NCBI GenBank assembly: GCA_964016885.1
Contig: OZ024743.1
Span: 359,600,001 to 359,664,000, forward strand
DNA from: Eledone cirrhosa
Lineage: Eukaryota
Direction: 5' to 3'
Length of the DNA stretch: 64,000 nucleotides
Notes under the pieces: generated by a model
Database searches by the model: none
Told to the model about the DNA's origin: nothing
What the model saw: the letters and a program-made list of their open reading frames with translations, nothing else
Shown: piece by piece, positions 1 to 64,000 of the stretch
How positions within the stretch are numbered: position 1 is the first letter of the stretch
How the letters are laid out: every line of letters begins with the position of its first letter
Position numbers and translations under genes: made by a program

Positions 1-365
1 CTTCCCTTGACCATTTTTCTCTCTTTTTCTTTGGATTTCTTGGTGGTGAGCATGGAGGGCCAACAGTAGGAGGTTATGGGAGGTCTCCAGCTCCGAAGTG
101 ATGGGAAGGTTTGAACCATTAGCTGATTTTTCGACCCCAGTCTGGTTCCTCTCTGAGGGACGCGGCCCTTTTTTACCCGGGTGACAGCCGATCCGGTATG
201 AGATTTTATCATTAGACATTTATTTTATTTTGTCGCGTTTTATCCTTATCCGCCAAGGGGTAATCATTTCGTGTTACCACTTCTAGAACGAGTGTCAACC
301 AAGACTAGAGGGGTCGTTCTCCCCTAGAGACACGGCTATTCCCCGCCGGCCGCCATCCCGGTATT
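1..365 (-). mobile_element. 5' end (structured 5' UTR plus N-terminal coding region) of a Dong/R4-like RLE non-LTR retrotransposon running off the left edge
   Basis: Minus strand has an ATG near 219 and a frameshifted ...PPRNPKKKREKWSRE that parallels PPPKPPQKAKPKRMKSARE of the 1392-3760 element; both share GCGTCCCTCAG. Confidence 0.55.
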
Positions 366-1347
366 TCTTGGTCACGGGGTTTTCTTTTTGTTGTTTTTTT
401 TTTAAATTGTTATTATCATGAGTGGTTCCTTAATGTGAGCATTGCGTGGCTTAAGAATGAAATTATTAATAATTGTCTCCACTCCAGGCACAAGGCCAGC
501 AATCACCCAGTGCATTACAATAATATAATATACTTTTTGCTGTAGTTGCCTGTTATTGTTGTTGGCTATGTCGGTGGTGGTGCCGGGGCTTTTTATATTG
601 TTGGTGAGGAAGGGGTGAGCCAGCAGTCCCATAGTTGTTGCTGTTGACGTTTGGCCGGTGGCCAGGTCACTAAGTCAATCTATTTATATCTTTTGCTAGC
701 CTCTCCCTTGTCTAGTGATACCGCCACCTTCCCCTTTCTCTCTCAAGTTAACAGGGGAATAGTGGTGGTAGCAATGAAGGAGTGGTGGCGGCGGCGATGG
801 GATAGTGGTAGCAAGATGATGGATGTGGTGGTGGCGGCGGTGGCGTTGTGGTTACTGGGTTTTGTGATATGTAGCATCTATGAGTTTGTGTTCGTATGTT
901 TAATATATATTGTGTTGACATATTCCCGTAAAATTGGGATTAAACATTAATAGTAATTATTATTATCATGCCGGGATTGAAGGTGGTGGTGGTGAAATTG
1001 CCGTTATTTGGCTGTTATATTTAGTGTGATGGGATAGGTGGTGTATCAACTTTCTGGTATTGGTGAAATTGCTGTTATTTGGCTGTTCTATATAGTGTAG
1101 ACAGAGGGTGTTTTCTTCCATTTATAACCATTTTCTTTTTTTGAATACAAAATATATAATACAAAATTGAATATTTGAGCGATATAACAATATAATATGG
1201 ATCCGAAATTGTATGGGAATTCATTCGGTGGATTATGCAACATTTGTACTAAGAATTGTTATTTCACAATTGATTTAAATATGTTAAAAATCAAAAACTT
1301 ACGGGAGCGATTTCATGACCTTCTACCACCTCGTGCGTCTTCTTCCC

Positions 1348-1391
<44 letters not shown>
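1348..1391. repeat. (TTA)n microsatellite, 3' tail/target of the Dong/R4-like element
   Basis: Direct read; abuts the element's 3' end. Confidence 0.9.
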
Positions 1392-1392
<1 letters not shown>

Positions 1393-3760
1393 TGCATTTA
1401 TCTTGCTTTATGTTAATATGAGTTATCTGAGATATATGCCGAGTGTCTTCCTGACACCTAGGTCAAATAAATTCACAGTGTGCATTGGTAAGCCAGTTAA
1501 TACAACACATTGATTATAAAAAAAAATCGGTATACATATATACACATGTGCATATGCATATGTAAATACAAGGAGGGATATCAATCTTACAGAGATAGTG
1601 TTCTGCTCAATACGTGTGCAGTACCAGTCAAAACAATTTTTTGCACCTCCTGCAGAGAGGGTAAACCAGGAATCATTCATGTTCTGTTCCTTTCTTGATC
1701 ATTCCCAGTCCTCCAACAATCACTGGTATTGTAACGGCCTTGATGTGCCACATGTTCTCAATTTCAATAAGCAGATCTTTATATTTTCGTAGCTTGTCAA
1801 ATTCTATTGCCGTGATATTGTGATCACATGGGATGCTCATATCTATCAATAAACAGACCTTGTTATGTTGATCTTTTATAATGATGTCAGGTCTATTTGC
1901 TTTTATGGTCCTGTCAGTATGTACAGGAAAGTCCCAGATAATTGTTACTTTTTCTCCTTCAGTTACAGCCTCAAGGTGATGATTGTACCAGTTGTCTTCA
2001 GCTTTGATTTTGTAATGCCGACATATTACCCAGTGTAGATATTGGCCAACTCTGTCATGTCTATATTTATATTCTACTGGTGCTAAAACTTTACATCCAG
2101 AGACTAAGTGGTCCACTGTTTCAACCTCAGCATTGCAGAATCGGCACTTTGGGTTTATTTCGTTTCTCATCACATTGGCCTGGTAATTACGAGTCAATAA
2201 GCTTTGACCTTGGGCAGCTAAGATGAAGCTTTCACTCTCCGCCTTTAGCCATGAACTACGTAGCCACTGATGGGTGTGCTTTTGGTCAACATCAGCTTGT
2301 TTGCTACGGGTCACAAATTTGCCATGCAGAGGTTTCTGCTCCCAATTTGATGCTAATTGTCCTTGTCCTTTTGCTTTTGTCAGTGATTTTATGTGCCTAG
2401 CAGCATCAGTTACAACAGTTTCTTTAGTCTGTCCAGCCTGGGTATCAAGCAAGAGATCAGTAGCATATGTTTTGCTCTCCTTCAAGATGAAGCTTCTTCT
2501 CTCATGCTTTTCAACAAATTTCAGCATACAGTCGTTAGTTGTTTCAAGCTATTTGGCCAGTCCAATGATGGCGGTCTTGTAAGCAAGTTCAAATTGGATC
2601 AGGCCACGGCCTCCTTGAGTTCTAGGAAGGTAAAGACGATCCACATCTGGTTTTCGGTGGTGCATCCTATTACAGGTCAGTAGCTTACAGACTATGGTGT
2701 CGATTCTTTTGGTTTCACTCATATTCTAGTTCAACACACCGAAGCTATAAGTGACAACTCAATCAATAAAGATATTTCTGCTCTCATTACGTCAACTCCT
2801 TTTCGATTCTACTCCTCCAAATTGGTTTACCACGAATGTTCGACTTTTTTTTTGTGGTAAACAACTTGTTTCAATTACTCTAGCAGATGCGTAAATGATT
2901 TCATTTAACTCAGTAAGATCAGGTTCAAGTTATTCTATGATTTCTTTTGTCACAGAATTACCAATCATTGTTTGTTTTCTATTTTGGATTGTATTTGGGA
3001 GTTTTTGAAACGGTTCTCTATCATTTATACTAGAATGTCTTACTACTGCAAGCTCATTCAGTATTTTTTGCTTTAATTCCTTCATAGTGTCCCTGTGTTC
3101 TTCAGCAGATGTTTGGTTTTCAATTATTGTTTCTAAGTCCCTCTCCTCTCCTGGCTATTTTCAGCGGGTTGGGCTTCTCATTTCTACAAACCTATTTGTG
3201 ATTTGGTCAGATGTAGGTCTTTCAGCAAAGACTTGTGACTGGTTACTATCTCCAGGAGATTATTCAGTTCTTTCATCATTTATATTTATGTCAATCTCCA
3301 CAGCCTGCTTGATCGCAGTTAGTTCAGAGTCTGTGAGTCTATTATTTCTGAAGATATACCTCCTTACATTTACCAACTTATTTCCATCCATATCACATCT
3401 GCTAGCTTGATTCCGAGTTTTCCAGAGTTTGTAGAAGTTTAAAGTGTGTCTGTCTTGTGATGGCTTACCTAATGCATAGTAATATGCATATATTACTTCT
3501 TTATACTGTTCTCGGGCCGATTTCATCCGTTTAGGTTTTTCTTTTTGAGGTGGTTTGGGTGGTGGATCTGGAGGGCTCGAGTTGGGGGCAATCCCCGATC
3601 AAGTGACCATCCAGGTCCATAATTGGAGAAGAGTTTGTGCCAGAGGAGGAGTTTTCGAGCACAGGTTGGCACCTTCCTGAGGGACGCGCTTCCTGATTAT
3701 GAAAAGCGATTTGGTATTGTGTATTAATTTTTATTTGTTCATCTCGCAGTACATGCTTGC
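1392..3760 (-). mobile_element. Dong/R4-clade RLE non-LTR retrotransposon, internally deleted (no RT core)
   Basis: N-terminal QYKEVIYAYYYA (3260-3526) is joined near 2760 to the post-RT region (YSFGVLN, DRLYLPRTQGGRGL), then CCHC knuckle and RLE endonuclease; ends in (TAA)n. Confidence 0.8.
1673..2527 (-). pseudogene. C-terminal CCHC zinc knuckle plus restriction-like endonuclease of the R4/Dong element
   Basis: CRFCNAEVETVDHLVSGC, RHD, RPDIII..LLIDMSIP, KLRKYKDL motifs. Confidence 0.85.
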
Positions 3761-4509
3761 GTTACGCATGGTATTGGACGTACGCATGGTATTGGACGTA
3801 CATGGAAAGTTGCCCGGCTCTTTGGGTAGTGAATTTGCTGGCTGGCACTGAGATCATTATTACTATTATAACAGTATAGTTATGGTCATTGCTGTTGTTG
3901 ATTGAGGTGATATTGATATGCTTGCAGCTGTAAGAGGTGTACGAGAATTTTCTCAAATGTTCTTTTGGTGTGAGTGGTGTTGTGGTGGTGGCAGGGAGAT
4001 TGATGCTGGGGGTGAGGGTGCTGGGAGGAGAAGTGGTTAGGGTGACATTGTTGCTTATAGGAGTTGCTTCTCCGATGTTATTTTCTGTCTATTTTGAGTT
4101 TGAGGTGTAAATGGGTTGATAGTATTCTTTTTTTCTTCCCCTTTGTATTGTTCTTTATGTGGGCTCAATACACATACATCAATATACATTCACACGTGCA
4201 TACTTATACATACGTATGTACATACACACATATATATACACCCACACATTAGACACTGAGAAGTGAGGTAGGTAGCAGTCAGTGACAGTAGTCTAAAAAT
4301 AGGTTGGGGGTTTACTGGGGTGAATGTGTGAGGGAGTGGTTGTGAATGTGGTGGTGGGAGAGAGAAGTGATCTTTCAACTGTCCATTTTCCTTTCAAAAT
4401 CTGAAATTTAGCCACAATCGACCAAAATGTGAAAAAAAAAATTGTATTGGGGAAATATTTAAAAATATATATGTACCCTTCACATCTTCAGCCACAGAGA
4501 TGATTGCAT

Positions 4510-4850
4510 AATAACTGTTTCTACTATTGGCACAAGGCCAGCAATAAACCAGTACATTACTGGTACTTTATTTTATCGACCCCGTAAGGATGAAAGGCAA
4601 AGTTAACCTAGGCGGGATTTGAACTCAGAATGGCAAGGACCGTAACTCTATGCGTCAAAGCATGGCGTCCGACCCTCTACCGATACTGCCAATTCATAAT
4701 TGTTTCTACTTTTGGCACAAGGCCAGCAATTACCCAGTACATTACTGGTACTTTATTTTATCGACCCCGTAAGGATGAAAGGCAAAGTTAACCTCGGCGG
4801 GATTTGAACTCAGAATGGCAAGGGCCGTAACTCTATGCGTCAAAGCATAA
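4510..4850 (-). mobile_element. Two tandem tRNA-derived SINE copies (short subfamily)
   Basis: Minus strand: A-box TTGGCAGTATCGG (first copy only), B-box GAGTTCAAATCCC, body CCTTTCATCCTTACGGGGTCGATAAAATAAAGTACCAG, tail TAGAAACA(A/G)TTAT. Confidence 0.85.
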
Positions 4851-4943
4851 TAACAAGCATAATGCCAATTCATAATAACAAGTGACGATCGGTCACCGGC
4901 ACAGGACAGCTTAAATCGGACCGTTTGTTTACAAACTGATCGA

Positions 4944-5123
4944 TTGGCAGTATCGGTAGAGGGTTGGCCGCCATGCTGTCTAGCATAGTTACGTCCCTTT
5001 ACAGTCTGAGTTCAAATCCCGTCGAGGTTAACTTTACCTTTCATCGTTACGGGGGCGATAAAATAAAGTACCAGTAATGTACTGGGTATTTGCTGGCCTT
5101 GTGCAAAAAGTAGAAACAATTAT
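4944..5123 (+). mobile_element. tRNA-derived SINE
   Basis: Same family; A and B boxes plus tail. Confidence 0.85.
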
Positions 5124-5350
5124 TAATGTTCGATATAACCCATACATACATATGTATAAATGTGTGTATGTGTGCATACTTACATTTATGTATTAGATGT
5201 GCTAAGGCAAGAAATATAATTCTAATTTTATTTTTAATATTCGGCAAGGCCAGCCGTAACGCGTTTGGTATGCAAATGAGGCTACTCAGCTGATGTGTAC
5301 TTAAGAAAGTACTATATATTTTCAACCGTTCAACAAACTGGCAGAGGTAT

Positions 5351-5393
5351 ATAGTCCTGATGAAGGGTAACGACCCAGAAACATGTTGATTGT
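5351..5393 (+). ncRNA. Minimal type I hammerhead ribozyme motif (PLE pseudo-LTR type)
   Basis: ATAGTC-CTGATGA-A-GGGT(AACG)ACCC-A-GAAAC-AT-GTT-GATTGT; stem I ATAGTC/GATTGT with GU pairs; palindromic stem III. Confidence 0.75.
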
Positions 5394-5588
5394 TCCTCAA
5401 GGTCACTGTTGAACAAACAGGTGATGATCAATCACTGTCACGGCACTGCTTCAAATCTGGCCGTTTGTTTACAAACGAATCGAACATTATTATTAGTGTT
5501 AGATATAACCCATACCTACAAATGTATATATGTGTGCGTATGTATATATATATGTGCATATATATATATGTGTGTACGCGTGCACAAT

Positions 5589-5655
<67 letters not shown>

Positions 5656-5989
5656 CAAAGAGGGTATGGTAAGATACCAGGTGGACCATAACGCACCAGA
5701 ATACTCAATACTAAGGTTAGTAGGATGTGAAATAGGAGAAGAGTCAAGAACCAAACTGAGTTGGTATCTAGCTGTCGAAACGGCCAGGGCTAATCCGTCA
5801 GCGTCCTGACCCTTTTCATATATATATATATTCCCTCTGACCACTTGCATCTCCAGATTTATTTACCGTTGTCTCTCCCCATGCACCTACTTTCTCAAAC
5901 AAAGCACTACAAACACCAGTGACCTATTTTTTCACACCCTACAAAGTTTACTACTTCCCTGTAAAGGCTTGCCTTACACTCCTGATACA

Positions 5990-6220
5990 GTCGAAAGTGC
6001 GCTGTAATGATATACGGCGTTTCTTGGGAATTTTAAGCCTGCCTGAGTATAGCATATAGAAAAAGATAGATCAGTACTAGACTGATACTTTTTTATCGAC
6101 CTCGAAAGCATGAAAGGCAAAGTTGATATAGGCGTGATTTGAATTCAAAGAGCAGTGAGCCGGAATGAATACCATAAAGCATTCTATCCGACGTTCTAAC
6201 GACTCTGATAATTCGCTGCC
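5990..6220 (-). mobile_element. Diverged tRNA-SINE copy
   Basis: TTTTATCGACCTCGAAAGCATGAAAGGCAAAGTTGA..GATTTGAATTC match to the family. Confidence 0.65.
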
Positions 6221-6246
6221 TGCTATATATAAATAAACCTACATAC

Positions 6247-6900
6247 ATCTACTACAGAAATGGCAATTTCTGTCTGTCTGTGTGTCTGTGTATAACCAGT
6301 TGGCGCCTACACCTGTGATCCAATCATGATGACATTGTACACACTTGTTAAGCTAATATTCAGAAACAGGACTGGTTAAGTAGATTTTTAAAAAAATCAA
6401 TGGAGGATGAAAGAGATGACGTGTCAGTGAGAGAAGGGGAAGAGGAGATAATACACACTGTATGTTAAACCCTCTATCCCACTCCTCCCCTTCCTCTTCC
6501 CACAGCTCAGTCCTCCAAAACGAGGTAACGATTTATTAGAAATTTACATGAAAAAATGTCAATCAAAGCAGACGACAATGCGCATTCCTGATTGTTCTTC
6601 ATTCTGTAGAGAAAGAGATAGAGAGAAAGAGAGAGAGGGTTTGAGAAAAAAGAAAGGTAAGGGTCGAGAAGTAAGAAAGAGAGTGAGGGGGATTGCTGAG
6701 TGGAGAAAATTATAGCAACGTTCAATAAATTTAACCTTTATTTATTTATTCTTTACACTGTTTAATTCTACCCCTTTCTCAACCTTACGTTTTTTCTCTC
6801 TTTATTTCACACAAGACGTACTCTGACTGTGTGTGTGTATGTATGTGTGTGTGTTGAGTGTGTCTGGGGAAGTTATAATGTCCGCACACACGCACACACA
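6247..6900 (+). mobile_element. Non-autonomous repeat with Helitron-like 5' end; second copy at 11896-13200
   Basis: A|TCTACTACAGAAA start followed by (CTGT)n; long similarity to 11896-12218 plus 12811-13200. Confidence 0.55.
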
Positions 6901-7001
6901 CACACATATATATATATATTTATTAAAATAGCATAATTAATATATGAACCCGGGATACACACACGCACACACACACATATATATATATATACACACACAC
7001 G

Positions 7002-7056
<55 letters not shown>

Positions 7057-7198
7057 ATATGTGGGTGTCTGTGACCTATATACTCTTGTCACACGCACAC
7101 ACATATACACACACATATACACACACACACAGGCGCGAGCGTGCGCACACACACGCGCACACACATCTATATATATATATATACACACATATGTATAT

Positions 7199-7429
7199 AT
7201 TAGGTAGTAACGTGCTTTCGCCGTATTTGACTACATAGAATTAGTGTGTTAGTTGGGATTAAAAAAAAAACCTCATGGGTTGCGTATTGGTGTAATGTAA
7301 CTCATTGGTCCGGAAACCAAAAATGTGGGTTCGTGTCCCATTTTTCCATTCAGAGGGTTTTTTAAAACCCCAACTAACAGACTAATTCTATTTAGTCAAT
7401 TACCGCGTAAGCACATATTACTACCTAAT
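7199..7429. mobile_element. Fold-back/MITE-like element with ~60-70 bp terminal inverted repeats around a tRNA-like core
   Basis: ATTAGGTAGTAA..GAATTAGTGTGTTAGTTGGG versus CCCAACTAACAGACTAATTC..TTACTACCTAAT. Confidence 0.7.
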
Positions 7430-7846
7430 TTTCAAATTCGCTAGCCGTTTGTAGACAACGGCTTTGTGTCTCGCTATTTACACACACACACACACACACA
7501 CATGTATATATATATATACACACAGACATCCTGTCCTAAAACAAGTTATATGATACATATGACTTAATATTCAGTCACCAAATTCGAGTTAGATAGCGTA
7601 ATGCTGTATTCGATTCTTTGAAGTCACGTGTTATATTTTCATTCAACAACACCACCAGCTTTCTCTCTCTCGCTCTTTCATTTTCCTTCTCTGTCTCCTT
7701 CTCCCTCTATATCCCCTGTCCACTTATCTAACCGACAAAAATCACCCATGCATATATTTTCTGTTTGTATATGTGTCTATATATATGTATGTGTGAGTAT
7801 ACATATATACATATATATATATAAATACATATATATATATATATAT

Positions 7847-8815
7847 GGAAAAACCACGTGACAGCAGCAGTTTTACTGCTACTATTCACACTCGATCGCA
7901 TAACGAAAGCCCTGTTGATAAAGTTAATCCACTGTTCGATCATCCAAGTGGAATTGTTGATTTCGGATTCATAGAAACCTATCGGTGATATTGCATGATA
8001 TCGCTGGGATGGTCCAGTTTTGCCAAAATATCCTGAGTTGGTTTACTCGTTGCTTTGGTCCTTGTGCCTGGCTCACCCGTCTTAGTCTTCAATTTGTCAA
8101 GCTATCTAAACTATGTCATTACTCTAAGATGACACTACCTTATCGAGTGCTTCGCTGCACATTCCGGATTACATATCGTTAGCTTGACCACAGCCACACA
8201 TCGATTTTACTGAACTTCCATTTGTATTATTATCTCCTAGACTTAATGATTAACTAATTAATCTAATTAGACAATTCTATTGGTTGGTTAATTATTTATG
8301 TTTGTTAAATAACGTCTAGTCGAGAGCTTTATTCGGTTTGTGGAAAGGTATTTATTCCTTTGTTCAAAATTTGAATTTCGAACGCCAAAACCGGGCGTTA
8401 CCTCCCCTTGGGAAAAACCACGTGACAGCCAGCAGTTTTACTGCTACAATTCACACGCGATCGTGGCACAGAACGGAAGCCCTGTTGATAAAGCGAATCC
8501 ACTGTTCGATCATCCAAAACCAAAGCTTGCATATTGCGGAAGTTGAATTGTTGATTTCTGAATTGATAGAAACCTATCGGAGATATTGCATAATATCGCC
8601 GAGATGGTCCAGGTTTGTCAAAATATCCTGAGTTGGTTTTCTCGTGGTTTTGGTCCTTGTGGATGGCTCAATGTCGCAGTCTTCAATTTGTCAAGGTTTC
8701 TAAACGTATGTTATTACTCTAAGGTGACACTATCTTATGGAGTGCTTTCCTGCACTTTTCGGGTTGCATATCCTTAGCTTGGCCACAGCCAGAGTTCGAT
8801 TTCACTGAACTTCCA
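7847..8815. repeat. Diverged tandem duplication (~560-bp period) of an unclassified repeat
   Basis: GGAAAAACCACGTGACAGC...TTAGCTTG(A/G)CCACAGCCA...ACTGAACTTCCAT occurs at 7848-8220 and 8411-8816. Confidence 0.8.
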
Positions 8816-8860
8816 TGTGTATATACATATATATATATAATATATGTATATATATATATG

Positions 8861-8978
<118 letters not shown>

Positions 8979-9014
8979 AATTACATGAATCAAAGTTCTG
9001 TTTAAATCATTTAT

Positions 9015-9063
9015 TTGCTTACAATTGTTTCTTCCAAACCGAGGTTTGGAGTCTTCGGAGCAA
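9015..9063 (-). ncRNA. Minimal hammerhead motif, CCGAAGA core variant
   Basis: TTGCT-CCGAAGA-C-TCCAAACC(TC)GGTTTGGA-A-GAAAC-AATT-GTA-AGCAA, then AATAAA and a tail into (TC)n(TA)n. Confidence 0.7.
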
Positions 9064-10774
9064 TTATTCAGTGATTTTTTACATACTTGACCTCCTTTTC
9101 AACACAAGAGACATATAGAAACATATGTATATATTGACCCACAGTGGGTTGACATCCATTATAATAATATAGCATGGCAATTTACATACAAAGATTACAG
9201 TCATATTAAAGGACAAAATTAAAGTTAAAATAAAAATAAAAACAAAACATTGGCAGTTTACGAAGATAAAGCAAGAGGATAGTTTGGAGTAGCCAGTGTA
9301 TGCAACAGTCACACGTGAGGCATGCACGCGTGTACTATTTATACAAGATTATATTGCGGCAGATTGTTGCATGTAAAACAAGCAGTCACAGCAGGCAATC
9401 AAGAGCATCATGGGGGCTGTACTGGTAAAGCATTTTTCACACACACCTGTACGATATAGAAGCCCGTGTGTAGAGAAACACCAAAATATCAAAAATATTA
9501 CAAATGAGAAGCAAAACAGCACCACTGTCCTCGCACACACCACCTCTCCCACAATCCAGAAAACGTAATTTATAGACTACATGTCCATCACACAATCCAC
9601 GATGATTCAACATTGGGTGCCTGGTGAACCATCCATGTTAGAACATCACAGCTTGTCGTTCTCTAATTCGATTCTATAGAGCAGGTTGTTTATATTGTGA
9701 GAGTTGACATCGTATTATATTCGGGAAGTGTGTGTGTGATTAAGGGGATTTAATGGATAAGGGGAGGTAACTAGCTGATTTCTATAGCTAAATTTATTAT
9801 CCTAAAGTATATTAATGGTGTCTCAAATGAGTCCCTATCATATAAGGTTATAAACAATTTCTAAATTTAAGTATCTTATCTATAAATTACAGTGTAGTCT
9901 ATCAAGAAGTACTAAAGGTGTTCATATTAGGATGATTACCTTCTATCATAGAGTGCCACAACCGAATATTCTACATGAAGAGTCATCCCCAAATCAATGA
10001 TCTTTGTAAGTGTAGTCCACCCGCAGAACCTGGCAGGGTCTTATTAGAATCACTTCTATATATGACTCCTGGTAAGCTCTGGGTCATTGCATGTCTGATT
10101 GCATGGCGAAATTAAATATCACTAGGGTAGTCTAGAGATCAATTCTCACTTACAATGACACTAATCTGACCATCAAGTCATACATGTATGTATAACTCAT
10201 ACATCACCTGTACATAATTCATTGCACTCAGCATATAGATTATATAGCTCTTTTATGTTAATAAATTAATTACTTAATCATCCATTTATCCAATGATGGC
10301 ACTCCATACACAGGACAATGTTAGCACAACCAATTCCGTGCTTAAAGTTTACATTAATTATATATTGGTGTAATGTAGTCTAAGTAATTGAAGGCTAATA
10401 TACCAAAAGTAGAAGTACATGGGGATATCTCTAGGGTAAAAGGTACTAGGAGGATGTCACTATTTGCGTTAAAGTGGATTAATGGGTGTGGAGATGAGGT
10501 GTAAGGTGTGCCCCTGATGTTTGTTGCTAGAAGTGGTGACGGGTTCAAGTCTGACATTGTTATATATTGGGTTTAAAGTTTTGGAAGGAGTGTCGGAAGC
10601 GGTGTTGGCAAGACGCGAACACTTCTGATGTTTTATTAAGGAGGTTATGGTTTGAGAAGTTGAGAGTTATGGCAAGGGCCGTAACTCTATGCGTCAAAGC
10701 ATGGCATCCGACCCTCTACCGATACTGCCAATTAGATAATACTATATATATATATATATACATACATACATACA

Positions 10775-10810
<36 letters not shown>

Positions 10811-10813
10811 TAC

Positions 10814-10896
<83 letters not shown>

Positions 10897-11895
10897 ATAC
10901 ATTAACAGAGAAAGCTTAAAGCTTCAAGCTATACTCTGACTGGCTTCCATTTTCACTCAACAAACATTAGGATATACCTTAGTATAATCCCAATTTTACG
11001 TTTGGGGTGCTAACTATATGTATTTTGTGGATAGCCAGTTGTATTATTTTATATGAGACATAATTAAAATACATCTCCCTTTCCAAACAATTGCTTCATT
11101 ATAAGTTTTCTACAAGTTGGGAAAATGTGTCCAGGTTATGCAGAAGCCTGCACATATTCCGTAGGAATATATGTAGGTGGGCACGTATAAATCATCAGTG
11201 GATGCCCGTCAAACATCGATATAAAAAAAACCTTTTTACCGATATTCAATGTCCAACGATGTTCCCTCTCCGTATCAGAATGACCGCCAAATTTGAAATT
11301 CCAGCAGTCTCAGAATGAGAAATTTCACACTGTCATCTAGCGGAAAGGGGAGGTCATCGCGAAACATAATAAAATAATATGCACGCGGGTCAATTAATTT
11401 TTTCAATAATTTTAACTTTGCGTGTGAAGAACTCAATTAGATTTAAAAAAAATAAATATATGCATGTATTATTTATACACGCATATAGGTATTTTCTTAG
11501 GCTAAAATCAGAGATAAGATACCAGAACAACAATCAATATTTCATAGTAATAATAAATACGGAAAGTTACACTTAAAAGGTATCTGGAAATATTCATCTC
11601 TGGCCAAATCATGAGTATAATATTTAATACATTAACAGAGAATATATATATATGTATAGGTGTACCATAACTATATAGACGTAAGTATTGACAATCGAAT
11701 AGAACCATATTTGGCTGTAATATCACTTTGAAACATAAATTAAATTCTTCTTTAACCTAGATGAATCTATAATCATTTCAATAAATATTAATATAAAGTT
11801 TGATTAGGTTACCGACTCATTAATCATTTCCCAGAATATTTAAACAAGTGAAAACGATGATGGTGGTGTTAAAAATTATATTAACGTTACTTTCC

Positions 11896-13076
11896 TCTAC
11901 TATATAAATCGCAATTTCTCTCTGCCTGTGTATCTGTGTATCTGTGTATAGCCAGTTGGCGCTTTCACCAGTGATCCGATCCTGATGAAACTTTACACAC
12001 ATGTTAAGCTAATATTCAGAAAGAAGACTGGCGAATCGGATTTCAATAAAAATCAATAATGGAAAACCTGGGGACATCTTTAGAATGGAGGAGGAAAGAG
12101 AAGACATTTCAGTGAGAGAGGGGGAAGAGGTGATACTACTACTGTATGTTAACCCATCCTCCCACTACTCCTCTTCGTCCTACCACAACTCAGTCCTTCA
12201 AAACGAGGCAACAACTTATCTATATATATAAAGCTGTGGTTGTCTGTCTGTCTATCGATTTTTGGCACACATCTCCTCTTAGAATCTCTGACGGAATTGC
12301 ACCGAAATTGCTATACTTGTACATTGAGCCCTAGCGAAGGCATCGGAAAAAAATATTTCAAATTGACCCAACCTATGTGACGAAATCGAATCTAATGTAT
12401 CGATTTTTGAGCGTAAGTGACGAGTTATTTCCCTTTGTTCTGTTTACTTTGAGCGTCTTACGTTCTGTTACGATACACGAACAGTTGTCGAGCCAGCAAA
12501 ATTTTGACCTGCAAAATTCATCAGTTCGAACACTAAACTTCCGTTTTGCTTTATTTCCATTTAAAAGCTTTTTAAAACAATATTTTTATTTGAAAACAAG
12601 TCTATTTAAAGACTACGTAAAACAAGCAAATATTTCGTTAAAAAAAGCAAAAATTATATAAGTTTATTTTAAATATATGTATCTGTAAATTTCGTTAGGC
12701 GTGCAGACAGACAGTCGTGCAGACAGACTTTAAGCCAAAAAAGAAACTTAACATTGTAACTTTAACACAGCTACTGAGCGACCCCGAGCAACGCCGGGCT
12801 TTACTGCTAGTTAGAGATATACAACCAGAAATTTCCATTCTGTAGAGAAAGAGAGAGAGGGAATGAGAGAGAGAGTGAGAAAGAGAGAGAGTATGAGAAA
12901 AAAGAGAGAGCGGGGTTGAGAAAGAAAGAGAGTGAGGTGGATTGGGAAGGGGAGAAAATGATAGCAGCATTCGATAACTTTAATTTTTATTTATTTATTC
13001 TTTACACACTGTTTAACTCTCCCCCTTCCTCAACCGTAAGTCTCTTCTCTTTCGCTTTCACACAGGACGTACTGTG

Positions 13077-13158
<82 letters not shown>

Positions 13159-13200
13159 TTGTATGTGTCCGAGGAGGTAACAATGTCTGCACACATACAC
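11896..13200 (+). mobile_element. Second copy of the 6247-6900 repeat, interrupted by a Helitron
   Basis: TCTACTATATAAA start; similarity resumes after 12810. Confidence 0.6.
12219..12810 (+). mobile_element. Non-autonomous Helitron
   Basis: A|TCTATATATATAAA 5' end; subterminal hairpin CCCGAGCAACGCCGGG; CTAG|T 3' end; no TSD. Confidence 0.85.
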
Positions 13201-13282
13201 ACACACAAGCACACATCTATCTATCTATCTCCCTCTCTCTATATATATATATGTGTGTGTGTGTGCGTGCGTGTGTGTGCAA

Positions 13283-13452
13283 AAGGTAAACAGAAATAAC
13301 AACAAAATCGGTACAGTATATGTAAGGAATATATTAGGTTAACGCTTGAAATAGCAGGAAAGGGGTCTTAACGTTTCGGACGCTAGTACTTCACATCAGA
13401 AGAAAGAAGTCTTTTGATAAAAATAGCAGGTCCATTCATGTTGACAACTCTT
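13283..13452 (-). mobile_element. Solo Neptune-type pseudo-LTR fragment with degenerate hammerhead (13366-13403)
   Basis: Homologous to 22070-22300; the core carries a 2-nt insertion (CTGATGTGA). Confidence 0.7.
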
Positions 13453-13454
13453 GG

Positions 13455-14465
13455 ATATAAAACTGAGGACGTGTGTGTCTGTGTGTATGTCCGTACCCAC
13501 ATAACGTCTACAGTTCGCAACTGGTTTTCTTCAAATTTGTAACAAATATGCGTTATGTTCCCAGAAGTGTTGTGGACTCATAACGTTTTCAAGGTTTTGT
13601 CTAATGCGCCCCCTAGGTGGACGAAGGCTGTTTCTGGATCACCGTGACAATCACATCACATGTGCGAAACTTCAATAATTGTTAGTTAACATTTTACCCA
13701 TCTTAGTGTGTTACGCCCTCTTTCCTTAGATAATTGTTTCTACTATTGGCACAAGGCCAGCAATTATTCCAGTGTACCTTATTTTATCGACCCCGTAAGG
13801 ATGAAAGGCTAAGTGAACCTCGGCGGGATTTGAACTCAGAATGGCAAGGGCCGTAACTCTATGCGTCAAAGCATGGCGTCCGACCCTCTACCGATACTGC
13901 CAATTAGATAATGCCTCCAAGGAAGAGATCCGCCATTGGTCAAAAAATGGTAAAAGCCGAGAGCGGGAAACGAAGAAAAGCAAATGAATCGTCAATGGAG
14001 GCTGCAATTAGACGATCGCAAGATGCTGAAACGTAAAGCTACTGCAAGAGCGTTAGAAAACTACGAGCAGCGTTGCATTTCAGACATAGGTTCCTTATGC
14101 ACTCCGGATGGTCATGAGCACTTTCATTTTTCCAGATATTTATTATAGGGCTCCCTAGCGGCAGATAATCCCAGTTAATCGCTTCCTTGGTGTCGAATGA
14201 AGCACTGCAGCGCAATGCAACAAAACGTCATAACATCTGGAGTTCGCAACCGATTTTCACCAAACCTGACACATGGGCTAAGTATGTTCTACAATCAGAA
14301 TTGGCACATATTGAGTACAGGACCCTTGGGGGCAGGAAGCCTATTTTGTAAAAAAAAACGATGATTTTGTACAAGTATAGTTTTTCAAGCAGCACTGAAG
14401 TATTGACATGAATGCTATACATGACTGCTATTTAATACCCGAGCAAAGCCGGGTACCTCTGCTAG
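13455..14465 (+). mobile_element. Internally deleted Helitron with nested SINE
   Basis: 3' hairpin CCCGAGCAAAGCCGGG plus CTAG|T; MPPRKRSAIGQK start near 13911, resembling Helitron Rep/Hel N-termini. Confidence 0.75.
13735..13903 (-). mobile_element. tRNA-derived SINE with 9-bp TSD
   Basis: TSD TTAGATAAT at 13726-13734 and 13904-13912. Confidence 0.9.
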
Positions 14466-14803
14466 TTATATATAAAACATTAAATATACAATATATTACA
14501 TGTAATAACAATGATATTAAATGTATTATTACAAATAGGGAACTATAGATGTAAACAACAATAATGATTATTCCAATAATTAGAAAAACATTTATAATAA
14601 TAATACTACCGATTATATATAGTGATAATAATAATGGTGGTTATGATGGTAATGGTGGTACGGCATATATAGATCGTGCAGTTAATGGTGGAACATGGGA
14701 TTATAATGGATATTAACAGTGTAGGGTTTAAAACAAGAATTAATTTTAAAGAACAAATTAAAATAAATTAAGAAATAAAATAATGTATATAAAGTATATA
14801 TAT

Positions 14804-14860
<57 letters not shown>

Positions 14861-15020
14861 GCTATATATATACACACATACAAAATATATGTATACATAT
14901 AAAACATAAAGTAAACATACATAAAGAAAAATATGAAAGATATATAAAAGACATTAAAATTATATAAGAAATAAAAAAAAAAAAGATATTAAAAATATAC
15001 ATATACATACAAAAACAATA

Positions 15021-15068
<48 letters not shown>

Positions 15069-15151
15069 GAGGTTATATTTAATTCGTTGGGATACAACGA
15101 GCAAAATATTTTTATAACTAATATAAAGCACTCAACAAATTATTGGAGTAA

Positions 15152-15946
15152 ATATACAATATATTAACAAATGGAAACTATATTTATAAAACCATATTTA
15201 TTTCATTATACATATTTCAAGAGCCAGCAAGGAAAACCATGGTGCACTTTCATCAGATAAAATATTAATATAGGTTAGTTTTATAAATAAATATTGACAT
15301 ACCCTGAAAAAATGCAACCATTCTGGTTGGAATTTCCTGGATAGTGGAGTTATTAGATATATATAGGTCTCAACTTTAATAATCTAACATACACATTTAA
15401 ACATTTAAACTACGGAGTGAATTGATAAATTATCAATTAAGCATTTAATCAAATTTATTAATTAAACATTAGATAAAATTCTTCAACTTATCTTTATTAT
15501 TGTTTAACCATGCTACGGTATTCATCCACGCTATATTTATTTCTTCGCCTCTTCTCTCAAAATTACGCTATTCTCTCTCACTAAAATATACTCAGGTTTT
15601 TTTCTCTTTCTTTCTTTCGTTTTTTCTCTTTTTTCTCTTTTTTCTCTTTCTTTCTTCTTTTCCCTATTCCAACGGCTTAATTTAAATATACTGTTATTTA
15701 AACCTTTCCGACACTAATTTGCATAATAAACCAACAATAAATCTAATAACTCCACTATCCAGGAGATTCCAACCAGAATGGTTGCATTTTTTCAGGGTAT
15801 GTCAATATTTATTTATAAAACTAACCTATATTATATTTTATCTGATGAAAGTGCAACATAGTTTGCCTTGGTGGCCCTTGAAATATGTATAATGAAATAA
15901 ATATGGTTTTATAAATATAGTTTCCATTTGTTAATATATTGTATAT
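15152..15946. repeat. Inverted pair of PLE-like pseudo-LTR ends (~205-bp arms), each with a hammerhead-like motif (15206-15260 minus, 15838-15892 plus)
   Basis: Arms 15152-15359 and 15741-15946 are near-identical reverse complements; TTAT-CTGATGA-stem II-GAAAT-ATGT-ATAA. Confidence 0.8.
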
Positions 15947-16385
15947 ATATTGTCAGGGTAAGTAAAATAATGGATAAATAAGTAATTAAATGAGTTTCAG
16001 TGAACCGCAAAGGTGGTGTAATGTGGACCGGGGAGAGCTAAACTGGAAGAAAAACAGAGAAACATATACTAAATCTTCTCAATCAGGCTAAGTTAGATCT
16101 AAGGACCAATGGATTGTCTTCAGTTCATTCAGTGCGACGGTATAAATCTAAGAGATAAATAATTAAAATATTATGAAGTTATACGATTCAGATTTTAGGA
16201 AAAAATGTTTAGAAATTTATTCGAAAAAACATTGGCGAGGAAATTAGTAGAACTGTTGTAGTAATCCAGTCAAGGATTAATATTAAAATATTAATGGAAA
16301 ATTATGAAGGAAAAAAATAATTAATAGTCAAAGCACTGTAGGATTACAGCCAGCCAGCTACGGGATAATGCAGGAATACGTAGTA

Positions 16386-16735
16386 ATTATTGTTTCTACT
16401 TTTTGTCACAAGGCCACCAATTAGCCAATTGCATTACTGGTACTTTATTTTATCGACCCCGTAAGGATGAAAGGCAAAGTTAGCCTCGGCGGAATTTGAA
16501 CTCAGTTCGTAATATACAATTGTTTCTATTTTAGGCACAACACCAGCAATCTGAAGGGTAGGGGTAAGTCGATTAAATCGACCCCAGTGCTTGGTGGTAC
16601 TTTATTCTATCGACCCCGTAAGGATGAAAGGCAAAGCTAACTTCGGCGGGATTTGAAATCAGAACGAAAAGTGCTGCAATTCTATCCCGCGAAGCATTTG
16701 GTTCGACGCGATACCCATAGCTGGTTGGTTGTACT
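16386..16735 (-). mobile_element. Two tandem tRNA-SINE copies (short-form fragment plus long form)
   Basis: Family body motif twice; the second carries the GTCGATTAAATCGAC block. Confidence 0.8.
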
Positions 16736-17064
16736 CCTGCAGTAAACAGAAGCAGGAACAGTTTGGGAGCCGGTAGAGTCTTTATTATTCTAACTGTGTT
16801 TGTAGAATTTATAGTGACACTGATGTGACAGTGTGGGTAAGTGAAGGTGAGGTGTGTCTTCATTACCTATATAGAAATACCATGGATGTGGTTGAAAGCC
16901 AGAGCAGGTTGAGTTATTACTAAGGTGTAGTTGGGGTACTAGATGTTATGTGCGATATGTAAATGGTGGTGTCTACATCTCCAGTAAGCAGGTCCGGCTT
17001 TGGAGTAATATATATCGGTGGTGTGTGTTCTCACGAAAGTTTTGGCCTGACTATGGGTGCATGA

Positions 17065-17115
17065 GCATCTGATGAAGCGACATGTATAACGATGTCACAG
17101 AAATATATATCATGC
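17065..17115 (+). ncRNA. Minimal hammerhead ribozyme motif
   Basis: GCAT-CTGATGA-A-GCGACAT(GTATAACG)ATGTCAC-A-GAAAT-ATAT-ATC-ATGC, immediately followed by AATAAA. Confidence 0.75.
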
Positions 17116-17338
17116 AATAAAGCAATTACGGTGAAGTACCCCCGTCTTAACTACTCTTAATTTGATAAATAAATACTCCGTTACTCCTTATCACCAACTG
17201 TTAGCTGAGATAACCTACTGACGTGAAGTGCTTTTGCATCACTCAGACCGGCTTATCCTCACCATAACAACCACGTATAAGCAACTTATCTTCTGCAACA
17301 ATATATAAATATATATATATATATATACGAAATTCTTA

Positions 17339-17398
<60 letters not shown>

Positions 17399-18116
17399 TA
17401 AGAATTTAGTATTTCTAAAGAAATACGATATGTTTATAGGTAAATATTTTGAAAGCCGTAGCTATTCAAAACGCCGGGAGTATCGCCCTCTGCTGGTGTC
17501 CAGCAGAAGCAAGGGGGACAATCGTCGATGCATTTCGAACTTAACTGAGCGATCCGTCCCACTCCGGCGACTGCTGAGAATATATGGTTTTCTCGTCTGT
17601 GTAAATGAGGCGATTAATCTCATTTGCATATGAAGCTGCATAAGTTAGCTCAAATTATAATATAATATAATTAGAATTTAGCTTCATGCATAACTGTATA
17701 CAGATATGTATTAGAATTTCGTATTTCTAAAGATATACGGTATGATTTAGCTTCACCTCATTTACAAAGATAAGAAACCCATATCTCACTGGACAGGTTC
17801 GGACATGAAATGTGCTTTGAATTAAATATTCCATTGCCATGAAACAATTGAAGTTTTTATAGATAATACTTCTGAATTGGAATCAACAAAAGGCCTTCAC
17901 AATTTATACAAACGATTTTATATTATATCATCGAATCATATACGTTTGAAACATGTCATCGGCATGAGTGACTGTCACGTCAGGATTTCTTAATAATTCC
18001 CGGTTGTGTGTATATTTTTACATTAAATGTAGAAATATAGATTCAAGTCATTGAGCTTATCTGTCTTTACCTCTGTCTACCTACTTATCATTTACCCTAC
18101 CACTTCCTATCTGCCT

Positions 18117-18202
<86 letters not shown>

Positions 18203-18286
18203 AGATATATCTACCTAACCCTCCATATATACAAGCATACAGAGAGAGAAAAAAAACACACACACACAAACGCACCTCCCCCCACA

Positions 18287-18359
<73 letters not shown>

Positions 18360-18504
18360 GTGTGTAGGAGGTGAGTTTTATTGTAGTACAATAAAGCAAT
18401 GCAGATATCGGATAAGTAGCACTCTACAGTTTGTAGGACTGGAGTATAAATAATATATAAGATCAAAAGATGGTTAACTTGGAACTCTTTTAACCATCTT
18501 TTGA

Positions 18505-18545
<41 letters not shown>

Positions 18546-18796
18546 GAGGACTCTCGGTGAATATTTGTCTGAGTTATGCAAAATAAACTATCACTTTTGA
18601 GGTACAGTCATACACATAAACACTAATCAACAACTCGTATACACATCAACTATCAAACCTACCCATAAAACTATAGAAACCAATAGAATGTAATAAATCC
18701 GACATTATGTACATTATTACACACACCCAAATCCTTTGTCAGTTCGTTTAAGCAATTCTGATCGGCAAAGCCAAGAACCGGCTATTTTTAGTTATA

Positions 18797-19422
18797 CAGG
18801 TTGGGGCAGAAAGGTTGCCCCGATTTCAAAGGTTAATAAAAAACAAACACATGATCATAAGAGAAAAAACTTTGTATTTAGAATAAGTACATACATGCAA
18901 TTATTTTTCTGTTTCAGGTAGTACTCCACCATGGCCTGGAGTGGGGATCATCGTGCATTTGTTGTGGAAGAGTTTCTTAAGAACGGTGAGTCCGTCGTAA
19001 TGACGCAGCATTCCTTCCGAAGACACTTTGCGCTTCGGCGTCATGATGCCGTACCGGACGGAAAAAACAATTCGTCTGTGGGTTCCTAACTTTAGACAAA
19101 CATCATCGGCTTTAAAAAGAAAAGTCCTGGCCGTCCTAGAACCGCTATGGTGAACTTTCGAGAGAGACTTCGAAACTGCATCGACATTGGCGGTCGTTAC
19201 TTAAGTGATACCATTTTCAAATCCACTTAAACCACAATGGCATGTAATGTAATCCCACCGAGGTTAACTTTGCCTTTCATCCTTACGGGGTCGATAAAAT
19301 AAAGTACCAGTAATACACTGGAATAATTGCTGGCCTTGTCCCAATAGTAGAAACAATTATTACAAAGTTTTTTCTCTTATGATCATGTGTTTGTTTCGGA
19401 GCAACCTTTCTGCCCCACCCTG
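18797..19422 (+). mobile_element. Internally deleted Tc1/mariner-superfamily DNA transposon (SINE fragment at 19250-19360 inside)
   Basis: TA TSDs; TIRs CAGGTTGGGGCAGAAAGGTTGC / GCAACCTTTCTGCCCCACCCTG; transposase N-terminus MAWSGDHRAFVVEEFLKNGESVVMTQHSFRRHF and C-terminus NFRERLRNCIDIGGRYL. Confidence 0.85.
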
Positions 19423-20301
19423 TAAAACAAAATATTCAGCTCATGACTTTAAGGTCATCTGTTCTCGTCGTAGATCTCAACTAAAACATATATCCAGACA
19501 ACGCACACTCTCACAACAAACTTATAACTGTAGAGACCACTCAATTTGAATGTGTATGGGGATGATGTCCCACCAAATTGACTATATATAGAGTGCAAAT
19601 ATAGCACCATCTGATAGCATTGACAACTCACCACTAACACTTCAAAGAACCCATACTAGTAGTATTGACAATCGTTCATAATGAATTTGAAAGGAAACCT
19701 CACTTATGGAAACTCAAAGATAACAAACTTGAAAGTTCGCCAATAGCACCATTGACAAAAACAGCCACATATAACACCATAGCACAACAATATAGGTTTT
19801 ATTTATCTGAGGCATCCGCAAACCAGAAATAGAAACTAATATATATTTTGTAGTATTTATTTTAGATAACTTCAGTTGTAATGATAACGATTAAATACCA
19901 TTCTTATAATTACCTACTGTATACGACAAATAATGTATTTATGAATAATATGAATAGAAAAGCTAAGCAATTCTCAAAGACATACACATATTTGTACATG
20001 TGTATTTATGTAAGGATTGTTGTTGTTTTGCTATAGGTCAGCTCTGATTAAGCAGAATAATTACAGCAATTACAATAATTATATCAAGTATACATACTAC
20101 ATTTGACAAGCCATAGTCCTTCCTCTTTCTAAACTCCCTCCACTTACAACTCTATTAATCTTCTCGATGGTCATTTGTATTGCAATCTCTCCCCCCGCAT
20201 ACCAATCTAGTATCTATATATGGTATAATCATTGTAATTGCTGCACTTATTCTTTATTTTTTGTTCACTATATCTGTTATTTGTATATTATATTTTGATT
20301 C

Positions 20302-20480
20302 TAAATGGCGGTGGATTGGCAGTATCGGTAGAGGGTCAGACACAATGCTCTGCAGCAAAGAGTTACGACCCTTTAAATCCCGCCAAGGTTAACTTTGCCT
20401 CGAATCCTTACGGGGTCGATAAAATGAAGTACCAGTAATACACTGGGATAATTGCTGGCTTTGTGCCAAAAGTAGAAACA
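20302..20480 (+). mobile_element. Full-length tRNA-derived SINE with ~15-bp TSD
   Basis: TSD ATTATATTTTGATTC at 20287-20301 and 20481-20495. Confidence 0.9.
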
Positions 20481-20620
20481 ATTATATTTTGATTCCACAT
20501 TTCTCTATATACCAAAGTCTTCTACATTAGCTTAGTCAGCAGTAAGGAATTATTATTGCAGCAATGATGTACCCACAACTAGGAATATAACTAATTTTTT
20601 TCTTCCCTGTTAATTTTTTT

Positions 20621-20654
20621 CGTTCTGATGAAGTGCAATCACAGACACGTAATG
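20621..20654 (+). ncRNA. Degenerate hammerhead-like motif
   Basis: CGTT-CTGATGA-A-GTG(CAAT)CAC-A-GACAC-GT-AATG; GAAA is mutated. Confidence 0.45.
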
Positions 20655-20827
20655 CATACGAGAGAATTATATAAATGAAGTCAGCGGATGTAGACTGTTA
20701 CATAATTGTACAGAAACATATGTTAAGACTGAACACAATAAATTTTCTTCTGTCCACATCTTCCTGCCTAGTTTTCCTGGTACAATATTTATACTTAATT
20801 TATACTTAATTTATACTTATATTTATG

Positions 20828-20966
<139 letters not shown>

Positions 20967-21096
20967 CTCTTATTATTTTAAATACAGGACGTTACCTTAC
21001 GGGAAAATCCCAAGGAACAATAAGCATGGAGTGCTTCACGTCTATTTAAGAATGAGTCGCAAGATCTTTGATCATCCAACTTTCTTCAATTGAATA

Positions 21097-21179
<83 letters not shown>

Positions 21180-22015
21180 GTATGTGTTCGTGTGCGTGTG
21201 TATGTGCAGTGAAAGAAAGTATATAATTTGAAATATGGCGAGGAGAAAAGAAAATATGTTGGCAAAAAGAGATAAATGAAATGAGCACAACATACTGTTT
21301 AAAAGAACAGTAAATGTGTTGGATCATTTTAAGTTCAGGATAGCTGACGGTTTACTCTTGTCAAATCGTGCTGGCGCCTCAATGTTTAAATCCAAGATGA
21401 CGACAGTCCATGTTTATTTTGACCTGACGCAGTCATTCTTTCGACATGACGTCAATGATAATTACTTGTCTCATGGCGCTGGACTGATGGAAGTATGTAT
21501 ACACTAAATAATATAAATTTTCGCACATGATGTTTTTGGGTTAATTGAAGAATACACCATGCAGTGTCTAGACGATATAATTTAAGACCGATAAACATAA
21601 TCAGATTTCTAATACATTATTTATTTCTTCTACTTATTTCAATCATTATACTGTGGTCATTCTTTTAATGTTTCGGGAACATTACTTACTATTTCAAGTT
21701 TGGTACCTATTCTATCGATTTTGTTTGAGGAACTGCCAAGTTACTGGACGTAAGTACAGACATACACAAAAGTAAACACAAACACTCACATACACACATA
21801 CTCACACATACACACACATTCACACACAATCTCATACACAAAAGAACGTACACACACACATACACATATTATATAACAGGCTGGATGAGTCATGGTGAAT
21901 AACCCAACGAAACGTTATTATTTCTGGCAATATTATAACATTATGACCCTCCCCAAGTATAAGAATATTTGTTTGAACACACTCGATTTCATATAAAAAA
22001 CCTTGCGAAACAAAT

Positions 22016-22061
<46 letters not shown>

Positions 22062-22154
22062 TAATATGTAAAGGTTAAACAGAAATGACATTACAATCGG
22101 TACAGAATATGAAAGGAATATATTAGGCTAACGCTTGAAATAGCAGGAACATGG

Positions 22155-22190
22155 TCTTAACGTTTCGGATGCTAGTCCTTCATCAGAAGA
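22155..22190 (-). ncRNA. Minimal hammerhead in the Neptune 3' pseudo-LTR
   Basis: TCTT-CTGATGA-A-GGA(CTAGCA)TCC-GAAAC-GTT-AAGA; stem III is only the palindrome AACGTT. Confidence 0.8.
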
Positions 22191-23140
22191 AAGGATGAGA
22201 AATAAAGAAATAATATAGATTGAGGGGACGGGCGGGTTGGAATTGGAAAAAATGTCTTTAGATATAAATAACAGGTCCATTCTTGTTGCTATCTCTTGCA
22301 AAACTGTTGGTGCTGGCATTTTGTGTATGATTTATATTTTTCGAAAAGTGGATGATGGAGTGCGTCTACCTGAAATGGGAAAAAAGAACCGTTTTGTAAA
22401 AAGAGCTATGCTTGTGCACGTGCGTAAACATCTGTGTGCGCGCGTGTGTGTGTGTGTTATTATACACCCGTACGAATCTAAGAAGAAATGTGTGTGTATA
22501 TGTAAGTAAAAGAGCGCGTGTGCATGTAAGTACGAAGCTATGAGCAAAGTATGTTAATATAAGGGTGTGTATGTGTGTATACAGAGCAGTGAAAGGAAAA
22601 GTGGAGTGTGCATATTTTGTCGGTCTGTATTAGCTGTAAGAGAAGATGTTTATGATCATGAGAGAGCGATAGGAATCAAGGGGTGAATGTACAAGCGCGT
22701 GTGATAATGGACGGGGTATTAAAGAAATTGGGGAGGTGAGTTGAGTCCAAGAGGGGAATAAGACCCAAGGCACGAATCAGACTCTGTACAGTCCTGGTGC
22801 ACGAGGACTGTGATCCATGATGTAAAAGGACACCCAGGACTGAGACATGTATGGAAGAATGACCAGGAAACAGAAATGACGGGCGACAGGACTATCCAAA
22901 CCGAGTAGTATGTCCCTCAAATGCTCAGCAAAACGGTCCGCCGTACGGCGTCCCGTTTGTCCGATGTATAAAGACCCGCAAAGGGAACACCGGAGGGCAT
23001 AGACAACGTGGGTGGATGGATGTGCAGGTGAAAGAGTGGCGGGTATGGAAAGACCCGTTAGGGCCTGTGAGAGGTGGGGGGGGGAATGAAGGAACAAGTG
23101 TTGCAGCGAGAACGAGGACAAGGATGAGAGCCGGGTGGAG

Positions 23141-24178
23141 TCATGGGAGAAGACGGGAAGGAACTGCGTACCAGGAGGCCGCGTAGGTTGCGGACGCGCT
23201 TAAAAGCAGTAATGGGTGGGTTTGGAAAAAAGCGAGAAGTGACTGAGTCAGAAGAGAGGGTGCGGAAGGAACGGAGGGTATGTCACCGGAGTGGTAGTGC
23301 GATGGGGTGGTAGGTGAGAGGGAAAGGGACGCGGGTGTTGGCAAGGTGCGGGTGAGGTGAGAGTGGTGTGGTACGGACCGGTTACACGGGATTGGGTGAG
23401 AGCAGCTTGGATGAAGGTGGGCGGATACCCAGCTGGATGAAGCAGGAAGCCATGTGAAGGGAATGGGTTCCGAAATCGTCACCTGGCTACAGAGCCGACG
23501 CAGGCGAAGGAATTGGGAATAGGGTATGGAGTGTTTGGTGTAGGTTGGATGGGAGGAGGTGAAGTCGAGGTAAGAGTGGGAGTCTGTTGGTTTGTAGAAG
23601 ATGGAAGTAGAGAGGGTGTGGTGAGAGTGATTAATAGATAGAGATATATCTAGAAAAGCGACAGAAGAATCGGAGACGGCGGCGGTGAAAGTGAGAGCAG
23701 GATGGAAAGATAGGACAAAAGAAGGAAAACAATCGAGCTGTTCTCGTGATAGAAAGGTGGTGCCGATACAATAATCGATATGGCAACCGTATAGCTCAGG
23801 AGTAGGTCCAGCATACTGGGAGAAAATCTGGGCTTCGACGTAGCCAACAAACAAGTTGGCATATTTTGGACCCATTCTGGTTCCCATCGCTATCCCAGAG
23901 ACCTGTTGATAGAATTCACCCGAAAAGGAAAAGCCATTGAGGATCAGAACAAGCTCGGCCACACGGAGAAGAGTGGTAGTGCTGGGGTAAGGGGTAGGGC
24001 GTATGTCTAAAAAATGTTGGAGAGCGTGGAGGCCGTCATCATGAGGGATGACGGTATTGAGGGAGGTGATGTCCAGGGTAAAGAGAAGGCGAGAGGGACC
24101 AGAAGGGAAGGAGCAGGAGTTGAAGAGTCTAAGGGCATGATTTGTATCGTGGATGTGTGAGGGGAGATTGCCGACCAA
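23141..24178 (-). pseudogene. Penelope-like reverse transcriptase fragment
   Basis: RT motifs present; catalytic YIDD is mutated to HIDY. Confidence 0.85.
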
Positions 24179-25003
24179 CGGGGCAAGGATGGTGTCTAAA
24201 TATTAAGAAATGATCTCGGTGAGGCAGTTGTACTAAAAAACGATAGGACGGGCGGGATTATTTTGTTTGTGCATTTTGGGGAGGAAGTAGATGGTGGGTG
24301 TGCTAGAGGTGCGTTCAATAAGGTTGGTGGCTGTGGGGGTAGGAGAGAGGAGGAGATGAGCTCGTGGATGGTGGAGGACACGAGTTGTTGGTAACCAGGA
24401 GTGGGGTCGGAGGATAAAGAGCGGTAAAAATGGTATTGTGAAGCTGGTGGCGAGCCTCAGTCCTATAGAGATCAACGCTCCAAACCACCACTGGGCCACC
24501 TTTGGCAGCGGGTTTGATGACAATGTCATTGGGACGCTGAAGGTTGCGAAGAGCGGAGAGCTCAGTCCGCGTGATGTTAGCGCGACAAGAATGCTGGTGG
24601 AAACAGAACCGGTTCACAGTACGCCGGCAAGTATCGACAAAAGAGTCGAGGGTGCTGAACTGGCCAGAGCTCGGCGTCCAATGTGATTTCCGGCGACTGA
24701 GACGAGTGAAGTCATTCGTCTGTGTCGATGATGGCGTGTCGTGAAAAAAGCTTTCAGCTTTAATCGATGGAAGAACCCTTCAATATCGGCACGTGTGCGG
24801 AACTCGTTGCAGGTAAATGTGGTTGGTATAAAACGCAAACCACGAGGTTCAGAAAGTGGTAGGTCCTGGGGTATGGTGACTACAGTGCAGGGACGTGAGG
24901 GAGTAAAAGGGGCGGAGGTGGAGGGGATAAGGTGGTGGGGAGGGAGAAGGGGTTGAAGGTGACGGGATAGAGGGGTTAGGGTTGGAGGTGATAATATATA
25001 TAC

Positions 25004-25034
<31 letters not shown>

Positions 25035-25039
25035 TTACG

Positions 25040-25190
25040 ACGAGCTTTTCCGCCTACAAAATTCAACTCACAAAGCATTGGGCAACCGACATTATAGCAG
25101 AAGAAAGTTACACAAAGTGCCGCGCAGTGAGGCTGAACCCAGAATCATATGGCTGCGAAGCAATTTCCTTAAACACTCAGGCATGCTTAT
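25040..25190 (-). mobile_element. Second SINE family, diverged copy (related fragment at 51645-51735)
   Basis: AAATTC(A)ACTCACAAA..ATAG(C/A)AGAAGA..AAAGTGCC motif shared between the two loci. Confidence 0.55.
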
Positions 25191-26195
25191 ACTTTTATAC
25201 ATACTTTACTCACGGGTAAGAGAATAATACATGAACAGTAAAATAAGATGCATGCTATATTACAGATATCTTGGTTCAGTTGGTTTGTTTATTAATTAAT
25301 GAATAATAGTTGAACGTACGCAATGTCGGATTTATATTAACTTAATCTTCCAATTTTTTCTATTCTCCTTGTACATAACTACAAAAGCTAAATCGTATGA
25401 GTCTAGCCTAAGTAAAATCAAATTTGCTTTTATTGCTGTATTACAAGATATCCACGTACGAGTTGATGTAACAGGAAAGACAGCATACATTATCTATCTA
25501 TCTATCTCTGGATGGTATAGACGTTCTTCACATCGGCTCTTCGATTATTTGATATATTACGTGTTAACAGTAAGTGTTTGTCTGTATTCTTGCGTTATTG
25601 TGTCAATTAACCCCCTTGGCTGGGTCTTCGGACATTAGGGTTAATTTATTTCACCCCTTTTGGGGTGAAGTTTTTCATCCTAAAAATCTTCTGATTGTCT
25701 CTATGCTAGTGGTAATGGAAGCCATTACCACAGGTAACGATGACACGCTCACTAAACAAACTGAAGGAGAGCGGATAGCGGAGGCAACAAGCCTCTCTAC
25801 TGAAAGAATAAGGATTATTAGAAACATTGAAAAAATGGAGCCTAACCCTAATGAAAAAATGGGAAAAAAAATTGACTCGGAGAAATTGCCAACATTAATG
25901 GATGCCGTTTCGACTTTTCACGGTGCCACGCCCACCAGCAAAGGTGAAAGAGAAGTAGTAGCTGTGACTACAAGTCTCTCGGATACTGAAAATATAAGTG
26001 CACATTTTGAAAAAATGGAGTCTAACCCCAACGGGGAAAAAAATGTGAACGCATACACCAATATAAATAACACAAACACAACAAAATATGAAAATTGTAA
26101 CAACAAAAAACAAGAAAACAACCACATTTCGACAAATGTAAACAAAGAGGGGGCGAACAAAATGACGTTCGCTCAAACTACTCCCAAAAACCATT

Positions 26196-26946
26196 GTGTA
26201 TGAACCTATTGACATTTCGAACATGGCCCAGCAAATGGAAAATGCACGGAAGTATATAACTTTGGAGGAGAATGGTCTATTTTCTTTAAATTCTCCCCCA
26301 GAGCTAAACAAGGAAAATAGCTTAAAAACTATTATTTATAGGACAATATCCAACAAAACCCGTAAGCCAGTACAACTCACACAGACAGAGATTGAACTGG
26401 CTTTAAAAGATCATCTGAAAAACATTGTATTCATTCGGAAGGATAGACTCTACGGTAGTCTATCCATCCGAATGAAAGATAAATTGACGGCCGAAAAACA
26501 TTTCCTGGCCCCAATTGTGTCCCCTTATTTACCTTCTTCCCATTTATTTGGGAAGAAGAACGCAAAGATTGACCATACACAGTATCGATCCAGATATTGA
26601 TTTCTGGGCGGTACTGTGTGGCCTCTTCGACTTGAAAGAGGATGCAGTAATTTCGGTAGGTAAGTCTTCCAGCAATGTGCTTGGTGGAACTAGCCTGCAA
26701 GTTCTGGTGCAAATGCAGCCAGAACGAATTGCTAGGATCCCCGACCGCATATTGCTGGATGGGCTTGCCTACTTACACATCACAGTGGAGGGTAGACGAC
26801 CCGCTTGTTACCTCTGTGGTGGCAGAGGTCACCTGAGGGCTGCCTGTTCCCAAGCATACAATAAAACACCGATTTTGCCCACACCAACAACTACAACACT
26901 ACCAACACGACCTCCACCACCACCACCACCACAAAACAACAACTAA
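26196..26946 (+). pseudogene. Tx1-like ORF1 (gag-like CCHC), frameshifted
   Basis: ORFs 26196-26600 and 26515-26946 overlap in different frames; CCHC knuckle. Confidence 0.75.
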
Positions 26947-27636
26947 CACCACAAGTTAAAACATAACTGAAAACAATCCCCCCCCCCCATCCCCCCACAC
27001 AGAAAACAAATACAATAACACCCACACCACAAACACGAGCCGAAAATGTACCCCTCCCCTCGAATACGGAAGACGACCCCTTTCGACGTCAGACGAGGGG
27101 GGGGGGGGGGGGTGACATTTTCATAAAGTTAAAAGAAAAAAAAGAAAACACACCACAGGAACACAAATACAAATAACCCCTCCCCAATACATAACACATA
27201 CATCAACAAAAAAAAAAAACACACAACAACAGCAAACAATAAACATCACACAAAAAGAAAAATATGCATACACTTACATGAACACAATAAACAAAAAACC
27301 GTTATACGTTATTTATAATAACAACTTAACAAAAACCGAAGGTTCGAATTTCGCACAAGCAACGGGGCTTCCCCATCTAAAAATGATAAAAGCCCCAATG
27401 GACATTTACAAAACGTTAAAAGACACTTTTAAAGAGGACGTGCCCCCCCCTGCGTCAGACCCTTTAACCGTGTCCTCCTAAAAAATCCCCCCCCAGCCAC
27501 CCACACAACTCGAAACACCCAAACCCCACCACACACTAATGCCCCTACACTTCCACAAACCACCACCCAACCCAACAACCCTCCCCCCACCCTCATGGAA
27601 ATTGTGCAGCCCGGTCCCCGGGACGCAGACAGGTAA

Positions 27637-30600
27637 GTGCCTTTTCTCTTTACCACCAACATTGCTGTGTTGAGGGTAGGTTGTCTAAATGCGCGTGTCC
27701 TGGGCTCACCTTGGAAGCAAGCAATGTTTCTAAATGACCTCAGGTCACGATGTATAAATGTGATGGTTATTTGCGAGGCCCAGATCAGCAGTGTGCGACA
27801 GCTGGCCCCCACCTTTGATGACTTTGAGATGCACGGATCTCTCTCTCAGCCCGGATGTGTGGGTGGGGTTGTCGTTCTGCTGCAAAAACATCTGGGTCTC
27901 GCTACACAGACGGTACACTTGAAGCCGGAGGGTCGACTAGTGTTTCTGGACCTTGGCAGTGGTGAAGGTGGAGCTTTTAGGCTGGTCGCCGTCTACTGCC
28001 CTTTTGGGTCAATGTGGCCGGACTTCTTCCATCGTCTGGAGACTTTTAGTGGGGGACTGGAATGGTATCCTAGATGCACGTTGGGACTATGTAGGGGCAT
28101 GTCCTGATAGAGGGGCTTGTAACAGCCTCAAGGGGTTAATCGGCCAATTCGACCTGGCCGATAGATATCGACTAGATTTTCCGACTGTGCCAACCTGGAC
28201 TTGGACAAACCATAGCGGTCAATCTAGATCGTACCTAGATAGGTTCTTAGTTAGAAATAAGGATAGGGACCTTTTAAGTTGTCCAAAAATGCTCATGGTT
28301 GGCTATTAAGACCACAAGTTAGTGACCTCCATGGTCAACCTTGATAGAACGCATAGACAGGGACCCGGTTACTGGAAGCTCAACTTGTCCTTACCGGCAA
28401 GTAAAGCTTACAGGGACCGGATTAGTACTTTAGTTAAGGAGCGGTTGACGGGCGCAATCGTCAACAGCAGGTGGTGGGGCTCTCTCAAAAGAGAGATTAG
28501 AGATTGGACCAAAGCTGTTCGCTCGGCCCGCGTGACAGAAGCCAAAAGTGGGATTAGATCCACTATCCGGTCTTTGCGAGACCAGGATGGAGGGGAGATC
28601 CTTGAACCTAAGCAGATGTGCGGGGCCTTTCAAAGGCACTTTGCCCGATTGTTTGGAAGGGGCGAGGGGCCGGTTGGGGATGTGGACTTCGGTCCATACC
28701 TCGACGGCCTGCCGCCTCTTTCGGACGAGGAGGCGAAGTCCTGCGAGGGGCCGATCTCAGCTGCTGAAATAGGGGACGTGCTGAGCAAATGGGACAGATG
28801 CAAATCCCCGGGCCTCGATGGTCTTCCATACGAACTGTATTTAAGTATGATGGACTTGTTCTTCAATCTCCTCGAGGCTATCTACTGCAACTGGCAACAG
28901 AACGGGAGAATTCCCTCTTCTGTGACCAAGGGCGTAGTCTCGCTAGTGAAGAAGGACGAGAAGAAGGGGGATGAAATAAGTAATTTCAGGCCCATAACTC
29001 TGCTAAATGCAGAGTTAAAGATTTTGGCCAAGGTGTTAGCAAAGAGGTTGGCGCTTGTCGTGGGCAACCTGGTGGGTGATGTGCAGACATGCGCCACCCG
29101 TCCAGGTCCATTCACGACAACCTCCACCTCATGCGATACATTATAGAGAGGGTTGGGAACGAACCCGGCTTTGGTGGGGCCCTGATCAACTTGGATCAAT
29201 CTAAGGCGTTCGATAGGGTCGACCACCGTTACCTGAATGCGGTGCTAGTGGCGGCAGGTTTCGGACCCGTTTTCAGGGGCTGAATCACTGCCATGCACAG
29301 TAACCGCACCTACTCTAGGGTCAATGTGAACGGCTAACTCTCGGAGCCGTTCGAAATCACGCGGTCCATCCGACAGGGATCCCCTCTCTCCTCCCTTCTG
29401 TATGCATTGACCCTAGAACCACTGATGCGGAAGTTGGAGTTGTTACAGGCCATCCCTTTGGAACCGGCATTGCGGAAAGCGATGTCGGCCTACGCAGATG
29501 ACGTGACAGTAATGGTGTCAACCGCCTCGGAAATCGGGGTGATCGGCACCTTACTGGAGGAATACGAAAAGTTTACAGGGCTAAGATGAACCGGGACAAG
29601 TCAGTCGGTTTGCAACCCGGCAAGTGGTGGGGAAAACCGATGGCCTCCAACAGCGTCGTCGGACGTTGGACGGAGGGCCCGGTGAAGCTGCTCAGGGTCT
29701 GGTTCGGGCCAGACCTCCAGGTGGAGAAGAACTGGAGTGAGGTATCGAACAGGGTGTTTGCGCTGACGCAGAGGTGGGCTGAGTGCAAACTATCCCTGAA
29801 AGGTCGGGCGGAGGTGGCGAACGCTTATATAGCGTCCGTCATCTATTACCGGCTGACCGTCGTGCCTTGCCCAAGGGAAACGCTCACCAAAATGGAGCGC
29901 GCACTCTTCCAATTCCTTTGGAAGAAGCGGGCTCCTTTGGTGAGGAGTTCCATCTACTGTCAACACCCTTCGAAAGGAGGGCTGGGGATGCCGTGGCTGC
30001 TGATGCGTAAACACGCATTAAGGCTACGGCCGCGCCAGGTATTCCTCACCGGTCAACCGGCGTGGGCCCCGTTTGTGAGGCGAGCCTTTCCGAGACTCGT
30101 CTCGCTCACCGAGCTGCAGTCCTGGGTCAAGCAAAGACCGAGAAAACTGGGCGCCTGGCACACCGAGTGTGCCCAGGTGCTCACGGCTCTCTGGCAGGCG
30201 GACCCGGCTATCGGTGGAGACTCCACCTCGTCATTCTATAGAGGGCTGGTGGTAAGTAGGGGCGACGACGCCCTTGGAGAAGCCCTAGGCATGGAAGAAG
30301 ACCAACTGGCCAGCCTATTCGGGAGGACATTTGCCCCGGGACATATGGACAACTTCCAGAGGTCCCTGGCCTGGCAGTGCTACCGAGGGGCGCTGTCCGT
30401 TCGAGAAAAGCTCTACAGACACGGGCGCCCGAGTAGGAACCCCTCGAAAAAGATCTGTCCCAGATGCGTGCGCGACGACGAAACCGTCTCGCACGCATTG
30501 GTACACTGCTCGGGCGTTGCCGATCTGTAGGGCTATGTCGAACGACTGCTGTCACGGGTGGGACCAATCCGGTTGACCACCGAGTCCATTGTAACGATCA

Positions 30601-30700
30601 AGCCGCCTCTTCACTTCAAAAATGAAGGCGAGGCGGTCTTCCTCAGCCATGGTGAAAGAGGTGGTATGGTGGACACGTTTGAAAGGATACCATTTTAAGG
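27637..30700 (+). pseudogene. Tx1-like ORF2 (AP endonuclease + reverse transcriptase), multiple frameshifts
   Basis: Consecutive ORFs 27637-28107, 27953-28309, 28322-29146, 29089-29283, 29407-29589, 29586-30530. Confidence 0.9.
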
Positions 30701-33304
30701 ATGGAGAGAGAGAGAGGCAAGTTTTATGAAAGGTGGGTGAAAGTAGTGAGAATGGCCCGTGTGAATGGGCCTTCTCTCTTTATCAGCCTGTAGGTGGAAA
30801 GGTGGAAGTTCAGAGGAGCACCCCTCTCCTCTCTGTGCTCCTAAGGGAAAGGGTTGTACACTTTTTCGGGGGTGTGTGTAACCCCCAAAACGCCTCCTCC
30901 CTATTGAGGACTGTATTGTTAATTTTATATTTGTTTTTTTTTTTTACTCGTTCCTTTATGTAAACTCCCTCCCTTCTTGTATTTGTCCCCTTCTTTTGTG
31001 CCTTCGTACCAAATAAATAGAAACTTGTCTATCTATCTATCTATCTATCTGGATATCCATCTATTTATTTATCTATCTATCTATCTTTCTCTTTCTCTGT
31101 TTACACACACAGACATACACACCCACACATACATATATATATTATACTCATATATATATATATATATACATGTAAATATAATCTAAACATACAAGCGCAC
31201 TCCCACACACAAGCACACATACAACTACCACATATACACATACACTTACCCAATATCACACACGCATATATACATATGTACATATATTATAATGCACCTC
31301 CAACGTTATGTATCAAAGAAGCTGTCAGCATAGCTTCTTCACTGAAGGGTTTAACATTCCATAACTTCAGACATTTAAACCGATATAATGATGTATACAA
31401 TTTTAAACTGCTATGATATTCTATTAAATGCTTTTTCGTGGCTGGTAAAGTAACTAAATTCAGCTCAAGATTCAGAACTATAATTATCAGGTTCTATAAA
31501 AAGAAATGTCGACATTTTACTAGCGATATATTGCAAATTGAAAGCATTAAATAACCCTTTGTAGTTAAGTAAGGCATTGTACAAATTTACTATTTCACAC
31601 GTTGACAAAATAAAAGAAACTACAAAAGGAAACCAATACCAACCACAACGGCAAAATATATAAATAAAAATCGAAACACTTAACATATACCATACATAAC
31701 TAAAAAGATGTTCGCTACTAAAATGATCACACGAAACATAAATTCCTTAGTGACGCACAATTTAATGAATCGTTCTACAAAATAAGTTTTCAACATATGA
31801 ACAATGTACAATGATGAAAGCTATAATATAAAGCTTCTTTGTTTATAAAATATTCCATATGTCGTGACATTATGAAAGCTAAAAGCCAAAAAAAAAAAAA
31901 ATAATAAAAATAAAATTCAAATAATAATAATAAAGAAACATTTTGTTGAAATTGCTTGAAGATTTGTACTTGTATTTGTAGCAAGTCTATTTCCAATAAA
32001 ATTAGTCGCTGAAGAGGTAGTTTGAAAGGAATGAAGCTAAAATGAAAGACTGCAATAAATAATGGTAAAACCCAAGAGTTTTGATTAATGAAGCCACGTT
32101 AGACTCTGACAGCATTAAAAGAATTTGAAACAATAACAAATTATTCAGTTTGCTACCTATTGTTGAATATAGTTTTACAACGGACTTAATGACGATGAAA
32201 TTAATGTTTCAATTAAGGAGATATAGAAGTGTGGAATGAAAACGAAGATTAAGGAACTAGAGAGAAAATAATTTTGATTAATCACACATTAAGAAAAAAG
32301 AAATTGCTTTGAATAAACGCATTAATTTTAGAAATCAAGAATCCTAAAAAATATGAGAAAGTATTTGTGGATGAAAGTCTAAATTAAAATAAATAACTAT
32401 TGCAATAATCTTGTATTTATGATGGAATCTGTGTTGCAGCTAACGGAATGTAAGAATGATTAAAACATATAAAGTTCAATGATACAGAATTATTAAAAAA
32501 CTTCCAGTCTATACAGGATAAGCTAGCTAAAGGTTAGAAGCTGGTAATTCGATATAATTTACTTTAATGTTGTGCTTCTAGTAATTAAAAAAAACGGCAA
32601 CATACTAGATGTGGATGAAAATAGATTTAATCAAATCTTCAGAACAATATTCTTGCATGTTTAAATATGTCCAGTAAGGCGGTGCCTTATATATCAAAAT
32701 CTACAATATCTGAATCTATCAATTTATAGACACGTAAATGATATGCACAAACTATGAATTACGTAATTATTTGTTCATCCCCAAATCATACATAATGCAT
32801 GAAATCAATAGAATAAAACCTCCCGAAACTATTTACAAGTATGTTTGGTAAATCTTGCGAAACATGCATTTTAATTCTCATTCGTTTCCATGATCGTAAA
32901 GATGAAATGGTATTCATTTATTTACAATGTCTGTAATTTACGAAAAAAGAGGGATAGATATTTTTGAATGTACATCCCTAGAACTGTGTAACTTAAATAG
33001 AGGTACTGTCATTCGTTTAAACCTTATCAATTTGCAAATATTTAATTCAGAAACGTTGACTTGTTTTTCATTTCTACAAAGCAGTCCTAAGTACACAGGT
33101 ATGAAGGAATGAGATGACATGATATTCATACCTTCCCCAAGAGAAGTAACAATACGGTGGTTTTGAAATATACTTTACCTTGCAAGCAAAACAATACCTG
33201 GTGGTAGGAACAATGATCAATGCTAGTTAACGACAAACAGAACAAAAAGGTAAATCAAGTTGGTGGCATTGTATATGGGTTTAAATGTTCGTCCTTTATT
33301 ATAA

Positions 33305-33527
33305 GCCGTGGTCAGTGCCGCATCGTCAGAGCATCGGACGAAATATCATGCGGTATTGGGGTACAGCTCTTTACTATGTGAGTCAATATTCCACTGAGGA
33401 CAACATTACTTTTTCTCATACCTGGGTCGTTAAAATAAAGCGCTGGTCAAATACTGCGATCGATTTAATCGACTTTTTTTCTCTCTAATCGCATTGCTAA
33501 CTTTGTACCTAAATCAGAAACTATTAT
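33305..33527 (+). mobile_element. Old diverged tRNA-SINE (long form)
   Basis: GGGTCGTTAAAATAAAG..GATCGATTTAATCGACTT..AGAAACTATTAT. Confidence 0.6.
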
Positions 33528-34451
33528 AAACATTAGCTACAATAAGTGAGCTGAAGTGAGAGCGAATTGCAATGTGAGTGATATGAAGAGGGGCGTTGAG
33601 ACCAACTTGTATGATATGATATCAAAATCTAAGGGAAATGTGAGATATAACGAATTATGTGTTAATATCATAATCTATAATTCATTTATATTTTCATAGA
33701 ATATAATAGTCCGTGTTCATTTTAACTCCTCTGGAAAGAAAATTTGGTTTAGTACTTTACGTCGTTTGAAGTGAGTAATACCAAGCGAGTAATTAAAATC
33801 TGATGTAATAAATGTTGCATTATTAAGTTGATAATTTTATATCACTGGTAGTTATAGTCAAAAGGCTCTTTAGATAATGTTTACACTTTTTACAAAGAGT
33901 GTTTGCAAAGACATACAGGGAAAACTTGAAAGTTGACAAAAACAGAGATTCTAGTGGGAATAAAATCGGTATATACGTTGGTGATGCCCCAGTATATTTA
34001 CTACTATGCCACAAAACATTGTGAAAGCCACTAACTGTCTGTTTGACTATCTGAAAATGATAGCCAAATACTTCCCCACCTCAAATGTAACAGTAGAGCC
34101 TTTAACAAGAAAAATACATTGAAAACTATGTAGACGTAGATAACCCTTTATACATCAAAACAGCAAGTTTCATATGTTCTTTTTTTAAAAAATATTCTAT
34201 GCATGCATAAACAGATGATCCTTTTAGCTTTTACTCTCAATTTCAATTTTAATTTGTGATTTAATCACGAATATTTCATTGTTATTCCGATTCTTAAAGC
34301 TTGTAATCTTGACTACAATAAATAGCTATAATCTCAACAACTAAGCTCTATAAGAATATGAATGGTGTATTGCTAGAGGTAAATCATTTATTCAGAAATA
34401 GTTCAAGTACAGTCCTTTAGTTTGTCCGGTGACAATTCTGTCCATTTTAAC

Positions 34452-34453
<2 letters not shown>

Positions 34454-34482
<29 letters not shown>

Positions 34483-36310
34483 CTTCTTCTTCTTCTTCTT
34501 CTTGAGAGGATTGCGAGGCCAGAGTCCTCGAAAACCCATTCTAGAGGGTCCTGTCAGAAGCAACTGTCTCCAAGCAAGACCAGCCGAGTCTATCGATGTT
34601 ATCCAAACATGTTGTACTGCGTCTACCTTTGGGTCTCCTGCCGTAGTATCGGAACTGTGATGTCTGAATTCGGAGACGTAGTGGCTCTACGTGGAGTTAC
34701 TCTCTGGTCTCCGGGTTACGCATCTATCGCGTAATGTTACTCCAAAGACACTTAAGAGGAACTCCGTTTCGGTCATTTGTATTCATTACCAAAGATTTAT
34801 GGGTAAAGGTTGACACGAGGTCGAATTGAAGATAACGAGTTTGGGATTTACACCTACCTCACTTCTGTTTACCGATTCATGAAGCTAGTGGATTACTGCA
34901 CCAGCTTCTGCAATTCTTAATTCAGCCTCCTGCCGTATACCACTCCCAAGGTACTTGGACTTCTCCATCCTTTTCAGTGAAATTCCATTCACATATAGAA
35001 TGCACTGCGCACGCTTCCTTTAGAGAACGCGTGCCTCAGTCTTTGCAGATTTTCATTCCAGCCATGCGGCACTCGGCAGCAAATCTATCAAGTGCATGGA
35101 AATCGCCTTCAAAGGAGTTAGGTAGTAACATGTCGACTTCAAATTCCATCCGACTGATTCTATATCCGCCAGTCGTGATACCTCTTCCAAACCGGCATCG
35201 TGTAAAGATCATGAACAGCAGATGTTACAGTTAGCACCCCTGGGCGAGTCAGATACCCACGTTGAATGGTTTCAACGTAGTACTATTTATCTGAATACTC
35301 AGGCTTTCGTATAATTACGAATGCCTTTTCGGTGTCTACAAAGCAAGAATACACCTCTTGGCAGTACTCACACGATTTCACGAAGACCTACTACAGTGTG
35401 AAAATTTGGTCGGCTGTGCTGCGTAAGGAGCGATAACCACAGTATTCATTAGCTTGATTGGACTCGACAATCTCCGTGCATCCCTTTGACAGACAATAAG
35501 CATAGACTTTACAAGGGAGTCTTAATAAGGAGAACCCTATAATTGGAGCAATCTCTCTTGTCTCCTTTTTGGAAATTGGGATGATCATCCCTAATTGCCA
35601 TTGATTAGAGGCCTATCCAGAGATCCAGACCACCCGACACATGGGTCAGCCAGAGAACACGTTCTCTATTTATGGCTTTTAACATCTCGGGCCGAATTTC
35701 ATCCTAGCCATTTATCTCTACCAGATGCAACTCGCGCACATCATAAGATACTATAGTGATTGGGTTTAGGAGATCAGCAAAGTATTCTCCACCTCACGAG
35801 GATGCACTTCTCTAAAGAGAAGAAAGCCACACGCGTTCTTGATAGCGGGTATGGAGGAAAGCTTTTTATTACGAAGTCGGCGGATGGCCTGCCAGACGCT
35901 TTATTTGCTGACCTGAAGTCTGATTCCAGTTTAATCCCAAAGCCCTCCCATGTCTTAACTTTGGACACCATTAGTGTCTATTTTTGGACCTTTAGCGTCT
36001 GCTTGTCAGCTGAAGCAGAAACTGGTGATTTATACAGTCTCCCCTCCGTCTCAATGGCCTCCGTGCGTTCTGCGAGTTCTCTGATTTTAGATGGAATTGT
36101 ATCTGCATACCCTGTCCTGACTTCTTTATCCTCCCACGTTTCCCTCTGTATCAGTGTCACCCATTGCACCATCTCCCCTAGAAGTTTACAATTGCTGTTT
36201 AGGGGTTGCTTATTCGTCAGGCGGGTGCCCGTTTATATCGCAACTAACCATCATATCTGTTGACCGTATCGCTATCCGCAACATGCAACCCGTTCTCTAG
36301 CAGATCCCTC
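34454..36310 (-). mobile_element. Decayed RTE-like LINE remnant with (AAG)n 3' tail
   Basis: IIPISKK..FSLLRLPCKVYA..CGYRSLRSTADQIFTL RT motifs; KSKYLG thumb-like segment; (CTT)n at 34454-34503. Confidence 0.7.
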
Positions 36311-36622
36311 TTCTACAAAAGATTAAATTTGGTGTTATTCTTTTATTCTGTTACTGGTTTTATTCACTAGGCTGCTGCCATGCTGAGGCCTCACTTTGAT
36401 TTCGTCGATCATATCGACTGCAGTACTCATTTTACGAAGTATGGTACTTATTTTAACGATACCTTTTGTTTCGGGTGGAACCGGTGTGTTGCGGGACATA
36501 AACACCGACACTAACGTAAATACAGACACAGACGGACACACACACACCCGCACACGAGCGCACACACACACACACACGCACGCACGTACACACACACACA
36601 CACACACACGCATATATATATT

Positions 36623-36681
<59 letters not shown>

Positions 36682-36690
36682 ATATATATT

Positions 36691-36759
<69 letters not shown>

Positions 36760-36776
36760 TTATATATATATATATT

Positions 36777-36818
<42 letters not shown>

Positions 36819-36834
36819 CATATATATATATATT

Positions 36835-36913
<79 letters not shown>

Positions 36914-36914
36914 T

Positions 36915-36960
<46 letters not shown>

Positions 36961-36979
36961 CATATATATATATATATGT

Positions 36980-39714
36980 ATGTATGTGCGTACCTATGTT
37001 TGTTTTCTTTTCTCTAGTGTTAATTGATTACTTTCTCTTTGATTTAAAAAAATGTTTTCAATCTCATATATTGTTTCATTTTTATACATATATCGAGAAT
37101 GACACTTCTTTTTACTATTACACTCCCTTCCCTCTTTATCTTCCGCATATAAGTGACCGAGGTGTGTGTGTGTTTATACGCGTGCTTTCATACTCGTATG
37201 TGTATTTAATACCTGTATCTGGATGCGTGTCAACTATATTATCATACAATTTCTTTTTCAACTCATATTATATACGTATTTGTGGTCACATATACACAAA
37301 TATACTTGCCCTCATATATGTACTTACGCACATATTTTCACAATACACATGCATTTGTACATACACGCATATGTACATTTGTGAGTGTATATACATACAT
37401 ATACACATACCCTAACTATATTTCCTTATATTTTTTTATATAATTTTTTCATATTTTTTTTATATATCTCCTGCATTACTTTTATTTATATATTTTTTGC
37501 ATTTCTTGAGGAGACTTTCCAAATATTTCACTATGTTATAAATTGCCTTGTCCGACGAACGAATGAGGACGTTTTTCGTATTCGTCTTATTCGGGAAACC
37601 TCTGGTAATGAGGTAATTATATTGTATTGTTTATTATACATTAAATTTTGCTCTGGTACTTACATAGAGCACTCTTCACACCTATGACTTTTTCAATTTC
37701 CAACGGAAACTTCAATACTTATACAGCTCCCAAGGGAATGATCGCAGCATATTCTACATTTTTATGAGATTGGCACCTTCCAGCCCTTTTAAAGTCGAGC
37801 ACTCTTCAGTCAATAGGATTTTAAACCAATACTGAACATCCTTTGGATTACTCTATCAAGAATATACCAACACCTTCTAACACTTCCTACACGAAAATGC
37901 TGATAGACAAAGTAGAGAAAGTTGTTAAAAGAATGAGATGGAAAGCTTTGATTCTCGATGGACACATTAACACGGACTCTACGGAATATTTTGATATCAA
38001 AACTCATAAATACCCGCAAAGAGTAAAAGATATGACCGCTTTTGAACTAGACTTAGTTAATCTAATCAACAATATCAATTTTCGTAAGTACTCTAACCCT
38101 TTTCAATCTAAACTATCTAATGATATTTCAATATTCAAATCTTCTAAAAATAAGTTCATTTTCTCCGACAAAACTAAAAACTTATACGAAGTTAATAATA
38201 ATTTACATGACCATCTCTTAATAGATAACATCACCTCTAAATACCAAATAGCTAATATAAACACGTATAATAATATAAATAAGGAAGCTAAAGAATTAGC
38301 TAGTTCTTTAAAAATAGATAATAGGACAGAAAAACTTGCTAAACGTAATGCATATATCACCCTTAAAGATTACAAACCTGACTTTATTAATCGTCCTAGT
38401 TGTAGATTAATCAACCCTGCTAAGACTGATATCGGTCTTGCCAGCAAAAAAATTAAAATAATATAAACACACAGATTAGAAGTAAGTCTGAATTACTCCA
38501 ATGGATAAATAGCTCTTCCGTAGTACATTGGTTTAATAATATTAAAGATAAAAATAGTTCTAGATTCACCCAATTTGACATTGTAGATTTCAACCCGTCT
38601 ATCTCTCAGACGCTTTTAGCGAAAGCCTTAAATTTCGCTAGAAAGTTTACCAATATTTCTGATATTGAAGAGAATGTCATCTTGCATGCTAGAAACACTC
38701 TACTCTTTACTGATAATGACACTTGGGTAAAAATATCTAACCCAGAGAACCCATTCGATGTCTCAAATGGGTTCTTTTGACAGTGCTGATGTTTGTGATT
38801 TAGTCGGCCTATTCCTCCTACACACACTTAAAGAAAAATTCCCTAACCATATTTTTGGGCTTTATCGCGACGATGGTCTAATACTTTCCCATACCACCAT
38901 AGGCCATAACTTAGATAGATTAAGGAAAGACTTAATAAAAACCTTCGCTAGTTTTAATCTTAAAATTACTATTGACACTAACCTTTCCAATGTTAATTTT
39001 CTAGATATAAACCTAGATTTGCCTACTGCTTCTTATAAACCATACCATAAATCTAATGAAAATTTAAAATATATAAATAAAGGCTCTTGCCATCCTCCTA
39101 TAGTTTTTAAAAACCTTATCCCTAATATTAGCCGTAGGATCTCCACCATCTCTTCCTCAGAAGCTATTTTCAATAAGGTATCCCCCTACTATAATAAAGC
39201 CCTTCAAAATAGCGGATTTAGCGAACCGATTAAGTACATACCCAACAATACTAACTCTTTTAAACATAATAATAGGAAAAGAAAAATAATCTGGTTCACA
39301 CACCCCTACTCTCTAGCAGTTAAAACTAATTTAGGCAAAAAATTCCTAGAGCTCTTAGATAAACATTTCCCTAGAACACATAGATACTATAAGATCTTCA
39401 ATAGAAACTGTGTCAAAATTAGCTACTCCTGCGGTCCCCCTATTAAATCTTATATCATCAATAAGAAATCACCCAGAGAACATCAAAATTGCTCCTTTAG
39501 AGTCAAAAGTGAATGTCATTACAAGGTAAATACAACACGAAAGCCATTGTATATGCGGCTAAAGTTACAACCATCAGCAACAACCAACCAGCCCCCAGCG
39601 AACGATATGTGGGTATGACACAAGACAAATTCAAAACGCGTTATTACTCACATGTCGCATCTTTCCGACATCCAGAAGAAAGATTCACAACAGCTCTGGC
39701 TAGCAGAATATTAT
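36980..39714 (+). mobile_element. Naiad-like Penelope element A (3'-truncated within GIY-YIG)
   Basis: YSIKNIPTP, KRMRWKA, SDKT, CRLINPAK, QFDIVDF, MGSFDSADVCDLVG, GLYRDDGL, KISYSC, YVGMTQDKFKTRY; upstream hammerhead. Confidence 0.9.
37541..37618 (+). ncRNA. Hammerhead motif in the Naiad A pseudo-LTR (CCGACGA core)
   Basis: 11-bp stem I AATTGCCTTGT/ATGAGGTAATT; long stem II CGAATGAGGACG/CGTCTTATTCG; GAAAC-CTCTG-GTA. Confidence 0.75.
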
Positions 39715-39936
39715 GGTGTGTGTATATATTTCTATATTTGTGCATGCGTATGTATGCGTGTATATATGTGTGTATGTATGTGTATGTATGTACGTGTGTA
39801 TATACGTATGATTGCGTGTATGTATGTATGTGTATGTATATATGTATGTATATGTATGTGTATATATATTTATATATATGTATGTGTGTATATATATGTA
39901 TGTGTGTGTATGTATGTATATATATATGTTTATGTG

Positions 39937-39967
<31 letters not shown>

Positions 39968-40146
39968 GCATGTATATGTGTGTGTGTATGCACGTTTGTG
40001 TATTTGTATGTATGTGTATGTATGGATATGTTGATATTTATGTGTGCATGTATGTATGTGTATATGTATGTGTATGTATATATATACACATATATATGTG
40101 TGTGTGTATGTATATGTGTGTGTGTATGTATGTGTGTATGTATATA

Positions 40147-40193
<47 letters not shown>

Positions 40194-43100
40194 ATGTGTG
40201 TTTTTATTTTTCCTTTCCTTCTTCCTTGTCCAGCCTCAATTTCATATAGATTATATTTTTGTTTTTAAAATTCAACGCCAATAAATACACCAGGATTTTT
40301 TCATTCTGATGATTGAAAGCAAAATTTTTTTGCTTTTAAGAAACCACTGGTAAATGAAATAATTGCCTTATGTTGTTTATTACATAACAATTAAGCTCTG
40401 TTACCTACATAGAGCACTCTTTTTTCCTGGACTTTTCCGACGGAATTACTTCATTTATACAGCTCCAACCGGGATTGATTGAAGCATATTCTATATTACA
40501 TATACGATTGGCACTTTCCAGCCCGATTAGTTGAGCACTCTACAGTTTTCAGGAATTTAGCCAACTTACACCATGGACCTTTATGAATTGGATTATTCAA
40601 TCAAAAATATACCTACTCCTTCCAACACAACTTATACCAAAATGCTTATAGATAAAATCGTTAAAAGAATGAGATGGAAGGCAATGGTTTACGATGGACT
40701 ATTCAGTGCTGATACTAATGATTGTTTTGACATATAATCCCGTAAATATCCACCTAGAATTAAAGACATGGCCAACTTCGAATTAGACCTTGTTAATTTA
40801 ATTAGTGATATCAAATTTCGTAAGTACAATAATAATTTTCAAACTAAACTGTCTAACGATATTTCTAATTTTAAAAATGCTACAAACACCTTTGTTCTTT
40901 CCGATAAAACTAAAAATCTCTTTGAAGTTAATAGTATTTTGTATAACCAACTTTTAACTAATAGTATCACCAACAAATATCAATTAACTAATAATAATAC
41001 CTACAATACTATTAATAAAGAAGCTAAAGAACTAGCTAATTCTTTAAAAATAGACAACCGGATTGAAAGCCTAGCTAAGGGTAAAGCATATATTTCCCTT
41101 AAAGACCATAAATTAGACTTTACTAATCGACCTAGTTGTAGACTGATTAACCCGGCTAAATCCGAAGTTGGCCTTGCAAGTAAAAAAATCTTAAGAAAAA
41201 TAATTCTCCAAATTAGAACTAAGACTGACCTATCACAATGGTTAAATACTTCCTCTGTTATTTCTTGGTTTAATAATATACAAGGTAAAATTAAGTGTAG
41301 ATTTACCTAATTTGATATTGTTGATTTTTACCCCTCTATTACTGTTTCCTTATTAACTAATGCCTTAGAGTTTGCCAGACCCTTCATTAATATTTCTAAA
41401 TTAGAAGAAGACATTATATTTCATGCTAGAAAAACTTTACTCTTTACTAATGAAACTATTTGGGTTAAAAAGTCAAACCCTGAAAACTCTTTTGATGTTG
41501 CAATGTGTTCTTATGACAGTGCGGATGTGTGTGACTTAGTAGGATTATTCCTTCTCCACACCCTCAAAGAGAAATTTCCTTCCCATAATATCGGTTTCTC
41601 ATACCACCAACGGCCATAACCTTCATAAATTCCGTAAAGATTTAATCAATACTTTTGCTAATCTTAACATTAAAATTACTATAGATACGAACCTTACCAA
41701 TGCTAACTTTCTTGACATTAATCTTGATCTACTTACCGCCTCTTTTAAACCTTATAATAAACCTAATGAAAATCTTAGATATATACACAAAGAGTCTTGG
41801 CATCCCCCTATAGTTTTAAAAAATCTTATTCCCAACATTAGCCGTAGGATTTCTACCTTATCTTCGGCTCTAGACATTTTTATTAAAGTCGCCCCTTATT
41901 ATAATAAAGCCCCTAATAACAGCGGTTTTACAGAACAAATTTATTATTTACCTAAAATTAACCACAATAATAGGAAAAGGAAAATTATTTGGTTTACACC
42001 CACCCCTTCTCTCTAACTGTCAAAACTATGCAGGAAGGAAATTCCCTGACCTCTTAGATAAACATTTTCCTCCTAATCATAGATATTATAAGATATTTTA
42101 TAGAAATGTAGTTAAGATCAGTTACTCTTGTTGCCCATCAATGAAGTCTAAGATCACTAATTCAAATCGTACGAGAACAAATTAGGATGCAGTTGCAGGA
42201 AGCCGGATGAATGCCCATTACAGGGCAAATGTAACACCAAATCCGTTGTTTATGAGGCCAAAGTGACACCTTTAATCAACAACCAGCCAGCCAGGAGCAG
42301 GCGATATGTTGGCATGACCCAGGACAGGTTTAAAACCAGGTTTTATGCACATGTCGCTTCTTTTAAGCACTCCGATAAACGAACAGCAACGGCCCTCGCT
42401 AGTAAGGTGTGGGAATTCAGGATAAAAAGATCCCGCACTCTATCGATTGGTCTATTTTAGACCATTCGAGGGAGTACCAAAGGGGCACAAAGAATTGTTC
42501 TTTGTGTACCACGGAAAAATATAGGATTATGCTAAACTTGAAAGCCACTTCTGCTTGACTGAACTCAAAGACCGAGATCTTCAGATGTTGTCCTCATCTG
42601 AAATCACATCTGATCTGTAACTGGATTGACATTCCTACGAAAACTCAACCACCTTGAACTCCTTCTCTGCTCTTTAATTCCACTACGGTTTTTTTACTTG
42701 CTGAATCCACGTTCTGTACTCTCGTATTCTCTTTCTCCCTTATCTCCCCTTATATTTAAACCTTTTCCTATGTCATTTATTTCCCACCCCCCTACTTTCT
42801 GCCTTACCCTTCACATACCAAATTTTTTTTATTTTTAGATATTTATTTTTTTGTGTTGCGTATATATATGTATATGTGTATATATGTATATATATATATA
42901 TATGTATGTATATATATATATGTGTATGTATATGTGTGTGTATATGTATATGTGTATGTATATGTGTGTATGTATGTTTATATCTATCTGTATGTATATG
43001 TATATATATAATTGTATATTATATACTGCTGTATTTGTGCGTGTGTATATATATATATATATATATACGTGTGTGTATGTATGTGTGTATATATAGATTT

Positions 43101-43228
43101 AATGTGTGTGTATGGACGTGTGTATATTTGTGCGTGTATATGTATTTTTTATATAATGGTTTTGTGTGTATATATATAATGGCCTCAGAAACGGCTTGAG
43201 CTCTGCCGTGGGGTCAGACTTTTTCCTA

Positions 43229-43277
<49 letters not shown>

Positions 43278-43686
43278 GTATATGTATGTGTGGGTGTATT
43301 TCTATGGTTGTGTTTGTGTGTGTGTATGTATATATGTGTATATATATGTATATATATATATGTATGTGTGTATGTATATGCATAATTACATACAGTGATT
43401 TAATGCTTATTTTCATTGATCTTTTGCTCCACGAACTTGTTGAGTGCTCTAAATCTGCTATAAGCATTTATACCCTTTTCTAAATATATTTTTTTATTTA
43501 TTATTTGTCGTATTCCCAACTTTTTATTTTCATTTTTATTTTTATTTTTATATATACAATATTTTGTTTTTTTTATATATATAATATTTATGTTCTTTCT
43601 TATATATATATATATAATTATATGTGTGCGTGTGTGTGTATGTATGTATGCATACATATGTGTATGTTTATGTGTGTGTAGGTATA

Positions 43687-43723
<37 letters not shown>

Positions 43724-43891
43724 GTATATATGTGTATATGTATATATATATATATATATTTTAGAGTTAAACAAGGTTCATATGAATTATCTAAGAATGA
43801 GTTTTACACACATATATATGTGTGTGTTTGTATTTGTATGTATGTGTTTGTGATATGTATGTATATGTATGTGTATGTATGTATGGATATG

Positions 43892-43938
<47 letters not shown>

Positions 43939-44715
43939 ATATATGTATATGTGTGTGTGTGTATGTATATGTGTATGCGAATGTATGTGTTTATGTATTT
44001 GTATATGTATGTGTATGTGTGAGAGTGTGTGTATGTATTTATGTTTACGTATGTATGTGTACGTGCATTTGTGTGTATTGCTTACCACGTGTGTTTGTTC
44101 ATTTATTTGTTGCCTGTATCGCTGGCAACACTATAATAATCTTTATATTCATTTTTATTGTTTTATTATAATATATTTTTTCTTATATTTATTTGTGTGT
44201 GTGAGTATGTAGGTGTGGTATATATTTCTATATTTGTGCATGCGTATGTATGCGTGTATATATGTGTGTATGTATGTGTATGTATGTACGTGTGTATATA
44301 CGTATGATTGTGTGTATGTATATATGTATGTATATGTATGTGTATATATATATATATGTATGTGTGTATATGTATGTATGTGTGTGTATGTATGTATATA
44401 TATGTTTATGTGTAAGTATATAGATATATGCATGTATATGTGTGTGTGTGCGTGTGTGTATGCACGTTTGTGTATTTGTATGTATATGTATGTATGGATA
44501 TGTTGATATTTATGTGTGTATGTATGAATGTGTATATGTATGTGTATGTATATATATACACATATATATATGTGTGTGTGTGTATGTGTGTGTGTATGTA
44601 TGTGTGTATGTATATAGTATATATATATATGTGTATGTATATAATTGTGTGTGTGTATGTATGTGTTTGCATGTGTGTTTTTATTTTTCATTTCCTTCTT
44701 CCTTTTCCAGCCTCA
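39715..44715 (+). mobile_element. Naiad-like Penelope element B: decayed full coding span 40573-42657 flanked by direct repeats
   Basis: MDLYELDYSIKNIP..RMRWKA..CSCRKPDECPLQGKC..VVYEAKV..YVGMTQDRFKTRF..CSLC..LNSKTE..CCPH; direct repeats 39715-40238 and 44212-44715; the YRDD region is deleted near 41595. Confidence 0.9.
40299..40359 (+). ncRNA. Hammerhead ribozyme motif in the Naiad B pseudo-LTR
   Basis: TTTCATT-CTGATGA-TTGAAAGCAAAA/TTTTGCTTTTAA-GAAAC-CACTG-GTA-AATGAAA; perfect 7-bp stem I. Confidence 0.85.
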
Positions 44716-44719
44716 CATA

Positions 44720-45340
44720 GCCTCACATAGCTAGCATCAACAGAAATAGGCTTAAAAACCACACACAACCAGAAGATGGCAATACAAGCACTCAGCAGAA
44801 CCATGTGAAAGGAGGGAAGGAGGGACCCAGAGCCCACCCAAGAAACCCAAACAGACCCGGGGACCCCCCACCGTGCCTGGGGGAAGATCAACATGTAACA
44901 CATAACGGGAACCCTAATCTAGGCACGCTGAGGTCGATCAGCCTCTGCAACTGCAGAAACCCCGAATCATGCCCCCTTGGTAATGAATGCCTCAAGAAGA
45001 ACATAGTATACGGTTGTAGGGTTAAACCCCCCAACTTCGAACACCTCTACATAGGAACCATATCAACGAGCTTTAAATACCACTGGTACAACCATCGCCA
45101 TTCATTCAATAAGGAGGCCAAAAGGAAAAGCACGGTTCTCTCCGACCTGATCTGGAAGCTTAAGCTGGACAGGACCCCGTACTCTCTGGCCTGGTACATA
45201 ATCAGGAAAGTACCACCCGATAAAGGGAAACTTGCATATGCAAACTATGCCTGAACGAGACCGTCGAGATACTAAGAGGTGGAAGCGGCAGAATAAACCT
45301 CAGAACCGACTTCTTCGGGACATGCAGACACCTTAGAGCC
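44720..45340 (+). mobile_element. Naiad-like element C, 3' fragment (CxC-C-C linker plus GIY-YIG)
   Basis: CNCRNPESCPLGNECLKKNIVYGC..LYIGT..HRHSF..LSDLIWKLK..CKLC. Confidence 0.85.
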
Positions 45341-45344
45341 GGGA

Positions 45345-45510
45345 TTCCTCAAGATATATGGACAGTAGCAACACAAGAACATGTGAACTCCCCTCAAGCT
45401 ATAGGGACTTCTACAGAACATGTAAACATCTCTCGGCCAGACCTCCCTCAAGCTATATGGGCAGTAACAACACCCTAGGTTGTGAACTCCCCTCAAGCCA
45501 TAGGGAACAA
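45345..45510 (+). repeat. Short diverged tandem repeat (CCTCAAGCTATA-anchored) in the 3' UTR of fragment C
   Basis: Four CCTCAAG(C/A)(T/C)ATA anchors; TGTGAACTCCCCTCAAGC twice about 100 bp apart. Confidence 0.7.
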
Positions 45511-46221
45511 CCCAGGCTGAGCAAACACCATGATAGCCTAGAGATTGAATCGGACACAGACATTATAATTTGGGCAACATCTATTATAACACAAACACAT
45601 TTTAATTTATTTGATTTCTGATTTTCAAGTTCCAATTTTAAATCTTGATTTCACTTTATTAATTTGTTATTTGTTTTCTGCCCTCTTCACTGTATCACCT
45701 TATATTTATATTTATTTTTAAGTTGAGATTGATTATAACACAAACACATTTTGTTTGATTATCTTATTTTAACATCTTGTTCCTCATACCAATCTATCCA
45801 ACATATTTCTGACCTTGAGATTGGTTATAGCATACACACACATTATCCTACTTAATTTGAATCTTCATTTTATTTTTCACTTCTCCATATTCATTTTCAT
45901 TACTTTTTCACCAATTTTTACATTTATTCTTTATTCTTTATTCTCTATTTATTATTTATTATTTATTTTCAAATTATACAAATTATATTATTTATTTTCT
46001 GTTTTCTTCATTTATTGCCTTATATACATGGTACCCCCCCTCCCCCAACCACCACCACCACCACCACCACTATGAGAGATGGTGGCAGGAGGATGAAGGG
46101 AAAAAACACACACAGATACCTCTAAATTCTCAGCAGCAGCAAGACATAAGCTGACCACAACACCAACAACAATACCAAAATAATGGTAGAGGTCAAATGT
46201 ATACATATATATATATATTTA

Positions 46222-46300
<79 letters not shown>

Positions 46301-46324
46301 TTTATATATATACATATATATATT

Positions 46325-46375
<51 letters not shown>

Positions 46376-46507
46376 TTATATAAAGAATTAAAAAGAACAG
46401 AAAGATGCAGTAAAAGAGATTTATTCGGTTCTTACATACGTTTCAATAGACATCTATTTGCCTAGATATCGCTACATCTATAATATTATATATTTTTTAT
46501 ATATTTA

Positions 46508-46542
<35 letters not shown>

Positions 46543-46569
46543 TTATATATATATACATATATATATATT

Positions 46570-46600
<31 letters not shown>

Positions 46601-47307
46601 TTATATATATATATATACATATATATATATTTATATATATATTCAGTAATTAGGAGTATTCCAAAGCTTGGTAGAACAAGTTGTGAGGAAAGTTCTCAAC
46701 ATACGTTAAGGTGACTCAACAGGTTGATAGGGATTCATTAGTGGAAACACGAACAAACGAGGAGTGTAATCAAAGAAGAGAGAAATAGGACGAAGGTAAA
46801 CAGTTACAAAAAAATGTAATCCACGTATTAACAATTGTTTTATCAGAATTTCAGTCCATTATTGCTACACTATGTTATAATAGGCAATCAAGAAAGATAC
46901 TGTAGCATCCGAATTTGCAAAATACAAAGTTGGAATGACCTTAGGAAATGAAATAAGGGGTAGTAGTGTAAGATAGAGGAACAGAGAGAGAGAGGGGTAA
47001 AAGAGAGGGAGAGAGAGAGAGAGAAAATTAATGCAGGTAGGGAGAGAAAGAGAAAGAGATAGGGTGGTGTGAGAGGATTTGTATAGAATATAGTGAAGTT
47101 ACAAGAAGGGAGGGAGTGGAGGGTTGTGTGCTAAAAGTTGTGATGAGTAGAGGGAGAGAGAAGGAAGATATAATTTCAAGTGGCATTTGGTAGTGGACAG
47201 GCGAAAGTCTTACCAGAGTATAGATGAAGGAAGAAAGTATTAAATTTCATATATAGTCTATTGTTAGGAGTGTGGTATTGTTATTTAGGGTAGAAAGAGT
47301 GGTAGTG

Positions 47308-47745
47308 TTAAGATTTAGTTGAAGGTTTGAAGTGTGAGAATTTCGCTTTCAGTTTATGCTGGCAAAAAATTGATCTTTCAATTTTGTTGTTTAGTAGTTG
47401 GTGGCTTGAGCTTAGGATATGGAAGAGCTCATTATTACACAACAGGCACGTTTTCATCCCACTCCGGTATGGAGGAGCATGTGAGAGTTTGGTCCATTTA
47501 AGGGTGCATTGTCGTCGGTTATTCCCTTTTAAGTGCCAAATTTTGTCGGCGAGAGTCGTTACGTAACGGTGTTGGTGGTGCTTTATTGCGTAACGATGCG
47601 TGTACCAACGAGTTTTGAAGGTGTTTGCAGTGCTGCCTATATAGTGCCAGGTTTGGTTGCCCGACTCAACCGAGCACCTGTACACTAGGTTTGAATGCAA
47701 ACATTCGTTATTCAATGGACAAGTGTCTGGAAGGTGGCAATTACA
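47308..47745 (-). pseudogene. Naiad-like GIY-YIG endonuclease
   Basis: CNCHLPDTCPLNNECL..LVYRC..YIGST..FKTRWYTH..CLLC..LLNN..CQH. Confidence 0.9.
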
Positions 47746-48208
47746 ATTTCTGTTATGGGCAGTGGTGGAGTTATAGGTGGGCTGGGATGTGTGTGTGAGT
47801 GTGTTTAGTGCATACTGTTTGTTAGTGGGTGGTAGGTGTATTATTGTGTTGAGTGATTGGGGTGTTGTTGTTACGGAGTTTTTTGGCGTTGCGCATCTTA
47901 ATGTTTGCGTCTAGGTTTGGTGCAGTGGAATAAGATAGTCTAATTGTTTTGGTATTAAGTATACTACTATATTTATGTGAATTTGGAAGGTGTTTTTTTA
48001 TAATTTTGTAGAATGTGGAAGGTAAGTTAGAGCTAATAGAAGAGTTAAAAATAGGATTATACCAAATGTAAGATCTACTCCGTGTTCTGTTTTGCTTTGA
48101 TGTTGCTGTTGTATTTGTGGTGTGGTTAGTATTAGGGGTTCTAGGTGCGTGTGTGCGGGTGTTTGTGGGGCGTTTGGCGTGTCTATGGTTATGTGTTTTA
48201 TGGTTGTG

Positions 48209-49567
48209 TCAGTCCATGTATTCTAGTTTGTCGGTGTGGCCAGGCCGTTCTAATGCAGTGTTGTAGTATTCAGCGTGTTGATCGAATATTTGTTGGTTAG
48301 ATGAGAGGCGGGATATTCTAAGTGATATACTATGTGGCACGGACCTTATAATAGATAGTGGGTGGTTAGAGCTAGTGTCGATGTAGGTGAGGTTCTCATT
48401 GTTTTTGTGAAAGGGTGTGATAATTTGGGTGCTGAGGTTGAAGGTGGCATCTAGGAAATTAACTACTTTGGTACTATATTCGTAGGTGATTTTAAGGCCA
48501 AGGCTATCTAGGGTTCTTCTAATGCTCTTACGGGTTCGCTCTATGTTTTGTTTATTCATGTTTTTAACTAATAGGAGAGCGTCATCTCTATATATTCCGC
48601 CTTGAAGGTAACTAAATTTATTATGTAAGGTGTGGACTATGTATATACCAACAATATCCGTAACTTGTGCTGAGTCATTAGCACCCATAGTTATGTCAAA
48701 GTTATCTATTCTATCCTTACGTACCCAAAAGTTATTTTCAAATTTAATTATCGTCGTTCTAGCTGCTAGGATAATGTTTATTTCGTCGTCGGTTAAGTCA
48801 GAGTTGGCTTTCGCAAATGCTAGTGCCTTGTTTAGAGTATCGGGTGATATGGAGGAGTAGTAGTCATTAATGTCGAATTGTATAAAGTTAGAGGTATTTT
48901 TGTTATCTATACTATTAAACCATTTAATTGTGTCGCTAGTATTGTCCCAAAGTTTAATAACTAGTTTATTCCTTAATTGTATTATTATTCTATCTAAAAT
49001 ATGCTTGCTAAATTTACCTATGTCTGACTTAGAAGGGCATATTAATCTAATTGTGGGTTTATCTAGGAAATCTAATTTGTGGTCCTTAAGATTAAAGGTG
49101 GGGGTGCAAGTTGTCATGAGCTCAGTTCTATCTTCAAGTTCTAGACTTTTGACAATATGGTGTGCTTGTTTGTTGATGTTAAGTAGTGCTTTGTTATAGG
49201 TTTTCTTATATTGTTTATGTAATTCCTTCCGTATAAGGTCGTGGTAGGTATTAATGTCCATTGTGTACACGTTAGATGTTTTATCCGCTTTGACAATAAT
49301 CCCGTTAGTGATGCGCAGCTTGATTAGAAAGGTATCCATGTTATTATGAAGCTTGTTGGTTTTGAACTTCTTATATTTAGTATTCATGACCATCTTAAGT
49401 AAGTCCTGTTCAAAGACGTCTAGTAGAGGGTTAGTGGGTGGATTTTTACAGGAGTTGAACCCATATGTATTCTTTCCAGAGTTCGCGGTATAATCCTTAC
49501 GCCCTTTGTCGAAGTGGAATGTTTTCCATCTGACGCGGCGTATGAAATCGTTGGTGCGCTGGATCAT
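48209..49567 (-). pseudogene. Naiad-like reverse transcriptase
   Basis: RRVRWK, KADKTSN, QFDINDYYSSI, MGANDSAQ, GIYRDD, VNFLD, SSNHP. Confidence 0.9.
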
Positions 49568-51494
49568 TCCAAGAGTGTAATCCTTCCTTTTGGGTAAAGG
49601 TATATTCTATAGGAACATACCGATGTAATGTTTTTCCATGTCCAAGGCGTAAGTTGAAGTGGTGGCTCAACCAGATAGGAGCATAGATTCAGTAATTAGG
49701 AGTATTCCAAAGCTTGGTAGAACAAGTTGTGAGGAAAGTTCTCAACATACGTTAAGGTGACTCAACAGGTTGGTAGGGATTCAGTAGTGGAAACACGAAC
49801 AAACGAGGAGTGTAATCAAAGAAGAGAGAAATAGGACGAAGGTAAACAGTTACAAAAGAATTTAATCCACGTATTAACAATTGTTTCATCAGGATTTCAG
49901 TCCATTATTGCTACACTATGTAATAATAGGCAATCAAGAAAGATACTGTAGCATCCGAATTTTCAAAATACAAAGTTGGAATGACCTTGGGAAATGAAAT
50001 AAGGAGTAGCAGTGTAAGATAGAGGAATAGAGAGAGAGAGGGGCAAAAGAGAGGGAGAGAGAGAGAGAAAAGGGATGGAGGTAGGAAGAGAAAGAGATAG
50101 GGTGGTGTGAGAGGATTTGTATAGAATATAGTGAAGTTACAAGAAGGGAGGGGGAGGAGGGTTGTGTGCTAAAAGTTGTGATGAGTAGAGGGAGAGAAAA
50201 GGAAGATATAATTTTAAGTGGCATTTGATAGTGTACAGGCGAAAGTCTTACCAGAGTATAGATGAAGGAAGAAAGTATTAAATTTCATATATAGTCTATT
50301 TTTAGGAGTGTGGAATTGTTATTTAGGGTAGAAAGAGAGGTAGTGTTAAGATTTAGTTGAAGGTTTGAAGTGTGAGAATTTCGCTTTCAGTTTATGCTGG
50401 CAAAAAATTGACCTTTCAATTTTGTTGTTTCGTAGTTGGTGGCTTGAGCTTAGGATATGGAAGAGCTCATTATTACACAACGGACACGTTTTCATCCCAC
50501 TCATGTGAGAGTTTGGTCCATTTACAATACACCCTTAAATGGACCAAACTCTCACATGCTCCTCCATACCGGAGTGGGATGAAAACGTACCCGTTGTGTA
50601 ATAATGAGCTCTTCCATATCCTAAGCTCAAGCCACCAACTACGAAACAACAAAATTGAAAGGTCAATTTTTTGCCAGCATAAACTGAAAACGAAATTCTC
50701 ACACTTCAAACCTTCAACTAAATCTTAACACTACCTCTCTTTCTATCCTAAATAACAATTCCACACTCCTAAAAATAGACTATATATGAAATTTAATACT
50801 TTCTTCCTTCATCTATACTCTGGTAAGACTTTCGCCTGTCCACTACCAAATGCCACTTAAAATTATATCTTCCTTCTCTCTCCCTCTACTCATCACAACT
50901 TTTAGCACACAACCCTCCTCCCCCTCCCTTCTTGCAACTTCACTATATTCTATACAAATCCTCTCACACCACCCTATCTCTTTCTCTTTCTCTCCCTACC
51001 TGCAACCCTTTTCTCTCTCTCTCTCCCTCTCTTTTACCCCTCTCTTTCTCTGTTCCTCTATCTTACACTACTACCCCTTATTTCATTTCCTAAGGTCATT
51101 CCAACTTTGTATTTTGAAAATTCGGATGCTACAGTATCTTTCTTGATTGCCTATTATTACATAGTGTAGCAATAATGGACTGAAATTCTGATGAAACAAT
51201 TGTTAATACATGGATTAAATTCTTTTGTAACTGTTTACCTTCGTCCTATTTCTCTCTTCTTTTATTGATATATATATAAATGGAATAGAATGAAACGAAA
51301 TTTCATTTCTCACTCATAGTACGGCACTTACTTAAATGCAAGTATGTATGTATACGTACATACACATATGTATACAGACGTACAGTAGTATGTATATATA
51401 TACATACATGCACACACATATATATATATATGCACGTATCGGTTTACCGAACATTTATTATAATGCTCGGTTTGTTTGTTTCTCTCTCTCTCTC

Positions 51495-51619
<125 letters not shown>

Positions 51620-51851
51620 TGATAGATATTACGAGCATCTGTAATTTCTAAATTTCACTCACAAACCAAACTGAGGCTATAGAAGAAGACATTTGCTGAA
51701 AGTGCCACTGTAACGAGACAGAGTCTAGAATCACTAGACGTAGGATTTTAAAATATTTTCGATATTCTAAAGTTTCGCTGAAAAATGTACAATATAGTTC
51801 ATTCCCCATGAGAACAATCAAATTATATTTTTATTCATTATTTAGTTTGAT

Positions 51852-52067
51852 AAGGGCGCTGGTTTGGCAGTATCGTTAGAGGGTCGAACGCCATGATTTG
51901 CAGCATAGTGTTACGACCCTTTATGATCCGAGTTCGAATTCCGCCGGGGTTAACTTTGCCTTTCATACTTACGGGATCGATAAAATAAAGTACCAGTCAC
52001 TCACTGGCGTCGATTTAATCGACTTTTCCCTTCCCCAAATTGCTGGCCTTGTGCCTATATAATAAAC
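51852..52067 (+). mobile_element. Full-length long-form tRNA-SINE with ~16-bp TSD
   Basis: TSD CATTATTTAGTT(T/C)GAT at 51836-51851 and 52068-52083. Confidence 0.88.
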
Positions 52068-52814
52068 CATTATTTAGTTCGATTTATGAATATATACAAA
52101 ACTGTTCAAAATGTAGACACTTAGTTAGCTATCAATGCGCTAAATAAATCCGCTCCAGAAAGTTGAATTGTAAAGACAAATCCGACATTGTTTGAATTTA
52201 AAACACAAATAACCAACATTGCTATTGTTATCACCTAATATATTTCCAGTATGTTTTCGACTTCACATTCGTTGAAATATTCGTATTTTCATTTTCAGTG
52301 AGTGTTGGCAACCCTGCCAAGCTTAGTTGATGGGGAGAAGGATTTTTGGACACCCTGCAAGATATAAAGCAAAAACGGTCAAAGGACAGATAAACTTAGG
52401 AGAGTCAATAGCCATCCAATAATACGTATATATATATATATACACATATATGGAAATATGAGTGTATCTGAATGCATTTATCCTCGCAAACCCACAATAC
52501 CAAGTGTGGCGCCCTTAGTGGACCATGACAGACAGCATCAATCAAAAGCCCAAATTCCCAACAGCTCTGGAGTCTCCATCCATGACCATCGGAGTGACTC
52601 AGTGGACGCTGCGGGAGTAGATGAGATCAGGGGGATGAACGGGAGTGAGATGGAAAGACGACCTCCCTCGTCATTTAGGATCTGAGTAGCCAAGACTGGC
52701 CCTTTTGACTGATGCTGCTTGACGCAGTCCAGGGAGGAGCTCGACCTCCAGGAGTGATAATACACCCCCCCCCCCTCCCCCAAACGTGTGCCTTCCTACC
52801 AAAATCTAATAATA

Positions 52815-53213
52815 ATAATTGTTTCTATTTTTGGCACGAGGCCAGCAATTACCCAGTACATTACTGGTACTTTATTTTATCGACCCCGTAAGGATGAAAG
52901 GCAAAGTTCACCTCGGCGGATTTGAACTCAGATCATAAAGGGACGTAACTCTATGCTTCAAATATGGTGTCCGACTCTCTACTGATACTGCCAATACACC
53001 GCCCTGGTTTCTGAATTTGGCACAAGGCCAATAATTTTAGGGGAGGAGAAAGTCGATCCAATCGAATCTCCAGTGCTTTACTGGTACTTTATTTTATCGA
53101 CCTCAGAAGGATAATAGGCAAAGCTACCATTAGCGGGATTTGAACTCAGAACGTAAAAACTCTTAAGTATATGTCACAAAGCATGTTATCCGGCGCTCTA
53201 CCGATGCTGCCAA
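52815..53213 (-). mobile_element. Two tandem tRNA-SINE copies (short plus long form)
   Basis: Family body and A/B boxes twice; (TAA)n at the left end. Confidence 0.85.
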
Positions 53214-53392
53214 TCTATATAAGGATAAGTTTCTGTAACATTGGACAGTTTTATTAAATTTAAGCATTTTCATTGATCATGAAAACCATTGTTATTAACG
53301 AACACTTTTATGAGCGTTCTCTTTAGTGTTCCAAATCCCTTTTCTAAAGAAAAGGAACGGTTGATTTATTTTTCAAACTATGAATATAAAAA

Positions 53393-53480
53393 CGATAATG
53401 GTGATGATGATGATGATGATAATGAGGATGATGATAATGATGATGATGATGATGATGATGTTAATGAAGATGATGATGTT
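53393..53480. repeat. (GAT)n microsatellite
   Basis: Direct read. Confidence 0.9.
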
Positions 53481-54198
53481 AATGCTGCTGATAATAGCAA
53501 CAATAATTATGATATTAATACTAGGTTCCATCATATTTTTCGACAGTATTGTAATCAATAAGCGAGAATGCCTTTTAAAATGATACAAACATATAACAAG
53601 ATATCCCAGAATATCAAACGTATGATTAATAGTACCCTCATAAAAAAAGATGTAATATCAAATATATTATATAGGTTTAAACTATTTTCTTTAAATAATG
53701 TTGCACTTGGATATAACACAAAAGTTGGGAACATCAATGATAAAAGTGAGATTGAGCAAATAAGTAAAGGAAGCCATAAAAGAAAGATTCAATTTATAAC
53801 CATGTAAGAATCGCAAAACAAACACATTCTTAGCTATTATAGTATGGAATCTGCAAAGAAGCCAAAAATGGCTTAACAGCTCTGCTTAACAAGCAGATTT
53901 AGAATTCACTACACAAAATTAGATTTCAACCGTAATTGAGAATTTACGTAGGTCATCCAAGAAGCCTGTCGATAGTCATTAGACCTACTAGAAATAGCAG
54001 TGACATGTTCCTCATATTACCGTCCCAGAAAAGGAATAGGAAATGAGTCGATTGTCTTGATCACAATGCCTTCGTAATACACATATAGATACACACACAC
54101 ACATAACTCCCTCCCCCCACACATATATTACTTACTCTACTACCTCAAGTATTGAATACTCTAGTGAGTAATGGTCTAACTGGCATTTACTGCTTATT

Positions 54199-54262
<64 letters not shown>

Positions 54263-54568
54263 CGCGCGTCTGTGTGTATGCGTGTGTGTGTGTAGGAATG
54301 TGTGTGCATGCGTGTATGTGCGTATATCTGTATATATGTATATATTTACATACACACATACACCTGTAAGTACATATAATATATATACATATAGTATAGG
54401 TGATTCAGTGAATTACTGGTGGTAGTACCAATACGAGTACTCGATGCACAGGCTGATGAAAAATGATGAAGTTTCGTTTACATCTTATTGATTATCGACC
54501 TATTACGTACGTTTTACCATATCTGTGAACATGTATAAGCATTTAAATATATATGTATATATATATAT

Positions 54569-54889
54569 ATACAAATATATTACACAGAGAGAAGTGTGTT
54601 ACACAGTGAGAAGTGTGTAAAACATTATTACATGTGAGTTTAACCGTTACTGTATGGAGAACAATACCTACAGGTTAACAATTAAATAGAATAAAACTAA
54701 GTCAGAATCAAATCTCTCAGTAATTTAAAACTCTACTTCAGAGATTTGATTCTGACTTAGTTTTTTTTCTATTTACTTACTACCCTGTAGGTATTGTTCT
54801 CCATACAGTAACGGTTAAACTCACATGTAATAATTTTTTACACACTTCTCACTGTGTAACCGATTTCTCTCTGTGTAATATATTTGTAT
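54569..54889. repeat. ~320-bp fold-back palindrome
   Basis: Arms such as CATGTGAGTTTAACCGTTACTGTATGGAGAACAATACCTACAGG and its exact complement; ~20-nt spacer. Confidence 0.9.
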
Positions 54890-54973
54890 TTGAGCTCAGA
54901 TGAAAATTCTCTGTTCTTCTTCGAGCTAATATTATTATTACTGTGAACTGCAGAATACATTAATTCCGATATT

Positions 54974-55027
<54 letters not shown>

Positions 55028-55297
55028 GATAAATCTACCAAAATATACGGTAGTGTCCAATCCGTATGAAGAAGTCAATGTAATCCAAAAAAAAGAGAAA
55101 AACAAATATCATTATTTCTGAAGACAGCATATATATGTGTAGGTATGTATATTTCCTCTGATAGTTTGTAAATTTTTTACATAGATCTATATGATATACA
55201 TACCAACACACACATATATATCCAAGAAACAATCGTAAAATGATGAATTTTATAATATAAGGAACTATTTCCTTGTTTTTATTTATTGTTTTTATTA

Positions 55298-55343
<46 letters not shown>

Positions 55344-55360
55344 CTTATATATATATATAT

Positions 55361-55651
55361 AGGAATGGAGAATAACACGGATAATCTATACAATAGGGTT
55401 TGTTGCAAGTATTAACATATATTTCATTGGCTAGTATGTGGTTGGACGCGTCTAAAAATCGCTATCTGCAATGATGTTGTGACACTCGAGTTTAAATTTG
55501 ACTGGTATGAGCAGTATTTAAAATCGAGTGTCACAACATCATTGCAGATAGCGATTTTTAGATGCATACATCCATATACTAGCCAATAAACATATGTTAA
55601 TACTTGGAATTAACCCTACTGTATAGTTTATCCGTGTAATTCTTCATTCCT
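55361..55651. repeat. ~290-bp fold-back palindrome
   Basis: TCTAAAAATCGCTATCTGCAATGATGTTGTGACACTCGA and its exact complement; outer arms diverged. Confidence 0.9.
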
Positions 55652-55832
55652 TCATCATTAATACTTCAGCAACTGCTTACCTAGAAACTGTCCGAAATCG
55701 GCCATCCGAACGCCACAACTAAGTAAACATTTTGTTGAGTCAAACAACGCCGCACATTAAAATCCTCCACGGAACAGATTACATATAATCTCTACTTGGA
55801 TTACTTTAAATGATGCCTCGTTTATTTCAATA

Positions 55833-55867
<35 letters not shown>

Positions 55868-57279
55868 GACATCGATGAATTTGTTTTGCGAGGTTTTTTA
55901 TATGAAATCGTGTATCAAATGCATATATAACAATATAACAATATATAGACTCTACAGATAATTACAAATTATGACAATTTAATCAACAAAAAACGAATTA
56001 TTCAGTAGTTGTCACCATAAAATTAGTAAAACTTTCCAAGCATTCTACAAGTTTCGAAAAAAATATTGTCAATTAATAATTTAATATATATATGCTTTTG
56101 CCTTATTGTGGTAATAAGTTATTTATATGTATTAGAATTATTTCATTAAGAGTCTCGTTATCCTATGTTTTGATTAGGATAGTTCAATATTTAACTAGAC
56201 ATCTCTTATGATATTTGCAATAGATGATTTATGGTTTTCAAAATATCGCGGAATGTGTGAGTAGAGATATGTTATAAATGGAGAAGAGTTATCTTCCTTT
56301 TGTTTACATTGTCCGTAAACATTTCCTTTCTTTTTGACTTGCTTGTTGAATTATATTTGTTTTGAAATATGTAGATTAATAATATACAGACTATCATTAA
56401 AATGAAACTATATATCAAAATAAGTAAATACAGAAGTAAATATAACCTTTCATTAAATTAATGAAATTAAACTTTTGAGAGTAAATGTAACTGCAGTTTA
56501 ATCCTAGAAATTAAATGAATATTAAAGAATAGTGAAGATTCTATAAAGATTCTATAAACAATTTGAGTAATATAGGATCTAAATATATTATATGTATTGA
56601 TGCTGATGTATGCATGGTATTAGATTTTAATAATAATTATTTAAATACGCTTTAAAATTTAATTCTTTTAAAGTTGTAACTAAATATTTATAGAATATCT
56701 TACCTTAAAATTAAAAATAATAATTTATAATGAGTTAAATTAAATTATATAAATTTTTAATTAAACGATATATGTGATTGCTACAGAAAATAATCTATAC
56801 TGATATAATATATAAGTATAATTAGCTAATGTATAATCAAATACTAAAGATATTCAATTGTTTAGTTGAATTGATTGGATGTCATATTTGATCTTGCATT
56901 TGAAAACGTTTTTTTTCTCTATCCCTCTCTATTTGATGCTTCCTTTATTCTTCTTTACCCCCTCTGTTCCTTTTACTTTCTTTACACTTTCCATCTTTTG
57001 TCGTTATTCCTCTTTTCTTTTTTATACATTTCTTTTACTCATTCATTCTTTTATCTATTTATGTATGTATTTATATATGTATTTATTTATTTTTTCTTGC
57101 CTTTCCTCCTATTTATACCCTCTCTCATATATCTAATTTGCTCTACGTCCTTTTCTTCTTTAAGTTTATCATGTTATTTGTGGTATATAAACATTGAGAT
57201 TTGATGAAATAAATTACTGCCAATACTGGAATTGTATAATCAAGACCGTAGCGGTATGTCATATATCAAATCATATATT

Positions 57280-57335
57280 TTAGCTGATGAAGACGTACTG
57301 AAAAAAACAACACAGTACCTTTGAAATATATATAA
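57280..57335 (+). ncRNA. Hammerhead-like motif (PLE pseudo-LTR)
   Basis: CTGATGA-AGACGTACTG..CAGTACCTTT-GAAAT-ATAT-ATAA overlapping AATAAA. Confidence 0.65.
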
Positions 57336-57485
57336 TAAAGCATATATTATGATTATGTGAATATCTTTCATTTGTTAATATTTTGAATAATATTAAAAAC
57401 TCCAGGAAAATTTTCTGGTTGAGTGCTTTTAATATATTGTAAAATTGTATTCATTGAGTAATCAACGAACCATATTAATCTTTGG

Positions 57486-57574
<89 letters not shown>

Positions 57575-57794
57575 GAATGAAGAAATAGGAGTTCAGAAAC
57601 AGCCGTCGGGGTCCCGACTCTTTTCCTATTACCCCCACTACTACCCAAAGTATCGAGTATTCTGGAGCGTTATGGTCCACCTGGTTCCTTACCTCACTTC
57701 CTTCCTTATCTCTATATATATTATATATATATTATATATATATTAATTCAAAATATTAACAAAAATAGACATTCGTGTGATCAAGTATATTTTA

Positions 57795-57850
57795 TTATAC
57801 ATATTCCAGAGGTACTGAGCTATCTTCAACAGTACGTCCTCATCAGATAA
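57795..57850 (-). ncRNA. Hammerhead-like motif at the presumed 3' end of Naiad E
   Basis: TTAT-CTGATGA-GGACGTACTG..CAGTACCTCT-GGAAT-ATGT-ATAA overlapping AATAAA; GAAA is mutated to GGAA. Confidence 0.6.
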
Positions 57851-58577
57851 AATAAGATGATGCATGACATACCCTGACTAAGTATATGGTTCAAATTCAG
57901 TCATGGCAGTGAATAAGATATGACAAAACTCAATATTTATATACCTTAAGATTGAGACATGAAAAAACTACATATTATACACTGGGTGCGTGTGAGAAAG
58001 CTTATAAAGATACATAATAATAAACAACTACTAATATAATACAAACTTACATAACTGTTAGAGATTCAATTAATTTAAATTATTGAAGAAAGAAGAAGTG
58101 AAAGACAGAGAGAGAAACAGATGAGGAAAAAGAGAGTTACTAGAAGTATAGAAATATCTTATGCACGAAAGCGAAAGAAAATTGATTAAGGAAAGAGAGA
58201 CGAGGATAAAATAATTTTTATAGTATAAAGCATAGGGAGGGAGATTTGTATTGTCGTGGATAAATAGCGTATAATCAGATGATGAAATATATATATATAT
58301 AAATAAATATATATTTGGGCATAGCTTTGTGAATGAATAATTTCGTATCGTTAAATTATCTAGAAATAATCAATCAATCAAAATATCAAATATATCTGGG
58401 TGTAGTTATATAAGAGTTTATTTTCGAGTCCTTAAGTTAATTAGAAATAGACTATTAATCAATTATATATATCCCAACGTATCCAGATGACCGTTAAATT
58501 TCGAATCTTTATGTTAATTCAAAATAGTGATTTAATCTAAAGGCATAATATTTGAGGCTATAAAATTTATCAGTATT

Positions 58578-59760
58578 TATATTATAGTATAATATCATAT
58601 TTAAAGTATTTACAAACATGAGAAAGAAGAGACTTAATATTTTCTTCATCTCGAAAGTAATCCCAATTAAATTATATTAAAAAAAATTTATATTAAAGAG
58701 ATTTTATATTAAAAAATAATCATTATATAATTTAGAAAGTAATTACAATTATAACTTTAAGAATTAAAAATTAAAAATTAGAATGCCCTTAAGTATCCAA
58801 AGGCCTTATAACTATACTTAAAAAGGATATTATTAAACTAGATATAAGCATTTGTCTAAATTTATACAAATAGTACATTGTTTAAAGTTTAAGACGATAT
58901 TAATCAGTTATATATAATATAATAAATAAATTACTGTTAAAATAAGGTCAATTATTATATTAAAAAAAAAACAATTATTCAACTAGGATCATCTAATACA
59001 TATATACTATAAATATACAAAACAAGCTTCATGAATCATAAAATCTAAAACACAGATTCAAAATAAATAAATGAATGGTTTGCGATCCTATAAGTGTCAA
59101 ATATATAAGCTATATAATTTAAAAATACAAGAACATTTTAAAGGATCTATATTATAGTATAATATCATATTAAAGTGTCTGCAAACATGAGAAAGAAAAG
59201 ACTTAAGATTTTCATCAACCCGAAGGTAATCCAAATTTAATTATATTAAAAAAAGTTAAATTAAAAACTAATCATTATATAATTTAGAAAATATTTAAAA
59301 ATTATAACACTAGAATGTCCTTAAGTATCCAAGGCACTTATAAATGTACCTGAATACATACAGAGTTTAAAGCTTAAGACGATATTAGTGAATTATATAC
59401 ATATAATTGTTTCTACTTTAGGCACAAGGCCAGCAATTACCCAGTGCATTACTGGTACTTTATTTTATCGACCCCATAAGGATGAAATACATATACATAT
59501 AATTATATACATATAATAAATATAATTATATACATATAATAAATAATAAATACAATTACTGTTAATAATGTTATAATTGAAGTTTTACATCAAGTTAAGG
59601 GGAAAAAGTTTGTCGACTAGGATCGTGTACGACACATATACAATAAATATATAAATCAAACATCTTGAATCTTAAAACAACATATTCAAAATAAATAAAT
59701 GAATGGTTTACGATTCCTTATAATTTTCAAACATATAAGCTATATATTTAAAACAAATAC
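58578..59760. repeat. Diverged ~570-bp tandem duplication in the presumed Naiad E 3' UTR (second copy holds a SINE fragment, 59405-59487)
   Basis: TATATTATAGTATAATATCATATT..CAAACATGAGAAAGAA at 58578 and 59148; TTCAAAATAAATAAATGAATGGTTT twice. Confidence 0.8.
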
Positions 59761-60353
59761 AATAAACCCCGAAAAAATTATTAAATGTATTTAAACAATC
59801 AAATGATATGCATACTCATCAAAAGATCATGTTAACAGCCTATATGTTTATATAGAACCCTTAATCCAACATTAATCATATCGTAAATAAATAAAAATTA
59901 TTAGAAGGTTTTATAATCTGTTATAGTGTCGTTTTACGCACTCAGTTGATAAGAAACGTCAAAAATTAAAACTTATTTATTCAATGTTTTTTCCTGACTT
60001 TTTGTGAGGCTTGGAATATAGAAGAAGCTTTATGCAGGCAATTTGAGAATAATTCACTTTTTTTGTTAATTAAATTATCATAATTAGTAATTATTAATAG
60101 GGTATCCATAGTACAAAGATTGCAGTTAGGTGATATTGAAGAATTCAAGTAGACTTGACCATTACACAGCTTTGACCAAGAAATCGAGTATTTTAAATTT
60201 TTGTCTTTTAATGACCATATAAGTTGTGATAAAGAGGTCGAAGATTTCCTATTAGGATTCGAAAAAGAATATTTGTGATTTGAAAATCTTAATTTAAATG
60301 TCGATGAAGTTGCACCAATTTAGTTGTATGTGATGTTATTTGCTTTTACGGTG

Positions 60354-60530
60354 GATTGGCAGTATCAGTAGAGAGTCGGACGCCATGCTTTCCAGCATAG
60401 TTACGTCCCTTTACGGTCTGAGTTCAAATCCCGCCGAGGTTAACTTTGCCTTTCAACCTTACGGGGTCGATAAAATAAAGTACCAGTAATGTACTGGGTA
60501 ATTGCTGGCCTTGTGCCAAAAGTAGAAACA
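60354..60530 (+). mobile_element. Young tRNA-SINE inserted into the Naiad E GIY-YIG
   Basis: 19-bp direct repeat GTTATTTGCTTTTACGGTG at 60335-60353 and 60531-60549. Confidence 0.92.
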
Positions 60531-61575
60531 GTTATTTGCTTTTACGGTGCAGATTGCTATCCAGACAATTATTTTGCAGAGGGCAATTTGATCTATTTCT
60601 ACAATTACATTTCGATTTATTGTTATTACTATAAATTGAACAATTGACATTAACATTGCTAGTATTTGAAGTGTTCTAATGATAGTGCTTAGATTAATGT
60701 TATTGTTATTCCTAGTATTAATATTGCTAGTGTTATTATATTCATTATCCCTAATTGTTTGTTAGTTTTGGTTATGTTTTAGAATTCTACTATTTATTTT
60801 TGCAATGTTCTGGGCCATATTCATAGTTGTAGAATAAGAAAGCTTAATTGTATGTCTGTTAAATATGGAACGGTATTTATGGGAAGCATTTATCTAAAGC
60901 TTTAAAGAATAGATTTGAGAGTGGTGTTTTGATTGCTACAGATGCGGGAGGATCAAACCATATAACTGATTTAGTTCTGACTTTTTCCCCCGATGTATTC
61001 ACGGTATTGGTGTTTGTATTATAATTTTTAGAATCTAGTTTATTTATGTTAGTCTTATTTTTACCCGGATTATAATTCAAATTATTATTATCTATATATT
61101 CAATATTATTTTTATAACCTGCCTTACGTAGCGCGTCATTATAATATCCTGCTTTTTCATCAAATATGGATTTATTAGCGGATATTCTAGTTATGGGTTT
61201 CTGTAAACTATTGACTATTGCATTTTTCACGGATTTAGGGTGATTAGAGTAATAGCTAACGTAATTTAAGTTTTCATTGGGCTTATGGAAAGGGTTATAA
61301 AATGCTGAGTTTAAGTTAAGGGTGACGTCAAGGAAATTAACTATTTTGGTGCTACTTTCAACTTCTAATTTACGGTCGTAATTTTTAAAGAATTCAATTA
61401 TAGTTTTCTTAACCCTATTTAGTTCTGTATTGCTATGCTTGACAATCGTAAATAAAATATATATATTGCTATTTCAGAGCTCCAATTCTAATTTTTAATT
61501 TCTGCCTGACCAACAACCGCTCTGCATAATCAGCTCCTGATTATTTACTAGATTTCTATAAGAATATAACACCAG

Positions 61576-61670
61576 TGATCTCGGTAGACAGGAGGGTTAG
61601 TTGGCCTAGATAAGCTTCAACCAAAGCGAAACAAGACTTGTCGGCTTATCTCCCCTGTTTGCTGAGATCA
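61576..61670 (+). ncRNA. Type I hammerhead, unit 1 (core mutated to UAGAUAA)
   Basis: GGCC-TAGATAA-GCTT(CAACCA)AAGC-GAAAC-AAGACTT-GTC-GGCT. Confidence 0.7.
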
Positions 61671-61893
61671 AAGTAAGTGAATTTGTCACTACTTTAAAAC
61701 AATAGTTTACGGTCTTCAAAATGCTTTTAATTAAGCATAAAGTGTATTGCAAAATACATTATATATACATCCATATATATATATTGCTATTTCAGAGCTC
61801 CAATTCTAATTTTTAATTTCTGCCTGACCAACAACCGCTCTGCATAATCAGCTCCTGATTATTTACTAGATTTCTATAAGAATATAACACCAG

Positions 61894-61988
61894 TGATCTC
61901 GGTAGACAGGAGGGGTAGTTGGCCTTGATAAGCTTCAACCAAAGCGAAACAAGACTTGTCGGCTTATCTCCCCTGTTTGCTGAGATCA
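61894..61988 (+). ncRNA. Type I hammerhead ribozyme, U3-A8 core variant, unit 2 (predicted cleavage after 61960)
   Basis: GGCC-TTGATAA-GCTT(CAACCA)AAGC-GAAAC-AAGACTT-GTC-GGCT; outer stem I TGATCTCGGTAGACAGG/CCTGTTTGCTGAGATCA. Confidence 0.85.
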
Positions 61989-62211
61989 AAGTAAGTGAAT
62001 TTGTCACTACTTTAAAACAATAGCTTACGGTCTTCAAAATGCTTTTAATTAAGCATAAAGTGTATTGCAAAATACATTATATATACATCCATATATATAT
62101 ATTGCTATTTCAGAGCTCCAATTCTAATTTTTAATTTCTGCCTGACCAACAACCGCTCTGCATAATCAGCTCCTGATTATTTACTAGATTTCTATAAGAA
62201 TATAACACCAG

Positions 62212-62306
62212 TGATCTCGGTAGACAGGAGGGGTAGTTGGCCTTGATAAGCTTCAACCAAAGCGAAACAAGACTTGTCGGCTTATCTCCCCTGTTTGCTG
62301 AGATCA
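62212..62306 (+). ncRNA. Type I hammerhead ribozyme, U3-A8 core variant, unit 3 (predicted cleavage after 62278)
   Basis: Identical to unit 2. Confidence 0.85.
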
Positions 62307-62529
62307 AAGTAAGTGAATTTGTCACTACTTTAAAACAATAGCTTACGGTCTTCAAAATGCTTTTAATTAAGCATAAAGTGTATTGCAAAATACATTATAT
62401 ATACATCCATATATATATATTGCTATTTCAGAGCTCCAATTCTAATTTTTAATTTCTGCCTGACCAACAACCGCTCTGCATAATCAGCTCCTGATTATTT
62501 ACTAGATTTCTATAAGAATATAACACCAG

Positions 62530-62624
62530 TGATCTCGGTAGACAGGAGGGGTAGTTGGCCTTGATAAGCTTCAACCAAAGCGAAACAAGACTTATCGGCT
62601 TATCTCCCCTGTTTGCTGAGATCA
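62530..62624 (+). ncRNA. Type I hammerhead, unit 4 (AUC triplet, C-A mismatch in stem III)
   Basis: GAAAC-AAGACTT-ATC-GGCT. Confidence 0.7.
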
Positions 62625-62796
62625 AAGTAAGTGAATTTGTCACTACTTTAAAACAATAGCTTATGGTCTTCAAAATGCTTTTAATTAAGCATAAAGTGTA
62701 TTGCAAAATACATTATATATACATCCATATATATATATATATATATAATATAATATATAAGATCAAAAGATGGTTAAATGAGTTCCATGTATTTTA

Positions 62797-62856
62797 TTAT
62801 GCGCATTTCAAAAACAAATATCATCATGCAATAACATTTGTGTTTCCATCAGATAA
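62797..62856 (-). ncRNA. Degenerate pseudo-LTR hammerhead-like motif
   Basis: TTAT-CTGATGG-long stem II-GAAAT-GCGC-ATAA overlapping AATAAA; its tail matches the 18455-18512 hairpin arm. Confidence 0.5.
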
Positions 62857-62949
62857 AATAGGAGGACATGATATGAAGGTTAAAAACACTTGTGGATAGT
62901 GCAGTTTTAAATCAACATATCTTATACGTTGATTTAAAACTGCACTATG

Positions 62950-63090
62950 TTGTGAGTTCAATTCTCTGACCGGGAGATGTGTTGTTTCCTTGAGCAAGAC
63001 AATATATCTCACGTTGCTCCAGGTTACTCAGCTGAAAATGAGTACCAGCAATACCTGGAGGTTTAACCCTGCGATGGACTGCCGGTCCAC
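62950..63090 (+). mobile_element. Fragment of a third SINE family
   Basis: B-box-like GAGTTCAATTC; TCCTTGAGCAAGACA; AAATGAGTACC; CCTGCGATGGACT. Confidence 0.55.
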
Positions 63091-63239
63091 CAAAAATTAG
63101 GTATTAGGATTGGTGCTCTGAAATAGCGATGTAAATGTGAATGTATGTATAGTATATTTGGCAATATACCGTATGTTTAATTAAAAACATATATATATAT
63201 ATATATATATATAAATAATGGCTGACTGAATACGCAATT

Positions 63240-63410
63240 GTGTTATTTTTCTCAATTTTTTCCTCTTGTCCCTCTCTATTTTTTCTATTTCCTCTTTTAT
63301 TTTCAATTTTGTTTTCTGATGAAGGACTATTGTTCGAAATATTAAGATTCTTTTTCTATTATTTCTTCGTTGTATTTTGTCGTTTGCCTTGTTATTTCTG
63401 TTTTCCTTTT
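63240..63410 (+). mobile_element. Solo Neptune-type pseudo-LTR with hammerhead (63312-63347)
   Basis: TTTT-CTGATGA-A-GGAC(TATT)GTTC-GAAAT-ATT-AAGA; same family as 22155-22190. Confidence 0.7.
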
Positions 63411-63852
63411 ACAAACACACAAGCGCGCGCGCGCTCGCGCATATATATATATATATATATACATGTTTGTAGATGTGTGTTTGTGTTTATGTAAGCATGC
63501 AATTATATATAGGTACATATGTATACAATTCGTAAACTTTTATATTGTACTTTTTGTTTGATTTTCAATGATGTTTGCTTTCTCATAACAGACATGGTGA
63601 TAGCAACATACTCGATTACTTGTCAAAGGTACGTACACTGATCAATGTCATGGAATGAATGAAGATACTATTGATTTTATTCTGCTTAAAATTCTTTCAT
63701 CATGCCATTCGTTTTTGTTTGTTAAAATAATTTTCTCAATTTTTCAAGTTTTCGGCTGTGATCAAAGTAGCTCAGCTTTTGACATGTGATGCTTTTGATA
63801 ACTGCAAACGAAATACGAGATCTTTGATGTCATGTTTACTCATGTTTTGCAG

Positions 63853-63940
63853 TAATTATGCCTCACTACTAATCACTGCAAACGATGGACCCAATGGTAA
63901 CACCAGTGTTATAGTTCACGTTGACGTCATCTTACACTAA
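63853..63940 (+). CDS. Possible terminal host exon resembling the end of a cadherin-like beta repeat
   Basis: Acceptor TTTTGCAG; NYASLLITANDGPNGNTSVIVHVDVILH-stop resembles L-x-I-x-A-x-D-G..V-x-V-x-V. Weak; no other exons identified. Confidence 0.25.
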
Positions 63941-64000
63941 GTATGCGTTATGAAATATTAAACACATTTCTGACAATTGCCATTTGATAATAGTGGTTTG

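Follow-up and report, generated by a model that had tools for sequence, protein, structure and literature searches.

The array of 318-bp units in the window, by which we mean the whole 64,000-nucleotide stretch of Eledone cirrhosa DNA analysed here, is best read as a non-autonomous retroelement bearing a hammerhead ribozyme (HHR), i.e. a non-LTR retrozyme, that would be copied by a Penelope-like reverse transcriptase (RT)/GIY-YIG protein with a circle as template (probability about 0.6). The more general statement, that a retrozyme-type element is moved by a Penelope-like element (PLE), we consider very likely. The array is part of a young, dispersed, non-coding family, and the class proposed by the first-pass annotation was borne out by unit size, tandem arrangement, a type I HHR with covarying helices, the lack of coding capacity and the presence at many loci. 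Retrozymes of this class, including one from a mollusc, and the PLE hypothesis have been published before; what is added here is how the copies insert, namely with a two-start-site footprint.

Results

The tandem array and its surroundings

TRF reported a period of 318 bp with 4.0 copies at 99% for the array (Table 1), and the differences among the four units were confined to 5 columns, in agreement with the near-identical units of constant period described in the first-pass annotation. Its statement that there is no credible ORF also held, the longest frame being an 87-aa stop-to-stop frame. The window copy is one-armed, and its 3' end lies at unit position ~318 (class B, defined below) and runs into (TA)n. 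All contigs from sequencing runs that span 61608 carried T at this position. The inner units 2 and 3 have the same sequence, and a C at unit position 116, present in every unit of the array, is absent from all other mapped loci; this pattern fits either a circle route or a local-duplication route. The 2-kb bins around the array have 32% GC, in a genome of 3.0 Gb that is TA-rich.

The array abuts a 5'-truncated PLE (PLE-A) on its left and the TA tract of another HHR-bearing terminus on its right (Table 1), and this stretch consists of nested TA-targeting elements. The start of the unit was considered as a SINE or LINE tail and rejected, the match at 63091-63190 being an older copy of the repeat itself. 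Elsewhere in the window, further PLE-type HHR motifs were found at 15256 (-) and 15842 (+), which form an inverted pair, and at 40306 (+); HHR-like motifs at ~57286 (+) and ~63316 (+) were recognised by eye only. Other-family PLE copies and LINE-like RT fragments occupy 37.8-42.4 kb, 44.9-45.3 kb, 47.3-49.6 kb, 23141-24202 (-), 1673-2548 (-) and 28310-30530 (+), and window frames of at least 200 aa look like parts of mobile elements or simple repeats, with the exception of 25574-26203.

Table 1. Features of the array and of its neighbours (window coordinates).
Feature	Position	Strand	Basis or remark
One-armed insertion, tandem 318-bp units x 4.0	61457..62738	+	TRF, unit comparison, arm mapping
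Unit 1	61457..61774	+	HHR impaired in its core by U4>A (61608); two more private changes, 61597 and 61706
Unit 2	61775..62092	+	HHR intact; core UUGAUAA starts at 61925, within stem I limits 61894-61988; cleavage predicted 3' of 61960
Unit 3	62093..62410	+	Same sequence as unit 2; predicted cleavage after 62278
Unit 4	62411..62728	+	G>A at 62594 gives AUC triplet and breaks C15.2-G16.2 pair
Candidate circle or 318-nt monomer	61961..62278	+	Proposed from unit comparison and folding
Tail segment between the two putative start sites of reverse transcription (unit positions 1-36/41, unit 2 as example)	61775..61815	+	Arm ends over 67 loci
PLE-A, older 5'-truncated Hydra-type PLE, left neighbour outside the element	57700..61456 (left limit approximate)	-	Motifs, frames
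PLE-A, RT thumb	60877-61450	-	
PLE-A, GIY-YIG	~59981-60675	-	Split by SINE
PLE-A, own different HHR	57846	-	
Right neighbour, 3' terminus of another TA-targeting element	62745..62900	-	PLE-type HHR, core damaged at 62852
Relic (~80%) of older subfamily of the same repeat, beside SINE	63091..63190	-	

A hammerhead ribozyme conserved by compensatory changes

On the + strand, each unit carries a long interrupted stem I, the core, a 4-bp stem II with the loop CAACCA, GAAA, the sequence ACAAG-A-CTTGT and GUC. The parts listed by the first-pass annotation (stem II GCTT/AAGC, GAAAC, the stem III sequence and GUC, with AUC in unit 4) were all present, its predicted cleavage positions 61960 and 62278 were correct, and the outer stem I contains the four G-U pairs that it had described, the fold reaching z -6.1 on the + strand and z -2.2 on the - strand. 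Two corrections apply. The core reads UUGAUAA and not CUGAUGA, i.e. it is a U3-A8 variant and not C3-G8, and the full HHR attributed to every unit is present in the consecutive units 2 and 3 and impaired in unit 1 (U4>A, 61608) and unit 4 (15.2-16.2 pair broken, 62594). Because units 2 and 3 are the ones with an intact HHR, 61961-62278 would be the only monomer that double cleavage could release from the window array. At gathering level Rfam gave no match in the window, and the HH9 model scored this U3-A8 variant in units 2 and 3 with 27 bits (E 3.7e-4), below the cut-off of 52.

Covariation was analysed in 20 homologous HHRs, hand-picked to span the subfamilies and ranging from 96% down to about 66% identity. 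In this set 91.3% of the cells were paired versus 81.3% after shuffling (0/500); the rows are related and the structure was taken from the window copy, so that 0/500 is strong but not a probability. Two-sided changes occurred in 19 of 34 pairs, and slid controls of the alignment gave 40-50%. The pair 3-8 was UA in 18 and CG in 2 of the 20 homologues and was never mismatched. Three of the six scored subfamily-diagnostic columns are changes in stem I from G-U to A-U, and compensatory changes keep the ribozyme down to 66-74% identity. These sequence comparisons argue strongly for selection on the ribozyme fold.

When the circular monomer was folded, as the first-pass annotation had suggested, the HHR was not recovered: the core was predicted to be trapped in another pairing and the probability of stem III was ~0. 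Stem III loops are often self-complementary, and in the window copy stem III has no predicted stability as a hairpin and -8.7 kcal/mol as a self-dimer. As folding predicts no stem III in the monomer, the predicted cleavage would probably need a double hammerhead or a protein, and double-hammerhead cleavage as described for axolotl retrozymes (PMC7229834) would be the likely mode here.

A young family dispersed across the genome

A 28-mer of the core region had 202 exact matches in the genome versus 0 for its reversed control, an excess that chance does not account for. A generic HHR pattern matched 12,025 times versus 213 times for the control, and not all of these matches belong to the retrozyme family; among the first 100 listed, 94 had UUGAUAA or CUGAUGA and 6 were mixed as judged by eye, 5 of the latter from one local repeat. 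Mapping yielded 67 insertion loci and not a single one, the outcome that the first-pass annotation had named as speaking against its proposal; 46 of the 67 are all the loci behind the first 100 of the 202 exact 28-mer matches in genome order. The family thus mapped (the L033 row was left out of its alignment) has many dispersed copies and no LTR architecture in a check that covered features other than PBS and PPT. Relatives of the unit were also present in contigs from runs under four organism codes, with one head-to-tail joint among these four runs. High depth on the unit in X1 was considered as a sign of expression and rejected, as a rough estimate fits DNA at 10-20x.

Some loci contain much longer arrays. 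At L093 (C1:293.635-293.643 Mb) the young family forms an array of 26 units in which variants recur, and at C14:23.499-23.508 Mb an older subfamily forms one of about 29 units; both may be source loci or local amplifications. Other HHR-bearing repeats were encountered as well. A 310-bp tandem family (L018:2400-3318, L096:343-1663 and L165:1-2274) has a type I HHR with a CUGAUGA core and a different sequence; it overlaps the unit mainly in the first ~83 nt of the latter (80%) and at L018 adjoins a young insertion. In the genome-wide pattern list, a very frequent HHR family with the core CUGAUGA-AGGGUGAUACCCA-GAAAC is unrelated to the unit, and no nearby PLE frame was seen for it in the loci fetched. 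Finally, at L091:2400-6570 the two arms of a retrozyme insertion enclose a LINE that has an open frame of 1,040 aa, and pieces of the same LINE family abut another insertion at L211.

Inverted arms with two fixed 3' ends

Two head-to-head arms were present in 50 of the 67 loci and in 35 of the 46 genome-order loci. With the HHR strand as sense, the ends fell into two classes, B at unit position 313-318 and T at 32-43 (one end at L146 was B by script and T on inspection). One B and one T end were combined in 42 of the 50 two-armed insertions (BB 1, TT 0, end lost in 7) and in 30 of the 35 from the genome-order subset. In such B/T pairs the 3' terminus of one arm is at unit position ~318 and that of the other at ~36-41; a 30-40-bp tail is present at one end only in 42/50 two-armed loci and at both ends in none. 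(TA)n followed 102 of 109 ends. The two arms agreed at subfamily columns in 177 of 181 comparisons versus 116 expected, and pieces diverged by 1.3% inside one arm, by 1.6% when taken from the two arms and by 2.1% when taken from different loci (L093 excluded). Because the arms share subfamily letters and diverge less than loci do, both would derive from one template type in one event.

PLE insertions are described as an inverted 5'-truncated copy with a 30-40-bp tail at one end and (TA)n targets (PMC8557442), and a PLE protein was shown to nick the two strands and to extend each of them from one of two internal start sites, by which the tail is delimited (PMC11167929). Judged from the genomic copies, the retrozyme footprint is this two-start-site 'tail' signature of PLEs. 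Autonomous PLEs of this genome show it too: among two-armed insertions of the family PLE-N whose ends could both be read, 11/11 had one short and one 48-nt-tailed end, and in PLE-A the ends form two classes separated by ~95 nt. Taken as genomic evidence, these data point to PLE-type integration of the retrozyme copies.

Arm lengths and 5' ends

Either start site is located 130-170 nt downstream of the predicted cleavage site, and a cleaved linear monomer could therefore give arms of at most this length. The predicted cleavage site was passed by 99 of 108 arms, and no arm stopped within 8 nt of it; since the loci were picked by a match to the unit or core, one or more arms at each locus were bound to pass it, which does not apply to the partner arm. 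More than one unit was spanned by 60/108 arms and more than two units by 21/108 (L093 excluded from these counts). The 5' ends at two-armed loci (L091 and L093 excluded) had no dominant stop, with at most 13/91 in any 17-nt window (P 0.08) and 2/91 near the predicted cleavage site. In PLE-N, the 5' ends of 29 of 37 arms cluster in a stretch of 17 nt immediately downstream of a TATAAAA box, which we read as marking the transcription start, and the arms read through the element's own HHR. A template that has no 5' end explains the spread of the retrozyme arm ends best. Because the arms pass the HHR site and, unlike those of PLE-N, have no common 5' stop, a circular template is favoured, and we consider it probable.

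Local duplication is evident at L093 and at L054, where a short (~12-bp) deletion is common to 3 of the 5 units in the + arm, which one circle cannot give unless duplication followed. The PLE-N loci L217-L246 are mostly fold-backs of ~200-280 bp with one end site downstream of the TATA box and upstream of the HHR. These fold-backs lend in vivo support to an internal start on RNA that has not been cleaved.

PLE neighbours and a candidate partner

PLE-A was identified as a PLE because it has the motifs of the Hydra clade given in PMC8557442, section 11 (RWK-like, DKT and CxCX5C); Pfam had no match in three fragments of it or in its 750-aa frame. We rejected it as a co-inserted partner of the array: it is older (94-95% to its nearest kin and one SINE insertion), its HHR is unrelated, its tail is ~95 nt, and PLE-A and the array both end in the short class. 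Terminal matches to PLE-A number at least 3,716 genome-wide, and it is joined to the retrozyme at one locus, PLE-B at one or two.

In the 735-aa frame of PLE-N, GIY-YIG scored above and RVT_1 below the Pfam cut-off, and because of its DKG and CX4CxxC motifs we read PLE-N as Neptune/Nematis-like. The named homologues of the host-genome PLE are bivalve proteins or come from bivalve-symbiont assemblies. PLE-N has 1,123 exact 34-mer matches in the genome; it forms direct junctions with young retrozyme arms at 3 of the 67 loci (L017, L046/L215 and L146/L213) and with an older retrozyme subfamily at L111. Divergence from the column majority was 1.45% for PLE-N and 0.75% for the retrozyme, so that their ages overlap; both sets are biased to young copies. 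No homology of the unit to PLE-N or PLE-A was detected, and the B/T rule is not clean across the retrozyme-PLE-N junctions (B+T at L046, T+T at L111). The 30 PLE-N loci fetched contained no copy of the young family, and one insertion was near an older subfamily. When a natural junction served as query for further PLE-N chimeras, a single additional adjacency emerged from the 40 candidates scored, and there the tails of the two elements meet across TA, which indicates nesting. Together with L015, this makes two cases of TA nesting beside PLE-N-type termini; such nesting inflates adjacency and therefore weakens the argument for PLE-N as partner. The junction at L046 could be nesting and the other PLE-N junctions deletions. 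We regard PLE-N as a tentative partner of the retrozyme, leaning slightly against it. PLE-N also occurs in tandem, with four copies of period ~4.19 kb that end in a retrozyme arm at L213 (C1:97,368,513-97,381,108) and a ~4.26-kb pair at C1:174.39 Mb.

Discussion

The window family resembles the non-LTR retrozymes of coral, Mytilus and axolotl, which are low-GC tandem repeats of 150-450 bp with a type I HHR, no ORF and many copies (PMC7229834). It shares with them the size class, the low GC content, the type I HHR, the non-coding nature and the multicopy state, and differs in the U3-A8 core of most of its subfamilies; RNA has been shown for those retrozymes. Molluscan retrozymes in that study measure 350-390 bp, cleavage in axolotl is dimer-dependent and PLEs were proposed as mobilisers, and in the available main text there is no mention of inverted arms, tails or TA targets, nor of octopus, cephalopod or squid. 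A 2026 preprint argued for PLEs as retrozyme partners from co-occurrence and pLTR homology in Xenopus, favoured local amplification and reported that 8/9 predicted retrozymes failed to cleave. A PLE partner is concluded there as here, in our case from the insertion footprint; unlike in the Xenopus retrozymes, no pLTR homology was found in the window family, and the text of the preprint has no molluscs, tails or target sites.

As in Poseidon PAc (PMC11167929) and the Naiad/Hydra PLEs (PMC8557442), there is an inverted 5'-truncated copy with one 30-40-bp tail, targets are (TA)n or AT-rich, and two internal starts serve to extend both strands, whereas the retrozyme has no ORF, a 318-bp unit and multi-unit arms that lack a 5' run-off point. 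The minimal HHRs of PLEs show U3-A8 covariation in Schistosoma and have a palindromic stem III, for which a dimer model was put forward with circles proposed as template (PMC4209133). U3-A8 and the palindromic stem III are shared by the window HHR, which differs in its 4-bp stem II, 6-nt loop and long interrupted stem I and is closer in shape to canonical metazoan HHRs. We found no description in the literature of a retrozyme or hammerhead family in octopus or any cephalopod, or of a two-start-site insertion footprint for retrozymes, although subscription papers, Repbase and supplements may hold one.

The PLE could also have used an uncleaved linear multimer transcribed from an existing array, with longer arrays arising by unequal crossing-over; HHR cleavage would then be weak or belong to a different stage, and any circles would not be intermediates. 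We consider this unlikely, but it accords with the finding that uncleaved RNA is the main PLE substrate and HHR cleavage dispensable in vitro (PMC11167929), with the PLE-N arms that pass their own HHR, with the local duplications at L054 (deletion in three units) and L093 (26 units), with the identical inner units and the private C of the window array, and with the local amplification favoured by the 2026 preprint. A linear RNA with a fixed start should, however, pile up 5' ends as in PLE-N, and no such accumulation was seen. Arms of more than one unit are common, also on both sides of single insertions, subfamily letters were mixed in just 7/177 arm-by-column tests, and the compensatory conservation of the ribozyme likewise speaks against this reading.

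It is improbable that the unit is the pLTR of a yet-unfound autonomous PLE and the copies its short truncated insertions. Ends, tail and TA targeting are indeed as in PLE termini, Xenopus retrozymes resemble pLTRs (2026 preprint), and 40 of 1,187 candidates were scored; yet in the 67 loci no arm runs from the unit into shared ORF-bearing sequence, head-to-tail junctions are unit-to-unit, the unit never flanks an RT and GIY-YIG ORF as its own terminus, and each adjoining PLE ends in an HHR terminus of its own that is unrelated to the unit. The score below Rfam gathering would suit a minisatellite at the DNA level, a SINE-like repeat mobilised by a LINE, or an assembly artefact, resembling an HHR by chance; this explanation is largely refuted, and we hold it to be very improbable, given the strand-specific covariation that includes the 3-8 core pair, the two fixed 3' ends, one per arm, the real substitutions between units and the relatives in runs of four organism codes.

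In the preferred reading of a PLE-copied retrozyme with a circular template, the array would be transcribed from the + strand, and adjacent hammerheads, whose structure is backed by covariation and whose activity is predicted, would pair via the palindromic stem III and cut after 61960 and 62278 to give a 318-nt monomer. By analogy with other animals, the monomer would be ligated to a circle. A PLE protein would then, as the genomic footprint suggests, nick both strands of a (TA)n tract and reverse transcribe from two fixed internal sites, one for each strand and separated by ~30-40 nt. Each cDNA would circle the template past the HHR site, in some cases over several units, and the two would join head to head, a course for which the geometry is seen in the insertions and the circle is the presumed template. 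Some arrays, on the evidence of two loci, would later have grown by local duplication. The window would hold a one-armed product with two still-intact ribozymes. The most specific version, in which a PLE protein reverse transcribes a ribozyme-made circle in trans from two fixed start sites with PLE-N as the enzyme source, is doubtful.

Within one homologous family of this genome, which has thousands of hammerhead motifs, the C3-G8 core pair switches to U3-A8. The mover of animal retrozymes and the circle as template were proposed in 2014 and 2020 and argued from co-occurrence in the 2026 preprint; the young family defines an RNA, two start sites, a target and a candidate partner, which makes the question of mobilisation directly testable. 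If the most specific version given above is true, these insertions would document the retrozyme life cycle directly in the genome and would represent a natural system of rolling-circle, target-primed integration for a non-coding circle of 318 nt.

Follow-up and report, generated by a model that had tools for sequence, protein, structure and literature searches.

A conserved compensatory U3-A8 core in the predicted hammerhead ribozymes of a Penelope-type non-LTR retrozyme family from Eledone cirrhosa

The sequence TTGATAA at positions 61925-61931 of the window, the 64,000-nucleotide stretch of Eledone cirrhosa DNA analysed here, is the U3...A8 core of a complete type I hammerhead, and it raises the question of whether a hammerhead with this core is still maintained as a ribozyme. 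In active hammerheads, positions 3 and 8 form a tertiary Watson-Crick pair (C3-G8). The accessible text of PMC3884650 cites this pair together with its mutational confirmation. Taken overall, the locus appears to carry a conserved compensatory U3-A8 core, a known variant, in a Penelope-mobilised non-LTR retrozyme. The features of the array are as follows.

61457..62738, forward strand: tandem array, 4.0 x 318 bp, of non-LTR retrozyme family A (TRF period 318, 99% matches)
61603..61646, forward strand: hammerhead copy 1, probably inactive, with U4A at 61608 (core TAGATAA at 61607)
61894..61988, forward strand: long rod that prolongs stem I; an internal loop in it faces loop 2 (folding z-score; covariation)
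61921..61964, forward strand: hammerhead copy 2, type I, intact, with U3-A8 core (structural descriptor; Rfam HH9 alignment)
61921-24 (GGCC) and 61961-64 (3' GGCT), forward strand: stem I strands of copy 2
61925..61931, forward strand: core U3 U4 G5 A6 U7 A8 A9, U3 being 61925 and A8 61930
61932..61945, forward strand: stem II (4 bp, G10.1-C11.1; GCTT/AAGC, 61932-35 with 61942-45) and 6-nt loop 2
61946-49, forward strand: GAAA of copy 2
61949..61959, forward strand: stem III strand A15.1-U16.1, a near-palindrome (10/11 bases self-complementary; ACAA/TTGT; U16.1 is 61959)
61960..61961, forward strand: predicted cleavage site after C17 (61960) of GUC, by hammerhead numbering applied to the window
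61961..62278, forward strand: monomer or circle predicted to be released between the intact ribozymes of copies 2 and 3, 318 nt with 35% GC
62239..62282, forward strand: hammerhead copy 3, intact, same as copy 2 (core at 62243)
62557..62600, forward strand: hammerhead copy 4, U3-A8 kept, stem III broken by G16.2A at 62594
62714..62759, no strand: (TA)n tract at the right end of the array, the usual target or end of the family

The units of the array differ from each other by 0-3 bases, and no ORF of at least 120 aa was found within 61457..62738. An earlier note on this DNA had read the core of the array hammerhead as UUGAUAA, and this was borne out, U3 and A8 being present in 4/4 copies. The core positions U4 G5 A6 A9, G12 A13 A14, A15.1-U16.1 and H17 are wholly intact in two of the four (cores at 61925 and 62243). 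Like type I hammerheads, the motif has a three-way junction with stems II and III closed and stem I open; in hammerhead numbering, cleavage falls after C17. A structural descriptor run over the whole window gave 6 matches, two of them the intact array copies, versus 0-3 per shuffle, and when the stems were required to have 4, 4 and 3 pairs or more, there were 2 window matches versus 1 across all 20 shuffles. Among 6 runs none was listed with RNA of the array, a result that is neutral as to expression. At a 5% threshold, the contigs of 4 of these 6 runs (three of which gave only 3, 11 and 1) had no difference listed at 61925 or 61930, from which we make no comparison between species. No tRNA was found in the window.

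The ribozyme forms the tip of the rod, for which folding of 61890-61995 gave z = -6.06, and 13/18 rod pairs vary on both sides among homologues, as do 3/4 pairs of stem II. In the alignment to Rfam HH9, the internal loop and the 6-nt loop 2 are placed as in the model. According to folding, stem III at 61949..61959 would have 4 bp in the monomer and 10 bp in a double hammerhead. The whole 318-nt unit is also more stable than expected (z = -5.31, none of 100 shuffles as stable), and its predicted fold as a circle has an MFE of -79.7 kcal/mol with 57% of the bases paired.

The core and stem II of family A occur as 694 exact copies in the 3.0-Gb genome, whereas the reversed-pattern control gave 0. 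Loci of the family are spread over 7 contigs among 45 matches, and the copies at the best-scoring loci share 97-100% identity with the unit, except for one at 94%. The bare unit forms head-to-tail multimers at many of these loci. With its 318-bp tandem unit, 35% GC, a single type I hammerhead in each unit and no ORF of 120 aa, family A is by its sequence features a young non-LTR retrozyme family, of which the window array represents one locus.

The insertions of family A bear Penelope-type marks: a fixed tail, a 5' inversion and (TA)n targets. A common 27-nt tail ends 19/21 distinct loci other than that of the window (18 by script pattern, 1 by eye) and is nearly always followed by (TA)n, and an inverted, 5'-truncated piece is present at 17/21. 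The window array itself is without the family's tail. According to the accessible text of Craig et al. 2021 (PMC8557442), insertions of Penelope-like elements (PLEs) are marked by a tail on one side, an inverted copy truncated at its 5' end and targets in microsatellites. The tail of the Neptune-clade PLEs described there measures 30-40 bp compared with 27 nt in the retrozyme, which, unlike them, encodes no protein. This insertion anatomy supports Penelope-type mobilisation of retrozymes.

Older relatives of the unit were found by patterns and by chance in fetched loci, and they are collinear with it over the whole unit. The 177 distinct ribozyme-domain segments were sorted into subfamilies, with 5 left unassigned. 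Seven subfamilies carry U3-A8; identity to family A is 79-85% in the three older groups for which it was measured. C3-G8 is found in the sister family E (34/34 copies, 68-70% identical to A) and in family B (one segment, 57% identical to A); E copies were fetched by a C3-G8 query and uncompensated copies on purpose, so these counts do not describe a random sample. The window holds one trace of family E.

63077..63193, reverse strand: family E remnant without ribozyme (94% identical to loci L167 and L039)

Among 10 subfamily representatives, pair 3-8 is UA in 7, CG in 3 and unpaired in none. When positions 3 and 8 were left free in the pattern, the basal subfamily gave 91/96 copies with U3-A8, 3 with C3-A8, 2 with U3-G8 and 0 with C3-G8; for two other subfamilies the corresponding numbers, among the first 100 of 811 matches, were 96, 2, 2 and 0. 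We looked for a C3-G8 subfamily inside family A and found 0 copies with C3-G8, and in the single match with C3 that C is the base of an inversion junction. Two basal copies at one locus were considered as a C3-A8 intermediate lineage, and this was rejected with 91/96 of the subfamily U3-A8 and 0 C3-G8.

In a tree built without positions 3 and 8, one change sets C3-G8 apart (support 99/98), and the uncompensated copies are scattered tips; the tree has 66 thinned rows and a midpoint root, with B on a long branch and the bootstrap not fully settled. The covariation is thus real, but within the clade it stems from a single evolutionary event, because one change on the tree separates C3-G8 from the rest. 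The proposal that C3U and G8A are compensatory gains support from U-A or C-G pairs in 10/10 representatives and from the collinear C3-G8 sisters, and the covariation predicted among homologues was found, no family having an uncompensated majority. Because the U3-A8 clade and its collinear C3-G8 sister family share one genome, they offer a natural, phylogenetically framed comparison of the 3-8 pair.

Some further features of the sister families may be mentioned. The C3-G8 families (loci L144, L167 and L010) are without the usual G10.1-C11.1 pair and mostly have U-U there, whereas the U3-A8 clade has the pair; each of the two lineages deviates from the consensus at one place. At L010:1972-3131, family B is a 310-bp C3-G8 tandem family, collinear with A and inserted right beside a family A insertion.

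The earlier note had suggested selection for catalysis; the fold as a whole appears to be under selection, with the core invariant over seven U3-A8 subfamilies and the stems changing in compensated pairs. None of the 12 core positions varies among the majority sequences of the seven, compared with 62/199 other columns (Fisher p = 0.013, a rough value as columns are not independent). In the 10 representatives, changes on both sides occurred at 21/32 pairs versus at most 4 with partners slid, and 94.9% of cells pair versus 41-51% with partners slid, the structure having been drawn from the window's copy, which favours that structure. Position 7, which is free in hammerheads, is C in 22/96 basal copies.

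Genome-wide counts were made with a pattern that requires G10.1-C11.1 and with the reversed pattern as control; the copies are not independent. There were 13,875 C3-G8 motifs (control 228), 461 U3-G8 motifs (control 381) and 556 C3-A8 motifs (control 264). U3-A8 was counted in three non-overlapping parts, 694 (control 0), 2,624 (control 634) and most of 811 (control 0), which gives about 3,500 above background. Uncompensated cores are thus rare genome-wide. Four more families, without BLAST similarity to A, carry U3-A8 (loci L073, L083, L085, L078, L135, L086 and L039:1156): it is found in 7/7, 4/4 and 8/9 copies for three of them and in 2 copies of the fourth, most of these loci having come from the U3-A8 pattern search. 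In the copies examined, a lone change at 3 or 8 is the majority in none of the four.

Two other groups of loci came to light in these counts. A 466-bp tandem retrozyme-like family with canonical C3-G8 (L042-L061, G000:C1:5.738-5.752 Mb) has about 30 units in a single array and is the commonest type among the first 100 of the 13,875 canonical matches. Uncompensated C3-A8 tandem clusters at G000:C1:375635330-375643742 and C1:348863669-348949709 were apparently amplified locally after the change.

We consider it probable that the type I hammerhead in the window is functional and belongs to a non-autonomous non-LTR retrozyme, the circle of which is copied by a PLE-like enzyme and in which a change from C3-G8 to U3-A8 has been kept. 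Read-through transcription of the array would give a multimer, in which neighbouring hammerheads would cleave after C17; folding suggests that this is easiest when two of them share the palindromic stem III in a double hammerhead. The released 318-nt monomer would be ligated to a circle, as in the retrozymes of coral, mussel and axolotl. A Penelope-like RT/GIY-YIG enzyme would then copy the circle into (TA)n tracts, an enzyme suggested by the observed insertion anatomy, and this copying would leave the fixed 27-nt tail and the inverted 5' piece. In the ancestor of the clade, the tertiary pair C3-G8 would have become U3-A8 by two transitions, and the U-A pair would still place residue 8 for catalysis. 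U3-A8 has been retained through at least seven later amplification waves, as its conservation shows.

Nearest-neighbour folding speaks against this explanation, as the active monomer lies 6.5 kcal/mol above an alternative fold. The active monomer is 2.6-7.0 kcal/mol above the MFE in 10/10 representatives, and the RNAalifold consensus is the alternative fold and not the hammerhead. Other points against it are the single event behind the swap, the two damaged copies among the four of the array, the missing tail at this locus and the absence of sequence shared with a candidate autonomous partner at 29/29 other loci of the adjacent PLE family. In 9/10 representatives, stem III reads as a palindrome, perfect or nearly so. 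A palindromic stem III is known to allow activation as a dimer, according to the accessible texts of PMC4209133 and PMC7761336.

The folds suggest an addition to the functional-retrozyme explanation rather than a replacement of it, which we hold as possible, with clear reservations: position 3 may do double duty, in that the strand from 2.1 to G5 would pair with 15.2-15.5, in the 5' strand of stem III, and lock the monomer or circle inactive, and cleavage would take place mainly in tandem transcripts. U3-A8 and the later stem changes would then reflect this switch, or selection favouring slower cleavage. The lock helix, which RNAalifold picks too, is predicted as the ground state for 9/10 representatives (P 0.64-0.99), and it is perfect both in family A (CUUG/CAAG) and in family E (UCUG/CAGA). 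In the tandem of units 2-3, folding as a double hammerhead costs 4.0 kcal/mol relative to the MFE, and folding as two single hammerheads 13.8. Of its cells, 95% are paired versus 25-60% for slid partners, but 5/500 shuffles reach this percentage, which is within reach of relatedness alone, and 94/500 match its count of changes on both sides. The helix has only 4 pairs, one of them invariant and one changing on one side only; pair 3-15.4 is broken in 2/10 representatives and family B is without the helix. Moreover, it was discovered on the same alignment on which it was tested, and energy models omit tertiary contacts. The lock helix may be a new element beside the known dimeric activation, and it can also be read against activity; if real, it would explain how the circle avoids cutting itself.

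A stronger form, which we regard as unlikely, would make the helix a clade-wide conserved off-switch, in which the core strand with position 3 imitates stem III's 3' strand, so that cleavage is confined to tandem transcripts. Every lineage would carry one attenuating change, U3-A8 or, in the C3-G8 sisters, the U10.1-U11.1 mismatch, under selection for tuned cleavage. If this is true, a genome with U3-A8 in five unrelated families (about one fifth of the motifs counted) would be a natural series that shows selection for tuned and not maximal cleavage.

Penelope-type marks could also arise if the 318-bp unit were the pseudo-LTR of an unseen autonomous PLE and the arrays were short 5'-truncated insertions for which a circular RNA is not needed. 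The tail, the inversion and the TA targeting are all PLE marks, and the window array abuts a PLE ORF.

59981..61460, reverse strand: degenerate 3' half of a Penelope-like ORF, which from its motifs we take to be Neptune-type, head-to-head with the array via a 4-base ATAT microhomology

The Neptune-type label also draws on the cysteine linker motif described in the accessible text of PMC8557442. A 2026 preprint, in the part available, derives retrozymes from Penelope pseudo-LTRs. Nevertheless, we judge the pseudo-LTR origin improbable. It is opposed by the many loci at which the bare unit is repeated head to tail, and the adjacent PLE family is without homology to the unit within about 1.5 kb at 29/29 other loci. 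By tblastn, PLE pieces were present at only 2/21 other family A loci (L003 and L008). The adjacent ORF, left of the array, is cut inside its RT motif and joined there to the array, and its relatives continue upstream normally. A Pfam search with 4 PLE fragments gave no relevant family. The adjacent PLE as a proven partner of the retrozyme was thus unsupported, as 0/29 other loci of its family share sequence with the retrozyme. The join of array and PLE may have come from a template switch or from an insertion at a later time, accompanied by a deletion. Finally, it is highly implausible that the ribozyme is dead or dispensable, a master copy having by chance fixed two AT-ward transitions whose pairing is a coincidence. 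In favour of this, the genome is AT-rich and the two changes are both transitions towards AT, they form a single event on the tree, and uncompensated copies exist (5/96 basal and 4 among the first 100 of 811); against it, the rest of the core is fixed over 15-21% divergence, stems I-III have changed in compensated pairs, four unrelated families also have U3-A8 and none a lone-change majority, and the single changes sit at scattered tree tips.

The U3-A8 core is not new, because PMC3088659 and PMC4209133 reported it earlier, the former in natural hammerheads in 2011 and the latter, as UUGAUAA, in Schistosoma Penelope elements in 2014. According to the accessible text of Perreault et al. 2011 (PMC3088659), several natural hammerheads have U3 and A8 as a covarying replacement of C3 and G8, and U3-A8 ribozymes have already been shown to be active in vitro; its supplements (11 text files) contain no match to the core string of the window or to octopus. 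The core variant described in the available text of PMC7151607 is a different one. In the part of Cervera and de la Pena 2014 (PMC4209133) available, the Cercyon PLEs of Schistosoma mansoni have U3-A8, with about 1,300 hits by a dedicated descriptor, and the heptamer UUGAUAA is listed for S. mansoni (3). The covariation is the same as in the window. However, the Schistosoma hammerheads described there are minimal motifs, mostly single and almost without stem III, whereas in that of the window stems II and III are complete, the rod is long and the motif lies in a tandem non-coding unit.

Like the metazoan non-LTR retrozymes of Cervera and de la Pena 2020 (PMC7229834), which in its main text have tandem units of 170-400 bp, GC below 45% and one type I hammerhead per unit, the window element agrees in unit size, GC, the single hammerhead, a self-paired monomer and co-occurrence with PLEs. 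It differs from the retrozymes described there in its U3-A8 core and in being known here from DNA, with the circle predicted. No octopus or cephalopod element is named in that main text. We found no published report of this clade or of cephalopod retrozymes; most subscription papers lie outside the search, as do the supplement of PMC7229834 and file 1 of PMC4209133, which may list it. The apparently new elements are an unreported clade with a C3-G8 sister group and the U3-A8 core in four more unrelated families, to which a predicted core-locking helix that would favour cleavage in the dimer may be added.

The earlier note had further held that the U3-A8 core hides the family from CUGANGA searches. 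This is true of strict CUGANGA patterns, but a U3-A8 descriptor is in print in the accessible text of PMC4209133, and canonical hammerheads miss the Rfam cut-offs as well. A search of the window at Rfam gathering scores gave 0 matches. The best Rfam match is Hammerhead_HH9 (RF02275), which aligns to copy 2 over the whole model with 27 bits (E 3.7e-4) compared with a gathering score of 52, so that copy 2 is not a member. The stem and loop layout is alike over the whole model, but the core of HH9 is C3-G8 and that of the window hammerhead U3-A8. Canonical C3-G8 hammerheads of the same genome were also below the gathering scores (36.5 bits against 52, and 30.7 against 34), and U3-A8 as the cause of the Rfam miss was rejected because the canonical ones miss too. 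Surveys of retrozymes with CUGANGA only can undercount, as shown by about 3,500 U3-A8 vs about 13,650 C3-G8 motifs with the same pattern.

Other elements of the window were as follows. Further RT/GIY-YIG fragments, presumably Penelope-like from their motifs, lie at 37825-39618 (forward), 40738-42016 (forward) and 47308-49606 (reverse); they resemble the fragment beside the array, and one has a 465-aa open frame. Two other fragments, which by their motifs we take to belong to RT-bearing retroelements, were seen as ORFs only (27637-30530, forward; 22777-24779, reverse). The Penelope-like ORF beside the array contains, at 60335-60549, an inserted SINE-like repeat (about 180 bp) that has a target-site duplication of 19 bp, and related sequence is found at 4511-4848 and 59380-59490. 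Four canonical CUGAUGA type I hammerhead-like motifs are located at 15842 (forward), about 15256 (reverse), 40306 (forward) and 57284 (forward), and three of them have a short palindromic stem III. The motifs at 15842 and about 15256 form an inverted pair resembling minimal hammerheads of the Penelope type.
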